Part shown: in pieces, positions 1 to 51,342 of the stretch
Layout: each line of letters opens with the position of its first letter
Numbering within the stretch: position 1 is the first letter of the stretch
Source: Solirubrobacteraceae bacterium
GTDB lineage: Bacteria > Actinomycetota > Thermoleophilia > Solirubrobacterales > Solirubrobacteraceae
Reading direction: 5' to 3'
Assembly: GCA_035719985.1 (NCBI GenBank)
Contig: DASTPN010000010.1
Span: 1 to 51,342, forward strand
Length of the DNA: 51,342 nucleotides
Position numbers and translations under genes: made by a program
The notes under the pieces: generated by a model
Databases searched by the model: none
What the model saw: the letters and a program-made list of their open reading frames with translations, nothing else
Told to the model about the DNA's origin: nothing

Positions 1-1367
1 GCGACGTTGATCGCCTTGAAGATCGCGTCGACGGGACCGTCGCCGGAGGACTCCCCCGTCTTGACCGTCGGTCCACCGCCATCGCCGGCGCCATCCTGGA
101 CAGACACCTCCACCCGTGCCATCGGCGGCCGTGTCGAGGAGGCGCTGACCTCAAACTCGCCCAGCGCGTAGGCAGCCACATCGTCTGAGCGCAGCTCGTC
201 GGCGACCAGCGCCTCCAGATCCATTGCCGTGACTTGCTTCTTGCGGTCGGCGATCTCCTTGAAGCGCTTGAAGGCGGTGTTCAGTGCCTGCCCGTCGACC
301 TTGAACCCCATCTCCTCCAGCGCCGCTCGCAGCGCATGGCGCCCAGAGTGCTTGCCCAGCACGATTGAATTACTGGCCAAACCGACGGTGGTGGCGTCCA
401 TGATCTCGTAGGTGGCTCGCTCCTTGAGAACGCCGTCCTGGTGAATGCCGGCCTCGTGCGCGAACGCGTTGCGCCCGACAATCGCCTTGTTGGGTTGCAC
501 CGGATATCCGCTCAGACGCGAGACCAGCCGTGAAGTGCGGGCGATCTCTTTGGTCTCGATCCCCGTCCACAGGCCCAGCGCTGGCTCGCGCGTGTGCAGC
601 AGCATCACGATCTCCTCAAGCGAGGCATTTCCGGCCCGCTCACCGATGCCGTTGACCGCACACTCGACCTGCCGGCAGCCGGCTTCGATGCCCGCTAGCG
701 AATTGGCGACCGCCAGACCCAGGTCATCGTGACAATGAACCGAGACTGTCACGTCGCGCAGCTGCGGAACCAGGCGATAGAGCTCTGAGAACATCGCCGC
801 GTACTCGCCGGGCAGCGCGTAGCCGACCGTGTCGGGGACGTTGATCGTGCTGGCCCCCTCCTCCAGGGCGACGGCGATCACTTCAGCCATGTAGGGAATG
901 TCCGAGCGCGAGCCGTCCTCGGGCGAGAACTCGACGTCATCGGTGTATTCGCGCGCGTGGGCAACCGCCGCCCTCACTTGACCAATCACATCCTCGCGTG
1001 TTGTCTGCAGCTTGCGCTCGATGTGAATGTCACTGGTGGCGATGAAGGTGTGAATTCGCGCCCGCTCGGCGTCACGCACCGCCTCCCAGGCAGCGTCGAT
1101 GTCCTGCTTGGCTGTGCGCGCCAGCCCGCATATAACCGGACCTTCGACCTCACGGGCGATCGCTTGCACCGACTCGAAATCGCCAGGTGAGGTGATCGGG
1201 AAGCCAGCCTCGATGATGTCCACCCCCAGCCGCGCCAGCTGGTGGGCGATCTCCAGCTTCTCCTGTTGGTTCAGCGCGATTCCCGGCGACTGCTCGCCGT
1301 CGCGCAGCGTCGTGTCGAATACCTTGACGCGGTTGCGCTCGTCTCGTGTTGGGCCCTGTTTGCTCAT
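1..1367 (-). CDS. leuA: 2-isopropylmalate synthase (3' end runs off the window)
   Basis: Manual minus-strand translation from ATG at 1367: [34 protein letters not shown]..; [12 protein letters not shown] and GIGERAGNA motifs; AAGGAG RBS upstream. Absent from the ORF track because no stop lies in the window. Confidence 0.96.
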
Positions 1368-1433
1368 GCCTTCGCTCCTTTCGCTCGCCTTTGCCTTTCT
1401 CCTGTGGGTTTGCGGCTACGCGGCCGCCACGCG

Positions 1434-1493
1434 CTATTCCCCCCGAGGGGGGAGCAGAAGGAGAAGAAGCGAAAGTGAGCTGCGAAACGGCAT
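1434..1493 (-). CDS. Leu-rich leader (attenuator) peptide MPFRSSLSLLLLLLPPRGE
   Basis: 19-codon ORF ending 66 nt upstream of leuA, with six consecutive Leu codons (CTT CTT CTC CTT CTG CTC); TACCCT -10-like hexamer 9 nt upstream. Confidence 0.85.
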   Translation of the reverse strand: MPFRSSLSLLLLLLPPRGE

Positions 1494-1587
1494 GTGCCAG
1501 GCAGGGTAGCACCGCGCCACGCGGACGCAAAGCGTACTCGAGGGTGGCACAGGTCGCCGCAGGCGGCCGAGCCGGGGCCCTCGTCGA

Positions 1588-5387
<3,800 letters not shown>

Positions 5388-6308
5388 TTATGCGGTCCCC
5401 GTGCCCATAAGCGCCTGCATGGGGATATCCAGGGAGCCATCCTCGGCAGTGAACGGCTTCAAACGCTTGGCCAAACTCTTGCGAATGCTGGCGATCTCAG
5501 CCTCCGGGCGCGCGAGCACCGCGTCGTGGAAGCCGCGGGCGATATCGAGCGTCGTCTCCCAGAACTCATCGAAGCTCTCAGCCCGTTGACTGAAGGCCAA
5601 GCGCTCCACCCACACCTCCTGAAAGCCGGCGGCGCGCAACAGCTCGCGCAAACCCTGCTTGTCGGCCAGCGCGAACGGGCCCGGCGTGCCCGGCTGTGGC
5701 GGTGGCGCCAGGCCGCGTGCGATCAGCTCTGCGCCGGGGTGAAGCGCCCACGGGTTGAGCTCGATCGAATCCCACACCGCCAATGCAACGTGGCCTTCGG
5801 GGCGCAGCACGCGGCGCGTCTCGGCCAACGCGACGGCAGGGTCAGCCATCAGCATGTAACCCCAACGGCACAGGACAGCGTCGACGCTTGCGACCGGCAG
5901 ATCGATCCATTCCGCGTTTAGCACCTGGAACTCGACGTTGGTAAGGCCCATTTCCCCGGCCCTGCGGCGCGCACCGTCGAGCATCGCATCGGCTTGGTCT
6001 GAGGTGATCACACCGCCCGCCGGTGCCACCATTTCAGCGGCAAGAAATCCCGTCTCGCCGAGACCGGCCGCCAACTCCAGCACGCGCTGACCGGGCTGCA
6101 GGTCGACCGCGTCGAGCATCCAGTGCGATACCGGTGCCGAGAGTCGACGCAGCGTCTCCTGGCGTGCGATCCAGCCGGAGGCTGCCTCTTCCCAATTGGT
6201 CAAGCTCGCCGCTCGGTGTGCGCGCGCAGCCTCGCCCTTCAGGCCGACCGCGGCAGCGCTGTCGGGGCGGTCCTGCTCGCGTCCATCCTCGCGCTTGACC
6301 GTACTCAT
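5388..6308 (-). CDS. class I SAM-dependent methyltransferase (UbiE-like fold)
   Basis: VLELAAGLGETG motif I, SVDAVLCRWG, RRVLRPEG; ATG at 6308 with GAAGGGA RBS, 11 bp after the menE stop. Confidence 0.85.
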   Translation of the reverse strand: MSTVKREDGREQDRPDSAAAVGLKGEAARAHRAASLTNWEEAASGWIARQETLRRLSAPVSHWMLDAVDLQPGQRVLELAAGLGETGFLAAEMVAPAGGVITSDQADAMLDGARRRAGEMGLTNVEFQVLNAEWIDLPVASVDAVLCRWGYMLMADPAVALAETRRVLRPEGHVALAVWDSIELNPWALHPGAELIARGLAPPPQPGTPGPFALADKQGLRELLRAAGFQEVWVERLAFSQRAESFDEFWETTLDIARGFHDAVLARPEAEIASIRKSLAKRLKPFTAEDGSLDIPMQALMGTGTA

Positions 6309-6319
6309 GTCAGATCCCT

Positions 6320-7669
6320 TCACAACTCCCTGCGCAACAGCTTGCCAGAGCGCGTGCGCGGGAGCGGCGACGTACGCAGCGAGACGCTCTTGGGCACCTT
6401 GAATGGCGCCAGCTGCTCGGCGCAGTGGGCGCGAAGCTCTGCCTCGACGACTCCCGCCGAGGGTCTTGCCGGCATACGCCGGGCAGACGGCGGCCGTTCC
6501 GGTCTCAGTACGACGATCGCGCTGACCGCCTCGCCCCACTTGGCGTCTTCGCGCCCGAAGACAGCCGCTTCGAGCACATCGGGGTGAGACTCGAGCACCG
6601 CCTCAATCTCGCTGGGCACGATGTTCTCGCCACCGCTGACGATCGTCTCGCTCGCACGTCCGTTGACGCTGAGAGATCCCTGCTCGTCGATCGCGCCGAG
6701 GTCTCCGGTGTGAAGCCAGCCGTCGGTTGCCAACGAGCCCGGCGCCACGGTCGGGCCGGCAACGAGAATCTCACCGGAGGAGTCGATGCTCACATTTGTG
6801 CAGAACAGCGGCGGGCCGGCGGTGCTCACCTGTGAACAGGCCTCGCTGAGACCGTACGTCGGCGTCACCGGGACGCCGGCCGCGCGGGCGCGAGCGATTA
6901 GCGAGGTGGGAACCGGACCGCCACCGGTCAACGCATGACGCAGCGTGGGCGGCTTGTTCAGACCCGCATCGAGCAGGCGCGAGAGCGTGGTGGCGACCAG
7001 CGAGACCAATGTGATCTCGTCCTCTTCGAGCGCCTCCAGCACGGGCTCGGTGTCAAAGCGTTCGTGAATGACCGCGGTGCTCGCATAGATCGTCGATCGC
7101 AGCAGAATCGACAGGCCGCCGACATGAGCGAGCGGCAATGTGCACAGCCAGCGCTCACACGGGTCGACTCCGAGCGCCACGCCCGAACCGAGCGCGCTCC
7201 ACAGGAAATTGCCGTAGGTCAGCCCGACCGGGCGCGACGCCGAGGTCGTGCCGGAGGTGTGGATGATCACGCAGACGTCCTCCAACTCGTGCGTGAAGGA
7301 ATCGGGCTCCGCGCGAAAGTCTGGCCTTACGACCGTGAGCGGCGCCTTGGCCGAGAGCGGCGTATCCACGAATACGCGAGCGCCTGCGACCGTGCGCGCT
7401 CGCTCTGTCTGCGTCAAGCGCAGGTCGACCGGGACCGCAATGGCGCCAAGCAGTAGGCAGGCGTGCAGCGCGACCGCAAAATCGATGCCGGCTGGCAACG
7501 CGATCGCGACCCGCTCGCCTCGGCATGCCCCTAGTTCGGCCAGCTCGGCGGCGCCGCGTCGTGCTGCACCCCACAACTCGGCGTAAGTGAACGCCGTGTG
7601 CGGTGTCTCGACCGCAACGGTGGTGGGCATCGTACGCGCCGCCCGCGCCAGCCATGCCTCGACCTGCAT
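6320..7669 (-). CDS. menE: o-succinylbenzoate-CoA ligase
   Basis: AMP-binding IIHTSGTT, YGLSEA, WLHTGDLG, IVSGGENI, SGKLLR; men cluster context; start ATG 7669 after TACCCT. Confidence 0.88.
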   Translation of the reverse strand: MQVEAWLARAARTMPTTVAVETPHTAFTYAELWGAARRGAAELAELGACRGERVAIALPAGIDFAVALHACLLLGAIAVPVDLRLTQTERARTVAGARVFVDTPLSAKAPLTVVRPDFRAEPDSFTHELEDVCVIIHTSGTTSASRPVGLTYGNFLWSALGSGVALGVDPCERWLCTLPLAHVGGLSILLRSTIYASTAVIHERFDTEPVLEALEEDEITLVSLVATTLSRLLDAGLNKPPTLRHALTGGGPVPTSLIARARAAGVPVTPTYGLSEACSQVSTAGPPLFCTNVSIDSSGEILVAGPTVAPGSLATDGWLHTGDLGAIDEQGSLSVNGRASETIVSGGENIVPSEIEAVLESHPDVLEAAVFGREDAKWGEAVSAIVVLRPERPPSARRMPARPSAGVVEAELRAHCAEQLAPFKVPKSVSLRTSPLPRTRSGKLLRREL

Positions 7670-7757
7670 TGCGCCAGGGTAGCCTTCGCGTGCGCTTAGA
7701 GCATCCTGGACACAGAAGCGCACGGCGCACAGGCCTGCACAGAGAGGAGCTTCACCG

Positions 7758-8603
7758 TTGAGCACGACTTGGACGCAGCTAGGTAATTACACCGACATCC
7801 GCTACGAGAAGGCCGCCGAGCCCGACCACGGCATCGCCAAGATCACGATCGACCGGCCACAGGTCAGAAACGCTTTCAGGCCACAGACGGTGATCGAGAT
7901 CTCTCAAGCGCTCGAGCAGGCGCGTGAGGACACAGAGGTGGGCGTGATCGTCCTCACCGGCGAGGGGCCGCTTGCGTTTTGCTCCGGCGGCGATCAGAGC
8001 GTGCGCGGCGATTCCGGCTATCTGGCCGAGGACGCGGCCGGCAAAGCCGGCGTAGGGCGCTTCCACGTCACCGACCTGCATGTGCAGATCCGCCGCCTGC
8101 CCAAGCCCGTTATCGCGATGGTCGCCGGCTATGCGGTCGGCGGCGGGCAGGTGTTGCAACTGGTCTGCGATCTTGCGATAGCCGCCGATAACGCCCGCTT
8201 CGGGCAGACCGGGCCGCGTGTGGGGTCCTTTGACGGCGGCTTCGGAGCGTCGCTTTTGGCCAACATGGTCGGGGTGCGCAAGGCCAAGGAGATCTGGTTT
8301 CTCTGTCGCCAGTACGACGCTACCGAAGCTCTGGAGATGGGATTGATCAACGCGGTGGTGGCGCTGGATGAGCTGGAGGCTGAGACGGTGCGCTGGTGCA
8401 AGGAGATGCTCGCGCTCTCCCCGTTTGCGCTGCGACTGCTGAAGGCGAGCTTCAACGCCGCCGAAGACGGGCTCTCCGGAATCCAGCAGCTCGCCCATGA
8501 CGCCAACCTGCTCTTCTATGGCAGCGAGGAGGCCCAAGAGGGACGCGAGGCCTACAAGGGCAAGCGCCAACCGGACTTCGCGCGCTTCCCGCGACGAGCA
8601 TGA
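7758..8603 (+). CDS. menB: 1,4-dihydroxy-2-naphthoyl-CoA synthase
   Basis: [40 protein letters not shown]; GGAG RBS before TTG. Confidence 0.96.
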
Positions 8604-9559
8604 GCAGCCAACAAACAACCAGCACATCCGCAGCGGCGATAGGCACCACCACTGCAAGCGCCTCCAGTCCGGTTCACATCTGGTTGATGGCCGCTCGCCT
8701 GCGCACGTTGCCGGCCGCGGTGGCGCCGGTTCTGGTCGGCACTTCGCTCGCGCTCGGCAGCGGCAGCTTCCGGGCGCTGGCGTTTGTGGCGGCGCTGCTG
8801 GGGGCGATCTTCATCCAGGTCGGTACGAACCTCTCAAACGACTACTCCGACGCGCGGCGCGGTGCCGACAACGAGGACCGGCTCGGGCCGGTGCGAGTAA
8901 CGGCCGGAGGGCTCGTGCCGCCGGGCAAGGTGCTGCTTGCCACCTGGATCACGTTCGGACTGGCGGTCCTCTGCGGGGTCTACCTGGTCGCCATCGCCGG
9001 CTGGGCGCTGATCGCGGTCGGTGCCGCCTCGATTCTGGCCGGGGTGCTCTATACCGGCGGACCACGACCCTATGGCTATGAGGGGCTCGGCGAGCTGTTC
9101 GTGTTCCTGTTCTTTGGCATCGTCGCCGTCACCGGCTCTTATTTCGTACAGGTCAGCGAGCTGGAGTGGCCAGCTTTTGCCTGTGCTGTGCCGGTGGGGC
9201 TGCTGGCCAGCGCGATCCTGGTCGTCAACAATGTCCGTGACCTGGAGACAGATCGGCGCGCGGGCAAGCGCACACTGGCGGTGCGGCTCGGGCGCGAGCG
9301 CACCCGCGCGCTGTATACAGCGATGATCGCGCTGGCGTTCCTGCTGGCACCGCTGTCGTGGGCGCTCGGTTCGATGACGGCCTGGTTGCTGGCGCCGTGG
9401 CTTGCGATCCCACTGGCGCTTCCGCTCGTGCGAATCGTGCGTACACGGGTAGATGGACCGACACTAAACGGCGCACTGGCGAAGACGGGGATGCTTCAGC
9501 TGATCTTCTGCGTGCTGTTCTCCGCCGGCATTCTTGCCAGCGGCGGGATCGGGAGCTGA
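8600..9559 (+). CDS. menA: 1,4-dihydroxy-2-naphthoate polyprenyltransferase
   Basis: [39 protein letters not shown]...[10 protein letters not shown]; multiple TM segments. Confidence 0.95.
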
Positions 9560-9569
9560 GCACGCCACT

Positions 9570-10622
9570 GTGCATCTGAACGTGCGCCGGCACACGTTGC
9601 GCCTGCGAGCACCCCTGATCAGCGCCTATGGCGCGGTCGGCGAGCGGGTCGTGCTGTCGGTTTGGCTGCAAGATGAGGACGGAGCGGTCGGCTACGGAGA
9701 AGCGGCGCCGCTCGCTGCCTATGACGGCGTCAGCGTGCAGCGCGTCGAGCAGGCGCTGGAGCACTACCGGCCGGTGCTGGCCGCAAGCGCCGGGCTAAAC
9801 GGCGCCGAGATTGTGGACGCCTGCCGGCGCGCCGATGACCTGCCCGAGGCGTTCGCGGCGATCGACATGGCGTTGTGGGATCGCGCCGGTCGGCGCGCGG
9901 GCAAGCCGGTGGCAGCGCTGATCACCGACTCACCCGCCCCATCGGTAGCGGTGAATGCCACGATCTCCGCGCTTGATCGCGCCGGTGCGTCGGAGGGGGC
10001 CGCCGCTGCCGCGGCGGCGGGGTTTGCATGCTTGAAGTTGAAGGTCGGCAGTGGCGATGACGCCGGCCGCTTGGCAGCCGTGCGAGCAGCAGCCGGGGCC
10101 CAGATGGCGATTCGCCTGGACGCCAATGGGGCTTGGACGGTCGAGCAGGCCGTGCGCAACATCGAAGCGCTGGCGCCGGCAGGGCTCGAGCTGGTCGAGG
10201 AGCCCGTGCATGGGCTCTCAGCCGTGCGCGCGGTGCGCGAGCGCGTGGCGACGCGGGTTGCGATCGACGAGACTGCGGTCGAGCATGGTGCGCTCACCGC
10301 CGGGGTTGCCGATGCCGTCTGCTTGAAGATCTCGCGCTGCGGGGGAATTTCCGGATTGCTCGCGGCCGCCACGCTCGTCCGTGCCTCCGGCGCCGAGGCT
10401 TATGTGGCCTCGACGCTGGACGGGCCGCTTGGCATCGCGGCCGCGATGCACGCCGCTGCCGCGCTTGCCTCCCGCGGGGCGCTGCCGGCCTGTGGCTTGG
10501 CGACGCTTGGGATGTTCGACGAAGTCCCAGCCGATCTGCTCGCACCGCGGCAGGGACAGATTGCGTTGCCCAGCGGACCGGGGCTCGGCGTCGAGCCGCT
10601 GCCCAATACAGATGCGCTATGA
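9570..10622 (+). CDS. menC: o-succinylbenzoate synthase (enolase superfamily)
   Basis: GYGEAAPL, KLKVG, IRLDANGAW, VEEP, AIDE, LKI motifs; men context; start (GTG 9570) approximate. Confidence 0.82.
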   Translation: MHLNVRRHTLRLRAPLISAYGAVGERVVLSVWLQDEDGAVGYGEAAPLAAYDGVSVQRVEQALEHYRPVLAASAGLNGAEIVDACRRADDLPEAFAAIDMALWDRAGRRAGKPVAALITDSPAPSVAVNATISALDRAGASEGAAAAAAAGFACLKLKVGSGDDAGRLAAVRAAAGAQMAIRLDANGAWTVEQAVRNIEALAPAGLELVEEPVHGLSAVRAVRERVATRVAIDETAVEHGALTAGVADAVCLKISRCGGISGLLAAATLVRASGAEAYVASTLDGPLGIAAAMHAAAALASRGALPACGLATLGMFDEVPADLLAPRQGQIALPSGPGLGVEPLPNTDAL

Positions 10623-11396
10623 CACCTGCGCACCGTCGCTGAGGACGCTGCTTTGGCAAATCGCGGCCGCGACGGCAGCCGGGCTCTCCAGCGGCAGGCG
10701 GTGCCCGCCCCGGGCGAGCTTCAGTCTGGCGTCGGGCAGTAACTCAACCATTCGCCAGGCAATTGTCTGGAACTTGGCGTCGCGATCGCCGGCAATCACC
10801 ACCACGGGCATTAACAGCTCGCCCAGGCGAGGCCATAGCGAGGCCATCTCTCCCGTGCCCAGGCCGCGCAGAACAGCGGCCAGCTGGCACGGGTCGTTGC
10901 GAAGGTAGTCGGCCCGCGCCAGCGCCTCCACCGGCTCGGGATCGGCCGCGAACATCGGCTGCGCGCACCAGCGCTCGGCGAACTGCTCGATCGAGCCGGC
11001 TTCGATCTGCTTGGCAAGCTCATGATCGGTCTCGCTGCGCTGCGCCCGTTCGAGCGGATCCTCCAGCCCGGGGGCACTGGCGACCAGCACGAGCTTTGTT
11101 ACACGCTCGGGTGCGCCAAGCGCCACATGCAGCGCGAGCCTGCCTCCGAGCGAGTACCCGCACAGGGTAAAGCGCTCAGGCGCGCGTGCCAGGACCGATT
11201 CGACACAGCCGTCGAAGTCGATCGCGCCCACCGCGTCGCTGCCTGCGCCTTTGGCGCCAGCGCGCTCGCCCAGGGAACCGTGGCCGGGGAGGTCGAGCGC
11301 GAGCGAGCGATAGCGTTCGCCCGGAAGATGGGTCAACACGTCATCCCAGCAGCGGGCGGTGCCTGCAAAGCCATGCAACAAAACGACCCACTCCAC
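10617..11396 (-). CDS. menH: alpha/beta hydrolase, probable SHCHC synthase
   Basis: LLHGFAG, DLPGHG, GYSLGGRLAL nucleophile elbow, GDRDAKF, GH; adjacent to menD. Confidence 0.82.
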   Translation of the reverse strand: MEWVVLLHGFAGTARCWDDVLTHLPGERYRSLALDLPGHGSLGERAGAKGAGSDAVGAIDFDGCVESVLARAPERFTLCGYSLGGRLALHVALGAPERVTKLVLVASAPGLEDPLERAQRSETDHELAKQIEAGSIEQFAERWCAQPMFAADPEPVEALARADYLRNDPCQLAAVLRGLGTGEMASLWPRLGELLMPVVVIAGDRDAKFQTIAWRMVELLPDARLKLARGGHRLPLESPAAVAAAICQSSVLSDGAQVS

Positions 11397-11407
11397 AAGC
11401 GCATCCT

Positions 11408-13144
11408 ATGACCTCGGGCCCCGACCATCAGCCGCTGCTCGCCGCATTCGCCGATGAGCTCGCCCGCTGCGGCTTGCGCCACGCCTGCACCTCACCGGGA
11501 TCGCGCTGCGCGCCGCTCGTGCTGGCGCTAAGCGCCGAGCGGCAGTTGCGTTGTTATTCGCACATCGACGAGCGCAGCGCCGGCTTCTTCGCACTCGGAC
11601 TGGCAAAGGCGTCCTACCGGCCGGTCGCGCTGACGTGCACCTCGGGCACTGCCGTCGCCGAGCTGTTGCCCGCTGTGGTGGAGGCGCACGAGGCGCGTGT
11701 GCCTCTGATCGTGCTGAGCGCCGACCGGCCGCCGGAACTGCGTGACATCGGTGCCGGACAAACGATCGATCAGTTGAAGATCTTCGGCGGCTTTGCCAAG
11801 TGGTTCTTTGAGGTCGGCACGCACGCGAGCACGGCCGAGAGTGTGCGTTGGATGCGGATGCTGGCCTGCCGTGCCTACTGGACGGCGGTTGAGGGCAGGC
11901 CGGGGGTCGTGCACCTTAACTTCGCCTTGCGCGAACCGCTCGTAGTCAACATGGCGCCCGAGCCACCGTGCGCAGGCCGCCCCGACGGGCGGCCGCTCGT
12001 GACCCGGTCCGCAACCCGCGTTTTGGCGCCCACGGACGCCGAGTCACTGGCCCAGCCGGTGACAGCCTGCCGACGTGGACTGGTGGTGGCCGGCCGCCAC
12101 GAGCGCGACACTCCGCTTGGCCAGGCCGCTGCCACGTTCTGCGCGAGGGCCGGCTGGCCGCTGCTTGCCGATCCCCTCTCAGGCGCGCGACGTGGCGAGG
12201 CGGCCATTGCTCACTACGACGCCCTGCTGCGAGATGACTCATTTGCCTTGGCAGCCAGGCCCGATCTGATCTTGCGCGTAGGCGATCTGCCCACTTCCAA
12301 GCCGCTGCGGGCGTGGCTGGCCGGGATGCCCGAGGTGCCGCAGGCCGTGATCGACGCTGAGGGCTGTTGGCAGGATCCGGACATGACGCTCTGCCGTGTC
12401 TTCTCGTTGGAGCCGGCCGCCGCGATTGAGACGCTCGATGCTTTGCCGGCAGATCCCGACTGGCTTTCGCTATGGAGCCGCGCCGACAAACGGTCGGCTC
12501 GCGCGATCGGAGAGTCGCTGGCGCTCGCCAACGCCGGGCTGAGCGAGCCGGCCGTGGCGAGCGAGCTTGGCGTGCTACTGCCGGAGAACTCGACGCTGTT
12601 CGTCGCCTCCTCGATGCCCGTTCGCGACATCGAGACGTTCTGGCCGGCGCGAGCGGACCCGCCCCGAGTGCTCTGCAACCGCGGCGCCAACGGCATCGAC
12701 GGGACCGTCTCGAGCGCTTTTGGCGCGGCCGCCGCCAGCGTGGGGCCGGTGGTGCTCCTGATCGGCGACGTGGCCTTCGCACACGATCTCGGCGGGCTGC
12801 TTGCCGGCAGCCGGCTCTCTCTGAAGCTGACGATCGTGCTGATCAACAACGGGGGCGGCGGCATCTTCGATTTCCTGCCGGTCGCAAAGGCCCCCCTTGC
12901 GTTGCAAGCGGACCGCTACCGCGAGCACATCGCCACACCGACAGGGCTGGACTTCGCCAAGGTCGCCGATTGCTACGGCCTGAGCCACGAGCCGGTATCG
13001 GACATGGCCGGCTTTCGAGCCGCACTCGAGCGCGCACTGGAGGCGCCGCACTCGACACTAATCGAAGTCAAGAGCGAACGATCGGCAAACGTCGATCTGC
13101 ATCGCCGCACCTGGGACGCCGTGTCCAAGGCGCTCAGGAGCTGA
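11408..13144 (+). CDS. menD: SEPHCHC synthase (ThDP-dependent)
   Basis: SPGSR..PL, IDERSAGFFALG, CTSGTA, ADRPPEL, NRGANGIDG, GD.AF.HD, NNGGGGIF; start at ATG 11408 rather than the ORF-track 11186. Confidence 0.95.
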   Translation: MTSGPDHQPLLAAFADELARCGLRHACTSPGSRCAPLVLALSAERQLRCYSHIDERSAGFFALGLAKASYRPVALTCTSGTAVAELLPAVVEAHEARVPLIVLSADRPPELRDIGAGQTIDQLKIFGGFAKWFFEVGTHASTAESVRWMRMLACRAYWTAVEGRPGVVHLNFALREPLVVNMAPEPPCAGRPDGRPLVTRSATRVLAPTDAESLAQPVTACRRGLVVAGRHERDTPLGQAAATFCARAGWPLLADPLSGARRGEAAIAHYDALLRDDSFALAARPDLILRVGDLPTSKPLRAWLAGMPEVPQAVIDAEGCWQDPDMTLCRVFSLEPAAAIETLDALPADPDWLSLWSRADKRSARAIGESLALANAGLSEPAVASELGVLLPENSTLFVASSMPVRDIETFWPARADPPRVLCNRGANGIDGTVSSAFGAAAASVGPVVLLIGDVAFAHDLGGLLAGSRLSLKLTIVLINNGGGGIFDFLPVAKAPLALQADRYREHIATPTGLDFAKVADCYGLSHEPVSDMAGFRAALERALEAPHSTLIEVKSERSANVDLHRRTWDAVSKALRS

Positions 13145-14627
13145 GCAGCGGCAACAACGCAGCAAGCTTGATCTCGGTCTCCCCCAGCTCCGTGTGCGGA
13201 ACCGAGTCGCGCACGATCCCGTTGCCGGCATAGCAACGGGCCACGTTGCCTCGCAACAGTGCGCAACGCAACGCGACGCAGAACTCGCCGTCTCCGGCGG
13301 CGTCACTCCAACCGACCGGGCCCGTGTACCAGCCGCGATCGAGTCCCTCAAGCGCCGGGATCAGCTCCAACGCGGCGTCGGCCGGCTCACCGCCGACGGC
13401 CGGGGTCGGATGCATCATCCCCGCCAGTTCGATCGCCTCGATCGGCGCCGCCAACTGGGCGCGGATCGGTGTAGCCAAGTGTTGGATGTTGGCGATCCTC
13501 ACCAGCGTGGGCTCGGGGGATGCCGCCACCCAGATCGCGTGACGGTTCAACGTGCGCTCGATTCGGCGCACGACGATTGCGTGCTCCTCGCGGTAGCTTG
13601 GGTCGCGCAGCAAACGCTCGCCCAGGTGGGCATCGACTGCGGGGTCGGCGCTGCGCCGGGTTGATCCTGCCAGCGCTATCGTGGAGATGCGCTGGCCCTC
13701 GCGCCGCACGAGCAGCTCCGGGCTGGCGGCGATCAGAGTCGAGTCTCCCCTGCCGACGCAGAAGACAAAGCAGGAAGAGAAGGCATCGCGTAGCACGCCG
13801 AATAGGGCGCCGGGGTCATAGTCGCTGGGGGCGTGGACCTCGACGTCGCGGGCGATGACGATCTTCTGGATCTGTCCCTTGCGGATCCTCTCAGCGGCGC
13901 GGGCCACCGCGGCTTCATAGTGCTCGGGCGGCATTCCGCTTGAGACCTGATAGCGACCGGTCGGCGCCGGGTCAAGCAAGGGAAGTGGAGCGTTGGAGAG
14001 CTCATTGACGCGAGTGCACAGACGTCTGAGCAGGTCCTCTTCGGTGTCGTCAGGGGCGGCGAGCGTTGCAAGCGTCATACGGACCTGAGCATGTTCGCTG
14101 CCGCCTTCTCCGTTACCGCCGCCGCCTCTATTGCTGGTCCCGCTCCCATCGCGGGTAAGCGCGAGCTCGGGCACGAGCATCGATGCGGGTGCAAAACCAC
14201 GCCACAACGGCGAGGAGCCACCGTCTGGGGCAAACGCGAAACCACCGAGCAGAAGCGGGCCACCACCGTCGGGATCGCCGGGCGAATCCGCGACAGCGGC
14301 GGCGCTGAGCGTGCGCCAACGGTCTGCCACCCGCGCAAAGCGCGCCGGTCCGTGCTCCTCCAGGCGCAGCACCTCCCCAAGTGCTGCCAGGGCCGAACCG
14401 GCGCGATCGGGCTGCTCGAAAGCAAACCACGGCTCACCCGCCCGGCGCGAGGCACACACGACCGCCACCGGATCCACGGTGACCGGCAACGGGCACGCCA
14501 TCGTCGCGAGCGTTGCTCGCCCTGAGCGCCGCGCGCGCCGCAAAGCCAGCTCGATCCGCGCGCTCAAGCGCTCGCGATCTGACTCACTGAGAGCGAAGGG
14601 CGAGCGCTCGCCGGTCCGGACGGCCAC
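13134..14627 (-). CDS. menF: isochorismate synthase
   Basis: KIVIAR, ASPELLV, ALAGS, EH..VV, IQHLAT, HPTPAVGG, RGWYTGPVGW, ALRCA, YAG.GIV, ETEIK. Confidence 0.9.
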   Translation of the reverse strand: MAVRTGERSPFALSESDRERLSARIELALRRARRSGRATLATMACPLPVTVDPVAVVCASRRAGEPWFAFEQPDRAGSALAALGEVLRLEEHGPARFARVADRWRTLSAAAVADSPGDPDGGGPLLLGGFAFAPDGGSSPLWRGFAPASMLVPELALTRDGSGTSNRGGGGNGEGGSEHAQVRMTLATLAAPDDTEEDLLRRLCTRVNELSNAPLPLLDPAPTGRYQVSSGMPPEHYEAAVARAAERIRKGQIQKIVIARDVEVHAPSDYDPGALFGVLRDAFSSCFVFCVGRGDSTLIAASPELLVRREGQRISTIALAGSTRRSADPAVDAHLGERLLRDPSYREEHAIVVRRIERTLNRHAIWVAASPEPTLVRIANIQHLATPIRAQLAAPIEAIELAGMMHPTPAVGGEPADAALELIPALEGLDRGWYTGPVGWSDAAGDGEFCVALRCALLRGNVARCYAGNGIVRDSVPHTELGETEIKLAALLPLLSS

Positions 14628-14678
14628 GTCTCAAGCCTACTTCACCGTACGCTGTCCACCCGGCCTGCGTACGGCCGT

Positions 14679-15245
14679 CTAAGTCTCGCCTCGCCCCCTG
14701 GCGATCGCTATCTCCCCCGTGCGCATCATCTCGATCAGGCCGAACGGACGCACCATGCTCTCAAACGCCTCGACCTTGTCGGTCGTACCGGTCACCTCGA
14801 TCACCAAGGAGCGCTTAGTGACGTCCACGACCTTGCCTCGGAATATCTCGATGATCTGCATCAGCTCGCCACGCTGAGCGCCGTCGGCTGAAACCTTGAA
14901 CAGGGCCAGCTCGCGAGCGACCGTGTCGGTCGGCTCCAAGTCGCGGATCTTCAGCACGTTGACGAGCTTGTGCAGCTGCTTTGTCACCTGATCGATCGGG
15001 TGGATCGCGCCATCGACGGTGAGCGTCACACGCGAGATGTGATCGTCGTCGGTGGGGCCAACCGTGAGCGTGTCGATGTTAAAGCCGCGGCGCGCGAACA
15101 GGCCCGCGATCCTGGTGAGGACACCGGACTTGTTCTCGACGAGGATCGAGAGCACATGCTTGCGCCCCGAGCGCAGGTTGCCGGAGGCCTGCAGCGCCTC
15201 CAGGCTCAGCGGCTCCTTCGTTGCAGGCTCACCCACTGCGATCAC
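14679..15245 (-). CDS. ilvN: acetolactate synthase small subunit
   Basis: LSILVENKSGVLTRIAGLFARRGFNIDTL ACT domain; RELAL.KV; RTG. Confidence 0.96.
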   Translation of the reverse strand: MIAVGEPATKEPLSLEALQASGNLRSGRKHVLSILVENKSGVLTRIAGLFARRGFNIDTLTVGPTDDDHISRVTLTVDGAIHPIDQVTKQLHKLVNVLKIRDLEPTDTVARELALFKVSADGAQRGELMQIIEIFRGKVVDVTKRSLVIEVTGTTDKVEAFESMVRPFGLIEMMRTGEIAIARGRGET

Positions 15246-16936
15246 CCCACCATCTCGCGGGCTGCTTGCCCGGCAGGGATCATCGGATAGGTGTTCTCCT
15301 CGCGGGTCACCTTCACGTCGACCACAACCGGGCCGTCGGTAGCGATCGCGCGCTTCATGTCATCCACCAAGGTGGCCTTGTCTTCGAAGCGCATACCGGT
15401 GGCGCCATAGGCCTCGGCCAACTTGACGAAGTCCGGGTAGGGGCCCATGTCTACATGGCTGTAGCGCTTATCCCAGAACAGCTCCTGCCACTGGCGCACC
15501 ATGCCCAGATAGCCGTTATTCATGATGAACACCTTGATCGGGATGTTCTCCTGGGCGCAGGTGGCGAGCTCCTGTGCGTTCATCTGCACTGAGCCGTCGC
15601 CGGCTATGCAGCAGACGGTGCGATTGGTGCAACCGACGGCGGCGCCCATCGCTGAGGGCAAGCCGAAGCCCATCGTGCCGAGGCCGCCGGAGTTGATCCA
15701 GCGGCGCGGCTTGGGAAAGCCGTAGTACTGAGCGGTCCACATCTGGTGCTGGCCGACGTCGCTGGTGATGATCGCCTCGCCGCCGGTGGCCTCGTGCAGC
15801 GCCTGGATCATGTACTGCGGCTTGATCTCCGAGTCGGTCGAGTCCTCGTAGGCAAGCGGATACTGCTTGCGCCAACCTTCGATCTTCTCGCACCAGTCGC
15901 CGAGCCGGGCCGGATCGGCGCTGAGCGCGCGGTACTCGACCACGAGCTTTGCCAGCACGTGCTTGGCATCGCCCACGATAGGGATGTGCGCCGGCACGTT
16001 CTTGGATATCTCCGCCGGGTCGACGTCGATGTGGATGAACTTCGCTCGCGGCGCGAACTCCGAGAGCTTACCCGTGATGCGATCGTCAAAGCGCGCGCCG
16101 ATCGCGCAGATCAGGTCCGCCTCGTCCATCGCGTAGTTGGCGGCGCGCGTGCCGTGCATGCCGAGCATCCCAAGCCACTGCGGATGCGCTGCGCCATCGG
16201 CGCCGACGGCCGGGAACGCGCCTAGGCCCATCAGCGTGCAGGTGACCGGGAAGCGATCGCTGGTGGCGAACTCCACCAGCTCCTCGGCGGCGTCGGCCGC
16301 GACCACGCCGCCGCCGGCGTAGATAACCGGACGGCGTGCGGCGGCCAACGCCTTGGCGGCCTGGCGGATCTGCTTCTGGTTACCCTCGAGCGTCGGCTGG
16401 TAGCCGGGCAAGCGCACGTCGGCCACCGGCTCGTAGGGGATGTCCGCTCGCGAAAGATCCTGTGGGATGTCGACCAGTACTGGGCCGGGGCGCCCCGAGC
16501 GCGCGACGTAGAAAGCCTCGTGGATCGCGCGCGGGATTTCCAGCGGGTCCTGGATCATGAACGAGTGCTTGACGATCGGCATCGTGATGCCGATCGTGTC
16601 GGCCTCCTGGAAGCCGTCGGTGCCGAGCAGCTCGGTGCGCACCTGGCCGGTGATGAACACGACCGGGACGGAATCCATCATCGCGTCGCAGATAGGCGTG
16701 ATCAGGTTGGTGGCGCCGGGGCCGCTGGTGGCAAAGGCGACGCCGACGCGGCCGGTCGCCTTGGCGTAACCCTCGGCGGCGTGGCCGCCGCCGGCCTCGT
16801 GGCGAACGAGGATGTGGCGGATGCCGGCGTCGACGAAGGCATCGTAGGTGGGCAGGTTGGCGCCGCCGGGGAGGCCGAAGACGACATCGACACCCTCCGC
16901 CTTCAGGCATTCCATCAACGCATCCACAGCGCGCAT
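15242..16936 (-). CDS. ilvB: acetolactate synthase large subunit
   Basis: FGLPGGA, RHE, TSGPGATN, GMLGMHG, DVGQHQMW, GLGTMGFG, GDGS, NNGYLGMVRQWQ; AGGAGG RBS. Confidence 0.97.
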   Translation of the reverse strand: MRAVDALMECLKAEGVDVVFGLPGGANLPTYDAFVDAGIRHILVRHEAGGGHAAEGYAKATGRVGVAFATSGPGATNLITPICDAMMDSVPVVFITGQVRTELLGTDGFQEADTIGITMPIVKHSFMIQDPLEIPRAIHEAFYVARSGRPGPVLVDIPQDLSRADIPYEPVADVRLPGYQPTLEGNQKQIRQAAKALAAARRPVIYAGGGVVAADAAEELVEFATSDRFPVTCTLMGLGAFPAVGADGAAHPQWLGMLGMHGTRAANYAMDEADLICAIGARFDDRITGKLSEFAPRAKFIHIDVDPAEISKNVPAHIPIVGDAKHVLAKLVVEYRALSADPARLGDWCEKIEGWRKQYPLAYEDSTDSEIKPQYMIQALHEATGGEAIITSDVGQHQMWTAQYYGFPKPRRWINSGGLGTMGFGLPSAMGAAVGCTNRTVCCIAGDGSVQMNAQELATCAQENIPIKVFIMNNGYLGMVRQWQELFWDKRYSHVDMGPYPDFVKLAEAYGATGMRFEDKATLVDDMKRAIATDGPVVVDVKVTREENTYPMIPAGQAAREMVG

Positions 16937-16970
16937 CGCACCGACCTCCTTTCATTGATCGCAGGGTCGC

Positions 16971-17004
16971 AAAAGCCCGGGAGCGTCGGTCGGCTCCCGG
17001 TTTT
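16971..17004 (-). terminator. terminator-like hairpin in the ilvB 5' region
   Basis: 8-bp perfect stem CCGGGAGC/GCTCCCGG (16977-16984/16993-17000), 8-nt loop, flanked by A4 and T4 tracts. Confidence 0.6.
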
Positions 17005-17069
17005 CGAGTAAGGCGAGTGTACCAGCGGGTTTTCGCGCCCAGAGGCGCGTCACCTGCTCCGAGCGCGGC

Positions 17070-17612
17070 TCAGGAGCTGCCGATGAGGACGCCGACGGCT
17101 AGCACCAGCGCGCCCGCGAGCGTCACGACGACGAGCGAGGAGCGCAGCGAGACCTGCAGGAAGCGCTCGCGCACCCAGGCGATTGCGAACAGCTCAACAG
17201 CCACGACGATGCCGGCGACGATCAGCGCGTTGTGAGTGTCCTTGATTAGGAAGGGCAACGTGTGAAAAAGGCCACCAAGCGCGGTCATGGCGCCGGTGAT
17301 CGTGCCGCGCACGACGGGCGTGCCGCGGCCGGTCTGTTCGCCAGTGTCAGAGAGGCCCTCGGATATGCCCATGCTGATGCCGGCGCCCACCGCTGTCGAG
17401 AGCCCGACGACAAACGCCGTATGCGAGTTGGAGGAGACTGCGGCGGCGAAGATCGGCGCGATCGAGGAGACCGTGCCGTCGATCATTCCCACCAGCGCGG
17501 GTTGCACGACGCGTAGGACGAAATCGCGCTCGTTCTCGAAGCCGGCGCGCTTGATCAAACGCGCGATCACGGAATGGGAGGAGCTGGGCGCTGTCTTGAC
17601 CTCAGATGCCAT
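17070..17612 (-). CDS. VIT1/CCC1-family membrane protein (MbfA C-terminal-domain-like; putative Fe/Mn transporter)
   Basis: VQPALVGMIDGTVS..APIFAAA, GAGISMG.SE.LSD, GGLFHTLPFL; about 5 TM segments. Confidence 0.8.
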   Translation of the reverse strand: MASEVKTAPSSSHSVIARLIKRAGFENERDFVLRVVQPALVGMIDGTVSSIAPIFAAAVSSNSHTAFVVGLSTAVGAGISMGISEGLSDTGEQTGRGTPVVRGTITGAMTALGGLFHTLPFLIKDTHNALIVAGIVVAVELFAIAWVRERFLQVSLRSSLVVVTLAGALVLAVGVLIGSS

Positions 17613-17692
17613 AGCTGAGGACAGCCTATGTAAAGATCGAGCTTAGGACGGCCTAATAATCGCCGTCGTCGTTGGCAAGGCAGCCTCCCCGC

Positions 17693-19300
17693 TCAGGCGT
17701 AGTAGCGAGCTATGACCTGGAGCTGGCTGAAGACGTCGTGCGAGAGGAACAGGATCACAATCGCCGCCGCAGTCGCCGGCGCCCATCGCCGGCCGGCGCC
17801 ACGGACTGCGAGCGTCAGTATGGCTCCGAGCAACGGCAGCATCGGCAACAAGTAGCGAGGATCGCCATAGGCTTCCACATGGGAGATCACGTCAGAGTCA
17901 TACGAGGCGACCCCAACCATTGCAAACACTCCAACGGTCATGATGATGTACGTGAGAAGCTCCGGCAGACGATCACGCAAGGCGGAGCGCCGACCGAACA
18001 TCTCCCGAAGCGCAAGCAGCAAGATCAGAACCGTCGGCACCAGCGCAACGCGAACAACCCAACCGGGAAATTGCGTGTCTATCCAACCGTAGAGACCCAC
18101 GGATCGAGTGAACCACACGTCCCAGAAAGTGGACATACCCTGGAAGTAGTGCGTCATTCCCGGCAGGTACGGAAGATACAACTGCCATATGTAGCTGAAC
18201 TTGTTAAAGACAGAGCCCTCTACCGTGCCTGCTGCGCTTTCCGAGGCAATCCCGAGAACGGGTTGACTCGACGAGAGATGCAGGAGCACATCGAGCGCCG
18301 CCGGGAGAATCCCGATTCCTGCGGCGATGCCAAATGACGACCACGCGGCCGTACGTTTGAGTCGAACATCTCGTACGCACACAAAGATCAACCCGATAAA
18401 CACACCGGGCGCCAGGCCGGCGAAATTTAGCTTTGTGAGAAAGCCAACCACGATGAGAAGGCCCGTCACGACGGCAAGAGGACGACTGAGGCCACGGCGG
18501 AACGCGCGGGCCAGACAAAGAAACAGACCCGCAGAGACCGCGTAGAGCATGGTGTCGGGATTGAGAGTGCCCGACATGAAACCGAACAGTGGCTGAAGCG
18601 CAACGCACATTGCGCCCGCCGTCGCGGCCCACGGAACACCCGGCAAGAGCTCGCGTAGGAAGAAGAAGATCAGCAGCACCGTCAGGCCCGCCGTCAAGGC
18701 GGCTAGCAGCCTCATCAGCTGCAGCTGCCACAGCACGTTGCCTGAGCCGAGCGCATAGGGAATCGTCTGTATCGCATAGAACAGCGGTGGTTGAGACGCC
18801 GCAACTCCCGCGGCCCCCGACCCGACAGACGAAGCGTTGGCGTCAACGGCGCGCGTGAGCCCTTCTTGCTGAGCGGCAGACGATATTGCCGGCACTTGCG
18901 GTTTCAACCGTATGGCAGCCTGATTTAGTTCGCTCAATACAAGCGACTCCGCGGGAGACTCGGGTTCGGAGCCCGGTCGAGGCAGTTTGCCCGTTTCGGC
19001 GAGTAGCTGGACGTAAGCAAAATGGTCAGGCTCGTCGCGACCCTGAAACGGCGGCGTGATGATTGACCACGCAACCCCGTTGAGAATCGCGATCGATACG
19101 CATGTCCATGCGATTGCCGGGATCCTTGCGAAGATGCTGCGCAGATCGATCGAAGGCCATCGCCAGGCTCGCGCGACCCGGCCGCTAATCGACCGTCCTG
19201 GCATCGAGCGCCTCCCGCCTGCATCCAGGCTCCTGTTGAAGGAGCGTGACCCGACGGCGGCCTTGCCCGACTTAGCGCCCGGGCGACGTGTCTTGGTCAC
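17693..19300 (-). CDS. DUF2142 / GT-C-like polytopic membrane glycosyltransferase, copy 1
   Basis: WSIITPPFQGRDEPDHFAY acidic first loop, PPLFY, LNPDT, TKL, PRYLLP; more than 10 hydrophobic segments; GTG start overlaps the upstream TGA (GTGA). Confidence 0.75.
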   Translation of the reverse strand: MTKTRRPGAKSGKAAVGSRSFNRSLDAGGRRSMPGRSISGRVARAWRWPSIDLRSIFARIPAIAWTCVSIAILNGVAWSIITPPFQGRDEPDHFAYVQLLAETGKLPRPGSEPESPAESLVLSELNQAAIRLKPQVPAISSAAQQEGLTRAVDANASSVGSGAAGVAASQPPLFYAIQTIPYALGSGNVLWQLQLMRLLAALTAGLTVLLIFFFLRELLPGVPWAATAGAMCVALQPLFGFMSGTLNPDTMLYAVSAGLFLCLARAFRRGLSRPLAVVTGLLIVVGFLTKLNFAGLAPGVFIGLIFVCVRDVRLKRTAAWSSFGIAAGIGILPAALDVLLHLSSSQPVLGIASESAAGTVEGSVFNKFSYIWQLYLPYLPGMTHYFQGMSTFWDVWFTRSVGLYGWIDTQFPGWVVRVALVPTVLILLLALREMFGRRSALRDRLPELLTYIIMTVGVFAMVGVASYDSDVISHVEAYGDPRYLLPMLPLLGAILTLAVRGAGRRWAPATAAAIVILFLSHDVFSQLQVIARYYA

Positions 19301-19968
19301 TCGAATCCCCTCCAAACAGCTCGAAGCGACAAACCGCCCACGATGGCCATAAGTCCAAGGACGAGTAGCGAAACCCAAGTTCCGGCCAGCACGTGGCCGA
19401 CCCCGAGGTGACGAGCAACAGAAAGCCCTCGCGACCACCAGGAGCCGTCGCCGTTGGCCAGATATTCGACTGTCAGCCTGCCGCCCAATGCTTGGCCAGA
19501 GCGCGATACCGCCGCTTCACGCGTCGGGGTGTCAAAGCCTATGAGCGCTATCGACTCGCTGTTGGAAGTAACGTCAAAGCAGAGCTTTGCGGGGTACACC
19601 GTCCGATCGACCGGTCTTACTGGGATTGTCACCATGCCCCCGGTCCAATCCGGGGCTCGGCTGCCTTCGGTGATCAGGCGCGAGCGCGAATAGACCTTCA
19701 CATGCACTCGGAACCCAAACGTCGCGTCCAAACCGAGCCGGATCGCCGACGTTCCCGCGGGAAGTGCTTCATTGGCTTGGCATGCTGCGGCACCCTTGGT
19801 CGCCGTGGCGAGTTCCGCCGACTCGGGGGCATTGGCGCGGAGAACCCGAGGGGGCGCACGGCTGAGCGTCCAAGCGCCGACGGCCACCGCGAGTGCGACA
19901 CACGCGATCGTCGCTACCTTCAAACCCTTGACGCCTTCCATCTTTCCCCGAATCACATAAGATTCCAC
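19297..19968 (-). CDS. hypothetical membrane-anchored protein (N- and C-terminal TM, Cys pair), copy 1
   Basis: 223-aa ORF clearly paralogous to 31193..31873 (CQ..E.LPA..SAIR, W....VTIPV.P, KLC, VEYLA....SWWSR..SVARH.G.GH..AGTWV); start uncertain. Confidence 0.8.
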   Translation of the reverse strand: MESYVIRGKMEGVKGLKVATIACVALAVAVGAWTLSRAPPRVLRANAPESAELATATKGAAACQANEALPAGTSAIRLGLDATFGFRVHVKVYSRSRLITEGSRAPDWTGGMVTIPVRPVDRTVYPAKLCFDVTSNSESIALIGFDTPTREAAVSRSGQALGGRLTVEYLANGDGSWWSRGLSVARHLGVGHVLAGTWVSLLVLGLMAIVGGLSLRAVWRGFE

Positions 19969-20146
19969 AACACTGATTAGTTGGGGCAGTCTAGTCTTGC
20001 TATGCGCAAGTGACTCGGTAAAGAGCGTCTAGGCAGATACGCTTAGCCGGCACATCACGCCGCACACTCTTACAGCGCGCTATCCCGAACGGAAAACAAG
20101 TGGGAAACAGACGCCCACAAACGTCACCGGCTCAGTGCGGACGAGG

Positions 20147-20428
20147 CTATGTCCGTTGGGACGATTCCGGCACGAGCGTCCGATCGGGATACTCAAGCTC
20201 CTCACCGCAGCGCGTGCACAGCGCGTCGTAGGCCGTGGTGAGGCGCCCGCATTTCGGGCAACGTCGATGCGGCTCGTCTCGGTCGAAGCGGTAGGCGATC
20301 GCGGCCAGCAGGCCGAAGATCGGCACCGCTCCGGAGATCAGGAACCACAGCCAGAAGGAGCTCCCCTTGATGCGCCCGACAATGCCGCCGGCGAGAGCGA
20401 AGCAGAAGGCTATGACGACGTAGGCCAC
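20147..20428 (-). CDS. small membrane protein with C-terminal zinc ribbon
   Basis: two hydrophobic helices followed by CPKC-x10-CTRC. Confidence 0.75.
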   Translation of the reverse strand: MAYVVIAFCFALAGGIVGRIKGSSFWLWFLISGAVPIFGLLAAIAYRFDRDEPHRRCPKCGRLTTAYDALCTRCGEELEYPDRTLVPESSQRT

Positions 20429-20447
20429 CCGCGGCCCTGGGAATCGC

Positions 20448-20636
20448 CTAGAACAGCGTGCGCCACGCCCAGATCAGCGCGAGCACTCCGAGGATCAAGA
20501 CGAGCGGGCCTGCGATCGCAAGCGCTATGCCGATGATCACCTTCAGCAGGATGTAGCCGACGACCACCAACACCAGCACCGCCACGACGGTCTTGCCCAG
20601 CGAGCGTGAGGTTTCCCCCTGTGAGGTCTGGTTCAC
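20448..20636 (-). CDS. small hypothetical two-TM membrane protein
   Basis: 62 aa, strongly hydrophobic; TACGCT -10 hexamer 7 nt before GTG. Confidence 0.7.
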   Translation of the reverse strand: MNQTSQGETSRSLGKTVVAVLVLVVVGYILLKVIIGIALAIAGPLVLILGVLALIWAWRTLF

Positions 20637-20683
20637 GACTCAGAGCGTACCGCACCCGCCGGGCGTGACGAGCCGCATTAGCG

Positions 20684-20720
20684 CGCGGCCGGGCAGGCTG
20701 AGAAACCCTGCCCGGCCGCG
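20684..20720. terminator. strong GC hairpin (terminator or 3' stabilising stem)
   Basis: 14-bp perfect inverted repeat CGCGGCCGGGCAGG/CCTGCCCGGCCGCG with a 9-nt loop; no U tract. Confidence 0.6.
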
Positions 20721-20902
20721 TACAGTCACCTCGAGGAGGGGACTCGGGGTGAGGTCTTCCGGTCCAGGCCCTGGGAACGCCCGACGCTGGTGAGGCGATA
20801 GCGACGGATGCGAACACCCTGGCCTGAAACGACCGCCTCTTCCTCGGGCAGGAGGAGAAACCGCCGAGGAGGAGTTATTGAGTTGGAGATCGGCCTGTTC
20901 AT
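20684..20902 (-). ncRNA. candidate structured small RNA with CU-rich loops (overlaps a 58-aa ORF, 20726..20902)
   Basis: three hand-folded hairpins with loops UUUCUCCUC, AUCGCCUCACC and UCCCCUC, then the 14-bp stem; not matched to any known family. Confidence 0.4.
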
Positions 20903-20974
20903 GAGGAGCATGATGCCCACCAAGGTCGTTCTTGCCATTGGACTCTCGTCCAAAATGTGGCGGGGGCGTCTGGA

Positions 20975-22423
<1,449 letters not shown>

Positions 22424-22478
22424 GCCGCGCTCCAGCCGCATCGACCGGGCCGCGAGCGGCGAGCGCTGCGCATCGAGC

Positions 22479-23996
22479 TCATGCCCTCGCGGCGCTGCCG
22501 TCGAAGCCGAAAGCCTGCTCCAGCGCGAACGCCGCGTCGAGCAGCCGAGTCTCGCTGAAGGCCGGGCCGGCGAGCTGAAAGCCAACCGGCAACCCTGCCC
22601 CGCCCGGGCCCAGAGAGCGATCCGAGCCGGCCAGGCCACACGGGATCGAGATCGCCGGGATGCCAGCCAGCGACATCGGCACCGTGCAGAAGTCGTTGAG
22701 GTACATTGCCAATGGGTCGCCGGTCTTCTCCCCCAGCTCGAAGGCGACCGTCGGCGCCGTTGGCGTCACGATCAGATCGCAAGCGGCGAAGGCGGAGCGG
22801 AAGTCCTCGACGATCTTCGTGCGCACGCGCTGGGCTCGGCCGTAGTAGGCGTCGTAGTAGCCGGAAGAGAGCACGTAGGTGCCGAGCATGACGCGGCGCT
22901 TGACCTCCGCGCCAAAGCCGTCGTGGCGGGTGTCGGTGTACATGCCGTTCAGGCCGCCGCCGGCGTCAGAGACGCGCAGGCCATAGCGGACGCCGTCGAA
23001 GCGGGCCAGGTTCGAGGAGCACTCGGCGGGGGCGATGATGTAGTAAGCCGACAGCGCGTGCGGGGCGTGCGGCAGGCGGACGCTCTCGACCGTGGCGCCC
23101 AGCGCTTCGGCCTGTGCCAGTCCGGCCTGGAAGGCGGCGAGTACGCCCGCTTCGACGCCCTCGCCCGTCAGCTCCTCGGGAACGCCGAGGCGGATGCCGT
23201 CCAGGCGCTCGGCGCTCGGCATTGCGATCTCCCCGGGGAAATCGAGCGAAGTGGCGTCGCGGCGGTCGCGGCCGACCATCTGGCGCAGCATCAACGCGGC
23301 GTCGGTGACGTCGCGGGTGAGCGGTCCGGCTTGGTCGAGCGAGGAGGCGAACGCGATCATCCCGTAGCGCGAGACGGCGCCGTAGGTGGGCTTGAGCCCG
23401 ACGATCCCGCACAGCGCGGCCGGCTGGCGGATCGATCCTCCCGTGTCGGTGCCAAGCGCCCACGGCGCCAGGCCGGCCGCAACCGCTGCCGCGCTGCCGC
23501 CGGAAGAGCCGCCAGGCACCCGCGACGGGTCCCACGGGTTGAGCACCGGGCCGTAGGCCGAGTTCTCGTTTGAGGAGCCCATCGCGAACTCGTCCTGGTT
23601 GGTCTTACCGAGCAAGCTCGCGCCGGCGGCCTGCAGGCGCTCGACGGCCGTGGCCGTGTACGGCGGCAGGTAGCCCTCGAGGATCTTCGAGCCCGACTGG
23701 GAGGGGATTCCCTCGGTGCAGAACAGGTCCTTGACGGCGATCGGCACGCCCTCAAGGGCGCCGGTGGGGACAGTGCCGCCGCCGGAGGAGCCGCTCGTTG
23801 ACGAGGACGATCCCGGACCAGACGGCGCCGAGCCGCTCGAGCCTGGCGATGGCTCGTCGGGAAGCCAGGTGAAGCAGTTCAAGCGATCCGCGCTCGCACG
23901 CGCATGGTAGGCGGCGAACAGCTCATCGGCGGACAGCTCGCCCGCGGCGATTGCGCTCGCCGCGGCGGCGGCGGTGAGGTCGGTCGGCTCGGACAC
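22479..23996 (-). CDS. gatA: Asp/Glu-tRNA amidotransferase subunit A
   Basis: amidase signature [52 protein letters not shown]. Confidence 0.97.
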
Positions 23997-23998
23997 GA

Positions 23999-24283
23999 TC
24001 AGGCCTGAGGGCTCGGGACCAGGAAGCCGTCGTCACGGACGGCGGGAGCCTGGGCGAGCGCCACCTCGCGCGGCAGGCACGGCTCGGGCTCGTCCGCGCG
24101 CAGGCGTCCGCTGACCTCGATCACGTGCGAGGTAGGCGCCACATCCTCGAGATCCAGCTTGCCGATCCGCTCGACGTGCTCGAGCACCGCCGAGAGCTCG
24201 CGCGCCATTGGCTCGATCTCATCCTCGGCCAGATGCAGGCGTGCCAGACGCGCCACGTGTAGTACCTGCTCGCGGTCGATCAC
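23999..24283 (-). CDS. gatC: Asp/Glu-tRNA amidotransferase subunit C
   Basis: [28 protein letters not shown]...DGF.VP. Confidence 0.95.
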
Positions 24284-24293
24284 CGGGGCGATT

Positions 24294-24734
24294 CTACGCG
24301 TGTAGGTCGCGCGGCTCGGGCGTAGCCGGCGGATAGCGGCTGGTGCGTTCGTCGCGCATCGACTGCCAGGAGCCCACGAGAATTAGAAGCGCGGCGGCCA
24401 GCGCCACCCAAACTCCCGCGCACAGCGAGGTCGCGCCCTGGGGTCGCTCCAGCAATCTGACTATCGCCGCGATGACAGCCACGAGCCCGAACAACGTGCT
24501 CCATACCGCGGCGGCAACCGGCAATGCCGTGGAGCGCTCGGTAACGGTCGTCACGATCAAGATGAGAGCCACGACGGCGGAGAGCAGGAGCAGCACGACA
24601 GCTGGCCCGAACGTATCGAAGGCGTCGAACGAGCGTTCGGCGTTTTCATACCAATCGAGCGTGAACGAGAAGATCACGCCCAGGGCACCGATCAGCGCCA
24701 GGATCTCCCCTACCCGCAGACGACCAAGTCTCAT
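24294..24734 (-). CDS. hypothetical four-TM membrane protein
   Basis: 146 aa with four hydrophobic segments; ATGA overlap with the folD stop. Confidence 0.7.
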   Translation of the reverse strand: MRLGRLRVGEILALIGALGVIFSFTLDWYENAERSFDAFDTFGPAVVLLLLSAVVALILIVTTVTERSTALPVAAAVWSTLFGLVAVIAAIVRLLERPQGATSLCAGVWVALAAALLILVGSWQSMRDERTSRYPPATPEPRDLHA

Positions 24735-25618
24735 GTTGCCTCCACGTTGGCGTTCTGGATGCGTGCCGCTTGCATCGTGTTGCCCAAGAGCATCGCGATC
24801 GTCATCGGCCCGACTCCGCCGGGCACCGGGGTGATGGCGCTTGCCAGCTCGCGCACCGGCTCGAAGTCGACATCGCCGACGAGCCCGCTGGAATTGCCCG
24901 CCTGCTCGGGAGTCAACCGGTTCATTCCCACATCGATCACGATCGCACCGGGCTTGACGAAGTCGCGCTCAATCATGCGCGGGCGCCCGACTGCGGCGAT
25001 CAGGATGTCGGCGCGAGCACATACGGCACGTAGATCGCGCGTGCGCGAGTGACAAACGGTGACGGTGGCGTTGGCGGCGAGCAACAGCTGCGCCATCGGC
25101 TTGCCGAACAAGTTCGAGCGACCGACAACAACGACCTCGGCTCCCTCGATCTGCGCATCGACGCTTGCCAGCAGCTCGATCACGCCGGCGGGAGTACACG
25201 GCCGCAAGCCCGGGCGCCCGAGCGAGAGCAGGCCGGCATTCACCGGAGTCAGCCCGTCAACGTCCTTGGCGGGATCGATCAGCCCGGTCAACGAAGGGCC
25301 GTCGAGGTGCTCCGGCAGCGGCAGTTGCAGCAACACCCCGTCAACGTCGTCGTCTTCGCCCAGCGCATGTAGCCGCGCCGCAAGATCCTTAGCGCTCGTG
25401 TCGGCGGGCAAGCGCACGTCAAACGGCCGCATCCCGACCTCGGCGCAGGCGCGCTGCTTGCCGCCCACGTAGACGGCGGATGCCGGATCCTCGCCGACGA
25501 GGACGGTCGCAAGCCCGGGGGGGCGCGCGCCTTCGGCGACGAGCTGCTGCACCTCCTCGGCCACCTGCCCACGCACGCGCGCGGCGATCTGCTTACCGTC
25601 GATGATCGTGGCCGTCAT
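24731..25618 (-). CDS. folD: bifunctional methylenetetrahydrofolate dehydrogenase/cyclohydrolase
   Basis: IIDGK, PGLATVLVG, YV..K, LLQLPLP, KDVDG, PCTP.G, GRSN..GKP, TPVPGGVGPMT; start ATG 25618 after TACGAT. Confidence 0.97.
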   Translation of the reverse strand: MTATIIDGKQIAARVRGQVAEEVQQLVAEGARPPGLATVLVGEDPASAVYVGGKQRACAEVGMRPFDVRLPADTSAKDLAARLHALGEDDDVDGVLLQLPLPEHLDGPSLTGLIDPAKDVDGLTPVNAGLLSLGRPGLRPCTPAGVIELLASVDAQIEGAEVVVVGRSNLFGKPMAQLLLAANATVTVCHSRTRDLRAVCARADILIAAVGRPRMIERDFVKPGAIVIDVGMNRLTPEQAGNSSGLVGDVDFEPVRELASAITPVPGGVGPMTIAMLLGNTMQAARIQNANVEAT

Positions 25619-25632
25619 CGGCGGCATCGTAT

Positions 25633-28026
25633 TCAGCGGCGGGTCACCGGCGCATAGTCGGCCATCAGCTTGCGCTCCGAGCCATCGCCGGAGAAGCGCA
25701 CGACGATGATCCCGCCCGGCTCGACGCCGGTGACTACGCCGTCGCCGAAAGCGGCGTGGACGACGTCCTCGCCGAGACGGTAGTTCTGCGCGGAGGAAGA
25801 GCGATCGGCGGCGGGCGCCGTCGATCCAGGCACCGCCATGCCGACCCGGGCGCGCCCGCCACCGCCTGGCGCGCCGCCGAGCAGCCCGCCGCGCGCGCCG
25901 CCGATCCCACCAAGGCCGAGGCCCGCTCCCAGGCCCGCCCCACCCGGACGCGGTGACGGCATTTCGTCGCGTTCGGTCAGGTCGGCCGGGATCTCATCCA
26001 GAAAGCGACTCGATAGGGCATAAGACGGCGTCCCGAACACCGTGCGCCGCCGCGCATAGGTGAGGTAGAGATCGTTCATCGCGCGCGTCACCGCAACGTA
26101 GAACAGCCGCCGCTCCTCCTCGATCTCGCCTTCGTCGAGCGCGCGCTGATGGGGGAAGACGCCCTCCTCGCAGCCGGCGACGAACACGATCGGGTACTCC
26201 AGGCCCTTGGCGTTGTGAAGCGTCATCAGCGTCACGAGGCCCTGCTCGTCGCGGCGCGAGTCCGAATCGGACTTCAGCGCAAGCTCTTGCAAGAACAGCT
26301 CGAGGTCTTCCTGCTCTCCGCCGCCACCACTGCCGGCAACGCCACCGCTGCCGCGAAGCTCTGAGCGACCGGCGTCGAACTCGTGAGCGACCTCCACCAG
26401 CTGCCCTAGATTTTCCAAGCGCCCCTGAGACTCGAATGCCTTTTCGCCGTGGCCGACCGACTCTGCCTCGAGCGCCTCGATATATCCCGAGCGCTGCAGC
26501 ATCGCCTCCATCAGATCGCCGACCGGTACGCCCGTGCGGGCCAGCTCGCGCAGATCGACCATCGTGGCCATGAAGCGCCCAAGCGCCTTGATCGCGGCCG
26601 CGCCCAGGCTAGGGATCGAATCGGCGGCGGCGGCCACATCCCAGACCGGCTCGCCGACGCTGGCCGAGTGAGCGACTATCCGCGAGAGCGAGGTCTGCCC
26701 CAGCCCGCGCCGGGGAGAGTTGGCTACACGCTGGAAACTGACGACGTCATAGGGGTTGGCGATCCAAGCGAGGTAGGAGATCGCGTCCTTGATCTCGGCG
26801 CGCTCGTAGAACTTGGTGCCCCCGATCACCTGGTAGGCGATCTCGCGCCGCACGAGCGTGTCCTCGATCACCCGTGACATCGCATTGGTCCGGTAGAAGA
26901 CGGCGATCTCCGCGCGCGAGGCGCCCTCGTCCACCAATCGCTCGATCTCGCCGAAAAGGAAACGCGCCTCGGCGTGCTCGTCCTCCAGGCAACGCACCTT
27001 GATCGGGGAGCCATTCCCCTTTTCGCTCCACAACCGCTTAGCGATGCCGCCGCGGTTGTTGGCGATCACCGCGTTGGCGGCAGAGAGGATCGTCTGTGTC
27101 GAGCGGTAGTTCTGCTCGAGCTTGACGACGCGGGCGTCGGGGAAGTCCTCGGTGAAGTCAAGGATGTTGGAGATGTCAGCGCCGCGAAACCCGTACACCG
27201 ACTGGCTGTCGTCGCCGACCACCGCCAGGTTGCGATGTCCGGCCAGGTTCACCGGCTCTCCGTGGGCCGGGCGTTGGCGACCCCCACCCACCAACAGCTG
27301 CAGTAGCCGATACTGCGCGTGGTTGGTGTCCTGGTACTCGTCGACGAGCACGTGCTTGAACGAGCCGGCGTAGCGCTCGCGCACGTCTTCGAACAGCTCG
27401 AGCAGATTGACGGTGCGAAACAGCAGGTCATCGAAATCCATCGCGTTCATCCGCTGCAGCTCTTTCTCGTAGAGCAGGTAGACCTCGCCTACGACCTCCT
27501 CGAACACCGAGCCGATACGCCCGGAGCAGTCCTCGCCGGAGAGCAGCTTGTTCTTGGCGCGCGAGATCTCGCCGTGGATCGCCGCCGGCGCGAAGCGCTT
27601 GGAGTCGACGCCGATCTCCTCCATGCAGCGCTTGATCATCCGCCGCGAGTCGGCCTGGTCGTAGATCGTGAATCGTGAGGTGTAGCCGAGCCGCTCGCCC
27701 TGGGCGCGCAGGATGCGCGCGCAGGCGGCGTGGAAGGTCATCAGCCACATGCCGCGAGTCCCCTGGCCTCCAAGCAACCGCTCCACCCTGCCGCGCATCT
27801 CCTGGGCGGCCTTATTCGTGAAGGTGATCGCCAGGATCTCGCTCGGGTGGACTTGCCCGGTGAAGATCAAAAAAGCGACGCGATGGGTGAGCACGCGCGT
27901 CTTGCCGCTGCCGGCGCCGGCCAGGATCAAGAGCGGCCCCTCGTCGTGGGTGACGGCCTCGCGCTGGGGCTCGTTCAGGCCCTCGAGGAGGGCGTCGACG
28001 CGCTCGGCTTGGTCGGCTGGGGACAC
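25633..28026 (-). CDS. pcrA: ATP-dependent DNA helicase PcrA/UvrD
   Basis: LAGAGSGKT, TFTNKAA.EM, VDEYQDTN, GDDSQSVYGFRGA, LEQNYRST, TLHNAKGLEYP, EEERRLFYVA.TRA, C-terminal Tudor-like VVH..FG.G. Confidence 0.96.
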   Translation of the reverse strand: MSPADQAERVDALLEGLNEPQREAVTHDEGPLLILAGAGSGKTRVLTHRVAFLIFTGQVHPSEILAITFTNKAAQEMRGRVERLLGGQGTRGMWLMTFHAACARILRAQGERLGYTSRFTIYDQADSRRMIKRCMEEIGVDSKRFAPAAIHGEISRAKNKLLSGEDCSGRIGSVFEEVVGEVYLLYEKELQRMNAMDFDDLLFRTVNLLELFEDVRERYAGSFKHVLVDEYQDTNHAQYRLLQLLVGGGRQRPAHGEPVNLAGHRNLAVVGDDSQSVYGFRGADISNILDFTEDFPDARVVKLEQNYRSTQTILSAANAVIANNRGGIAKRLWSEKGNGSPIKVRCLEDEHAEARFLFGEIERLVDEGASRAEIAVFYRTNAMSRVIEDTLVRREIAYQVIGGTKFYERAEIKDAISYLAWIANPYDVVSFQRVANSPRRGLGQTSLSRIVAHSASVGEPVWDVAAAADSIPSLGAAAIKALGRFMATMVDLRELARTGVPVGDLMEAMLQRSGYIEALEAESVGHGEKAFESQGRLENLGQLVEVAHEFDAGRSELRGSGGVAGSGGGGEQEDLELFLQELALKSDSDSRRDEQGLVTLMTLHNAKGLEYPIVFVAGCEEGVFPHQRALDEGEIEEERRLFYVAVTRAMNDLYLTYARRRTVFGTPSYALSSRFLDEIPADLTERDEMPSPRPGGAGLGAGLGLGGIGGARGGLLGGAPGGGGRARVGMAVPGSTAPAADRSSSAQNYRLGEDVVHAAFGDGVVTGVEPGGIIVVRFSGDGSERKLMADYAPVTRR

Positions 28027-28086
28027 CTTTGGAGCATAGACTGGAGCCCCGTCCCATCAAGCACTACGGCTTGGAGCGCACTAGCA

Positions 28087-28140
28087 GAACAGGCAGCGCT
28101 GTTCGTAGAACGCCGGATGGGCGAACAGGCAGGGTAGTTC
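28087..28140. promoter_or_regulatory. two tandem 18-bp GAAC-N10-GTTC boxes (putative operator)
   Basis: GAACAGGCAGCGCTGTTC (28087-28104) and GAACAGGCAGGGTAGTTC (28123-28140) in the divergent pcrA/qng1-like intergenic region. Confidence 0.4.
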
Positions 28141-28152
28141 TTCACGAAAACG

Positions 28153-29061
28153 ATGCCAAGGGCCATGACGATCGACCGGGAGGTTCGCCGCTTCTGCGAG
28201 CGTATTGCGCGCGACGCGGAGCATGTCCGTATCGACCTCGACGTCATTGCCGACATCGTCCCAGCCGAGCCGCCGGCACCCGACGGCGAGCGTCACTTTC
28301 TGGAGGGGTCTCCTGCCGACGTCGCAGACTACGTGCTAGCGCTGGATGCAATCAATTTTGGCTCGGGCTGGTTTCCAACGCTGCGCAAGCGGCTGGCTCA
28401 TGGCGAGCCGGTTAGCGGCTATTTCACAATCGCATGGAACCTCACAGACCACGTACGCACGCACGGTCCGCCGACAAGCCGGTGGCTGGCGCAGGTGACT
28501 AGCGTGGAGATCGCCGCCATCTTGGGGCAGGACCCGGGCAACGAGTTGATGAGCCTGTACGCCCAGGCGCTGCGTGAGCTAGGCCGTTTCTTGGCTGGAC
28601 CGCCCGCCCGCCGAGCGCTCGACCTGGTCGACCACGCAGGCGGCTCGGCTGTGCGCCTGGCCGATCTCGTCAGCAGCGGGATGAGGATGTGGGCAGACCG
28701 CGGCTTCTACAAGAAGCGGGCTCAGATTCTCGCAGCCGATCTCGCAATGGCGGGAGTGGCCGAGTTCGAGGATCTCGATCGCCTGACGATCTTCGCTGAC
28801 AACCTCGTCCCCCACGTCCTGCGCTGCGACGGAGTGCTCGTATACGACGACGCTCTCGCTGCCCGAATCGACGCAGGGCAACGATTGCAGTTGGGCGGCG
28901 CCGAGCGCGAGATTAGAGCGTGCGCGCTACACACCTGCACGCTGATCTCACAGCGCACCGGGATCGCCGAGCGCGAGATCGACAACTGGCTATGGACGCG
29001 TGGACAGGCACCTGAGTACAAGTCCCGCCCGCGCCATCGTTGCCGGACTGTCTTCTATTAG
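28153..29061 (+). CDS. queuosine salvage family protein (DUF2419 / Qng1-like)
   Basis: LDAINFGSGW, GY, FYK(K)RAQI, LTIFADN.VP.VL, E.EIRA, ID..LW..GQ, H..RTVFY; start may be ATG 28165. Confidence 0.85.
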   Translation: MPRAMTIDREVRRFCERIARDAEHVRIDLDVIADIVPAEPPAPDGERHFLEGSPADVADYVLALDAINFGSGWFPTLRKRLAHGEPVSGYFTIAWNLTDHVRTHGPPTSRWLAQVTSVEIAAILGQDPGNELMSLYAQALRELGRFLAGPPARRALDLVDHAGGSAVRLADLVSSGMRMWADRGFYKKRAQILAADLAMAGVAEFEDLDRLTIFADNLVPHVLRCDGVLVYDDALAARIDAGQRLQLGGAEREIRACALHTCTLISQRTGIAEREIDNWLWTRGQAPEYKSRPRHRCRTVFY

Positions 29062-29798
29062 CCCCCGGCGGGGCTTGGGCCCTTGACGGTGCGCAACGGA
29101 CGCACATCCTCGGGCGGGGCGGTCTCCTCGCCGGAGATCTCTGCAACCGCTCGCTCCAGCGCGCCGATGCGGGAGGCGAGACCCTGAATCGCCTCGGCGA
29201 TCGGATCGGGTAGGTGGATCCAGTCGGCGTCCGGACCCTCGGGGCGACGGCCTTCCACGCGGACGGGATGACCAGGGTTACCGACAACCGTCGAGTTCGG
29301 TGGCACGTCGGTGATCACGACGCTGTTGGCACCGATCTTGGCGCCATGTCCAATGACGATCGGGCCGAGCAGCTTTGCGCCTGAGCCGATTGTGACGTTG
29401 TCCTGCACTGTCGGGTGACGCTTGCCGGTGGCAAAGCCTGTACCGCCCAGCGTTACGCCCTGGTAGAGCGTGACGTTGTCGCCGATCTCGGCGGTCTCGC
29501 CGATCACGAGCCCGGAGCCATGGTCGATGAACAGGCCTCTGCCGATAGTCGCAGCCGGATGAATCTCGATGCCGGTCAGCATGCGGGAAAGAAAAGCGAT
29601 CAGCCGCGGCAGCAGCGGGACGTCGGACTCGTGCAATGCATGGGCGAGTCGGTGCGCCAACAGCGCCTGGATACCAGGCCAGGTGGCGACGATCTCAAGC
29701 TGCGCCACTTTGCAGGCCGCGGGATCGCGGTCACGCGCAGCTTTGACGTCTCGGTGCAACTCCTTGGCCACCCGCGTTACGATCCCGATGCCTGGCAT
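29058..29798 (-). CDS. cysE: serine O-acetyltransferase
   Basis: RDPAA, TGIEIHP.A.IG, FIDHG.G.VIGET, TLGGTG, KRHPT, hexapeptide repeats; start ATG 29798 after TACGCT. Confidence 0.96.
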   Translation of the reverse strand: MPGIGIVTRVAKELHRDVKAARDRDPAACKVAQLEIVATWPGIQALLAHRLAHALHESDVPLLPRLIAFLSRMLTGIEIHPAATIGRGLFIDHGSGLVIGETAEIGDNVTLYQGVTLGGTGFATGKRHPTVQDNVTIGSGAKLLGPIVIGHGAKIGANSVVITDVPPNSTVVGNPGHPVRVEGRRPEGPDADWIHLPDPIAEAIQGLASRIGALERAVAEISGEETAPPEDVRPLRTVKGPSPAGG

Positions 29799-29982
29799 AG
29801 GCAGAGCGTAGCGTCCAAGGGAGTGTTTCCTACCGAAATTGAGACGGTGGTTGACGCATCGTGCTATGTGATTCCACACTCTGTTGAACTGTTAGTTCAT
29901 TCAGCATTCCTCAGGTACGATCTGAAATTGTGCACGGTTCGCTCATATCGAACGAGCTGAGATCTAACTTGACCACGCGGCG

Positions 29983-31182
29983 GTGGACTGGATGAGTGTC
30001 CACGCCACGCCGATCTCTGCGCCGCCGGCCCAATTCGAGCAACCCACCGTGGCGGAGCCCGTAGTGTCAGTGGTGATTCCGTGCCTGAACGAGGCCGGCA
30101 GCGTTACGCAATGTGTCGAGACCGCGCTGGCCACCTTGACCGAAGCCGACATCCCAGGCGAGGTGATCGTCGTCGACAACGGCTCGACTGACGGCAGTTA
30201 CGAACTCGCCGAGGCGGCCGGAGCCCTCGTCGTACACGAGCCTCGGCGTGGCTACGGCAGCGCATACCTGGCCGGATTCGCCTCGGCATCGGGCACTTAC
30301 GTCGTGATGGCCGACGCCGATATGACCTACGACCTGCGCGAGATACCCCGCTTTCTCGCTGAGCTGCGCGACGGCGCAGACATGGTAATCGGAGATCGGA
30401 TGTCGAAAATACATTTAGGAGCGATGCCGTGGCACCACCGCTACATCGGTAACCCGCTGCTCTCCGGGCTGCTCAACGCCTTCTTCCATGCCGGGGTTCG
30501 CGACGCCCACTGCGGCATGCGCGCCTTCCGCCGCGACCGGCTCGACCAGTTGCAGCTGCGCGCTACCGGCATGGAGTTCGCTTCGGAGATGGTCGTGCGC
30601 GCGACACGCGAGCGGTTGCGGATTCGCCAGGTGGACATCGAGTACCTGCCTCGAGACGGCGAGTCGAAGCTCTCGAGCTTTCGTGATGGCTGGCGCCATC
30701 TGCGTTTCATGCTGCTGCATTCCCCCAGTCATCTCTTCATCCTGCCGGGCGCTGCCGTGGCGACGCTGGGCGCTCTCATCTCAGCGATGGTTCTCGGCCA
30801 GGTGGACATCTTCGGGCGCCAATGGGATCTACATGCGCTGATCGGCGGCGCGCTGCTTCTGATCGTCGGAGCTCAGATTACGAGTCTCGGCCTGTGCGCA
30901 CACGCATACGCGACCTACTTCATGGATTACAGCGAGCGATGGTTCGATCGGTTGCGCGCACGCCTGCGACTCGAGCATGGCCTGATGCTGGGCAGTGCGA
31001 TCACTTGTGTAGGGGTTGCTATCAGCGCCTACATCGCCACGCGCTGGGTGGCGCGCGGTCTCGGCAGCCTCTCCCAGGAGCGTACGGCGATACTTGCCGC
31101 CACCTTGATAGTGCTCGGCTTGCAGGTGATCTTCTCTTCCTTCCTGCTCAGCATCCTCGGTCTACGAAGGGACCGCGCTTGA
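29983..31182 (+). CDS. GT2 glycosyltransferase (DPM1-like, probable polyprenyl-phosphate sugar synthase) with C-terminal TM domain
   Basis: SVVIPCLNE, VVDNGSTD, GYGSA, DAD, DAHCGMRAF, GMEFASEM, GESKL..FRDGWRHL; four C-terminal TM segments. Confidence 0.9.
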   Translation: MDWMSVHATPISAPPAQFEQPTVAEPVVSVVIPCLNEAGSVTQCVETALATLTEADIPGEVIVVDNGSTDGSYELAEAAGALVVHEPRRGYGSAYLAGFASASGTYVVMADADMTYDLREIPRFLAELRDGADMVIGDRMSKIHLGAMPWHHRYIGNPLLSGLLNAFFHAGVRDAHCGMRAFRRDRLDQLQLRATGMEFASEMVVRATRERLRIRQVDIEYLPRDGESKLSSFRDGWRHLRFMLLHSPSHLFILPGAAVATLGALISAMVLGQVDIFGRQWDLHALIGGALLLIVGAQITSLGLCAHAYATYFMDYSERWFDRLRARLRLEHGLMLGSAITCVGVAISAYIATRWVARGLGSLSQERTAILAATLIVLGLQVIFSSFLLSILGLRRDRA

Positions 31183-31192
31183 CAGGCACAAC

Positions 31193-31873
31193 GTGTCGCC
31201 GGCGCCGGCACGAACGCCGACTGCGCGCCGACCGATGATTGCCGCCCGTACAGCGTTGGCGCTCAGCGTTGCGACGATGCTCGTCCTGATCGCTGTCACG
31301 CTGACCAGATCGCCCGTGCGCGTCGTCCGCGTCGGGGAGCCGAGGCCATTGAAAACTCTCGGCTCCACGACTGGCCCAATCAGCGTATGCCAGGAAGGTG
31401 AAACCCTGCCGGCGAAGGTTTCTGCGATCAGGGCGGGCCTGGAAGGATCACTCGGCCCGCCGGTCTTGTTGCGAGCCTTCGCTGGTGGACGCATTGTCGC
31501 CGAAGGAAGCAGGAGCGGCAATTGGACCGACGACACGGTCACGATACCCGTAAAGCCTCTGAGCGCAGGCGCTCACTCCGTCAAGCTCTGCCTGTACGTC
31601 CGACACAACGACGAGTTACTTCAGCTCTACGGCGCTGCCAGCGGGTCACATCTTGCTGCCTACTCAGCTGGCGGACAGAGACTTCCAGGCCGCTTCAGCG
31701 TTGAATACCTCGCCTCTGACGGCAACTCGTGGTGGTCACGGGTAGTTTCGGTGGCACGACACGTCGGGATCGGTCATGCATTTGCCGGGACCTGGGTCGC
31801 GCTCTTGCTTGCCATGCTGGTGGCGGCGCTCGCCAGCTTGCTCGTGGGTCTCGCCTGGAAGGAACTACCGTGA
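31193..31873 (+). CDS. hypothetical membrane-anchored protein (N- and C-terminal TM, Cys pair), copy 2
   Basis: paralog of 19297..19968; starts 10 bp after the GT2 stop. Confidence 0.8.
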   Translation: MSPAPARTPTARRPMIAARTALALSVATMLVLIAVTLTRSPVRVVRVGEPRPLKTLGSTTGPISVCQEGETLPAKVSAIRAGLEGSLGPPVLLRAFAGGRIVAEGSRSGNWTDDTVTIPVKPLSAGAHSVKLCLYVRHNDELLQLYGAASGSHLAAYSAGGQRLPGRFSVEYLASDGNSWWSRVVSVARHVGIGHAFAGTWVALLLAMLVAALASLLVGLAWKELP

Positions 31874-33459
31874 GCTCCAGACGAGACCTGCGCGACGATC
31901 GCTCGTCGGTCGGATCGCGCGCCTTTCGAAGACAGAGGCGACAGGCACGCGCGCGTCGGCAACGGCGTGCGATGACGCGCATGCAAGCACGGATGCGCGC
32001 GGCGCCCAGGACGAACATACGTGCACTGTTGCGAGGCATACCGGCGGCAGCCTGGATTTGCGCTCTGGTGGCGCTACTCAACGGCGTAGCGTGGTCGATC
32101 ATCACACCGCCGTTTCAGGGTCGCGACGAGCCATCTCACTTCGCCTACGTGCAACAGCTCGCCGAGACGGGTACGTTGCCGCACGAAGTCGCCGAAGGCG
32201 GTGGCCCCTCCCCGCGGGAGAACAAGGCTATTGAAGGGCTTCACCAATATGAAATCATGCTGGCACCAGAGGTACCGGCGATATCTTCGGTCAGCGAGCA
32301 ACGCGCCCTGAAGAACGACCTGAGCGAAGAACTCTCGCCAGTGGGGTCCGGTGAAGCCGGCGTCGCCACATCAGAGCCGCCCCTCTACTACGCGCTCGAG
32401 ATTGTCCCTTACGCGCTGGGCGCCGGCAATACCCTCACACAACTTCAGCTGATGCGGCTCGCGGGGGCGGTACTGGCCGCACTGACCACACTCCTGGCGT
32501 TCTTCTTCCTGCGCGAGCTGCTTCCCGGCTCACCCTGGATGACAACGATCGCGACCGGCTGCATCGCCGTGCAGCCACTGTTCGGGTTCATGTCTGGAAC
32601 GCTCAATCCAGACACGATGCTCTATACCGTCTCGGCCGCCGTTCTGCTCTGTCTGGCGCGAGCCTTTCGCCGTGGGCTCAGCATGCGTCTGTCAATCGCA
32701 CTTGGCGCCGCGATTGCAATCGGTCTTGTGACCAAGCTCAACTTCATCGGTCTCTGCGCGGGCATTTTCCTCGGCCTGAGCTTGATCGGCATACGCGAAG
32801 TCCGATCTCACGGGCGCGAAGCGCTCAAGCCGATCGGTGCGGCAACGGGCATCGGCCTCTCTCCCGTCCTGCTGTACGCCGTGTTCAGTGGAGGCAGCCT
32901 CTTCTCCTCGATCGGCGACGTCATAACTTTCAACAATGGAGGGTTCTTCAAAGAGGTCAGCTACGCGTGGCAGCTGTACCTTCCGCGCCTGCCTGGAATG
33001 TCACACTACTTCCCCGGTATCGAAACCTACCGCGAGATTTGGTTCGATCGTTTCGTTGGCCTGTACGGCTGGTTGGACACACAATTCCCCACCTGGGTCG
33101 ACAATCTGGCGCTGATCCCGGCGGGGTTGATAGCGGTGCTCTGCCTCAGAACATTGGTCGTCGGTCGCGAGAGGCTGCGAAGCCGCCTTCCTGAGATTGC
33201 AACCTACGCGCTGCTCCTCATCGGGCTGCTCGTGATGGTCGGCCATTCGGCTTTCTCGAGTTATCTATCCAGCGGAGCGGCAGCATTCGGTGATCCACGC
33301 TACCTGCTGCCCGTCCTGCCTCTGCTCGCGGCCATTCTGGTACTGGCCATACGCGGTGCAGGCAGATGGGCACCTCCCGTTGCGGCCGTCATCTTGGTCA
33401 CGTTCTTGGCACACGACCTTTTCAGTCAGATGCAAACGATTGCCCGCTATTACGGGTAG
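31870..33459 (+). CDS. DUF2142 / GT-C-like polytopic membrane glycosyltransferase, copy 2
   Basis: WSIITPPFQGRDEPSHFAY, PPLYY, LNPDT, TKL, GDPRYLLP, IARYY end; GTG start overlaps the upstream TGA (GTGA). Confidence 0.75.
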   Translation: MSSRRDLRDDRSSVGSRAFRRQRRQARARRQRRAMTRMQARMRAAPRTNIRALLRGIPAAAWICALVALLNGVAWSIITPPFQGRDEPSHFAYVQQLAETGTLPHEVAEGGGPSPRENKAIEGLHQYEIMLAPEVPAISSVSEQRALKNDLSEELSPVGSGEAGVATSEPPLYYALEIVPYALGAGNTLTQLQLMRLAGAVLAALTTLLAFFFLRELLPGSPWMTTIATGCIAVQPLFGFMSGTLNPDTMLYTVSAAVLLCLARAFRRGLSMRLSIALGAAIAIGLVTKLNFIGLCAGIFLGLSLIGIREVRSHGREALKPIGAATGIGLSPVLLYAVFSGGSLFSSIGDVITFNNGGFFKEVSYAWQLYLPRLPGMSHYFPGIETYREIWFDRFVGLYGWLDTQFPTWVDNLALIPAGLIAVLCLRTLVVGRERLRSRLPEIATYALLLIGLLVMVGHSAFSSYLSSGAAAFGDPRYLLPVLPLLAAILVLAIRGAGRWAPPVAAVILVTFLAHDLFSQMQTIARYYG

Positions 33460-33543
33460 CCGGATGTCCTCGGCGCGCACAACGACACGAACCGTCGAAA
33501 ATATGAAGCGCGCATCCGCTCGCCACCGCGAGACTCGCTTAGC

Positions 33544-34488
33544 TTAGGACGGGGCGAAGAAGGATTGGGAGACGTAGCGCTCGCCCGAGTCGGGGATGAT
33601 CGTGACGATCCGCATACCCTTGGATTCGGGGCGCCCAGCGACCTGCAGGCTCACCCACAGCGCCGCGCCGCCGGAGATGCCCGCGAGGATACCCTCGCGT
33701 CGCGCGCACAGCCACGCGGTTTGGATAGCATCGTCGTCGGAGACCGGGATGACCTCGTCGATCAGCTCGCGGTTGAGGACGGGCGGAACGAAGCCCGCAC
33801 CGATGCCCTGGATGCGGTGCGGACCCGGCTGCGCCCCGGAGAGCACGGCCGAGCCTCGCGGCTCGACGGCAACGACGCGCAGGTCGGGGTTGCGCTCGCG
33901 CAGGTACTCGCCTACGCCGGTGATCGTGCCGCCGGTACCCACTCCCGCCACCAGCACGTCGACGCGGCTATCGAGAGCCTCGTAGATCTCGGGGCCGGTG
34001 GTGCGGCGATGCGCCTCGGGGTTGGCTGGGTTCGAGAACTGGTCTGGCAAGAAGACATCACGGTCGCGAGCCATCTCCCGGGCTGCCTGGACGGCCTCGG
34101 TCATACCACCCAGCGACTCGGTGATCTGGACCTTGGCGCCATAGAGCTTCAGGAGGATCTCGCGCTCGCGGCTCATTCCTTGAGGCAGAGTGAGCGTCAG
34201 GTCATATCCCTTGGCCGCGCAGACGAACGCGAGCGCGATTCCGGTATTGCCGCTGGTGGCCTCGACGATAGTGCTGCGCCCCGGCTCGATCTGCCCTTCA
34301 GCCTCGGCGGCTTCAATCATGGCAACGCCGATGCGGTCCTTGACGCTGCCACCCGGATTAAACGACTCGAGCTTCGCGTAGAGCTCCGCGCCAGAACTGG
34401 CCGCGGCGCCCTGATCGAGCAGACGCTCGATACGCATAATCGGCGTTTTGCCGACCAGCTCAGAAATGTTGACCGGGATTGACGGCAT
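33544..34488 (-). CDS. cysK: cysteine synthase A
   Basis: KLESFNPGGSVKDR (PLP Lys), EATSGNTGI, QFSNPAN, GVGTGGT, PHRIQGIGAGF, DSGERY; start approximate. Confidence 0.96.
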   Translation of the reverse strand: MPSIPVNISELVGKTPIMRIERLLDQGAAASSGAELYAKLESFNPGGSVKDRIGVAMIEAAEAEGQIEPGRSTIVEATSGNTGIALAFVCAAKGYDLTLTLPQGMSREREILLKLYGAKVQITESLGGMTEAVQAAREMARDRDVFLPDQFSNPANPEAHRRTTGPEIYEALDSRVDVLVAGVGTGGTITGVGEYLRERNPDLRVVAVEPRGSAVLSGAQPGPHRIQGIGAGFVPPVLNRELIDEVIPVSDDDAIQTAWLCARREGILAGISGGAALWVSLQVAGRPESKGMRIVTIIPDSGERYVSQSFFAPS

Positions 34489-34551
34489 TGCCACAACGAC
34501 AATAGTGGGCCCGACGATCACGCTGCCGACTCCGCGCCGCTGAGCGGTAGC

Positions 34552-34944
34552 TCAAATGTGGTACATACCGGCGCCGGCGGCGCGCGCCTCGGACTCCACC
34601 ACATCGGCAATAGTGGTGGCGGCAAGCACCTCGCGTGCGGCACGGGCCGCCTCGGCGAACACACTCTCGGCGTCACGGCCGAGCGGCCCATCCAGCAGCT
34701 CGACTATCTCGAGCACAGTGATCTCCGACGGGTCGCGCGCGAAGCGATACCCGCCTTTCACGCCTCGCTGGGAGTTGACTACTCCGGCGCGGCGAAGCGC
34801 GGCAAACAGCTGCTCGAGGAACTGGACAGGCATCTCGCGCCGCCGCGCCAACTCTCCGATCGGCACCGGATCGGCGCCGCCGGAGCGCCCCAACTCAGCC
34901 AAAGCGGCCACGGCATAAGGAGACTTGCTGGTAATCGAGATCAT
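34552..34944 (-). CDS. Rrf2-family transcriptional regulator, Cys-free (CymR-like)
   Basis: ITSKSPYA..AL.EL, FLEQLF..LRRAG.V.SQRG.KGGY, I...LDG; no Fe-S cysteines; directly upstream of cysK. Confidence 0.88.
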   Translation of the reverse strand: MISITSKSPYAVAALAELGRSGGADPVPIGELARRREMPVQFLEQLFAALRRAGVVNSQRGVKGGYRFARDPSEITVLEIVELLDGPLGRDAESVFAEAARAAREVLAATTIADVVESEARAAGAGMYHI

Positions 34945-34967
34945 CGCGCAAGCGCGATGCTACGCGT

Positions 34968-36143
34968 CTACAACCAACCGCGCTCTGTGGCGATCAACAC
35001 CGCTTGCGCGCGGTCGACCGCGCCAAGCTTGCCGTAGATGTTGTGCAGATGCGTGCGCACCGTGCTGGTAGACAGAGTCAGCTCGTGGGCGATCTGCTTG
35101 TAGACCTTGCCTTCGGCCAGCCGCTCGAGCACACCCAGCTCGCGTCCTGACAGCGGGCACGGATCGACCATACGTTGGCGTTGGGCTTGGGAGTTCGGCA
35201 GTTCATACATCACTCTGCGCAGTTCCTCAGGCCCAAGCCCGAGCGAGCGCGCACAGGCGAGCATCTCAGCCGGCGCGACCGGCGCCCCGTGTGCGTAGTG
35301 GGCAAGCATGTCGGCCAGGCGCACGAGTGCGGCCTCGCCGCTTGCGTCGGCGTTGTGATGGCGCTCGATCACGGTGGCGATGCTGGCTGGAAGTCCCCAG
35401 CGACGGGCGAGCACGCCGCCGACCAGTGCGTGGTCGACGCCCAACTCGCGGCGTTCGCGGTGAATGCGCTTCTCGGGCGTCTGCTCGCCCTTCTGTACTT
35501 CGCTTGCATAGCCAGGATAGGCCTGAACGAGCACCAGCTTGCCTACGTCGTGCAAGAGGCTTGTGACGGTAAGCCGGTCACGATGCTCATAGCCGACCTC
35601 GGCGGCGAGCCGGTCGGCCGCCTGCTGGGTGGCAAGCGCATGCAGCCGGAAGCGCTCGGGCGCGGTGTCCCAACCGCCGGTGCGCTCGAAGAAGTCAAAG
35701 GTACGTACTCGATTCGCAAGCCCCACCACAGCCTGCGCGGTCAACCGCTCGACCGCCTGCACGACCGTTTCCACGCGCTCGCCGCTAGTACGAGCGTCGT
35801 TGGCCAGGCGCATCACGGCGATGATCAGCGCGACGTCGGACTCGACGGCGGTGACGACGTCCGCGGTGGCGACATTGTCCTTGGAGATAACGGCCAACAA
35901 CCGCTCGCGCGACTCTGAGAGGGCGGGAAAAGCATCGAGCGCCTCGAAGGCAAGCATCAAACGACGACCGTGCCCCTCGTTCTGATGGCGCTCGCCGCTA
36001 CCGGCGCTTGCGAGCGCGACGCTGCCGCCCTGACCCACTCGTTCAGAGTCAGCCGGCGACCGGTCGAGCCGGGCGCCTTCGGGTTGCTGCTTTGTTGCTG
36101 TCGCCTGTGTTGGCATAGAACCTTGCCTGTGAATGGGAGGCAT
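34968..36143 (-). CDS. HDOD-domain protein with C-terminal LuxR HTH
   Basis: FPALS, VESD.AL...VMRLAN, LLHDVGKL, DHA.VGG.L.RRW.LP, HH; C-terminal LSGRE..VL..LAEG..YKQIA.EL.LS.STVRTHL.NIY.KL; start uncertain (36143 or 36116). Confidence 0.88.
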   Translation of the reverse strand: MPPIHRQGSMPTQATATKQQPEGARLDRSPADSERVGQGGSVALASAGSGERHQNEGHGRRLMLAFEALDAFPALSESRERLLAVISKDNVATADVVTAVESDVALIIAVMRLANDARTSGERVETVVQAVERLTAQAVVGLANRVRTFDFFERTGGWDTAPERFRLHALATQQAADRLAAEVGYEHRDRLTVTSLLHDVGKLVLVQAYPGYASEVQKGEQTPEKRIHRERRELGVDHALVGGVLARRWGLPASIATVIERHHNADASGEAALVRLADMLAHYAHGAPVAPAEMLACARSLGLGPEELRRVMYELPNSQAQRQRMVDPCPLSGRELGVLERLAEGKVYKQIAHELTLSTSTVRTHLHNIYGKLGAVDRAQAVLIATERGWL

Positions 36144-36170
36144 CCGAGCCGCCCGTGGGCATCTGGGGTC

Positions 36171-36198
36171 CTATCGGCAACTCGCGGCTATGGGTTGA
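36171..36198 (-). promoter_or_regulatory. sigma28 (FliA/WhiG)-like promoter TCAA-N16-GCCGATAG
   Basis: close match to the TAAA-N15/16-GCCGATAA consensus just upstream of the HDOD-LuxR gene. Confidence 0.55.
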
Positions 36199-37570
36199 GT
36201 GCCGCCTCGATGCGACGCACTGTCTCCTCGCGTCCAAGCAAAGCCACGCTCTCGAAGATGCCGGGGGAGATCGTCGTGCCGGCAATCGCCACGCGCACCG
36301 GCTGATAGACCTCGCGCGGCTTGACGCCACGGCTCTGTACGACCCCGGTCAGCGCCGCCTCCACTGCGGAGAGGTCAAAGCTCGCGCTCGCCAGCAATCG
36401 CTCGCGGGCGTCTCCCAACAGAGCAATGCCGCCCTCGCCGAGCCACCGCTCGCGCGCCGCGTCGTCATCAGCCGCGCCGAGGAAGAAGAAGCGAGCAAGC
36501 GGCCAGAAATCCGCGAGCGTCTGAATCTTCTCTTGGCTGATCGCCACCGCCCCCTCCAGCAGGGCGCGATCGGCGCCGGCTGCCTGCGCGACCTCGGAGT
36601 CGCTTGCCCGCAGATACTCGAGCAGCCGATCGGCAAGCTCGGCCACCGGCAATGAACGAATGTGCACGCCGTCGAGCCAGCGCAGCTTGACCTCGTCGAA
36701 GCGGGCGGGATTGCGGCTGACACGCTCGAGCGTGAAACGCTCGATTAGCTCTTCGGTAGATAGGACCGTCGCGTCGTCGCCTGCCCCCCACCCGAGCAGC
36801 GCTAGGTAATTGCGCACGGCCGCCGGTAGATAACCGGCGTCGCGCAGCTCCTGCACAGAGGCGGCGCCGTGGCGCTTTGAGAGCTTCTTGCCGTCCGGCC
36901 CGTGCAGCAACGGCAGGTGCGCGTAGATGGGCTCAGGCGTGTCGCCGAGACCAACCGCCCGAGCGGCACGCAGCACCAGCAGCTGCTTTGGCGTATTTGA
37001 GAGGTGATCCTCGCCACGTACGACGTGGGTAATCTTGGCGTCGAGGTCGTCGATCGCCACCGCGAAGTTGTAGAGAACCGACCCGTCGGCGCGGGCGATC
37101 ACCGGATCGTCGAGGTGGACGTGCTCAAAGCGAGTGTCGCCGCGGATCACGTCATGGACGACGGTGCTCTCGCCGTCGGGCACGCGCAGCCGCACGGCGC
37201 CCTGCTCGCCGGCTTCGCCGCGAAAGCCGCGCTCGGCTCCATACAGCCGCTTGTAGGCGGCGACATCTTCGGCTGTCGCCGTCGAGCGGTAGGCGTGCCC
37301 ACTGTCGAGCAGCGCCTGCAAAACCTCGCGGTGGCGCTCGCTTCGCTGAGTCTGAAACACGGGGCCCTCGTCCCAGTCGATCTGCAGCCAGCGCAGCGCG
37401 TCCAGGATCTGCTCGACGTTCTCGGGCGTGGAGCGCTCGCGATCGGTGTCCTCGATGCGCAGCAGCAGCACGCCGTCGTTGTGGCGGGCAAGCAGCCAGT
37501 TGAACAGGGCGGTGCGGGCGCCGCCGATGTGCAGCGCGCCGGTGGGAGATGGTGCGAAGCGAAGCCTCAT
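36188..37570 (-). CDS. gltX: glutamyl-tRNA synthetase
   Basis: RFAPSPTG.LHIGG.RTAL, LRIEDTD, RGEDH, KKLSKRHG; start ATG 37570. Confidence 0.97.
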   Translation of the reverse strand: MRLRFAPSPTGALHIGGARTALFNWLLARHNDGVLLLRIEDTDRERSTPENVEQILDALRWLQIDWDEGPVFQTQRSERHREVLQALLDSGHAYRSTATAEDVAAYKRLYGAERGFRGEAGEQGAVRLRVPDGESTVVHDVIRGDTRFEHVHLDDPVIARADGSVLYNFAVAIDDLDAKITHVVRGEDHLSNTPKQLLVLRAARAVGLGDTPEPIYAHLPLLHGPDGKKLSKRHGAASVQELRDAGYLPAAVRNYLALLGWGAGDDATVLSTEELIERFTLERVSRNPARFDEVKLRWLDGVHIRSLPVAELADRLLEYLRASDSEVAQAAGADRALLEGAVAISQEKIQTLADFWPLARFFFLGAADDDAARERWLGEGGIALLGDARERLLASASFDLSAVEAALTGVVQSRGVKPREVYQPVRVAIAGTTISPGIFESVALLGREETVRRIEAALNP

Positions 37571-37581
37571 AGGATCCACCC

Positions 37582-38466
37582 ATGCTAATTGGCGCGCACG
37601 TCTCACCTTCCGGTGGTCTACCCAAGGCAGTCGAGCGGGGGCTCGAGCGCGGCTGCCGGGCGATCCAGATCTTCAATCAGTCACCGAGGATGTGGCGGCC
37701 GACGGTGTTTGCCGACGAGGCGATCGCCGCTTTTCGCGAGGCGATGGACGCAAGCCAGATCGACGCCGTCTTGATTCACGCCGTCTACTTGCTCAACTGC
37801 GCGAGCGAGGATGCCGACATCCGCGCCAAGACGCTCGCGTCACTGACACAGTCCCTGCGTGTAGGCGCGGCGATCGGCGCCGCTGGTGTGGTGCTTCACC
37901 CGGGCTCGGCCAAGACCGGCGATCCGGCCACGGCAGTGACACGGGCGGGCGCGACCATTGCCGAGGCGCTTGCCGAAAGCGAGGACTGTCCACTCCACCT
38001 GGAGAACACGGCCGGCGCCGGTGGCACGCTCGGTCGCTCGATCGACGAGTTGGCAGCGCTACTCGAGGCATCCGCCGGCAGCAATGGCGTAGACGGGGAG
38101 CGACTCGGCCTGTGCCTTGACTCTTGCCACTTGTTCGCATCGGGCTATGACATCCGCAGCAATGCGGGCATGGATGCCGTCTGCGCGGAGATCGACAAGA
38201 AGATCGGGATCGAGCGCGTCGGCTCGCTGCACCTGAACGACTCGCAGACGCCGCTCGGTTCCAACAAAGACCGTCACGCCAACATTGGCGAGGGGGAACT
38301 GGGCGAGACTGGTTGTGCTGCCTTCCTGTCCGCCCCGCCGCTCCAGGGCCTGCCCTGCGTCCTTGAGACCCCCGGTGAGAACCGCTCAGGCCCAACGCGC
38401 GAGGAGATCGAGCACGCCGTGGCGCTGCACGAGCATGGTGTCGCCGAGCGCACAGCCGCGAGCTGA
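37582..38466 (+). CDS. nfo: endonuclease IV
   Basis: IGAHVS, IHA.YL.N, VLHPGS, LENTAG, CLDSCH.FA.GYD, HLNDS, DRHANIG.G, LETP. Confidence 0.96.
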   Translation: MLIGAHVSPSGGLPKAVERGLERGCRAIQIFNQSPRMWRPTVFADEAIAAFREAMDASQIDAVLIHAVYLLNCASEDADIRAKTLASLTQSLRVGAAIGAAGVVLHPGSAKTGDPATAVTRAGATIAEALAESEDCPLHLENTAGAGGTLGRSIDELAALLEASAGSNGVDGERLGLCLDSCHLFASGYDIRSNAGMDAVCAEIDKKIGIERVGSLHLNDSQTPLGSNKDRHANIGEGELGETGCAAFLSAPPLQGLPCVLETPGENRSGPTREEIEHAVALHEHGVAERTAAS

Positions 38467-38493
38467 ATGAGCAATGGCGAGCGGCCGGCGCCG

Positions 38494-41400
38494 CTAAGCC
38501 GTCGCTGCGAGCGCTGGTGATGGGCTGAGGGCGGCTTCTAGCTCCGCGCGTACGAATGGAGTGTGCTGCACGCGGTAATCCTCGCCCAAGCGCAAGATGC
38601 GCGTGCCGGCGCTGGTGATCATCTCGAGCACCACCTCGGCGGCGCCCTTGTGGGTCTCGATGATGTCCTTGATCTCTTCGATCGCACCAGCGGGAAGACG
38701 GGTGGCGTCGACCTGTAGACGCACCGGCTCGGCCGCGGCCTGCTCGGCCATGCGGGTGCTACGCGCGGCCTTATCGGCGCGCTCGATCTCCTCTTCACTG
38801 GGGGCGAACGCCTCCACAGACTGCACGACCAGACAGGTCTTGCCTGCCTCCTTGTGGTCGACGCGCCCACGGACCAGCACCACCTGATCGACGGCCAGCG
38901 CCGCCTCGTGCTCGGCCAGGGCCTTTCCGAACACGAGCATCTCGACGGCTCCTTCCAGGTCGTCGAGGGTGGCGAACATCATGTGATCGCCGTTGCGGGT
39001 ACGGATGCGCTTTGACTCGGTGATGATGCCGCCGACGCTCACCCAGTCCTTGTCGCGCCGGCCGGCGAGCGCGCTCAGCGAGCAGTCTGCGCGCGCGCGC
39101 AACGCCTCGCGCATCGGCTTGAGCGGGTGCGCTGAGATGAACAGGCCGATCGCCTCCTTCTCCACCGCCAGCAGCTCTGCCTGCTCGAACTCCTCGCTTG
39201 GGATCGGGGGATGGCTGGGACGCATCAGGCTCGCCCCCGGTACGGCGCGCCCCTCGCCGGCGCCGGCGCTCGGCCCGTTCGCGGCCGGTTCCAAATCGAA
39301 GATCGAGCCTTGCCCGACGAGCGCGTCCTGCTGGGCCTTCTGGCCCGCCGCCTGGGCGGCTTCGAGCACGGTGAGCATCCCCTTGCGGCTGTCCCCAGTC
39401 GAGCCGAGCGCGCCGCACTTGATCAGGGCCTCGATCGCCTTCTTGTTGACGGCGCGGCTGTCGACACGCTCGCAGAAGTCCCATAGCGAGTCGAATGGGC
39501 GGCGGGGGTTTGGGTGGGCGGGATCAGATCCATCGCGAGCGCGCTTGATCGCCTCAACAGCCTGATAGCCGACACCCTTCACAGCGTCCAGACCGAAACG
39601 GATGTTGCTGTCCACGACAGTGAACTCGTGATCTGAGAGGTTGACGTCGGGAGGCAGGATCTCGATCCCCATCTCCTCGCAGCGGGCGACGAAGAACGGC
39701 ACCTTGTCCTTGGTGGACATGACCGAGGAGATCAACGCCGCCATGTACTCGGCGGTGTGGTTGGCCTTCAGCCAGGCGGTGCGGTAGGCGATCAGCCCGT
39801 AACAGGCGGCGTGGGACTTGTTGAAGGAGTAGTCCGCTGACTTTTCGTTGGTTTGCCACAGGAACTCGATCACATCGGGGCTAGTACCCGAGGCGCGGCA
39901 ACCCTCGACGAACTCTGGCTTGAGCGCAGCCATCGCCTCGCGGTTCTTCTTGCCGATCGCCTTGCGCAGATCGTCGGCCTTGGCCCCCGAGAAGCCGGCC
40001 AGCTCCTTGGAGATCTGCATCGCCTGCTCCTGGTAGAGGATCACCCCCTTGGAGGACTGCAGGATCGGTCGCAGCCGCTCGTCGCGGTAGGAGATTTGCT
40101 CGGGGTTGCGCTTGCCCCTGGCGTAGACGGGGATCTGATCCATCGCTCCCGGCCGGTACAGGGCGTTCAGCGCCACCAGGTCGTCGAATTCGTCGGGCTG
40201 GACCTTCTCAAGCGCCGCTTGCATCCCCTCGGACTCGAACTGGAATACGCCGACAGAGTCCCCACGCGCGAGCATCTCATACGTGCGCGCGTCATCCAGC
40301 GGCAGCTTTGACATATCCAGACGTCCAGCGCCAGGATTCGAGCGCTCGATGATGTCCAGCGCGTCCTCGATCACGTCGAGGTTGCGAAGTCCCAGGAAGT
40401 CCATCTTCAGCAGCCCGATCTCCTCGATCGGCTTCATCGAGAACTGGGTGACGGTGCGGTAAGCGCGCTCGCCGTCCTCGCCGGTGCCGGCGTCGGCGAG
40501 CTGCAGCGGCACGATGTCGGTCAGCGGGCGGTCGGCGATCACGACCGCCGCGGCATGGATCGAGGAGTTGCGGACGATCCCCTCGAGCCCCTTGGCGACG
40601 TCGACGATCCGGCGTGCGTCGGGCTCCTCGTCATAGACCTTGCGTAGTGCTTCGCCGCCCTTCAGGCATTCATCGAAGGAGGGCGAGCGTCCCATGATCG
40701 GGTCGGGAATGAGCTTGGCCAGGCGATCGCCGGCGCCGTAGTCATAGCCGAGCACCCGCGCCGCGTCGCGGGTAGCGGCACGCGGGAACATCTTGCCGAA
40801 GGTGACGATCTGCGCGACCGACTCGCGCCCGTACTTCTCGGTCACGTAGCGCATCACTCGCTCGCGTCCGCGCACGGAGAAATCGATGTCGATATCTGGC
40901 ATCGACACGCGCTCGGGGTTCAGGAAGCGCTCGAACAGCAGGTCGTAGCGCAGCGGATCGACGTCGGTGATCTGCAGGCAGTAGGAGACCAGTGAGCCGG
41001 CGGCCGAGCCACGTCCGGGGCCGACCGCGATCCCGTTTTGCTTGGCGTAGGAGACGAAGTCCCACACGATCAGGAAGTAGGCGTTGAACCCCATTCGATC
41101 GATCACGCCCAGCTCCATCTCCATCCGCTCGACGGCATGCGCTGGCGGCGGGTCGCCGTAGCGGATGCGCATTCCTTCTTGCACGCGCGCACGCAGATAC
41201 TCGCGCTCGCCGCTTTCGTCAGGCGTGGCGTATTTGGGGATCAGCTGCCCGCCGAGCTGCAACTTCACGTTGCAGCGCTCGGCGATCTGCACCGTGTTCG
41301 CTATCGCCTCCGGCCACTGTGCGAAGGCGGTGGCCATCTCGGCGTTGTCGCGCAGGTAGAACTCGTTGGTGTCGAAGGTCATCTTCGGCTGCGCCAGCGT

Positions 41401-42102
41401 GCTCTTGGTCTGCACGCAAAGCAGCGCGGTGTGGTGGTCGTAGTCCTCGCGGCGCAGGTAGTGCACGTCGCCGGTGCCGACCAGCGAACCGCCCATCTCG
41501 CGAGCGATCGAGACGATCCCCTGGTTGCACTTCTCCTGCTCGGCCAGACCGTTCTTCTGCAGCTCGAAATAGACGTTCTCGGCGCCGAAGATATTCACCA
41601 GATCCTCAGCATGCGCGCGCGCATCCTGCGGCCGGTCATCCAGCAGCCGCTGGCAGAAGCGCGAGGCAAGGCAACCCGTCAGGGCGATGATCCCCTCAGA
41701 GCGCGCTTGCAATTGGGCGAGGTCGAGCGTCGGCTTGCCGCGATGCAGCCCCTCCAGGAAGCCCAGCGAGGAGAGCTGCACAAGGTTGCGGTAGCCGGCG
41801 TCGTCGCGGGCCAGCAGCGTCAGGTGGTTGCGCTCCTTCTTGGTGGACCCGCCAGCCGCCGTAGCCTTGCCCGCGCTGTGGTCATCGACGAGATAGATCT
41901 CACAGCCGAAGATCGGCTTGATGTTGTGCTTGGAGCAGGCCTTATGCAGCTCGACCATACCGTTCATGACGCCGTGATCGGTCAGCCCGAGCGCAGGTTG
42001 GTCGAACTCGGCGGCACGCCTGGCAAGCGCCTCAATCTTGCAGGCGCCGTCGAGCAGCGAGTACTCGGAGTGGACGTGCAGGTGGGCGCAGGGATCGGTC
42101 AC
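38494..42102 (-). CDS. dnaE: DNA polymerase III alpha subunit
   Basis: HLHVHSEYSLLDGA PHP domain, GPGRGSAAGS, PDIDID, KMDFLGL, GVFQFES, YRPG, FNKSH, OB fold; start GTG 42102; no intein seen. Confidence 0.97.
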   Translation of the reverse strand: MTDPCAHLHVHSEYSLLDGACKIEALARRAAEFDQPALGLTDHGVMNGMVELHKACSKHNIKPIFGCEIYLVDDHSAGKATAAGGSTKKERNHLTLLARDDAGYRNLVQLSSLGFLEGLHRGKPTLDLAQLQARSEGIIALTGCLASRFCQRLLDDRPQDARAHAEDLVNIFGAENVYFELQKNGLAEQEKCNQGIVSIAREMGGSLVGTGDVHYLRREDYDHHTALLCVQTKSTLAQPKMTFDTNEFYLRDNAEMATAFAQWPEAIANTVQIAERCNVKLQLGGQLIPKYATPDESGEREYLRARVQEGMRIRYGDPPPAHAVERMEMELGVIDRMGFNAYFLIVWDFVSYAKQNGIAVGPGRGSAAGSLVSYCLQITDVDPLRYDLLFERFLNPERVSMPDIDIDFSVRGRERVMRYVTEKYGRESVAQIVTFGKMFPRAATRDAARVLGYDYGAGDRLAKLIPDPIMGRSPSFDECLKGGEALRKVYDEEPDARRIVDVAKGLEGIVRNSSIHAAAVVIADRPLTDIVPLQLADAGTGEDGERAYRTVTQFSMKPIEEIGLLKMDFLGLRNLDVIEDALDIIERSNPGAGRLDMSKLPLDDARTYEMLARGDSVGVFQFESEGMQAALEKVQPDEFDDLVALNALYRPGAMDQIPVYARGKRNPEQISYRDERLRPILQSSKGVILYQEQAMQISKELAGFSGAKADDLRKAIGKKNREAMAALKPEFVEGCRASGTSPDVIEFLWQTNEKSADYSFNKSHAACYGLIAYRTAWLKANHTAEYMAALISSVMSTKDKVPFFVARCEEMGIEILPPDVNLSDHEFTVVDSNIRFGLDAVKGVGYQAVEAIKRARDGSDPAHPNPRRPFDSLWDFCERVDSRAVNKKAIEALIKCGALGSTGDSRKGMLTVLEAAQAAGQKAQQDALVGQGSIFDLEPAANGPSAGAGEGRAVPGASLMRPSHPPIPSEEFEQAELLAVEKEAIGLFISAHPLKPMREALRARADCSLSALAGRRDKDWVSVGGIITESKRIRTRNGDHMMFATLDDLEGAVEMLVFGKALAEHEAALAVDQVVLVRGRVDHKEAGKTCLVVQSVEAFAPSEEEIERADKAARSTRMAEQAAAEPVRLQVDATRLPAGAIEEIKDIIETHKGAAEVVLEMITSAGTRILRLGEDYRVQHTPFVRAELEAALSPSPALAATA

Positions 42103-42151
42103 GGCAGCCCGCTGATGGTATGCCCCGGAGCGGTCGGACCGAGGGGGGCGA

Positions 42152-42793
42152 TCAGGCGCTTTGTCGCTGTTTGCGCTTGTTGCGCCAGCGCCCGATGGCA
42201 GACATGCTGTGCTTGTGCGATGGGCGCGCGGGAACGCGCTCTGGCTGAGCGCGGACGTGCTCGCCGGCTGCCTCTGTGGACTCGGACTCGACAGCGCTGG
42301 AAACGTGCTGGAGGGTGTCGTGCTGGAGGGTGTCGGACTCAGGCTCGACCGTCTTGACCTCATCCACACGTGCACGCAGACGCTCAACCGCGGAGGCGAG
42401 CGCGTCGACCATCTCGGCGCGATGCTCTGCCGCGACGGTGTCCTCGGCGCTCGGAGGGGCGGGTTGGACGGCACTTGCCTGCAGCGCTTGGCGCAGCGAG
42501 CCCGCCAGCTCACTCAGCTCGCCGACAAGCCCCCGCATCCGCGCTCCGGCCTGCAGCGCTTCTTCGAGCAATGCTTCGACCTGCTCTAGCCGTCGCTCGG
42601 CGTCCAGCCGGCGACGTTCGGCGGCGAAGCAGCGGCCTTCGGTCTGCAGGCGCTGCTCCTCGGCCGTGCGAGCGCGCTCTTCAGCCAGGCGGACGCGCTC
42701 CTCGACGTGTGCCACGGCATCAGCCGCCGGCGCGTCGTTGTGGTCGTTGTGGTCGTGGTGCCACTCGCTGCGCTCGGCCATGGCCATCGCCAT
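42152..42793 (-). CDS. hypothetical coiled-coil protein with short tandem repeats
   Basis: E/R/A-rich helical sequence filling the argG-dnaE gap; HHDHNDHND and DTLQH x2. Confidence 0.6.
   Translation of the reverse strand: MAMAMAERSEWHHDHNDHNDAPAADAVAHVEERVRLAEERARTAEEQRLQTEGRCFAAERRRLDAERRLEQVEALLEEALQAGARMRGLVGELSELAGSLRQALQASAVQPAPPSAEDTVAAEHRAEMVDALASAVERLRARVDEVKTVEPESDTLQHDTLQHVSSAVESESTEAAGEHVRAQPERVPARPSHKHSMSAIGRWRNKRKQRQSA
42304..42335. repeat. 15-bp tandem duplication (CGTGCTGGAGGGTGT x2)
   Basis: read directly; encodes DTLQH-DTLQH. Confidence 0.9.
42734..42760. repeat. 9-bp tandem repeat x3 (GTCGTTGTG, GTCGTTGTG, GTCGTGGTG)
   Basis: read directly; encodes HHD-HND-HND. Confidence 0.85.
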
Positions 42794-42817
42794 CCACCCT
42801 ACGCGCGGCGGCGGACG

Positions 42818-44092
42818 TCAATCGTTGCGAAGGCGCCAGGCCATTCGCGACTGCAGAGACCACAGCTCGATGAAGCCGGGCGACGCGGTTTGTGAGAACA
42901 GGCCGCCGGACTCCGCAAAGGAGGCCAACGACTGGTCATAGACCGCGTTGGGAGAGGAGCGCGTGATAACACGCGCGTGGCCCTTGTACAGCTTGACGCC
43001 GATCGTGCCGCTGACCTGGGCATTGACGCTGTCGATATACGCGTCGAGGTCGCCTCGCAGCGGCTCCCACCACAGCCCGGCGTAGACCAGGTAGGCCCAC
43101 TGGCGATCCAGTTGCGGCTTGAACTGGTTCTGGTGGATCGTGCAGACGAGCTTCTCGAGCTCTTGATGGGCCGTGAGCAGCACCGTGGCGGCCGGCACCT
43201 CGTAGATATCGCGCACCTTTAGCCCGACGATCCGGTCCTCGATGTGATCGACGATGCCAACGCCGTGGCGGGCGGCGATCTCGGCCACCGCTTCCAGCAG
43301 CGCCACCAGCTCCATAGGCTTGCCGTTCAGAGCGATTGGCACACCCCGCTCGAACTCGACCTCAACCGTCTCGGCCTGATCAGGCGCGCGCTCGGGCGGG
43401 GTGACCAGCTGGAAGACGTCCTCCTCGGGCGCGTGGTCGAGATCCTCGATCCAGCGACCCTCCGAGGAGCGACCCCAGAGGTTGTCGTCGATCGAATAAG
43501 GCGCCACCTCGGAGCCTTGGCCGGGAGCGGACTTGATCGGGATGCCGTGCTCGTTGGCATAGGCGATCTCCTCGTCGCGCCCCATCTTCCAAGAGCGCAC
43601 GGGCGCGATCGTCTTCAGCTCCGGCGCCAGCGTGGCGACAGTCGCCTCGATGCGCACCTGATCGTTGCCCTTGCCGGTGCAGCCGTGGGCAATCGTGTCG
43701 CAGCCGGACAGGCGCGCGTAATCGACGGCGAGCTTTGCTATCAGCGGCCGCCCCAGCGCCGTGAACAGGGGATAGCCGCCGCCGTAGAGTGCGTTGGCCT
43801 TGATCGCCGGCGCGACGTATTCGCGCGCGAACTGCTCGCGGGCGTCGACTACGTGGCATTCGAGCGCGCCGAGCTGCTTCGCCTTGCCTTCGATCACCTC
43901 ATAGTCCTCGCCAGGCTGGCCGAGGTTGACCGTCAGGCAGACGACCTCAGCCTGATACTGGTCCTGAATCCACTTGAGCATCACGCTCGTGTCCAGGCCG
44001 CCGGAGTAGAGCAAGAGGACACGGTTGACCTCGGCGGGGTCGGCCTCGTAAGAGGCGGTTGGAGGCGGAAGCGTGTGTGGCGAGTCGCTCAT
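42818..44092 (-). CDS. argG: argininosuccinate synthase
   Basis: LYSGGLDTS, AHGCTGKGNDQVR, YSIDDNLWGRS.E, DHIEDR.VG.K.R..YE; start ATG 44092. Confidence 0.97.
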   Translation of the reverse strand: MSDSPHTLPPPTASYEADPAEVNRVLLLYSGGLDTSVMLKWIQDQYQAEVVCLTVNLGQPGEDYEVIEGKAKQLGALECHVVDAREQFAREYVAPAIKANALYGGGYPLFTALGRPLIAKLAVDYARLSGCDTIAHGCTGKGNDQVRIEATVATLAPELKTIAPVRSWKMGRDEEIAYANEHGIPIKSAPGQGSEVAPYSIDDNLWGRSSEGRWIEDLDHAPEEDVFQLVTPPERAPDQAETVEVEFERGVPIALNGKPMELVALLEAVAEIAARHGVGIVDHIEDRIVGLKVRDIYEVPAATVLLTAHQELEKLVCTIHQNQFKPQLDRQWAYLVYAGLWWEPLRGDLDAYIDSVNAQVSGTIGVKLYKGHARVITRSSPNAVYDQSLASFAESGGLFSQTASPGFIELWSLQSRMAWRLRND

Positions 44093-44171
44093 TAGATGAA
44101 CCGTCGAGAGCCGAGCCACCTGCTGAGGGGCTCGTCGTTCGCAGGCCGGCGAACCTTATCCGGCGCGAAGC

Positions 44172-44927
44172 TCAAAAGACGACCAGACGCGCAATCGCGA
44201 CGAGGCCAACCACCACGATCAGCCCTCTCAGGACAGCCGGGTGCAACCGCCGTCCGTAGCGCGCTCCCACCTGAGCACCGACGATCGACCCGAGCGCGAT
44301 GGTCCCTGCCGGCGCCCACTCCACGTGCGCGGCCACCACGAAGAAGAGGCCAGCTATACCGTTGACCAACCCCGCGAGCACGTTCTTCAAGGCGTTCGTT
44401 CGGTGCAGATCCTGCCTCAGCGCCAGTCCCAGCAGCGCCAGCAGGAGTATCCCTTGGGCGGCGCCAAAGTAACCCCCGTACACCCCGATGGCGAACAGCG
44501 CCAACAGCGTGACCGGATGCTCGCCGTGCTCGCGGCCGGGGGAGCGGCTCGCCAACACCGCTGCCAGGCGCGGTTGCAGGATCACCAGAGCCAGCGCTAT
44601 CGCAATGAACGCGGGCACGATCGCCTCGAACGCCGACGCCGGCAGCACCAGCAACAGCGCCGCTCCGGTCACGCCTCCGAGCGCCGACACGACGCCCAGT
44701 CGCTTTGCCCTCTGCGCCTGTCCGGCGAGCTCACGCCGGTAGCCGATCGCCCCCGACAGCGAGCCCGGCACCAGGCCGACCGAGTTGGTCACGTTGGCCG
44801 TTACGGGGGCATAGCCAAAGGCCAGCAACACCGGGAAGGTAATTAGCGTCCCGCTGCCAACTACCGCGTTGATCGTGCCGGCCGCGAACCCGGCCAGTGC
44901 GATCGCCAGAGCCTCACCTACGCCCAT
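44172..44927 (-). CDS. TauE/SafE (TSUP) family permease
   Basis: AG.INAVVGSG.LITFP.L, GVYGGYFGAAQG, NALKN; about 8 TM segments. Confidence 0.9.
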   Translation of the reverse strand: MGVGEALAIALAGFAAGTINAVVGSGTLITFPVLLAFGYAPVTANVTNSVGLVPGSLSGAIGYRRELAGQAQRAKRLGVVSALGGVTGAALLLVLPASAFEAIVPAFIAIALALVILQPRLAAVLASRSPGREHGEHPVTLLALFAIGVYGGYFGAAQGILLLALLGLALRQDLHRTNALKNVLAGLVNGIAGLFFVVAAHVEWAPAGTIALGSIVGAQVGARYGRRLHPAVLRGLIVVVGLVAIARLVVF

Positions 44928-45020
44928 CGACGCTCTGATTGGGCGCCATTGGCGCTCGGCTCCCCATTCACGTGGGGAACTCGACTCTCGACTGGGCAAA
45001 GCGCGGCGCGGCGAGCAAAG

Positions 45021-46181
45021 CTATGTCACGCTAAGCGCTCGCTCCAACCGCGCGAGCGCCTCGTCGATCTCCTCATCGGAGACGGTCAGCGGCGGCAACA
45101 GCCTGAGCGTGGTGGGGCCGGTGGCATTGGTCACGAGTTTCTCTACGAGCAGCATCCGGCGCACAGCCGCCGGCGCGTCGATATCCAACTCGCAGGCCAG
45201 CATCAACCCGCGCCCGCGCACCGCGAGCACATGCGGCAGCCTCGCCAGACCCTCGGCCAGACGCGCCCCTAGCTCGCGCACGCGACCCAGCAGCTCGGCG
45301 TCGTCGGTCAGCTCCAGCGCCGCCAGCGCTGCGCTTGCCACGACCGGTCCGCCCGCGAAGGTCGAGCCGTGATCGCCTGGCTGCAGCACGTCCCCGTAGG
45401 GGGGCGCCGTGATGAGTGCGCCGATCGGCAGCCCCCCGCCGAGCGCCTTGGCGCTCGTCAGTAGGTCGGGCGCGACGCCGGTCTGCTCGTACGCCCAAAG
45501 CGTGCCGGTGCGCCCCATCCCACACTGCACCTCGTCGAACACGAGCAGCGCTGAGTGCTCATCGCAGGCTCGCCGGGCAGCCGCCAGCAGCTCCTCGGAG
45601 AGCACGTGCACACCGGTCTCGCCTTGGATCGGCTCGAGGATGACAGCGGCGGTGTGCTCATCGATCGCTGCCGTAAGCGCGTCGGGCTCGGCGGCGACGG
45701 CGCGAAAGCCGGGGACGAGCGGCGCGAACGGCGCCTGCTTTGACTCCTGTGGAGTGGCCGACAGAGCGCCGTAGGTGCGGCCGTGAAAGGCGCCGAGCAC
45801 GGTCACGACATCGCCGCCTTGCTTGGCCTTGCGAGCCAGCTTGATTGCCGCCTCATTGGCCTCGGCGCCCGAGTTGCACAGAAACACCTTGCCGCCGAGG
45901 CTCGACCCGGCCAGGCGCTCGGACAGCCGCATTGCGGGCTCCGTGTAGAACAGGTTGCCGACGTGCATCAGGCGCCCAGCCTGCTCGCGCACCGCCTCGA
46001 GCACCGCCGGGTGGCAGTGCCCGAGCGAGGTGACAGAGATGCCGCAGAGGAAGTCGAGGTACTCGGCGCCGTCGGCGTCCCACAGCCGCATTCCCTCGCC
46101 GCGCACGAACTCGACGGGGAAGCGCGCATAGGAGGGAATCACCGAGCCGCGCTCGAGATCCTGCAGTTCGGCGAGGCTCAT
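45021..46181 (-). CDS. argD: acetylornithine aminotransferase
   Basis: YLDF..GI....GH, NSGAEANEAAIK, FHGRT, EPIQGE.G, FDEVQ.G.GRTG, AKALGGGLPIGA, HGSTF. Confidence 0.94.
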   Translation of the reverse strand: MSLAELQDLERGSVIPSYARFPVEFVRGEGMRLWDADGAEYLDFLCGISVTSLGHCHPAVLEAVREQAGRLMHVGNLFYTEPAMRLSERLAGSSLGGKVFLCNSGAEANEAAIKLARKAKQGGDVVTVLGAFHGRTYGALSATPQESKQAPFAPLVPGFRAVAAEPDALTAAIDEHTAAVILEPIQGETGVHVLSEELLAAARRACDEHSALLVFDEVQCGMGRTGTLWAYEQTGVAPDLLTSAKALGGGLPIGALITAPPYGDVLQPGDHGSTFAGGPVVASAALAALELTDDAELLGRVRELGARLAEGLARLPHVLAVRGRGLMLACELDIDAPAAVRRMLLVEKLVTNATGPTTLRLLPPLTVSDEEIDEALARLERALSVT

Positions 46182-47026
46182 GCGGCGGCTTGGATCTTCG
46201 TGCCAATGCCGGCATCGGTGAACAGCTCCAACAGCAACGAATGCGGGATGCGGCCGTCGAGGATGTGCGCGGAGTTGACGCCGCCGCCGATCGCCTGCAC
46301 GCAGGCGGCGAGCTTTGGGCGCATCCCGCCCTCCAGCGAGCCAAGCTTGTCCTGCACCTGACGGTCGGTGGCCTGACCGATCAGAGAATCGGGGTCACCA
46401 GGATCGGACAGCCAGCCCTTGACATCGGTGAGGAACACGATCTTGTAGGCGCCGAGCTCGGCGGCGACCGCGCCGGCGGCCTCGTCGGCGTTGACGTTGT
46501 AGGAGTTGCCCTCACGGTCGGCGCCGACCGAGGCGATCACGGGTATGTAGTCGGAGGCGACGTGCTTGAGCACGTCGACGTTGACACGCTCGATCTGCCC
46601 GACGAAGCCGATGTCCTCGCCGCCCGGCGCCGCCCGGCGAGCGACGCGGAACAGCGATCCATCGTCGCCGCACAACCCGACGGCTGGTTGGCCGTGGCGG
46701 GAGAGGCGCAGCACTATCTCCTTGTTGACCTTGCCGACCAGCACCATCTTCGCCACCTCGACGGTGGCGGGATCGGACACGCGCAGCCCGGAGACGAACT
46801 GCACCGGCATCCCCAGCCGCTCCATGTAGCTTGTGATTTCCGGCCCGCCGCCGTGCACGACAATCGGGTTCAGCCCGACGTACTTGAGCAGCACGACGTC
46901 GCGCGCGAACTCCTCACGCAACGCGGGATCCTCCATCGCAGCGCCGCCGTACTTGATCACGACGGTCTTGCCGTGGAACTCGCGGATATAAGGCAGAGCC
47001 TCGAGCAGGGTGGCTACGTCGCGCAT
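46178..47026 (-). CDS. argB: acetylglutamate kinase
   Basis: EALPYI, VIKYGGAAM, VHGGGPEI, GLRV, NVNAD, GGM.PK, LLLELFT..G.GT. Confidence 0.97.
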   Translation of the reverse strand: MRDVATLLEALPYIREFHGKTVVIKYGGAAMEDPALREEFARDVVLLKYVGLNPIVVHGGGPEITSYMERLGMPVQFVSGLRVSDPATVEVAKMVLVGKVNKEIVLRLSRHGQPAVGLCGDDGSLFRVARRAAPGGEDIGFVGQIERVNVDVLKHVASDYIPVIASVGADREGNSYNVNADEAAGAVAAELGAYKIVFLTDVKGWLSDPGDPDSLIGQATDRQVQDKLGSLEGGMRPKLAACVQAIGGGVNSAHILDGRIPHSLLLELFTDAGIGTKIQAAA

Positions 47027-47060
47027 GGCCGCTGTCCCCTCGTGTGGTGTGGTCGGAGTC

Positions 47061-48365
47061 TCATGTCGTGTAATCCGCATTGATCGTCACGTACTCGTGC
47101 GAGAGGTCGGAGAAGAACACCTCGGTCTCGGCGCCGTCACCCGGAAGTGTGATCTCGTATTCGATCTCCTTGCCCTTGACCGCCTCGGCCAGCGTGGCCT
47201 CGTCGCAGTCGATGGCGGCGCCGGCGGAGCAGACTTGGATGCCCTCGATGTGGACGTCCAGCGGCAGGTGAGCGCCTTGCAGCCCAGCGCCGCCGAGGGC
47301 GCCGCCGACGGCCTGCACGATCCGCCCCCAATTGGGGTCCGCTCCATGCAGTGCGGCCTTCACCAGCGGCGAGTTGGCGACCGCGCGCGCGGCGGTCTCG
47401 ACGCGATCCTGATCGCCGCCACGTACGAGCACCCGCGCGATCCGCCCTGCCCCCTCACCGTCGGCGACCATCAGGATCGCGAGTTGGCGCATCAGCGCGT
47501 CCAGCGCCTCGCCTAGGCGCAGCTCGTCCTCGCTCTCAGGGACCACGACTACACCGCTCTCTCCCGAGCAGATCAGCGCGGCCGTGTCGTTAGTGGAGAG
47601 CTGCCCGTCAACCGAGCAGCGGTCGAACGAGCGCGCCGTGCACACCGACAGAAGCAGCTGCGCCGTCTCGGGCGCCAGCTTGGCGTCGGTCTCCACGAAG
47701 CAGAACATCGTGGCAAAGCGCGGCGAGATCATCCCCGCCCCCTTGCACTGCGCGCTCAGCCGCACCTCGCCGGAAGGCAGCGTTACGAGCAGATTGGCGC
47801 GCTTCTCGAAGGCGTCGGTCGTCTGGATCGCCTGCTGGAAGCTGACGTCCCCAGGTTGGGCAAGCTCACGACTCGCGTCGAGGATGCCGCGCAGCATCTT
47901 CTCCACGGGCAGGTAGTCGCTGATCCCGCCGGTCGAGCCGAGCAGCACCTCGCTGGGGTCGATCCCGAGCGCCATCGCCGCCGCTCCCTGGGTCTTGGCC
48001 GCGTCATCCATCCCGCGTTTGCCGGTGGCGGCATTGGCACAGCCGGAGTTGGCGAGGATCGCCCGCAGCGATGACAGCGTGCAGCGCTCACGGCTGAGCA
48101 TCACCGGCGCGGCCGGAGCGGCCGTGTCAGCGAAGCGCGCCGCGCTGACCGGCTCGGCGGCGTCGCAAACGAGCAGCCCCACGTCGGGGTTGCCTGACGG
48201 CTTGATCCCACAGGCCACACCGGCCGCGCGAAATCCTGCGGGAAGCCCGGCGTCGGGACCAAGCTCGCTGACGTGCTCGGGCGCCAGCACCCAGCGCGAG
48301 TGAAAGAACGGCTGCGGTGGCCCGGCCGCTGCCTGATCGCCGCGGATCTCTGTGCCGGCGCTCAT
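47061..48365 (-). CDS. argJ: ornithine acetyltransferase / N-acetylglutamate synthase
   Basis: NSGCANAATG, STG.I, TTD, KGAGMI.P..ATM, DG..STND, DGEG, SPLVK.A..G.DPNWGR, YVTINADYTT; start uncertain (48365 or 48404). Confidence 0.95.
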   Translation of the reverse strand: MSAGTEIRGDQAAAGPPQPFFHSRWVLAPEHVSELGPDAGLPAGFRAAGVACGIKPSGNPDVGLLVCDAAEPVSAARFADTAAPAAPVMLSRERCTLSSLRAILANSGCANAATGKRGMDDAAKTQGAAAMALGIDPSEVLLGSTGGISDYLPVEKMLRGILDASRELAQPGDVSFQQAIQTTDAFEKRANLLVTLPSGEVRLSAQCKGAGMISPRFATMFCFVETDAKLAPETAQLLLSVCTARSFDRCSVDGQLSTNDTAALICSGESGVVVVPESEDELRLGEALDALMRQLAILMVADGEGAGRIARVLVRGGDQDRVETAARAVANSPLVKAALHGADPNWGRIVQAVGGALGGAGLQGAHLPLDVHIEGIQVCSAGAAIDCDEATLAEAVKGKEIEYEITLPGDGAETEVFFSDLSHEYVTINADYTT

Positions 48366-48405
48366 GCCAGCGAGCCCCAGAAGTTCGCATGGCGCGCGTA
48401 CCATC

Positions 48406-49428
48406 TCACAACAGTCCCTCGGTCTCTTCGTATCCATACATCAGGTTGAGGTTCTGCACGGCTTGCGAGGAGGTTCCCTTCCACAGGTTGTCGATCGCCG
48501 ACAGCACGACCAGCTTGCCGGTGTGCTCGCTGGCAGCGACGTGGATGCGACAGACGTTCGTCTCGCGCACGTCGCGCACCTCCGAGGGGGCGGTGGAGAT
48601 CTCCACGAACGGCTCGCCGGCGTAGGCGTCCTCGTACATGACGTCCAGCTCGTCTTGCTCGACCGCCCGTGTCGGCGTCACGTAACAGTTGACCAGCTCG
48701 CCCTGGTCGAGCGGGACCAGATGAGGCGTGAACTGGACACGCAGGTCCACGCCAAGGCCGGCCAACTGCTCCTCGATCTCGGGCGTATGGCGGTGGTGAA
48801 CGATGTTGTAGGGAAGGATGTTCTCGCCGCTATTGGAAAAGTGCGTCTGCCAGGTGGCCGCCCGTCCGGCGCCTGAAAGCCCTTGCTTGGCGTCGATCAC
48901 CAGGTCGGCGATCAGACCGGCGCGTGCCAGCGGCGCCAGGCCCAGCACCGAGGCGGTCGGGTAGCAACCCGGGTTGGCGACGATCGCGGCCTGGGGTATC
49001 CGTTCTCGGTGAAGCTCGGTCAGCCCGTACACGGCCTGGCCGAGCAGATCGGCGCGGGGATGCACTCCGTAATAGCGCTCATAGGTGGCCAGGTCGCTCA
49101 GGCGAAAGTCGGCACTCAGGTCAACGACGCGCACTTCGCGCTCCAGCAGCGCGCCGACGGTCGGGGCCGCTGCCGCGTGCGGGTAGGCGACGACGGCCAC
49201 GTCGATCTCGCCGAGTTCATCTGTGTCGAGCTCCTGCAGACGCAGCGGCACGCGGTAGCGCGGATACAGGTCGCTCAGAAGCTCTCCTATGTCCGAGCGG
49301 CCGGTTACCGCCGCCAGCTCGAAACGGGGATGGCGCCAAAGCAGATGTGCGGCCAGCGCCCCGGCAAACCCGGTCGCGCCCGCGACGAGCACCCGTGGCG
49401 AGCCACTCTGGAAGCTCTGCTCAGCCAC
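48406..49428 (-). CDS. argC: N-acetyl-gamma-glutamyl-phosphate reductase
   Basis: GATGFAG, DLSADFRL, ANPGCYPT, SGAGR, HRH.PEI, IDNL.KG...QAVQN.N; GTG start overlaps the pheT end. Confidence 0.96.
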   Translation of the reverse strand: MAEQSFQSGSPRVLVAGATGFAGALAAHLLWRHPRFELAAVTGRSDIGELLSDLYPRYRVPLRLQELDTDELGEIDVAVVAYPHAAAAPTVGALLEREVRVVDLSADFRLSDLATYERYYGVHPRADLLGQAVYGLTELHRERIPQAAIVANPGCYPTASVLGLAPLARAGLIADLVIDAKQGLSGAGRAATWQTHFSNSGENILPYNIVHHRHTPEIEEQLAGLGVDLRVQFTPHLVPLDQGELVNCYVTPTRAVEQDELDVMYEDAYAGEPFVEISTAPSEVRDVRETNVCRIHVAASEHTGKLVVLSAIDNLWKGTSSQAVQNLNLMYGYEETEGLL

Positions 49429-51342
49429 GTAGCTCACCCCCCAACTCTTCGAGCGCCTGCACGATCCGCTCGCGCAGCGGCACCACATCGGCGTCGGTGA
49501 GCGTGCGATCAGGGGCGCGGAAGCTCAGCGACAGCGCCAGCGAGCGCCGACCCTCCCCCACTTGCTCGCCGCTGTAGACGTCGAAGACCTCGACGCTGTC
49601 GAGCAAGTCGCCGCCGGCGGCCCGCACCAACTCGCTCGCGCGTGCCGCGGGGACGTCTTGGGAGAGTACGACCGCCAGGTCTTGACGCAGGCCCGGGTAG
49701 GAGATGACGTCCCGGTAGCGGTGCTCGCCGGCGCTTGCCAGCACCAGCAGCCGGTCGAAGTCGAGTTCGATCGCAGCGGCGCCGTCGAGGTCCCATTCGC
49801 GCGCGACGAGTGGATGCAGCTCGCCCAACCAGCCGATCTCCGTCCCACCGGAGCGCACGCTCGCCGAGCGCCCGGGGTGCAAGAACGGCTGGTCGGCCGG
49901 CGTGCACTGGAGCGGCACTCGCAGCGCCTGGCCGAGGCTTTCCAGCACCCCCTTGGCGGCGAAGAAGTCAGCCTTTGCCGGTTCGCCCCCACCCCAGCTC
50001 ACAGGAGCGATCCGGCCCGTCATCACCACTGCCAGCGAACCGCGTTCACCGACCCCTGTCTTGCCGTCCGCGGCGAACACCCTCCCCTGCTCAAACAGGT
50101 GCAGGTCGGCCATCCCGCGTGCGGTGTTGTGACGGGCGACGTCCAGCAGCGATCCGAGCAGCGTCGTGCGCAGTAGCGACTGGTCCTCTGACAGTGGGTT
50201 CTCGAGCACGGGGGCACGGCGGCGAGGATCGCCGGCCGGCAGGTGCAGCCGGTCATGTAGTCCCGGGGCTGTGAACGTCCAGCCGACCGCCTCGTAGAGC
50301 CCGCGCCCGACCAGCGCGTCGAGCGCGCGGCGGCGCAGGCGCTGGGTATCTGACAGCCGCCCCGAGGCGCCGCGGCGCGCAGGCAGCGTCGCCGGCAGCT
50401 CACCGAGCCCGTTGATACGCGCGACCTCCTCGATCAGGTCGGCTTCGCGGGTGACATCCTGGCGCCGCAGTGGTGGCACGGTCACCTCGAGCGCGGGATC
50501 GCCGGCGGACACATCTCCGCCGGTTCCGCCAGGCACATCGGCCGCCGCCTCGGCCACCGCATCGACAGCGGCGAAGTCGAGCGCCGTAAGGATCTCCCGC
50601 TGACGCTCGCGCGGCACCGCCATACCCAGGATCGATTCGACCCGCCGCTCGCGCAGCGCGATCGTCAGCGGCGGCGGCGAGGGCTCGCCGATGTCGATCG
50701 TGCCCGGCAGCATTCGCGCGTCGCACAGCTCGATCATCAGCTTTGTCGCGATCGCCTGGGCGTGCAGGCACTGCTCGGGCGCGAGCCCCTTCTCAAAGCG
50801 CCCCGAGGCCTCGCTGCGCAGCCCTAGCGCCCAGGAGGTGCGGTGGATGTTCGGCCCGCTCCAGTTGGCGACCTCCATCAGCACGCGTGTGGTGCCCTCA
50901 TGCACCTCCGAGCGCTCGCCGCCCATAATCCCGGCGATCGAAGTCGGACCGTCCGCGTCCTCGATCACGACCATCTCGGTGTCGAGCGTCCGGGCCTGTC
51001 CGTCGAGCGTTGTGACCTGCTCGCCTTCGCGCGCTCGCCGAACTGTCAACGTGGCGCCCGCTACGCGATCGAGGTCGAAGGCGTGTAGCGGCTGCCCAGT
51101 CAGCAGCATCGCGTAGTTGGTGATGTCGACCACGTTGTTGATCGGACGCATCCCCGCCCCGATCAGCCGCGCCTTCAGCCACAGAGGCGAGGGACCGATC
51201 TCGACGTCTGTGAACACCCTCGCGGTGAACCGCGGGCACAGGTCCGGCACCTCGACCGTGACCGAGGCGTGGTCCTCGGCCTTCCCCTCTCCGGTGGCCT
51301 CGGCGTCCTCATCCCAGGGCGGGTCGGCCAGCTCGGCGCCGG
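49421..51342 (-). CDS. pheT: phenylalanyl-tRNA synthetase beta subunit (5' part beyond the window)
   Basis: CPRF, RPINNVVDITNY, GQPLHAFD, RFEKG, R.D..READLIEEVARI, NPLSED, HPGRSA, FDX-ACB domain FDVY.G. Confidence 0.97.
   Translation of the reverse strand, partial: GAELADPPWDEDAEATGEGKAEDHASVTVEVPDLCPRFTARVFTDVEIGPSPLWLKARLIGAGMRPINNVVDITNYAMLLTGQPLHAFDLDRVAGATLTVRRAREGEQVTTLDGQARTLDTEMVVIEDADGPTSIAGIMGGERSEVHEGTTRVLMEVANWSGPNIHRTSWALGLRSEASGRFEKGLAPEQCLHAQAIATKLMIELCDARMLPGTIDIGEPSPPPLTIALRERRVESILGMAVPRERQREILTALDFAAVDAVAEAAADVPGGTGGDVSAGDPALEVTVPPLRRQDVTREADLIEEVARINGLGELPATLPARRGASGRLSDTQRLRRRALDALVGRGLYEAVGWTFTAPGLHDRLHLPAGDPRRRAPVLENPLSEDQSLLRTTLLGSLLDVARHNTARGMADLHLFEQGRVFAADGKTGVGERGSLAVVMTGRIAPVSWGGGEPAKADFFAAKGVLESLGQALRVPLQCTPADQPFLHPGRSASVRSGGTEIGWLGELHPLVAREWDLDGAAAIELDFDRLLVLASAGEHRYRDVISYPGLRQDLAVVLSQDVPAARASELVRAAGGDLLDSVEVFDVYSGEQVGEGRRSLALSLSFRAPDRTLTDADVVPLRERIVQALEELGGELRG

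Follow-up and report, generated by a model that had tools for sequence, protein, structure and literature searches.

The small membrane protein encoded by cassette 1, a two-gene unit of a Solirubrobacteraceae genome, appears on strong comparative evidence to be an auxiliary subunit of a bacterial GT-C. Judged from the sequences of relatives, the pairing has come through no fewer than 11 switches between split and fused forms, counted on the GT-C tree (the five GT-Cs without the module being excluded from this count) and one inversion of gene order, the reversed arrangement forming a single clade of 50 (support 0.966). We favour, at somewhat better than an even chance, the reading that the two proteins form a two-piece GT-C that decorates a surface glycan with side-chain sugars and is capped on its outer face by the small piece. 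The window, that is, the whole stretch of DNA analysed, measures 51,342 nucleotides. Within it the features of cassette 1 are:

17693..19300 (-), large gene, DUF2142 / GT-C-fold membrane protein, 535 aa
19297..19941 (-), gene of the small partner; it encodes 214 aa, made up of TM1, a beta-sandwich, an amphipathic helix and TM2, and is extendable to GTG 19968
19297..19313 (-), ribosome-binding word and overlap: GGAGG at 19313-19309, 8-nt spacer, GTGA stop/start
19447..19851 (-), predicted extracytoplasmic jelly-roll beta-sandwich, residues 31-165 (AF2 model, pLDDT 89)
19780..19782 (-), Cys54, invariant in 141/141 homologs
19579..19581 (-), Cys121, invariant in 141/141 homologs
19306..19440 (-), residues 168-181 (WWSR...VARH), an amphipathic helix, and residues 188-212, TM2; together the predicted main contact with the GT-C
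19031..19036 (-), D89-E90, acidic pair of the loop that follows the first TM; a putative catalytic motif, from alignment conservation
17657..20150 (no strand), approximate insertion span, with the Zn-ribbon gene on one side and the MbfA-C-like gene on the other

Cassettes 1 and 2 and their relatives

The first-pass annotation had described a two-gene unit with a GTGA overlap at 17693-19968, and both ORFs and the overlap are present there. The widest ORF of the small gene spans 19297-19968 (-); its start is likely ATG 19941 rather than GTG 19968, since the resulting 214 residues match the database record and the length of most homologs. Its TGA stop overlaps an in-frame GTG at 19300. We favour this GTG as the start of the large gene over an in-frame ATG at 19204, which is preceded by its own GGAGG, because close relatives (L272, L273, L277) and cassette 2 retain the N-terminal extension (VGSRxF) beginning at the overlap. 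As had been remarked, cassette 1 has no GT2 gene of its own; a VIT/MbfA-C-like gene flanks it on one side, and on the other a gene for a Zn-ribbon protein. The impression that A/T-ending codons are commoner here held up on computation: GC3 is 0.68 and 0.70 for the two genes against a genome median of 0.82, and lower values occur in just 1.7% and 3.0% of 1838 predicted genes (>=150 aa). A scan for promoters and terminators gave results at chance level.

Every full-length small module (107/107, in 100 regions) adjoins or is fused to a DUF2142 GT-C, 43 lying before it, 35 fused and 29 after it; since the genomes are related, these pairing counts and the context counts given below are not independent. 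This bears out the proposal of a dedicated partner subunit, and gives no sign that small-protein homologs usually occur without the large protein. Conversely, the module is carried by 141 of 146 GT-C ORFs (140 regions), by 30 of 35 in regions picked by the GT-C alone, and at 74 of the 76 loci retrieved by searching with the large protein, which were scored by a small-module profile fixed beforehand. Among long proteins matched by the small-protein profile 42/43 contain PF09913. The system, which had been suggested to be obligate, is better called near-obligate, as three GT-Cs away from contig ends (the distant L193 and L194 and the close L322) have no module nearby.

The predicted gene-for-gene paralogy to an inverted unit at 31193-33459 was likewise found, on the opposite strand and 11.2 kb away:

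31193..31873 (+), paralogous small partner of cassette 2, by sequence similarity to the cassette 1 small protein
31870..33459 (+), paralogous DUF2142 GT-C of cassette 2, with a GTGA overlap with its small gene

The small proteins of the two cassettes are 43% identical across 183 aa (E 4e-47); for the large proteins the figure is 55% across 494 aa. Retention of the pair after a local duplication is not supported. Cassette 1 shares more identity with a copy from a different genome (62%/54%) than with cassette 2 (57%/41%), and the tree does not support the two as sisters; they look, from their sequences, like two separate insertions of older paralogs. DNA similarity to congeners ends near 17656 and restarts near 20151-20163, and cassette 1 is absent from this site in 29/29 congeners, in which the two flanking genes adjoin. 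No convincing terminal repeats or target-site duplication were seen at either cassette, and the large protein had no match in plasmid and phage collections.

All 20 strong matches in a 251-genome sample of the class, and all 6 in a 301-genome sample of the phylum, belong to Solirubrobacterales; the remaining matches have E values of 1e-4 to 1e-3 and are nearly all partial, and within these samples the pair was not found outside the order. The small-protein family comprises 1779 clusters at 50% identity (E up to 0.001). Against 7 close relatives the small gene gives a dN/dS of about 0.24-0.45, near saturation.

Predicted folds and the predicted complex

The two TM segments and two cysteines (CQ = C54, KLC = C121) ascribed to the small protein are present, and the cysteines likely form a disulfide pair. 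So is the motif given as SWWSR..VARH, except that three residues, not two, separate its halves. The best structural match of the small model is the lectin-like domain of Cwp84 (Z 11.1, rmsd 3.1, 128 aligned). Many CBMs match at Z 6-7, with which the small protein shares the predicted jelly-roll beta-sandwich; because viral capsid, baseplate and PHR domains (Z 7-9.7) outscore the classical CBMs, this modelled likeness does not single out sugar binding. Emb proteins are not among the best 50 matches listed, and no surface aromatic is well conserved, the W99 column being aromatic in 56% of 141. Nor do the homologs belong to a characterised family: Pfam searches of 69 of them gave no family common to more than 1, an NCBIfam scan of the small protein gave no match, and the nearest Atlas clusters are unnamed Actinomycetota proteins. 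A PDB sequence search with the small and fused profiles gave no meaningful match and no similarity to Emb. A literature search, with subscription journals and supplements outside its reach, returned no paper on the family.

The large protein, with about 9-11 TMs, matches DUF2142 (PF09913) over profile positions 3-395 of 395 (99.3 bits, cut-off 30.1) and PMT_2 (47.4 bits, cut-off 26.1). It had been called GT-C-like, and the predicted fold agrees. The search was made with a fused homolog, P0059 (pLDDT 92.7, pTM 0.93), the cassette 1 protein itself having been folded within the complex job (pLDDT 84-86). Residues about 212-696 of P0059 match ALG12 (Z 20.0, rmsd 3.8, 331 aligned), with Pmt4 (Z 19.2), ArnT (18.9) and AftB (18.2) close behind on re-alignment of Foldseek's top 1000; EmbB matches at Z 13.1, and Emb proteins head the Foldseek list for the fused model. 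Even with the small piece left aside, the GT-C part aligns to complete GT-C cores. D89 and E90 are conserved in 98% and 97% of 148 GT-C rows. To judge from the neighbouring genes, the sugar donor would be a lipid-phosphate-linked sugar.

Modelling predicts a 1:1 complex of the two proteins of cassette 1, with a score of 0.89 against 0.30 for the best of 3 controls; the mark for such scores is reached by 116/157 solved complexes and 2/215 mismatched pairs, though halves of a split gene tend to pass it and custom alignments were used. Between runs the contacts agree to at least 87%, with a partner pLDDT of at least 78. The most confident predicted contacts join TM2 of the small protein to TM1 and the last TM of the GT-C. 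Sandwich loops 68-78, 96-103 and 125-130 are predicted to touch the outer loops of the GT-C, and D89-E90 is absent from the listed interface residues.

We consider it unlikely that, within such a two-piece enzyme, the small protein serves only structure or folding, comparably to Pbn1/PIG-X, with a beta-sandwich that binds no sugar. The helix contacts would suit such a role, as would the structural nature of the best-conserved positions (C54, C121, G135, R/H178, G187, W189). Furthermore, the N-terminal CBM of EmbB has not been placed on the acceptor path (PMC7341804), and the sugar donor does not contact Pbn1 (PMC12653191). The predicted loop contacts, however, count against it, and the small module diverges faster than the GT-C (mean identity 0.23 vs 0.31), which might be expected of a part that sets specificity.

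Locus context and proposed role

One gene of the window is a candidate for donor supply to cassette 1:

29983..31182 (+), GT2 (PF00535) whose C-terminal part holds four TMs; a putative polyprenyl-phosphate-sugar synthase and candidate in-trans donor supply

Its best NCBIfam matches (AglJ, Dol-P-hexose transferase, PpgS and ArnC) all fall below cut-off. A GT2 63% identical to it is carried on contig C103, in a locus of this genome with Wzm/Wzt, where two further GT-C-like genes are possible users of it; the genome has these two candidate donor synthases, none beside cassette 1. Neighbours were counted at 136 loci over 10-20 kb, some of these spans being cut by contig ends. Another GT2/GT4 occurs in 102/136, Wzm and/or Wzt in 54 (82 have neither within the span), a homolog of the 29983 GT2 in 59 and DUF2304 in 16; one or other donor-synthase type is present in 74 and absent from the span in 62. 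The 29983-type GT2 lies directly upstream of 21/44 small-first and 18/47 fused cassettes. No GtrA flippase was found among 64 neighbour representatives scanned. The clade of cassette 1 itself lies mostly amid housekeeping genes.

If the pair is a two-piece glycan modifier, as we favour, the GT2 would make a polyprenyl-phosphate-sugar in the cytoplasm, which for cassette 1 would be supplied in trans by 29983-31182 or the C103 copy. This would be flipped, and the complex would then transfer the sugar as a side chain onto Wzm/Wzt-exported polysaccharide. The large protein would be the catalytic membrane core; the small protein would dock by its two membrane helices and hold its lectin-like beta-sandwich over the outer face, where it may stabilise the outer loops and help to engage the acceptor glycan. 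Both cassettes sit as add-on insertions away from the main glycan locus and would act as surface-glycan modifiers.

It is improbable that the enzyme is instead an oligosaccharyltransferase/ligase or protein O-glycosyltransferase, with a surface protein as the recipient of an ABC-exported glycan or of one sugar. The top fold matches do include Pmt4, AglB and STT3, PMT_2 stands above cut-off, and a GT2-WsaF-like family, WsaF being associated with S-layer glycan synthesis, occurs in 52 loci. The Z-scores are nevertheless tied or close with those of the glycan modifiers ALG12, ArnT and AftB, the fused model stops just after the last TM without a C-terminal soluble domain as in AglB/PglB, and the tightest neighbour is the putative monosaccharide-lipid synthase. 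A genome can hold as many as five copies, some of them in tandem, which better fits side-chain diversification.

Rather improbable too is a polymerase/co-polymerase pair, in which the GT-C joins lipid-linked repeats and the small protein sets chain length. Topology and pairing are those described for lactococcal WpsH/WpsI (PMC9574508, PMC12599335), and WpsA/WpsB-like genes (GT2 + DUF2304) occur in 14/50 reverse-order loci. A Wzx-like flippase, however, is found in 6/136 loci, and not around cassette 1, against the 54 with Wzm/Wzt. Wzz has a long helical hairpin; the small model is a compact beta-sandwich without one, 0/69 members have a Wzz Pfam match, and 1:1 fusion is common.

That the small protein is the acceptor substrate, as had also been floated, or that the split is an artefact produced by misassembly or a frameshift, is largely refuted and scarcely credible: frameshifts occur in a few homologs (L110, L121 and the second copy in L033), but start and stop overlap at the same break point in 36-37/43 and 38/49 split homologs (by 4 nt, as in cassette 1, in 36/43 and 38/49), SD-like words precede the overlap at 32/50 junctions vs 4.9% of control windows, one clade has the reversed order, and in many relatives one polypeptide comprises both, the small protein at its N-terminus being fused in frame through linkers of 4-83 aa.

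A wider and decidedly tentative proposal is that of an order-wide, mobile two-piece GT-C whose free-standing TM-jelly-roll-TM subunit, the equivalent of the N-terminal module of Emb, picks the acceptor glycan and can be swapped between paralogs. If true, soil Solirubrobacterales would have their cell surface retyped by cassettes lying outside the main locus, and the role of the Emb-type N-terminal CBM could be tested directly on the natural split. An unnamed protein family gains a predicted fold, a partner and a likely role, and the models lend structural support to these DUF2142 proteins being GT-C enzymes. The split form allows the module to be omitted, swapped or purified, giving access to the role of N-terminal sandwich domains such as that of EmbB. 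The chemistry and general design are already known, and the surprise is moderate.

Likeness to known systems

The first-pass annotation could not match the pair to a described system. EmbB, WpsH/WpsI and Gpi14-Pbn1 all offer parallels, and the pair is therefore not a new class.

Gpi14/PIG-M and Pbn1/PIG-X form a solved 1:1 heterodimer of a GT-C and an ectodomain subunit, in contact through a TM helix and a beta-sheet ectodomain (PMC12653191). Pbn1, a type I protein, differs in having just one TM, at its C-terminus, and a domain that is larger and has two lobes, whereas the small protein has two TMs; GPI mannosyltransferase I is eukaryotic and has a glycolipid acceptor.

In L. lactis, WpsH has two TMs and a large outer loop and adjoins the DUF2142 GT-C WpsI, with WpsJ listed beside them (PMC9574508, PMC12599335). 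The small and large proteins share this arrangement. Compared by description (topology, pairing and locus type), WpsH is a proposed Wzz-like co-polymerase of Wzx loci, unlike the frequently fused beta-sandwich module seen here in a Wzm/Wzt context.

The three- or four-component systems CsdA/CflA/CsdB, GacI/J/K/L, SccN/M, SccP/Q and Citrobacter ORF12 resemble ours in that polysaccharide loci with an ABC exporter bring together a GT-C and either a GT2 lipid-sugar synthase or GT2 + DUF2304 (PMC9574508, PMC11754754, PMC11127046). SccN/SccM and SccP/SccQ act on ABC-exported polyrhamnose (PMC11754754). As there described the GT-C is one chain, whereas here the 2-TM module is almost never missing. 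ORF12 does have an acceptor-binding CBM, described as C-terminal, Ig-like and dispensable (PMC11127046).

Compared by features, the Atlas clusters closest to the fused form (0.97) are long Bacillota DUF2142 proteins of about 690 aa (686 aa; PF09913 100%). A 672-aa Bacillota cluster aligns to small-protein residues 18-214 at TM 0.44, under the 0.5 bar and a lead only; the likeness is one of features and weak fold match, without a sequence-level link.

In EmbA/B/C, two TM helices anchor a jelly-roll N-terminal CBM ahead of the GT-C core (PMC7341804, PMC7305291). Our fused homolog has the same succession of TM, beta-sandwich and TM before its core, which begins at about residue 215, EmbB aligning from 255. 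The fused form has no C-terminal CBM and is about 700-750 aa against about 1100 aa for Emb, and the small module is here usually a separate gene, in either order.

Organization and insertion sites of the two cassettes

Cassette 1 is a pair of genes, and cassette 2 carries a GT2 gene ahead of its own pair.

Features of the two cassettes
19941 (ATG) to 19297, minus strand: small gene of cassette 1, 214 aa, extendable to a GTG at 19968
19300 (GTG) to 17693, minus strand: large gene of cassette 1, a 535-aa ORF whose GTG is overlapped by the small-gene stop
29983–33459, plus strand, opposite to cassette 1: cassette 2 (GT2, small gene, GT-C gene), inserted between cysK and cysE

The GTGA overlap described in the first-pass annotation is present, as is the small gene, though its span to 19968 holds only for the GTG extension. 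The large protein scores above the cut-offs of both DUF2142 and PMT_2, and no family was assigned to the small protein in Pfam and NCBIfam scans. The pair at 31193–33459 is, as had been claimed, paralogous gene for gene (43%, small; 55%, large), and the suspected excess of A/T-ending codons in cassette 1 is borne out by GC3, which is 0.68 and 0.70 in the two genes where the 1838 predicted genes of the source genome have a median of 0.82. No third copy of the pair was found in that genome (91% complete). Homologs with names belong to the Solirubrobacteraceae/Solirubrobacterales.

Both cassettes are insertions. For cassette 1, the 40 matches yielded a listing of 30 loci, the window included; in all 29 congeneric loci listed a Zn-ribbon gene is followed by an MbfA-C-like gene without a cassette, and DNA similarity to congeners breaks near 17656 and 20151. 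At the other site cysE lies directly downstream of cysK in 26/29 congeneric loci, and the GT2 is absent from all 29. No terminal repeats were found at the cassettes. A duplication had been suggested as the origin of the two pairs, but we see no fresh local one: cassette 1 is less like cassette 2 (57%, large; 41%, small) than like a copy in another genome (62% and 54%), and their grouping as sisters is without support in the tree, which argues for two insertions of older paralogs.

The stand-alone gene at 17070–17612, kept at the same site in 29/29 congeners, matches the C-terminal membrane half of MbfA alone (profile 163–318 of 318). Between it and gatB lies 20147–20428, whose 93-aa membrane product is conserved, carries a zinc ribbon at its C-terminus and occurs in 37/41 genus genomes.

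Pairing of the small module with the GT-C

The small-protein profile matches 88/301 genomes of the order and 1779 representative proteins (E ≤ 0.001); DUF2142 is present in 42 of 43 long proteins matched. In 100 regions fetched around a part of these matches, every full-length module (107/107) adjoins or is fused to a GT-C: 43 lie directly before the GT-C gene, 35 are N-terminal in a fused GT-C and 29 lie directly after it (reverse order), with frameshifts in one "split" and one reverse case. A 4-nt overlap occurs in 36/43 small-first pairs and an 8-nt overlap in at least 22/29 reverse pairs; SD-like words precede the overlap in 32/50 junctions versus 4.9% of control windows.

Conversely, the GT-C profile matches 153/301 genomes of the same sample at E ≤ 1e-10, many of them weakly; this tally and an earlier homolog tally include the unpublished genomes G169 and G375, on which nothing else here depends. 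With 40 further regions fetched after this search, modules accompany 141/146 full-length GT-C ORFs, and 30/35 in regions picked by GT-C alone, the profile having been iterated on those same regions. Of the five exceptions, one is cut by a contig end, two are distant and two have a diverged N-terminus whose TM-loop-TM part is visibly similar. When the window's large protein was the query and the profile was fixed, 74 of 76 further loci (49 split, 25 fused) had the module, one exception lying at a contig end and the other being a true orphan GT-C (L322); the sets behind these counts may share genomes, and their loci are kin.

On a FastTree phylogeny of 148 GT-C rows the reverse order is a single clade of 50 (support 0.966), and the split/fused state changes at least 11 times. 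In class and phylum samples strong matches are confined to the order. Pairing, coupling signals and conservation agree with the dedicated partnership first proposed from the window, and the two proteins are very probably physical partners. The small modules form a genuine family of auxiliary modules for a DUF2142 GT-C, one that had no name before, and the evidence of fusion, fission and inversion is unusually clear.

Several loci have other arrangements. L031, L034, L047, L048, L085 and L104 hold two or three cassettes in tandem, with split and fused forms mixed. A minus-strand ORF of 753 codons in L137 has, by eye, the module in frame with a downstream glycosyltransferase-like region, which may reflect either a true fusion or erroneous read-through. 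In genome G357 one cassette recurs almost unchanged on five short contigs (C2, C3, C4, C16, C20), which probably reflects redundancy in the assembly or a mobile element. At L033:16689–18479 a frameshifted, partly deleted copy lies among repeated genes 10 kb from an intact one.

Predicted structures and complex

Features of the small-protein model (pLDDT 89, pTM 0.79)
2–27: helix
31–165: beta-sandwich
168–181: helix
188–212: helix

The best structural match of the predicted sandwich is the Cwp84 lectin-like domain (Z 11.1, rmsd 3.1, 128 aligned), followed by phage baseplate/capsid jelly-rolls and esterase N-domains (Z 8–9.7), then PHR domains and many CBMs (CBMs Z 6–7). The model is that of a jelly-roll, a fold which alone shows no function. 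All 141 rows keep C54 and C121; R/H178, G135, G187 and W189 are next best conserved, and only 56% of rows have an aromatic residue in the W99 column.

The natural fusion P0059 folds as a single unit (pLDDT 92.7, pTM 0.93). From residue ~212 its model matches ALG12 (Z 20.0), Pmt4 (19.2), ArnT (18.9) and AftB (18.2), which supports the GT-C-like nature first ascribed to the large protein; EmbB aligns from residue 255 (Z 13.1). In the window's large protein D89-E90, after the first core TM, are conserved at 98%/97%.

Modelled as a complex, the window's two proteins score 0.89, the best of three controls reaching 0.30; the mark used is reached by 116/157 solved complexes and 2/215 mismatches. Contact agreement was at least 87% and partner pLDDT at least 78. 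Because pairs derived from a split gene tend to do well in such a test, the score supports binding without showing it. In the model TM2 of the small protein lies against the first helix of the GT-C and against its last, and loops of the sandwich contact its first external loop (~125–148) and loop 384–416; D89-E90 are not among the contacts listed. A purely structural subunit, with which such packing would be compatible, is an unlikely reading.

Gene neighbourhoods, proposed role and known systems

Neighbour genes were predicted with a codon model and grouped into clusters, from which 64 representatives were scanned. Among 136 loci, other GT2/GT4 genes occur in 102, Wzm and/or Wzt in 54, a homolog of the window's GT2 in 59, the GT2-WsaF-like family in 52, a WpsA-like GT2 in 20, DUF2304 in 16 and Wzx in 6; both donor types occur together in 6. 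This homolog of the window's GT2 lies directly upstream of 21/44 small-first, 18/47 fused and 1/50 reverse cassettes. The best NCBIfam matches of the window's GT2 are lipid-phosphate-sugar synthases, all below cut-off. The closest relatives of the window cassette mostly lie among housekeeping genes, as in the window. The main glycan locus of the source genome is on another contig.

Contig C103: sugar-nucleotide genes, GT4, second GT2 (63% identical to the window's), two other GT-C-like genes, WsaF-like GT, Wzm, Wzt

The GT2 of this Wzm/Wzt locus is followed by two convergent genes without annotation, at 11931–14315(+) and 14257–16581(-) (L231:6932–9316 and 9258–11582). Their products, each ~750 aa, are polytopic and have an extended soluble C-terminus, and one of them matches PMT_2 weakly; they probably represent a further GT-C family to which a C-terminal domain is fused. 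Family c22 (9 loci; L152:4224–6632) often adjoins cassettes and has a homolog on contig C206 of the source genome; this 800-aa membrane protein, with ~11 TMs and a soluble C-terminus, has no match in Pfam or NCBIfam.

We lean, by a modest measure, towards a scheme in which a GT2 would supply a polyprenyl-phosphate-sugar donor and the GT-C would transfer the sugar outside the cytoplasm onto an ABC-exported polysaccharide, the small piece being a membrane-anchored cap that might stabilise the enzyme and help to engage the acceptor. Protein glycosylation or glycan ligation by the pair is improbable, and a WpsH/I-like polymerase pair, for all the WpsA/B-like genes in 14/50 reverse-order loci, marginally more so. 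That the small protein is itself the acceptor, or the split an artefact, is scarcely credible.

Our literature searches found no paper on the small-protein family, but the overall design is already known from other systems. In EmbB, two N-terminal TM helices anchor a beta-sandwich CBM ahead of the GT-C core (PMC7341804; PMC7305291). The fused form has this same TM–sandwich–TM-then-GT-C layout, but it lacks the C-terminal CBM, and the likeness is one of layout, Emb not being among the 50 matches listed for the small-protein model. Multi-component glycosylation of rhamnan has been described (PMC9574508, PMC10821137, PMC9746298, PMC11754754), the CBM of one GT-C binds its acceptor yet is dispensable (PMC11127046), and the structure of Gpi14-Pbn1, a GT-C heterodimer, has been solved (PMC12653191). 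WpsH/WpsI shares the topology and the DUF2142 partner, but that pair is proposed to be a polymerase.

Follow-up and report, generated by a model that had tools for sequence, protein, structure and literature searches.

The locus downstream of gatB

The window, that is, the whole 51,342-nt stretch of Solirubrobacteraceae DNA that was analysed, carries on its minus strand a compact element located between gatB, which ends at 20975, and the gene for a 62-aa membrane protein, followed in turn by a zinc-ribbon protein gene; the upstream neighbours were verified as gatA and gatB. The element was originally predicted to be a small RNA. One promoter lies upstream of its open reading frame (ORF) and one terminal stem downstream, and the following features can be distinguished:

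20938..20953, minus strand: palindromic operator TTGGAC-N4-GTCCAA, likely an activator site, centred at -43.5 assuming that transcription starts at the ATG
20910..20915, minus strand: -10 CATCAT (family form CANNAT), 22 nt 3' of the operator and 7 nt 5' of the start codon
20726..20902, minus strand: gene for a small basic protein (58 aa plus TGA) with the motifs RRF(L/I)LLP and R(I/V)RRYxL
20837..20874, minus strand: hairpin 1 (loop UUUCUCCUC), within the ORF; inner pairs frequently retained, without covariation
20760..20835, minus strand: interrupted hairpin 2 with loop AUCGCCUCACC, inside the ORF; unsupported as a conserved RNA structure
20726..20752, minus strand: hairpin 3 with loop UCCCCUC (20742-20736), a conserved candidate seed; covariation
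20684..20720, minus strand: terminal 14-bp G+C stem, a predicted transcription terminator; covariation
20644..20649, minus strand: -10 TACGCT, read from the sequence, 7 nt 5' of the GTG start of the 62-aa membrane-protein gene downstream and likely the end of the unit

The 62-aa membrane protein (20448-20636, minus strand) and the 93-aa membrane/zinc-ribbon protein (20147-20428, minus strand) are encoded in synteny with the small ORF throughout the family, with a leaderless-type -10 of their own. Elsewhere in the window, a gene for a DUF2142/PMT_2-like membrane glycosyltransferase (17693-19968) is surrounded by a stretch of visibly lower G+C, and a second such gene, assigned by sequence likeness alone, is found at 30073-33459.

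The small-protein gene

Comparative sequence analysis indicates that the 5' two-thirds of the element is a protein gene. The 58-aa basic ORF at 20902-20726, which the original prediction had noted within the same span, is indeed present. A nucleotide search matched 20 of 36 same-genus genomes and none of 24 others, and the 21 aligned ORF copies share a fixed ATG start and 13 invariant residues, of which 12 are encoded by synonymous codons, the remaining one being the ATG. These copies give a dN/dS of ~0.12 in both motifs, as compared to 0.29 when the first 47 columns are taken together. An ORF profile identified the gene in 187 of 250 other genomes of the genus, nearly always in a single copy, and a broader profile matched 89 of 150 genomes within the family, covering 31 of 38 genera at E <= 0.05, with the weakest matches possibly due to chance because this threshold is loose. 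The narrow profile (A1) had suggested a genus-only protein, a reading overturned by the family-wide matches of the broader one (A7). In 24 of the 25 best other-genus loci, the ORF is located beside gatB or beside the membrane and zinc-ribbon genes, and all 80 named loci with a relative of the ORF belong to Solirubrobacteraceae or Solirubrobacterales. A class-level match (L110) proved false, falling inside an ABC permease.

Members of the protein family are 48-78 aa long, and many of the relatives close with a third motif, F.HL.R.YD, which is absent from the copy in the source genome. Searches of Pfam, NCBIfam and PDB gave no sequence match to the small protein, and the Atlas gave no usable one. 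In the AlphaFold model (pLDDT 65), short strands span residues 14-19 and 35-40 and the chain is otherwise largely uncertain, so the protein is predicted to comprise two beta strands; Foldseek returned no match for this low-confidence model.

Promoter and operator

The most conserved feature of the promoter, overlooked in the original prediction, is the palindrome at 20953-20938. In 149 of 150 distinct loci of the genus, the pattern TTGGMC-N4-GKCCAA is followed at exactly 22 nt by a -10 of the form xAxxxT, with C in the first position in 140, and an ATG or GTG follows 6-8 nt 3' of the -10 in 138 of the 150. The strict form, TTTTGGAC-N4-GKCCAA, was found in 196 of 250 other genus genomes, mostly once, as compared to a single match for the reversed control. 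A looser form matched 37 of 150 family genomes, and the loose motif showed no genome-wide enrichment (20 matches versus 16 for the reversed motif).

The promoter sequences proposed at the outset, TGGCAA at 20937-20932 and CATCAT at 20915-20910, 7 nt before the ATG at 20902, are in place, and the start at this ATG is predicted to be leaderless. The accompanying view that the genome is rich in leaderless mRNAs holds to the extent that 342 of 1969 called genes scored as such versus 39 in a shifted control, a count that is inflated because the gene caller favoured such starts. Compared with NtcA sites, the motif of the operator differs from GTAN8TAC and its position is similar; we infer activation because the placement at -43.5 resembles that of NtcA sites near -41.5, and by this analogy the palindrome is likely an activator site. 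The promoter would function in the manner of an NtcA-type class II nitrogen promoter without belonging to that type.

A conserved RNA module at the 3' end

The 3' third of the element is, as judged from sequence covariation, a conserved RNA module found only in the source genus among the family genomes searched. In most copies from the genus, the stop codon is followed by a hairpin with a YYCCCUC loop and then by a long G+C stem. The loop occurs in two subtypes, A (UCCCCUC) and B (UUCCCUC plus a purine), and UCCCCUC or UUCCCUC is present in 112 of the 129 loci with a called loop. Hairpin 3 belongs to the 3' UTR in most relatives and overlaps the end of the ORF in the source genome, in which a ~100-nt deletion, visible in the alignment, fused the ORF into the hairpin. 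An early-branching group of the genus (L161, L162 and L172) has the same operator, a diverged 36-37-aa ORF and altered hairpins with the loop CUCCCUC.

Two-sided changes were observed in 7 of 10 pairs of hairpin 3 in subtype A (93.6% paired) and in 3 of 6 pairs in subtype B (87.4% paired), as well as in 9 of 14 pairs of the terminal stem over 65 sequences (7 of 15 in each subtype). For the whole module this amounts to 14 of 25 pairs among 28 subtype-A sequences and 10 of 21 among 37 subtype-B sequences, values reached in 0 of 500 shuffles, although such controls are generous because the structures were drawn from the same sequences and kin are not independent. The minus strand is favoured both by the G-U pairs of the terminal stem and by an RNA model (R1) built from subtype B sequences, which scored 47.3 bits on the minus strand of 20683-20752 versus 34.2 bits on the plus strand. 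The window locus is the only significant R1 match in the source genome; 116 family genomes outside the genus yielded no match under strict filters, and 30 other-genus ORF loci, scored without filters, did not exceed 17.2 bits.

The terminal stem is highly stable (-34.4 kcal/mol), and its sequence is conserved beyond the needs of pairing alone. This surplus conservation, together with the ability of the C-rich loop, by inspection, to pair with the G-rich 5' arm of the terminal stem, would fit a module that functions without pairing in trans, either as a protein decoy or as a cis switch between loop-paired and terminator folds controlling read-through into the membrane and zinc-ribbon genes, which the small gene precedes throughout the family. 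However, the downstream gene has its own leaderless-spaced -10 and, in loci missing the element, remains after gatB together with this -10, and the stability of the stem also speaks against a switch. We consider a decoy or cis switch distinctly unlikely.

Hairpins 1 and 2 and the non-coding reading

All of the structures drawn by hand in the original prediction can be formed, from hairpin 1 (loop UUUCUCCUC) and the interrupted hairpin 2 (loop AUCGCCUCACC) to hairpin 3 (loop UCCCCUC) and the 14-bp terminal stem. On this basis the element was proposed to be a non-coding RNA with three CU-rich, anti-Shine-Dalgarno (SD) loops, akin to cuckoo or 6C RNA. The CU-rich loops do fold in the source genome, and hairpin 1 frequently retains its inner pairs. 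Folding of 20684-20935 is better than that of shuffled sequences (z -3.95, 1 of 200 shuffles as good), but the plus strand behaves likewise (z -3.83). The signal is concentrated at the 3' end, with z -6.06 for 20759-20684 (0 of 300 shuffles as good) versus z -1.74 for the coding part, 20902-20760 (18 of 300).

Hairpins 1 and 2 sit in codons under selection for protein, and their covariation does not exceed that of shuffles. In hairpin 1, 83% of cells are paired, with no excess of two-sided changes; in hairpin 2 the figure is 78%, with the outer pairs mostly broken. Together they contain 7 pairs with two-sided change as compared to a shuffled mean of 6.3, and 226 of 500 shuffles scored as high. 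Of 58 hairpin-bearing loci, 23 have all six core pairs of hairpin 1 intact, as compared to none of 15 ORF-only loci, a retention that may reflect secondary RNA constraint or shared ancestry. The anti-SD loops differ in detail from the original prediction. CUCCUC occurs four times between 20902 and 20684 (at 20874, 20871, 20857 and 20738), not three, and only the copy at 20857 is wholly within a loop; the loop of hairpin 2 contains none, and the copy in hairpin 3 extends into the stem. The conserved loop YYCCCUC is complementary to GAGGG(G/A)A and not to GAGGAG.

Rfam, consultation of which had been recommended, gave no match at gathering score in the window or in four related loci, and the eight sub-threshold matches were all far below the cut-off. 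Codon-type conservation had been named beforehand as evidence against a non-coding RNA, and it is what we observed (dN/dS 0.12 in the ORF motifs, hairpins 1 and 2 lacking covariation). A purely non-coding RNA is accordingly highly improbable. The fallback offered in the original prediction, a coding or dual-function element, is the one favoured by the data: the ORF is conserved at the codon level and only the 3' hairpins are conserved as RNA.

Distribution of the two halves and their probable order of origin

We sorted 151 complete, hand-picked loci by regular expressions, leaving aside 6 incomplete ones; the resulting counts are not frequency estimates. Both halves were present in 109 loci, 20 contained the ORF without the RNA and 16 the RNA without the ORF, with the remainder consisting of 4 ORFs followed by the stem only and 2 partial ORFs. 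On inspection, the RNA was present in two loci sorted as lacking it (L113 and L125). The 16 RNA-only loci comprise 11 clean deletions, 2 partial deletions, 2 diverged ORFs and 1 remaining locus. The 11 clean alleles, 76-107 nt in length, are missing the ORF and have kept the operator, loop and stems, and the ten RNA-only alleles examined all retain a spacing of exactly 22 nt between the operator and the -10. The ORF was not found elsewhere in the 9 of the 11 RNA-only genomes that were searched (80-94% complete), whereas it was recovered from a control genome.

Mapped onto an 83-row gatB tree, the RNA-only state takes 8 changes, at least 6 of them forced by supported branches, although this number overstates the independent losses because five RNA-only loci that are interleaved with intact loci on the tree have one common junction; at least 4 distinct deletion junctions can be recognized by eye. 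Three old RNA-only lineages form one clade with 100/100 support and end branches of 0.11-0.13.

The converse state is represented, among others, by copies that have moved next to dut, in which the operator and ORF are kept, the hairpins are missing and R1 has no match. In four genomes with a dut-linked copy the element is gone from the gatB locus, and one genome (G022) has both copies. In 4 of 5 ORF-only genomes R1 matched nothing anywhere, and the fifth yielded a 33-bit match resembling the terminal stem. Some complete genomes of the genus (G250 and G008) have neither half at gatB. In L013, four tandem copies of a ~21-22-nt repeat follow the ORF stop where the hairpin module is missing; short repeats, imperfect in L263, also follow the stop in L263 and L338, which likewise lack the module.

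The three states, viewed together with the outgroup genera, indicate that the ORF is the older half. The ORF and operator would thus be family-wide and ancestral, with the RNA module gained in the genus, where several later deletions removed the ORF and spared the RNA. The same pattern could be produced by an ordinary small-protein mRNA of a nitrogen regulon, the hairpins of which only end and stabilise the transcript, with the RNA-only alleles being relics of deletion. Other genera and the dut-linked copies do manage without the hairpins, partial ORF deletions exist (L167, L173 and L174), and a conserved target was not found among gltA, argB and glnN (see below). Yet a terminator has no need of a conserved loop on a second hairpin, and the RNA-only alleles retain the operator, the 22-nt spacing, the loop and the pairing across a gatB divergence of 0.11-0.13 per site. 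We regard an ordinary mRNA as rather unlikely.

The reading that we prefer, with a probability of roughly 60%, is that the element specifies a nitrogen-activated, leaderless dual-function RNA, in which an older small-protein mRNA acquired the RNA half. Two sets of observations bear on its dual nature: the ORF behaves as a real gene (dN/dS 0.12, synonymous variation, family-wide presence), and the RNA is conserved independently of the ORF (covariation, 11 ORF-less loci).

Association of the operator with nitrogen genes

When the whole source genome was scanned with an operator position weight matrix (PWM) trained with glnA sites, excluding the glnN sites and the genome's own amt and element sites, the five best matches were those at glnA, glnN, a site on contig C165, the small-ORF element and the ammonium transporter gene amt. 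The C165 site (G000 C165:1346-1361), third-best in the genome, adjoins a 68-aa ORF near the parB and dnaA region. Sites of the form TT(G/A)GMC-N4-GKC(C/G)A(A/T) precede glnA, glnN and amt at C150:9986-10001, C170:7-22 and C143:9343-9358 of G000 and in loci L363-L391 and L424-L451. Within the genus, 26 of 27 parsed glnA loci (2 could not be parsed) have a variant operator upstream of glnA at the same spacing, and the operator is upstream of glnN in 27 of 28, the exception standing behind a second glnA. The glnA gene behind the operator is of leaderless type in the genus. Nearly all of the 30 genus genomes searched contain glnA, and nearly all contain glnN. PII was not found in any of five genus genomes searched (G000, G406, G433, G377 and G029; 91-100% complete), despite the ammonium transporter of the source genome and in contrast to other genera, in which amtB-glnK is present.

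Among 50 operator sites inspected across the family, 6 lie upstream of the small ORF, 18 have nitrogen-type neighbours and 26 have unrelated or unclear ones. The nitrogen-type neighbours encode or comprise glnA, amt, PII, urea/nitrate-type uptake systems, urea-amidolyase proteins, amino-acid permeases, S51 peptidases and CP-ATP-grasp proteins, the last two presumably having a role in nitrogen metabolism. Because its motif adjoins nitrogen genes, we call the element nitrogen-activated, and the sequence shared by glnA, glnN and amt is apparently an undescribed nitrogen operator.

The operator of a dual-function transcript might instead report energy status, growth phase or a repressive signal. 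Its sites are also followed by genes unrelated to nitrogen, namely those for a potassium channel, HAD hydrolases, oxidoreductases and a multicopper oxidase, and the regulator was not found among the LexA, CRP and PucR-type candidates examined. Against this, glnA, glnN and amt account for three of the five best sites in the genome, and across genera the operator repeatedly adjoins PII, glnA and genes for urea, nitrate-type and amino-acid uptake. A signal other than nitrogen limitation thus appears quite improbable, and nitrogen remains the favoured input. In four genomes of the genus (L181, L183, L187 and L188) the operator is also found upstream of a TrkA-domain potassium channel gene.

Several candidate regulators were set aside. 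The actinobacterial LexA box, in the form that we take to be canonical, differs from the palindrome and occurs elsewhere in the genome, including before a lexA-like start; in G000 such boxes lie on C6, C8, C9, C56, C112, C118, C128 and C174, with the lexA-like start on C9. The single clear CRP protein was discarded because its recognition helix looks canonical, by our own presumption. A resemblance of the operator to DosR-like motifs, likewise presumed, was dropped, the sites having mapped to nitrogen genes. A PucR/CdaR-type regulator is encoded directly after amtB-glnK in genome G590 (L293:6774-8012, minus strand); it has close orthologues in many genera of the family and none in the source genus, which contains only distant paralogues, and in 4 of 6 genomes from the motif-rich genus g131 a search for it gave nothing at E <= 1e-30. 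Further putative regulators listed include ten of LuxR type and three of GntR type.

Search for mRNA targets

Candidate targets of the loop were ranked over 1969 home-made gene calls, with one genome scanned whole; a plain duplex ranking that disregarded accessibility was not informative. Among gltA, argB and glnN, none emerged as a conserved mRNA target. The candidate site in gltA was rejected as unique to the source genome, and glnN was a weak candidate, ranking 443 of 1969. With accessibility counted, argB ranks 8 of 1969, and its GAGGGG is present in 4 of 10 subtype-A genomes versus 1 of 18 readable others, subtype having been assigned partly by ORF kinship; argB is thus a weak candidate for a target of the loop.

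Relation to known RNAs

The comparisons below draw on excerpts of the cited papers. Nitrogen limitation induces sRNA154 of Methanosarcina mazei, which contains a conserved leaderless ORF and pairs with mRNAs, including by masking of a ribosome-binding site (PMC12612679). The element resembles it in combining a predicted leaderless ORF, proposed mRNA pairing and a putative link to nitrogen, whereas sRNA154 comes from an archaeon, its ORF encodes 20 aa and its targets are known, and the element has a protein of 48-78 aa and an RNA module appended at the 3' end. In Vibrio cholerae, VcdRP is a CRP-repressed carbon regulator, the 29-aa protein of which binds citrate synthase (PMC8672173). As in the element, the ORF comes first and a short C-rich seed lies near the 3' end before the terminator, and a global metabolic regulator acts via a site upstream of the -35 (PMC8672173); the two differ in that VcdRP is linked to carbon and the element to nitrogen, with presumed activation. 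No search that we made detected homology of the element to sRNA154 or VcdRP.

Unequal conservation of the two halves is described for SgrS/SgrT and SR1/SR1P, with some SgrS homologues lacking sgrT (PMC12612679); what sets the element apart in the excerpted accounts is the occurrence of three states under one promoter, with outgroups that point to the earlier half. Cuckoo (alpha-r14) RNAs contain 2-4 adjacent hairpins, each with a CCUCCUCCC loop (PMC4615179). They have a CU-rich loop seed in common with the element, which, in place of 2-4 CCUCCUCCC hairpins, has one conserved YYCCCUC loop and an ORF; the Rfam ar14 model scored 15.3 bits on it against a cut-off of 58.8. NfeR1, one of the alpha-r14 RNAs, is induced by nitrogen stress and pairs at a translation initiation region (PMC10746234). 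The 6C RNA of Actinobacteria pairs with mRNAs through C-rich loops without an RNA chaperone (PMC6486639), and such chaperone-free pairing in high-G+C Gram-positive hosts makes the proposed loop mechanism plausible. The element differs from 6C RNA, as portrayed in that excerpt, in having one conserved loop plus a coding region, and the Rfam 6C model was absent at gathering score and even at E <= 10.

Small RNAs of nitrogen regulons include GlnZ, derived from the 3' UTR of glnA (PMC9731577), which belongs to a different phylum and differs in regulator and motif, and NsiR4, the NtcA site of which, at about -41.5, resembles the operator in position (PMC5714215). NsiR4 likewise differs in phylum, regulator and motif, and no comparable ORF is seen in the part of its description at hand (PMC5714215). 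In open-licence PubMed Central and bioRxiv text, no description of the RNA, the protein or the operator was found. We conclude that the element is probably undescribed and probably belongs to the class of dual-function RNAs. In the searched text of a 2025 review of this class, the words 'Actinobacteria' and 'Streptomyces' never occur, and the question of which function arose first in dual-function RNAs is called open (PMC12612679).

Proposed mode of action and implications

Under the dual-function reading, a transcript of ~220 nt would be switched on alongside the glutamine synthetase genes when nitrogen is short, by an activator that binds the palindrome at -43.5 and aids the weak CANNAT -10. 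The ribosome would start at the first nucleotide of the transcript, and the stem at 20720-20684 would terminate the RNA. The YYCCCUC loop may pair with G-rich ribosome-binding regions of other mRNAs, as suggested by the conservation of the loop and the precedent of 6C RNA. It would repress leadered mRNAs, most likely those of functions that spend nitrogen or drain carbon skeletons, argB being a weak candidate, and leaderless glnA would escape, having no SD to block.

The basic protein, in turn, may be a two-strand binding peptide acting on a protein of nitrogen metabolism. Our guesses for its partner are the glutamine synthetases or GatCAB, a glutamine consumer encoded by the usual neighbour of the element, gatCAB. 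PII was set aside as a partner, having gone undetected in the five genus genomes searched. Such a protein would be reminiscent of IF7/IF17 and sP26, small nitrogen-regulated proteins acting on glutamine synthetase; sP26 of M. mazei reportedly enhances the activity of this enzyme. No kinship to a glutamine synthetase-binding family was detected, with 0 of 66 members of the small-protein family matching Pfam or NCBIfam at E <= 0.01. More tentatively, and with somewhat less than even odds, the parts could form a whole nitrogen-control module, consisting of a new operator and its regulator, a family-wide protein that tunes glutamine synthesis in a genus in which PII was not found, and a small RNA born from a 3' UTR and freed by ORF deletions.

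The operator motif offers a direct handle for capture of the regulator, and a minimal construct for work on the loop is at hand in the 76-nt ORF-less allele. Known dual-function RNAs are few. In Solirubrobacteraceae, loci with both halves, with the ORF only and with the RNA only all occur under one promoter and, if the more tentative reading of a whole module is correct, would provide a direct comparative record of the passage from an mRNA to a dual-function RNA and on to a stand-alone small RNA.

Follow-up and report, generated by a model that had tools for sequence, protein, structure and literature searches.

A probable membrane glycosylation cassette with a likely two-chain DUF2142 GT-C transferase lies between cysK and cysE in a Solirubrobacteraceae bacterium

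In the closest described systems of transmembrane glycosylation, which have three or four components (GtrABC, L. lactis CsdAB/CflA, S. pyogenes GacIJKL and S. mutans SccN/P with SccM/Q), a gene for a GT2 polyprenyl-phosphate-sugar synthase lies beside a GT-C gene, the flippase may be encoded elsewhere, and the genes are linked to an ABC-exported glycan, with several GT2/GT-C sets per genome, as the available excerpts of the sources describe them (PMC9574508, PMC11754754). In particular, CsdAB works with CflA encoded in trans (PMC9574508, in excerpt), while Scc comprises two GT2 and two GT-C enzymes, an unknown flippase and an ABC-exported rhamnan (PMC11754754, in excerpt). DUF2142 proteins, to which WpsI belongs, have been given a proposed GT-C role in cell-wall polysaccharide assembly in the excerpted accounts of the lactococcal and streptococcal WpsI/WpsJ-like and S. 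thermophilus rgp loci (PMC12599335, PMC9746298), and WpsH, the partner of WpsI, is described as having two membrane anchors that flank one large outer loop (PMC12599335, PMC9574508). GT-C enzymes bearing CBMs are also known (PMC11127046), and EmbB, in the part of its description available, carries a jelly-roll between TMH1 and TMH2, ahead of the GT-C core (PMC7305291).

We analysed a 51,342-nucleotide stretch of DNA from a Solirubrobacteraceae bacterium (hereafter the window), in which three plus-strand ORFs, 29983–31182 (399 aa), 31193–31873 and 31870–33459 (529 aa, counted from the GTG of the GTGA overlap), are flanked by cysE (start 29795) and cysK (end 33544), both on the minus strand. The features are as follows.

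17693–19300, minus strand: second DUF2142 GT-C paralog (cassette 1), 53% identical
19297–19941, minus strand: second partner paralog (cassette 1), 42% identical, with a GTGA overlap with its own GT-C and no GT2 alongside
29058–29795, minus strand: cysE, flanking gene whose usual place is directly downstream of cysK
29983–31182, plus strand: GT2 (PF00535, Pfam E 1.7e-26; TM scan; tree) with four predicted C-terminal TM helices
31235–31873, plus strand (longest ORF from 31193): probable partner subunit, 212 aa (AF2; fold search; hhalign)
31855–31873, plus strand: split junction, with an SD-like AGGA at 31860–31863 within the partner's last codons, then a GTGA start/stop overlap at 31870–31873
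31870–33459, plus strand: DUF2142 (PF09913) protein with a predicted GT-C fold (Pfam DUF2142 E 1.4e-29, PMT_2 E 1.4e-8)
32125–32130, plus strand: codons for the presumed catalytic pair D86-E87, which lies in the first external loop
33544–34485, minus strand: cysK, flanking gene

The ORF coordinates thus bear out an earlier note, made from the letters alone, that three plus-strand genes interrupt a minus-strand cysK–cysE run. The comparison with relatives that it proposed shows that just 27–209 nt separate cysK from cysE in 29 of 40 relative loci and that tblastn (E<=1e-6) gives no match to GT2, partner or GT-C in any of the 40, indicating that the cassette is a real insertion. The tight packing described in that note holds for the GTGA overlap and not for its 10-bp gap between GT2 and partner, which becomes ~52 nt with the likelier partner start, ATG 31235, a start that agrees with the public protein set and with homolog lengths. 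Within 29500–33800 no sigma-70 promoter was found and the one terminator-like site is at chance level; no target duplication is seen by eye at the insertion ends. The ilvB/VIT-gatB site of cassette 1 is also used in one relative. The two cassettes of the window are dispersed satellite copies of a putative membrane glycosylation module. Our literature search yielded no paper on a GT2, partner and GT-C gene set, so that 'undescribed', as the pathway had been called, still fits.

Compared with the GtrABC-type systems, the cassette has a third, tightly linked gene for a predicted membrane-anchored jelly-roll subunit of the GT-C, its GT2 has four C-terminal TM helices without a GtrA match, and no such system has been characterised in the host order within the literature searched. 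We consider it probable that the cassette adds single-sugar side chains to an exported surface glycan, in the manner of GtrABC and Scc, with a two-chain GT-C enzyme.

The GT2 is likely, from sequence, a polyprenyl-phosphate monosaccharide synthase, the role assigned to it at the outset and upheld by its resemblance to ArnC, DPMS and AglJ. Specifically, it matches the PDB sequences of ArnC (E 3.5e-18, over GT2 residues 27–316, two TM helices included) and DPMS (E 1.7e-13), and its best NCBIfam model is AglJ (E 3.4e-49, with a score half of the cut-off). With the ArnC/ArnT and Ppm/Pmt pairs the cassette shares a GT2 similar to ArnC and a predicted GT-C fold that has an acidic pair in its first external loop; unlike them, the locus has no ArnD, ArnE or ArnF genes and no MIR domain, and its scores are below the family cut-offs. 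In the tree of its own subfamily (all trees here are quick trees with SH-aLRT support only), the GT2 falls in a 'satellite' clade. Among 52 hits of the subfamily, 33 immediately precede a partner and share its strand, a further 7 have a partner within 3.5 kb or convergent, and 12 have none nearby. The suggestion that one synthase feeds both transferase pairs is not forced, since the genome holds a second full-length GT2 paralog (63% identical, contig C103); in its favour, many relatives have more partner/GT-C units than copies of this GT2 (4:1 in G034 and G036, for instance).

The third protein scores 103.6 bits against DUF2142 (Pfam gathering cut-off 30.1), covering model positions 1–395, and has a variable, Arg-rich N-terminal tail of ~45 aa. 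Its AF2 model (pLDDT 93.8) matches Pmt4 (Z 19.9), AglB (19.3), ALG12 (19.1), AftB (18.3) and ArnT (18.0) over 330–365 residues, and D86-E87, located just after the first TM helix, is invariant in 67 of 67 aligned homologs. The predicted fold, at Z 18–20 to solved GT-C enzymes in the structural search, and the invariant acidic pair mark the protein as a probable member of the GT-C superfamily, as had been anticipated; the five motifs quoted earlier for the two GT-C paralogs are all present in each. No window protein matches PF02366 at E<=0.01, although PMT_2 and DUF2142 match, and some fused homologs carry weak PF02366 labels.

The module is one of a family that extends across the order and is tied to a Wzm/Wzt glycan cluster: of 37 loci in the deeper-branching groups, 36 have markers of such a cluster (wzm/wzt, WsaF-like or conserved GT4) within ~7 kb. 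Wzm/Wzt markers are absent from the neighbourhood of all 37 satellite-type loci (L033–L069), so the satellite link to that glycan is indirect. Two other GT-C-like genes, not DUF2142, fill the GT-C slot of the main cluster in the source genome; across the genus, matches number 1–7 per genome, at variable sites.

Against the side-chain reading, the same two-chain GT-C could glycosylate secreted or surface proteins in the manner of Pmt or AglB, with the partner recruiting protein acceptors. Pmt4 and AglB are indeed the best fold matches, the sole PDB sequence-profile hit of the GT-C is Pmt1 (E 0.017), AglJ is an S-layer N-glycosylation enzyme, and large secreted-looking ORFs lie near five satellite loci (clusters 39–40). 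However, the glycan- or lipid-acceptor enzymes ALG12, AftB and ArnT follow within ~2 Z units, a tie in fold score with the protein-acceptor enzymes, and the AglJ score falls well short of its cut-off. Furthermore, the ABC-transporter markers at the deeper-branching loci, together with the assignment of lactococcal and streptococcal DUF2142 proteins to cell-wall polysaccharide assembly in the excerpted reports (PMC12599335, PMC9746298), argue for a glycan acceptor, and we regard protein glycosylation as unlikely.

The partner is predicted to consist of a TM segment, an extracytoplasmic jelly-roll, an amphipathic helix and a second TM segment (AF2, pLDDT 88), and the jelly-roll cysteines C52 and C119 are invariant. 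Its family has 1,996 representatives at 50% clustering and no Pfam model, and Pfam, NCBIfam and PDB sequence searches gave the partner no family assignment. The top fold match is the lectin-like domain of Cwp84 (Z 10.7, rmsd 3.4, 131 residues), with CBM6 at Z ~7. The fold does not by itself show sugar binding, because almost equal scores go to capsid and baseplate domains (Z 10.2 and 9.8) and the wide alignment lists no conserved aromatic on the distal beta-sheet surface. Partner and GT-C together mirror the layout of EmbB, since the GT-C model aligns only from EmbB residue ~250 onward (Z 14.6–14.8). In contrast to EmbA/B/C, AftD and Citrobacter GT136, the jelly-roll module is here a separate gene; the fused forms are 700–800 aa, whereas Emb proteins are ~1,100 aa with a C-terminal CBM, and the donor synthase is a GT2 rather than a phosphoribosyltransferase. 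Emb chains are absent from the partner's top 50 fold matches, and Pfam Emb domains do not match it.

The predicted topology of the partner, two anchors and a large outer loop, equals that of WpsH, a likeness drawn from the excerpted descriptions only (PMC12599335, PMC9574508). A polymerase and co-polymerase pair, with the DUF2142 protein linking oligosaccharide units carried on lipid and the partner setting chain length, nevertheless seems distinctly improbable. Satellite cassettes have one GT2 and, in contrast to the WpsI/WpsJ-like loci, usually neither elongating transferases nor Wzx and repeat-unit genes, and export in the main cluster runs through Wzm/Wzt, a transporter of completed chains. 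Wzz proteins are helical and oligomeric, unlike the partner, a predicted beta jelly-roll often fused to the enzyme and otherwise placed upstream or downstream of it by clade.

Across 61 related genomes, whose kinship makes the tallies non-independent, 93 of 94 partner hits adjoin or are fused to a DUF2142 gene (8 of them downstream, the other 85 upstream or fused), and 93 of 99 DUF2142 loci have a partner hit. Split partners align with the N-termini of fused DUF2142 proteins (hhalign prob 98.4, E 4.6e-15). In all 120 long proteins among the matches listed for the partner profile, the partner region is fused N-terminally to this GT-C core, with a P..DE..H motif, and the best 150 public representatives are mostly stand-alone, at 200–230 aa. 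By sequence, partner and GT-C correspond to a single protein that is here divided in two, and the near-constant adjacency or fusion makes the partner a likely detached subunit of the DUF2142 transferase, with binding suggested by homology, linkage and fusion, rather than a flippase. The correlation of partner and GT-C distances (Mantel r 0.92) is expected from linkage alone. As a separate observation, the partner's last helix and TM segment match the C-terminal tail of one DUF2142 protein strongly (L074, 40.9 bits, 0/300 shuffles) and those of two others weakly (L141 and L087, 9.2 and 7.4 bits; the unrelated tail L172 reached 1/300). No such tail was seen in 12 tested DUF2142 proteins from outside the order, and a general DUF2142 tail of this kind is no more than a lead.

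The earlier note, having correctly reported no GtrA-like flippase in the cassette, offered the partner or the C-terminal TM helices of the GT2 for that role. A partner acting as the missing flippase, or as a GacJ/WpsB-like activator of the GT2, would suit its position directly after the GT2 in 33 of 52 cases. It is nonetheless highly improbable: the partner tracks the GT-C rather than the GT2, many pairs having no GT2; it has just two TM segments around a large soluble domain, predicted to be a jelly-roll, and matches the N-terminal part of fused DUF2142 proteins; and 96 partner-family members show no GtrA or DUF2304 match, in contrast to the small DUF2304 activator beside a TM-less GT2 in GacIJKL and WpsAB. 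True DUF2304/GacI-like pairs are encoded separately, close to certain other members of the family (L043, L075). The cassette itself holds no GtrA- or Wzx-family gene, two GtrA-family genes lie elsewhere in the source genome and could act in trans, as CflA does in L. lactis, and the C-terminal 160 aa of the GT2 gave no GtrA match at E<=1 by sequence search.

At the split junction, the partner gene terminates in ATGA or GTGA in 40 of the 42 upstream-split cases, and an SD-like word precedes the GT-C start in 32 of 42 junctions, versus 3.7% of control windows; partner and GT-C are likely translationally coupled. That the split instead reflects an assembly artefact, gene breakage or programmed -1 frameshifting, with one fused protein as the real product, has very little chance of being right: in almost every split case the GT-C reading frame is shifted by -1 from that of the partner, and it is often open far upstream, fused forms are common and several relatives' assemblies are visibly frameshift-prone, but these junctions recur across many genomes with Ser as the second residue in 31 of 42, stand-alone partners prevail among the best public representatives, and downstream-placed partners cannot arise by frameshift. 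Programmed frameshifting was rejected, with a slippery heptamer in 0 of 42 junctions. Among the sequencing runs listed, none of RNA contained the sequence and one of DNA did so at a small share; mapped to the region, that run yielded short pieces alone, which do not span the junction.

In the favoured side-chain pathway, the GT2 would transfer a sugar, taken from a nucleotide donor, to polyprenyl phosphate at the cytoplasmic face, as its family implies, and the lipid-sugar would be flipped, likely by either of the two GtrA-family proteins encoded elsewhere or by the four TM helices of the GT2. The DUF2142 protein would then transfer the sugar outside the membrane via D86-E87. The partner, as the detached TM–jelly-roll–helix–TM module of the same enzyme, likely co-made by translational coupling, probably stabilises the GT-C core and presents the acceptor. 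Gene context suggests as acceptor the glycan exported by the Wzm/Wzt cluster that houses the deeper-branching members, and satellite copies would supply alternative decorations.

In our quick tree, the upstream-split and downstream-split forms fall into two distinct clades (SH-aLRT 98 and 99) that both keep the partner, re-fusions are nested inside the upstream-split clade, and a single clade of fused forms is rejected (p-AU 1e-42). More speculatively, and with a good deal of doubt, one may picture a heterodimeric GT-C class in this soil Actinomycetota order, in which a separate membrane-anchored lectin-like subunit picks the acceptor. The subunit would have become detached on two or more occasions and been fused again on several, and its exchange among dispersed paralogs would route one lipid-linked donor to different glycans, yielding combinatorial surface variation.

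The pathway logic is already well known; what is new is a large unnamed partner family whose likely role is that of second chain in DUF2142 transferases. The role of accessory domains was left open for GT136 (PMC11127046), and the natural fused, upstream-split and downstream-split forms allow the role of an accessory jelly-roll in GT-C enzymes to be tested. Two-anchor 'co-polymerase' genes adjoining DUF2142 in other bacteria may be open to reinterpretation, and the family offers a starting point for the function of DUF2142 proteins and for the cell envelope, as yet unstudied, of this abundant order of soil bacteria.

The earlier note, made from the sequence alone, described an operon of a GT2, a partner protein and a GT-C-like protein lying antisense between cysK and cysE. 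ORF and Pfam re-analysis reproduces this layout, with three plus-strand ORFs, a GTGA overlap and minus-strand cysE and cysK flanks, and all five motifs quoted for the two GT-C paralogs are present in both. The source assembly, in which the window is contig C10, is 2.3 Mb and 90.7% complete. The partner likely starts at the ATG at 31235, giving a protein of 212 aa. The features of the two cassettes and the insertion site are as follows.

29983–31182, plus strand: GT2
31235–31873, plus strand: partner
31870–33459, plus strand: DUF2142 GT-C
17693–19300, minus strand: DUF2142 GT-C paralog (cassette 1)
19297–19941, minus strand: partner paralog (cassette 1)
20147–20428: 93-aa small ORF upstream of cassette 1; it has two TM-like segments, and its C-terminus bears a zinc-ribbon-like CxxC...CxxC motif
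28153–29061: gene for queuosine salvage (PF10343), flanked by cysE and pcrA, patchy among relatives
34968–36143: HDOD/HD and LuxR HTH regulator directly upstream of rrf2-cysK, conserved order-wide
L096:7423–9060 (locus in same-genus genome G034): GT-C-like gene of another type (PMT_2, E 5.6e-11) between cysK and cysE, on the strand of the cys genes

The cysE synteny sample comprised 40 loci fetched out of 45 cysE matches from 48 relatives. In 29 of the 40, cysK lies 27–209 nt upstream of cysE; the gap is 565–1334 nt in seven order-level loci, two genus loci carry inserts, 1.9 and 4.5 kb long and unrelated, between the two genes, and no cysK was scored at two loci. None of the cassette genes is matched in any of the 40 loci. 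GC3 is 0.68–0.77 in five cassette genes versus 0.76–0.88 in ten other window genes, no more than a mild sign. The rrf2-cysK-cysE-pcrA junctions are a site of many unrelated insertions in relatives.

The DUF2142 Pfam match of the GT-C protein covers the full model. An AF2 model built from 67 homologs (pLDDT 93.8), compared with solved folds and also by Foldseek, matches Pmt4 (Z 19.9, rmsd 4.2, 363 residues aligned), AglB (Z 19.3), ALG12 (19.1), AftB (18.3) and ArnT (18.0), so the DE-loop protein is GT-C-like in its predicted fold, as first proposed. Residues W75, D86, E87, K289 and R477 are invariant in homolog alignments. Variable among homologs and missing from several, the Arg-rich VGSRxF tail does not count as a core feature. 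GT-C matches occur in 45 of the 61 genomes searched (32/36 in the genus), with 1–7 matches, which are not copy numbers, per matching genome.

Sequence searches with the partner against Pfam, NCBIfam and PDB found no match. Its model (pLDDT 88) comprises a TM helix, a beta sandwich (residues 26–164), an amphipathic helix and a second TM helix. The sandwich resembles jelly-rolls, namely the Cwp84 lectin-like domain (Z 10.7) and CBM6 and others (near 7), and phage capsid and baseplate domains match it nearly as well (Z 10.2 and 9.8). Two cysteines, invariant across 96 sequences, are consistent with an outside-facing disulfide. A 50%-clustered library holds 1,996 representatives of the family at E≤0.001, and database homologs of the partner and of its fused form are labelled Solirubrobacteraceae and Solirubrobacterales. 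Across 301 genomes of the phylum, with the best 10 candidates per genome scored and two true matches missed, the profile matched at least four genomes of the order, plus one weak partial elsewhere. Partners were present at 5/29 DUF2142 loci examined with 1.5-kb flanks, all five inside the order. In the ESM Atlas, the partner model (P0001) matches a section of an 845-aa cluster of DUF2142 proteins whose members come mostly from Bacillota (TM 0.63, 172 residues); this score, below the bar for naming, is only a lead that the pairing may predate the order.

The partner profile was run over the same 61 genomes and crossed with the GT-C matches, after overlapping fragments of frameshifted genes had been merged. 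Among 94 partner matches, 85 are fused to or directly upstream of a DUF2142 gene and eight are directly downstream; this search, able to find lone partners, returned only one, a 46-codon partial near a contig end. Conversely, 93/99 GT-C loci have a partner match, and two of the remaining six are contig-end fragments. Because the profile was built partly from the same loci, these scores are not independent. Independently of it, when 76 split partners were aligned by hhalign with the N-termini of 12 distant fused proteins, the probability was 98.4 over 205 columns. The partner module is N-terminal to the DUF2142 core in 120/120 long database matches listed (of 171).

The GT2 consists of a PF00535 domain and four C-terminal hydrophobic segments (Pfam, TM scan). 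Its nearest solved relatives by sequence are ArnC, with an alignment spanning two TM helices, and DPMS, and its top NCBIfam models, all below cut-off, are AglJ (dolichyl-phosphate hexose transferase), PpgS and ArnC. GT2 families of the ArnC, DPMS and AglJ type make polyprenyl-phosphate sugars. A paralog, 63% identical, lies on contig C103 of this genome, in the main surface-glycan cluster.

L133–L134 (G000:C103), main surface-glycan cluster: GT4s, DegT aminotransferase, GDP-mannose dehydratase and Gfo/Idh oxidoreductase
Same cluster, further genes: second GT2, WsaF-like transferase, wzm, and wzt (CBM at its C-terminus)

This cluster also contains two GT-C-like ORFs, 761 and 726 aa long, that carry an LDE motif and match Pfam barely or not at all. 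A quick tree of 35 GT2s of this subfamily places the window GT2 with nine others of dispersed cassettes (SH-aLRT 99); the C103 GT2 joins 22 whose genes lie in the main glycan cluster (SH-aLRT 99). The window GT-C belongs to a 13-row clade whose other members lack a GT2 of this subfamily nearby, yet its GT2 is of the dispersed type, so the operon may be a mosaic. Among 52 GT2-subfamily matches, the partner is directly downstream in 33, convergent in two, within 3.5 kb in five and not nearby in 12. Many genomes have more partner units than GT2 copies, which fits donor sharing in general.

Another polytopic family, unnamed and about 790–800 aa long (L070:9598–11985, L041:9832–12240, L075:4109–6463), often lies between GT2 and partner or near the partner, and matches nothing in Pfam at the thresholds applied. 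Partner/GT-C units stand two or three in tandem at L050, L051, L060, L063, L066 and L069, four arrays being behind a single GT2. At L149 and L150, units lie amid dTDP-rhamnose (rml) operon-like genes, judged by N-terminal sequence only.

We favor, with somewhat better than even confidence, a reading in which the GT2 would synthesize a lipid-linked sugar donor, a flippase encoded in trans would flip it, and a two-chain GT-C would transfer the sugar outside the membrane, thereby decorating a Wzm/Wzt-exported glycan with side chains. We infer every chemical step, the binding between the two chains and the identity of the acceptor. In the deeper-branching groups, wzm/wzt, WsaF-like or conserved GT4 markers lie within about 7 kb at 36/37 loci; none of the 37 loci L033–L069 has such markers nearby, and these occupy varied housekeeping junctions, some in tandem. 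That the cassette instead glycosylates proteins is unlikely. It is more doubtful still that partner and GT-C form a polymerase pair like WpsI/WpsH; PMC9574508 and PMC10821137 cover multicomponent systems and WpsH/I/J. The name DUF2142 occurs in four papers of the literature searched. Other papers mention DUF2142 proteins (PMC12599335, PMC9746298, PMC8313283) or cover the Scc system (PMC11754754), GT136 and its CBM (PMC11127046) and the EmbB layout (PMC7305291). Literature searches, in a collection with few subscription papers, returned no account of this cassette and none of a split GT-C that has a subunit of this kind. Other contigs of this genome hold two GtrA-family genes, one adjoining another GT2, and a flippase or activator role for the partner itself is very improbable.

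The history of the split was read from quick trees of the GT-C core. Two deeper groups consist of N-fused proteins. The downstream-split forms make one clade (9 rows, SH-aLRT 99); another, of 24 rows (98), is the upstream-split clade and takes in the close relatives of the window. Re-fusions are nested inside the latter, three of them in one clade (97). A single clade of all fused forms was rejected by a tree test. The simplest reading is that partner and GT-C probably separated at least twice; the order of events is only inferred, because the root is uncertain. In the downstream-split clade, the DUF2142 protein at L074:7037–8698 (G041) has a C-terminal tail equivalent to the last helix and TM of the partner, without the jelly-roll.

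ATGA or GTGA is present at 40 of 42 upstream-split junctions. An SD-like word lies 5–15 nt ahead of the GT-C start in 32 of 42 (40 from relatives and two from the window), versus a mean of 3.7% over 15 control windows. The SD letters overlap with the Arg-Glu-Leu codons that end the partner, and therefore protein and RNA constraints are inseparable. A slippery heptamer occurs in 0/42, and it is highly improbable that the split is an artefact or frameshift. What the analysis itself shows are the protein families, the folds predicted for them, the partner/GT-C linkage with its fusions and fissions, and the anatomy of the junctions.

The cassette is real, and its glycosylation logic is ordinary. 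The new feature is a linked, sometimes fused, membrane-anchored putative subunit with a predicted jelly-roll, which defines a large unnamed family.
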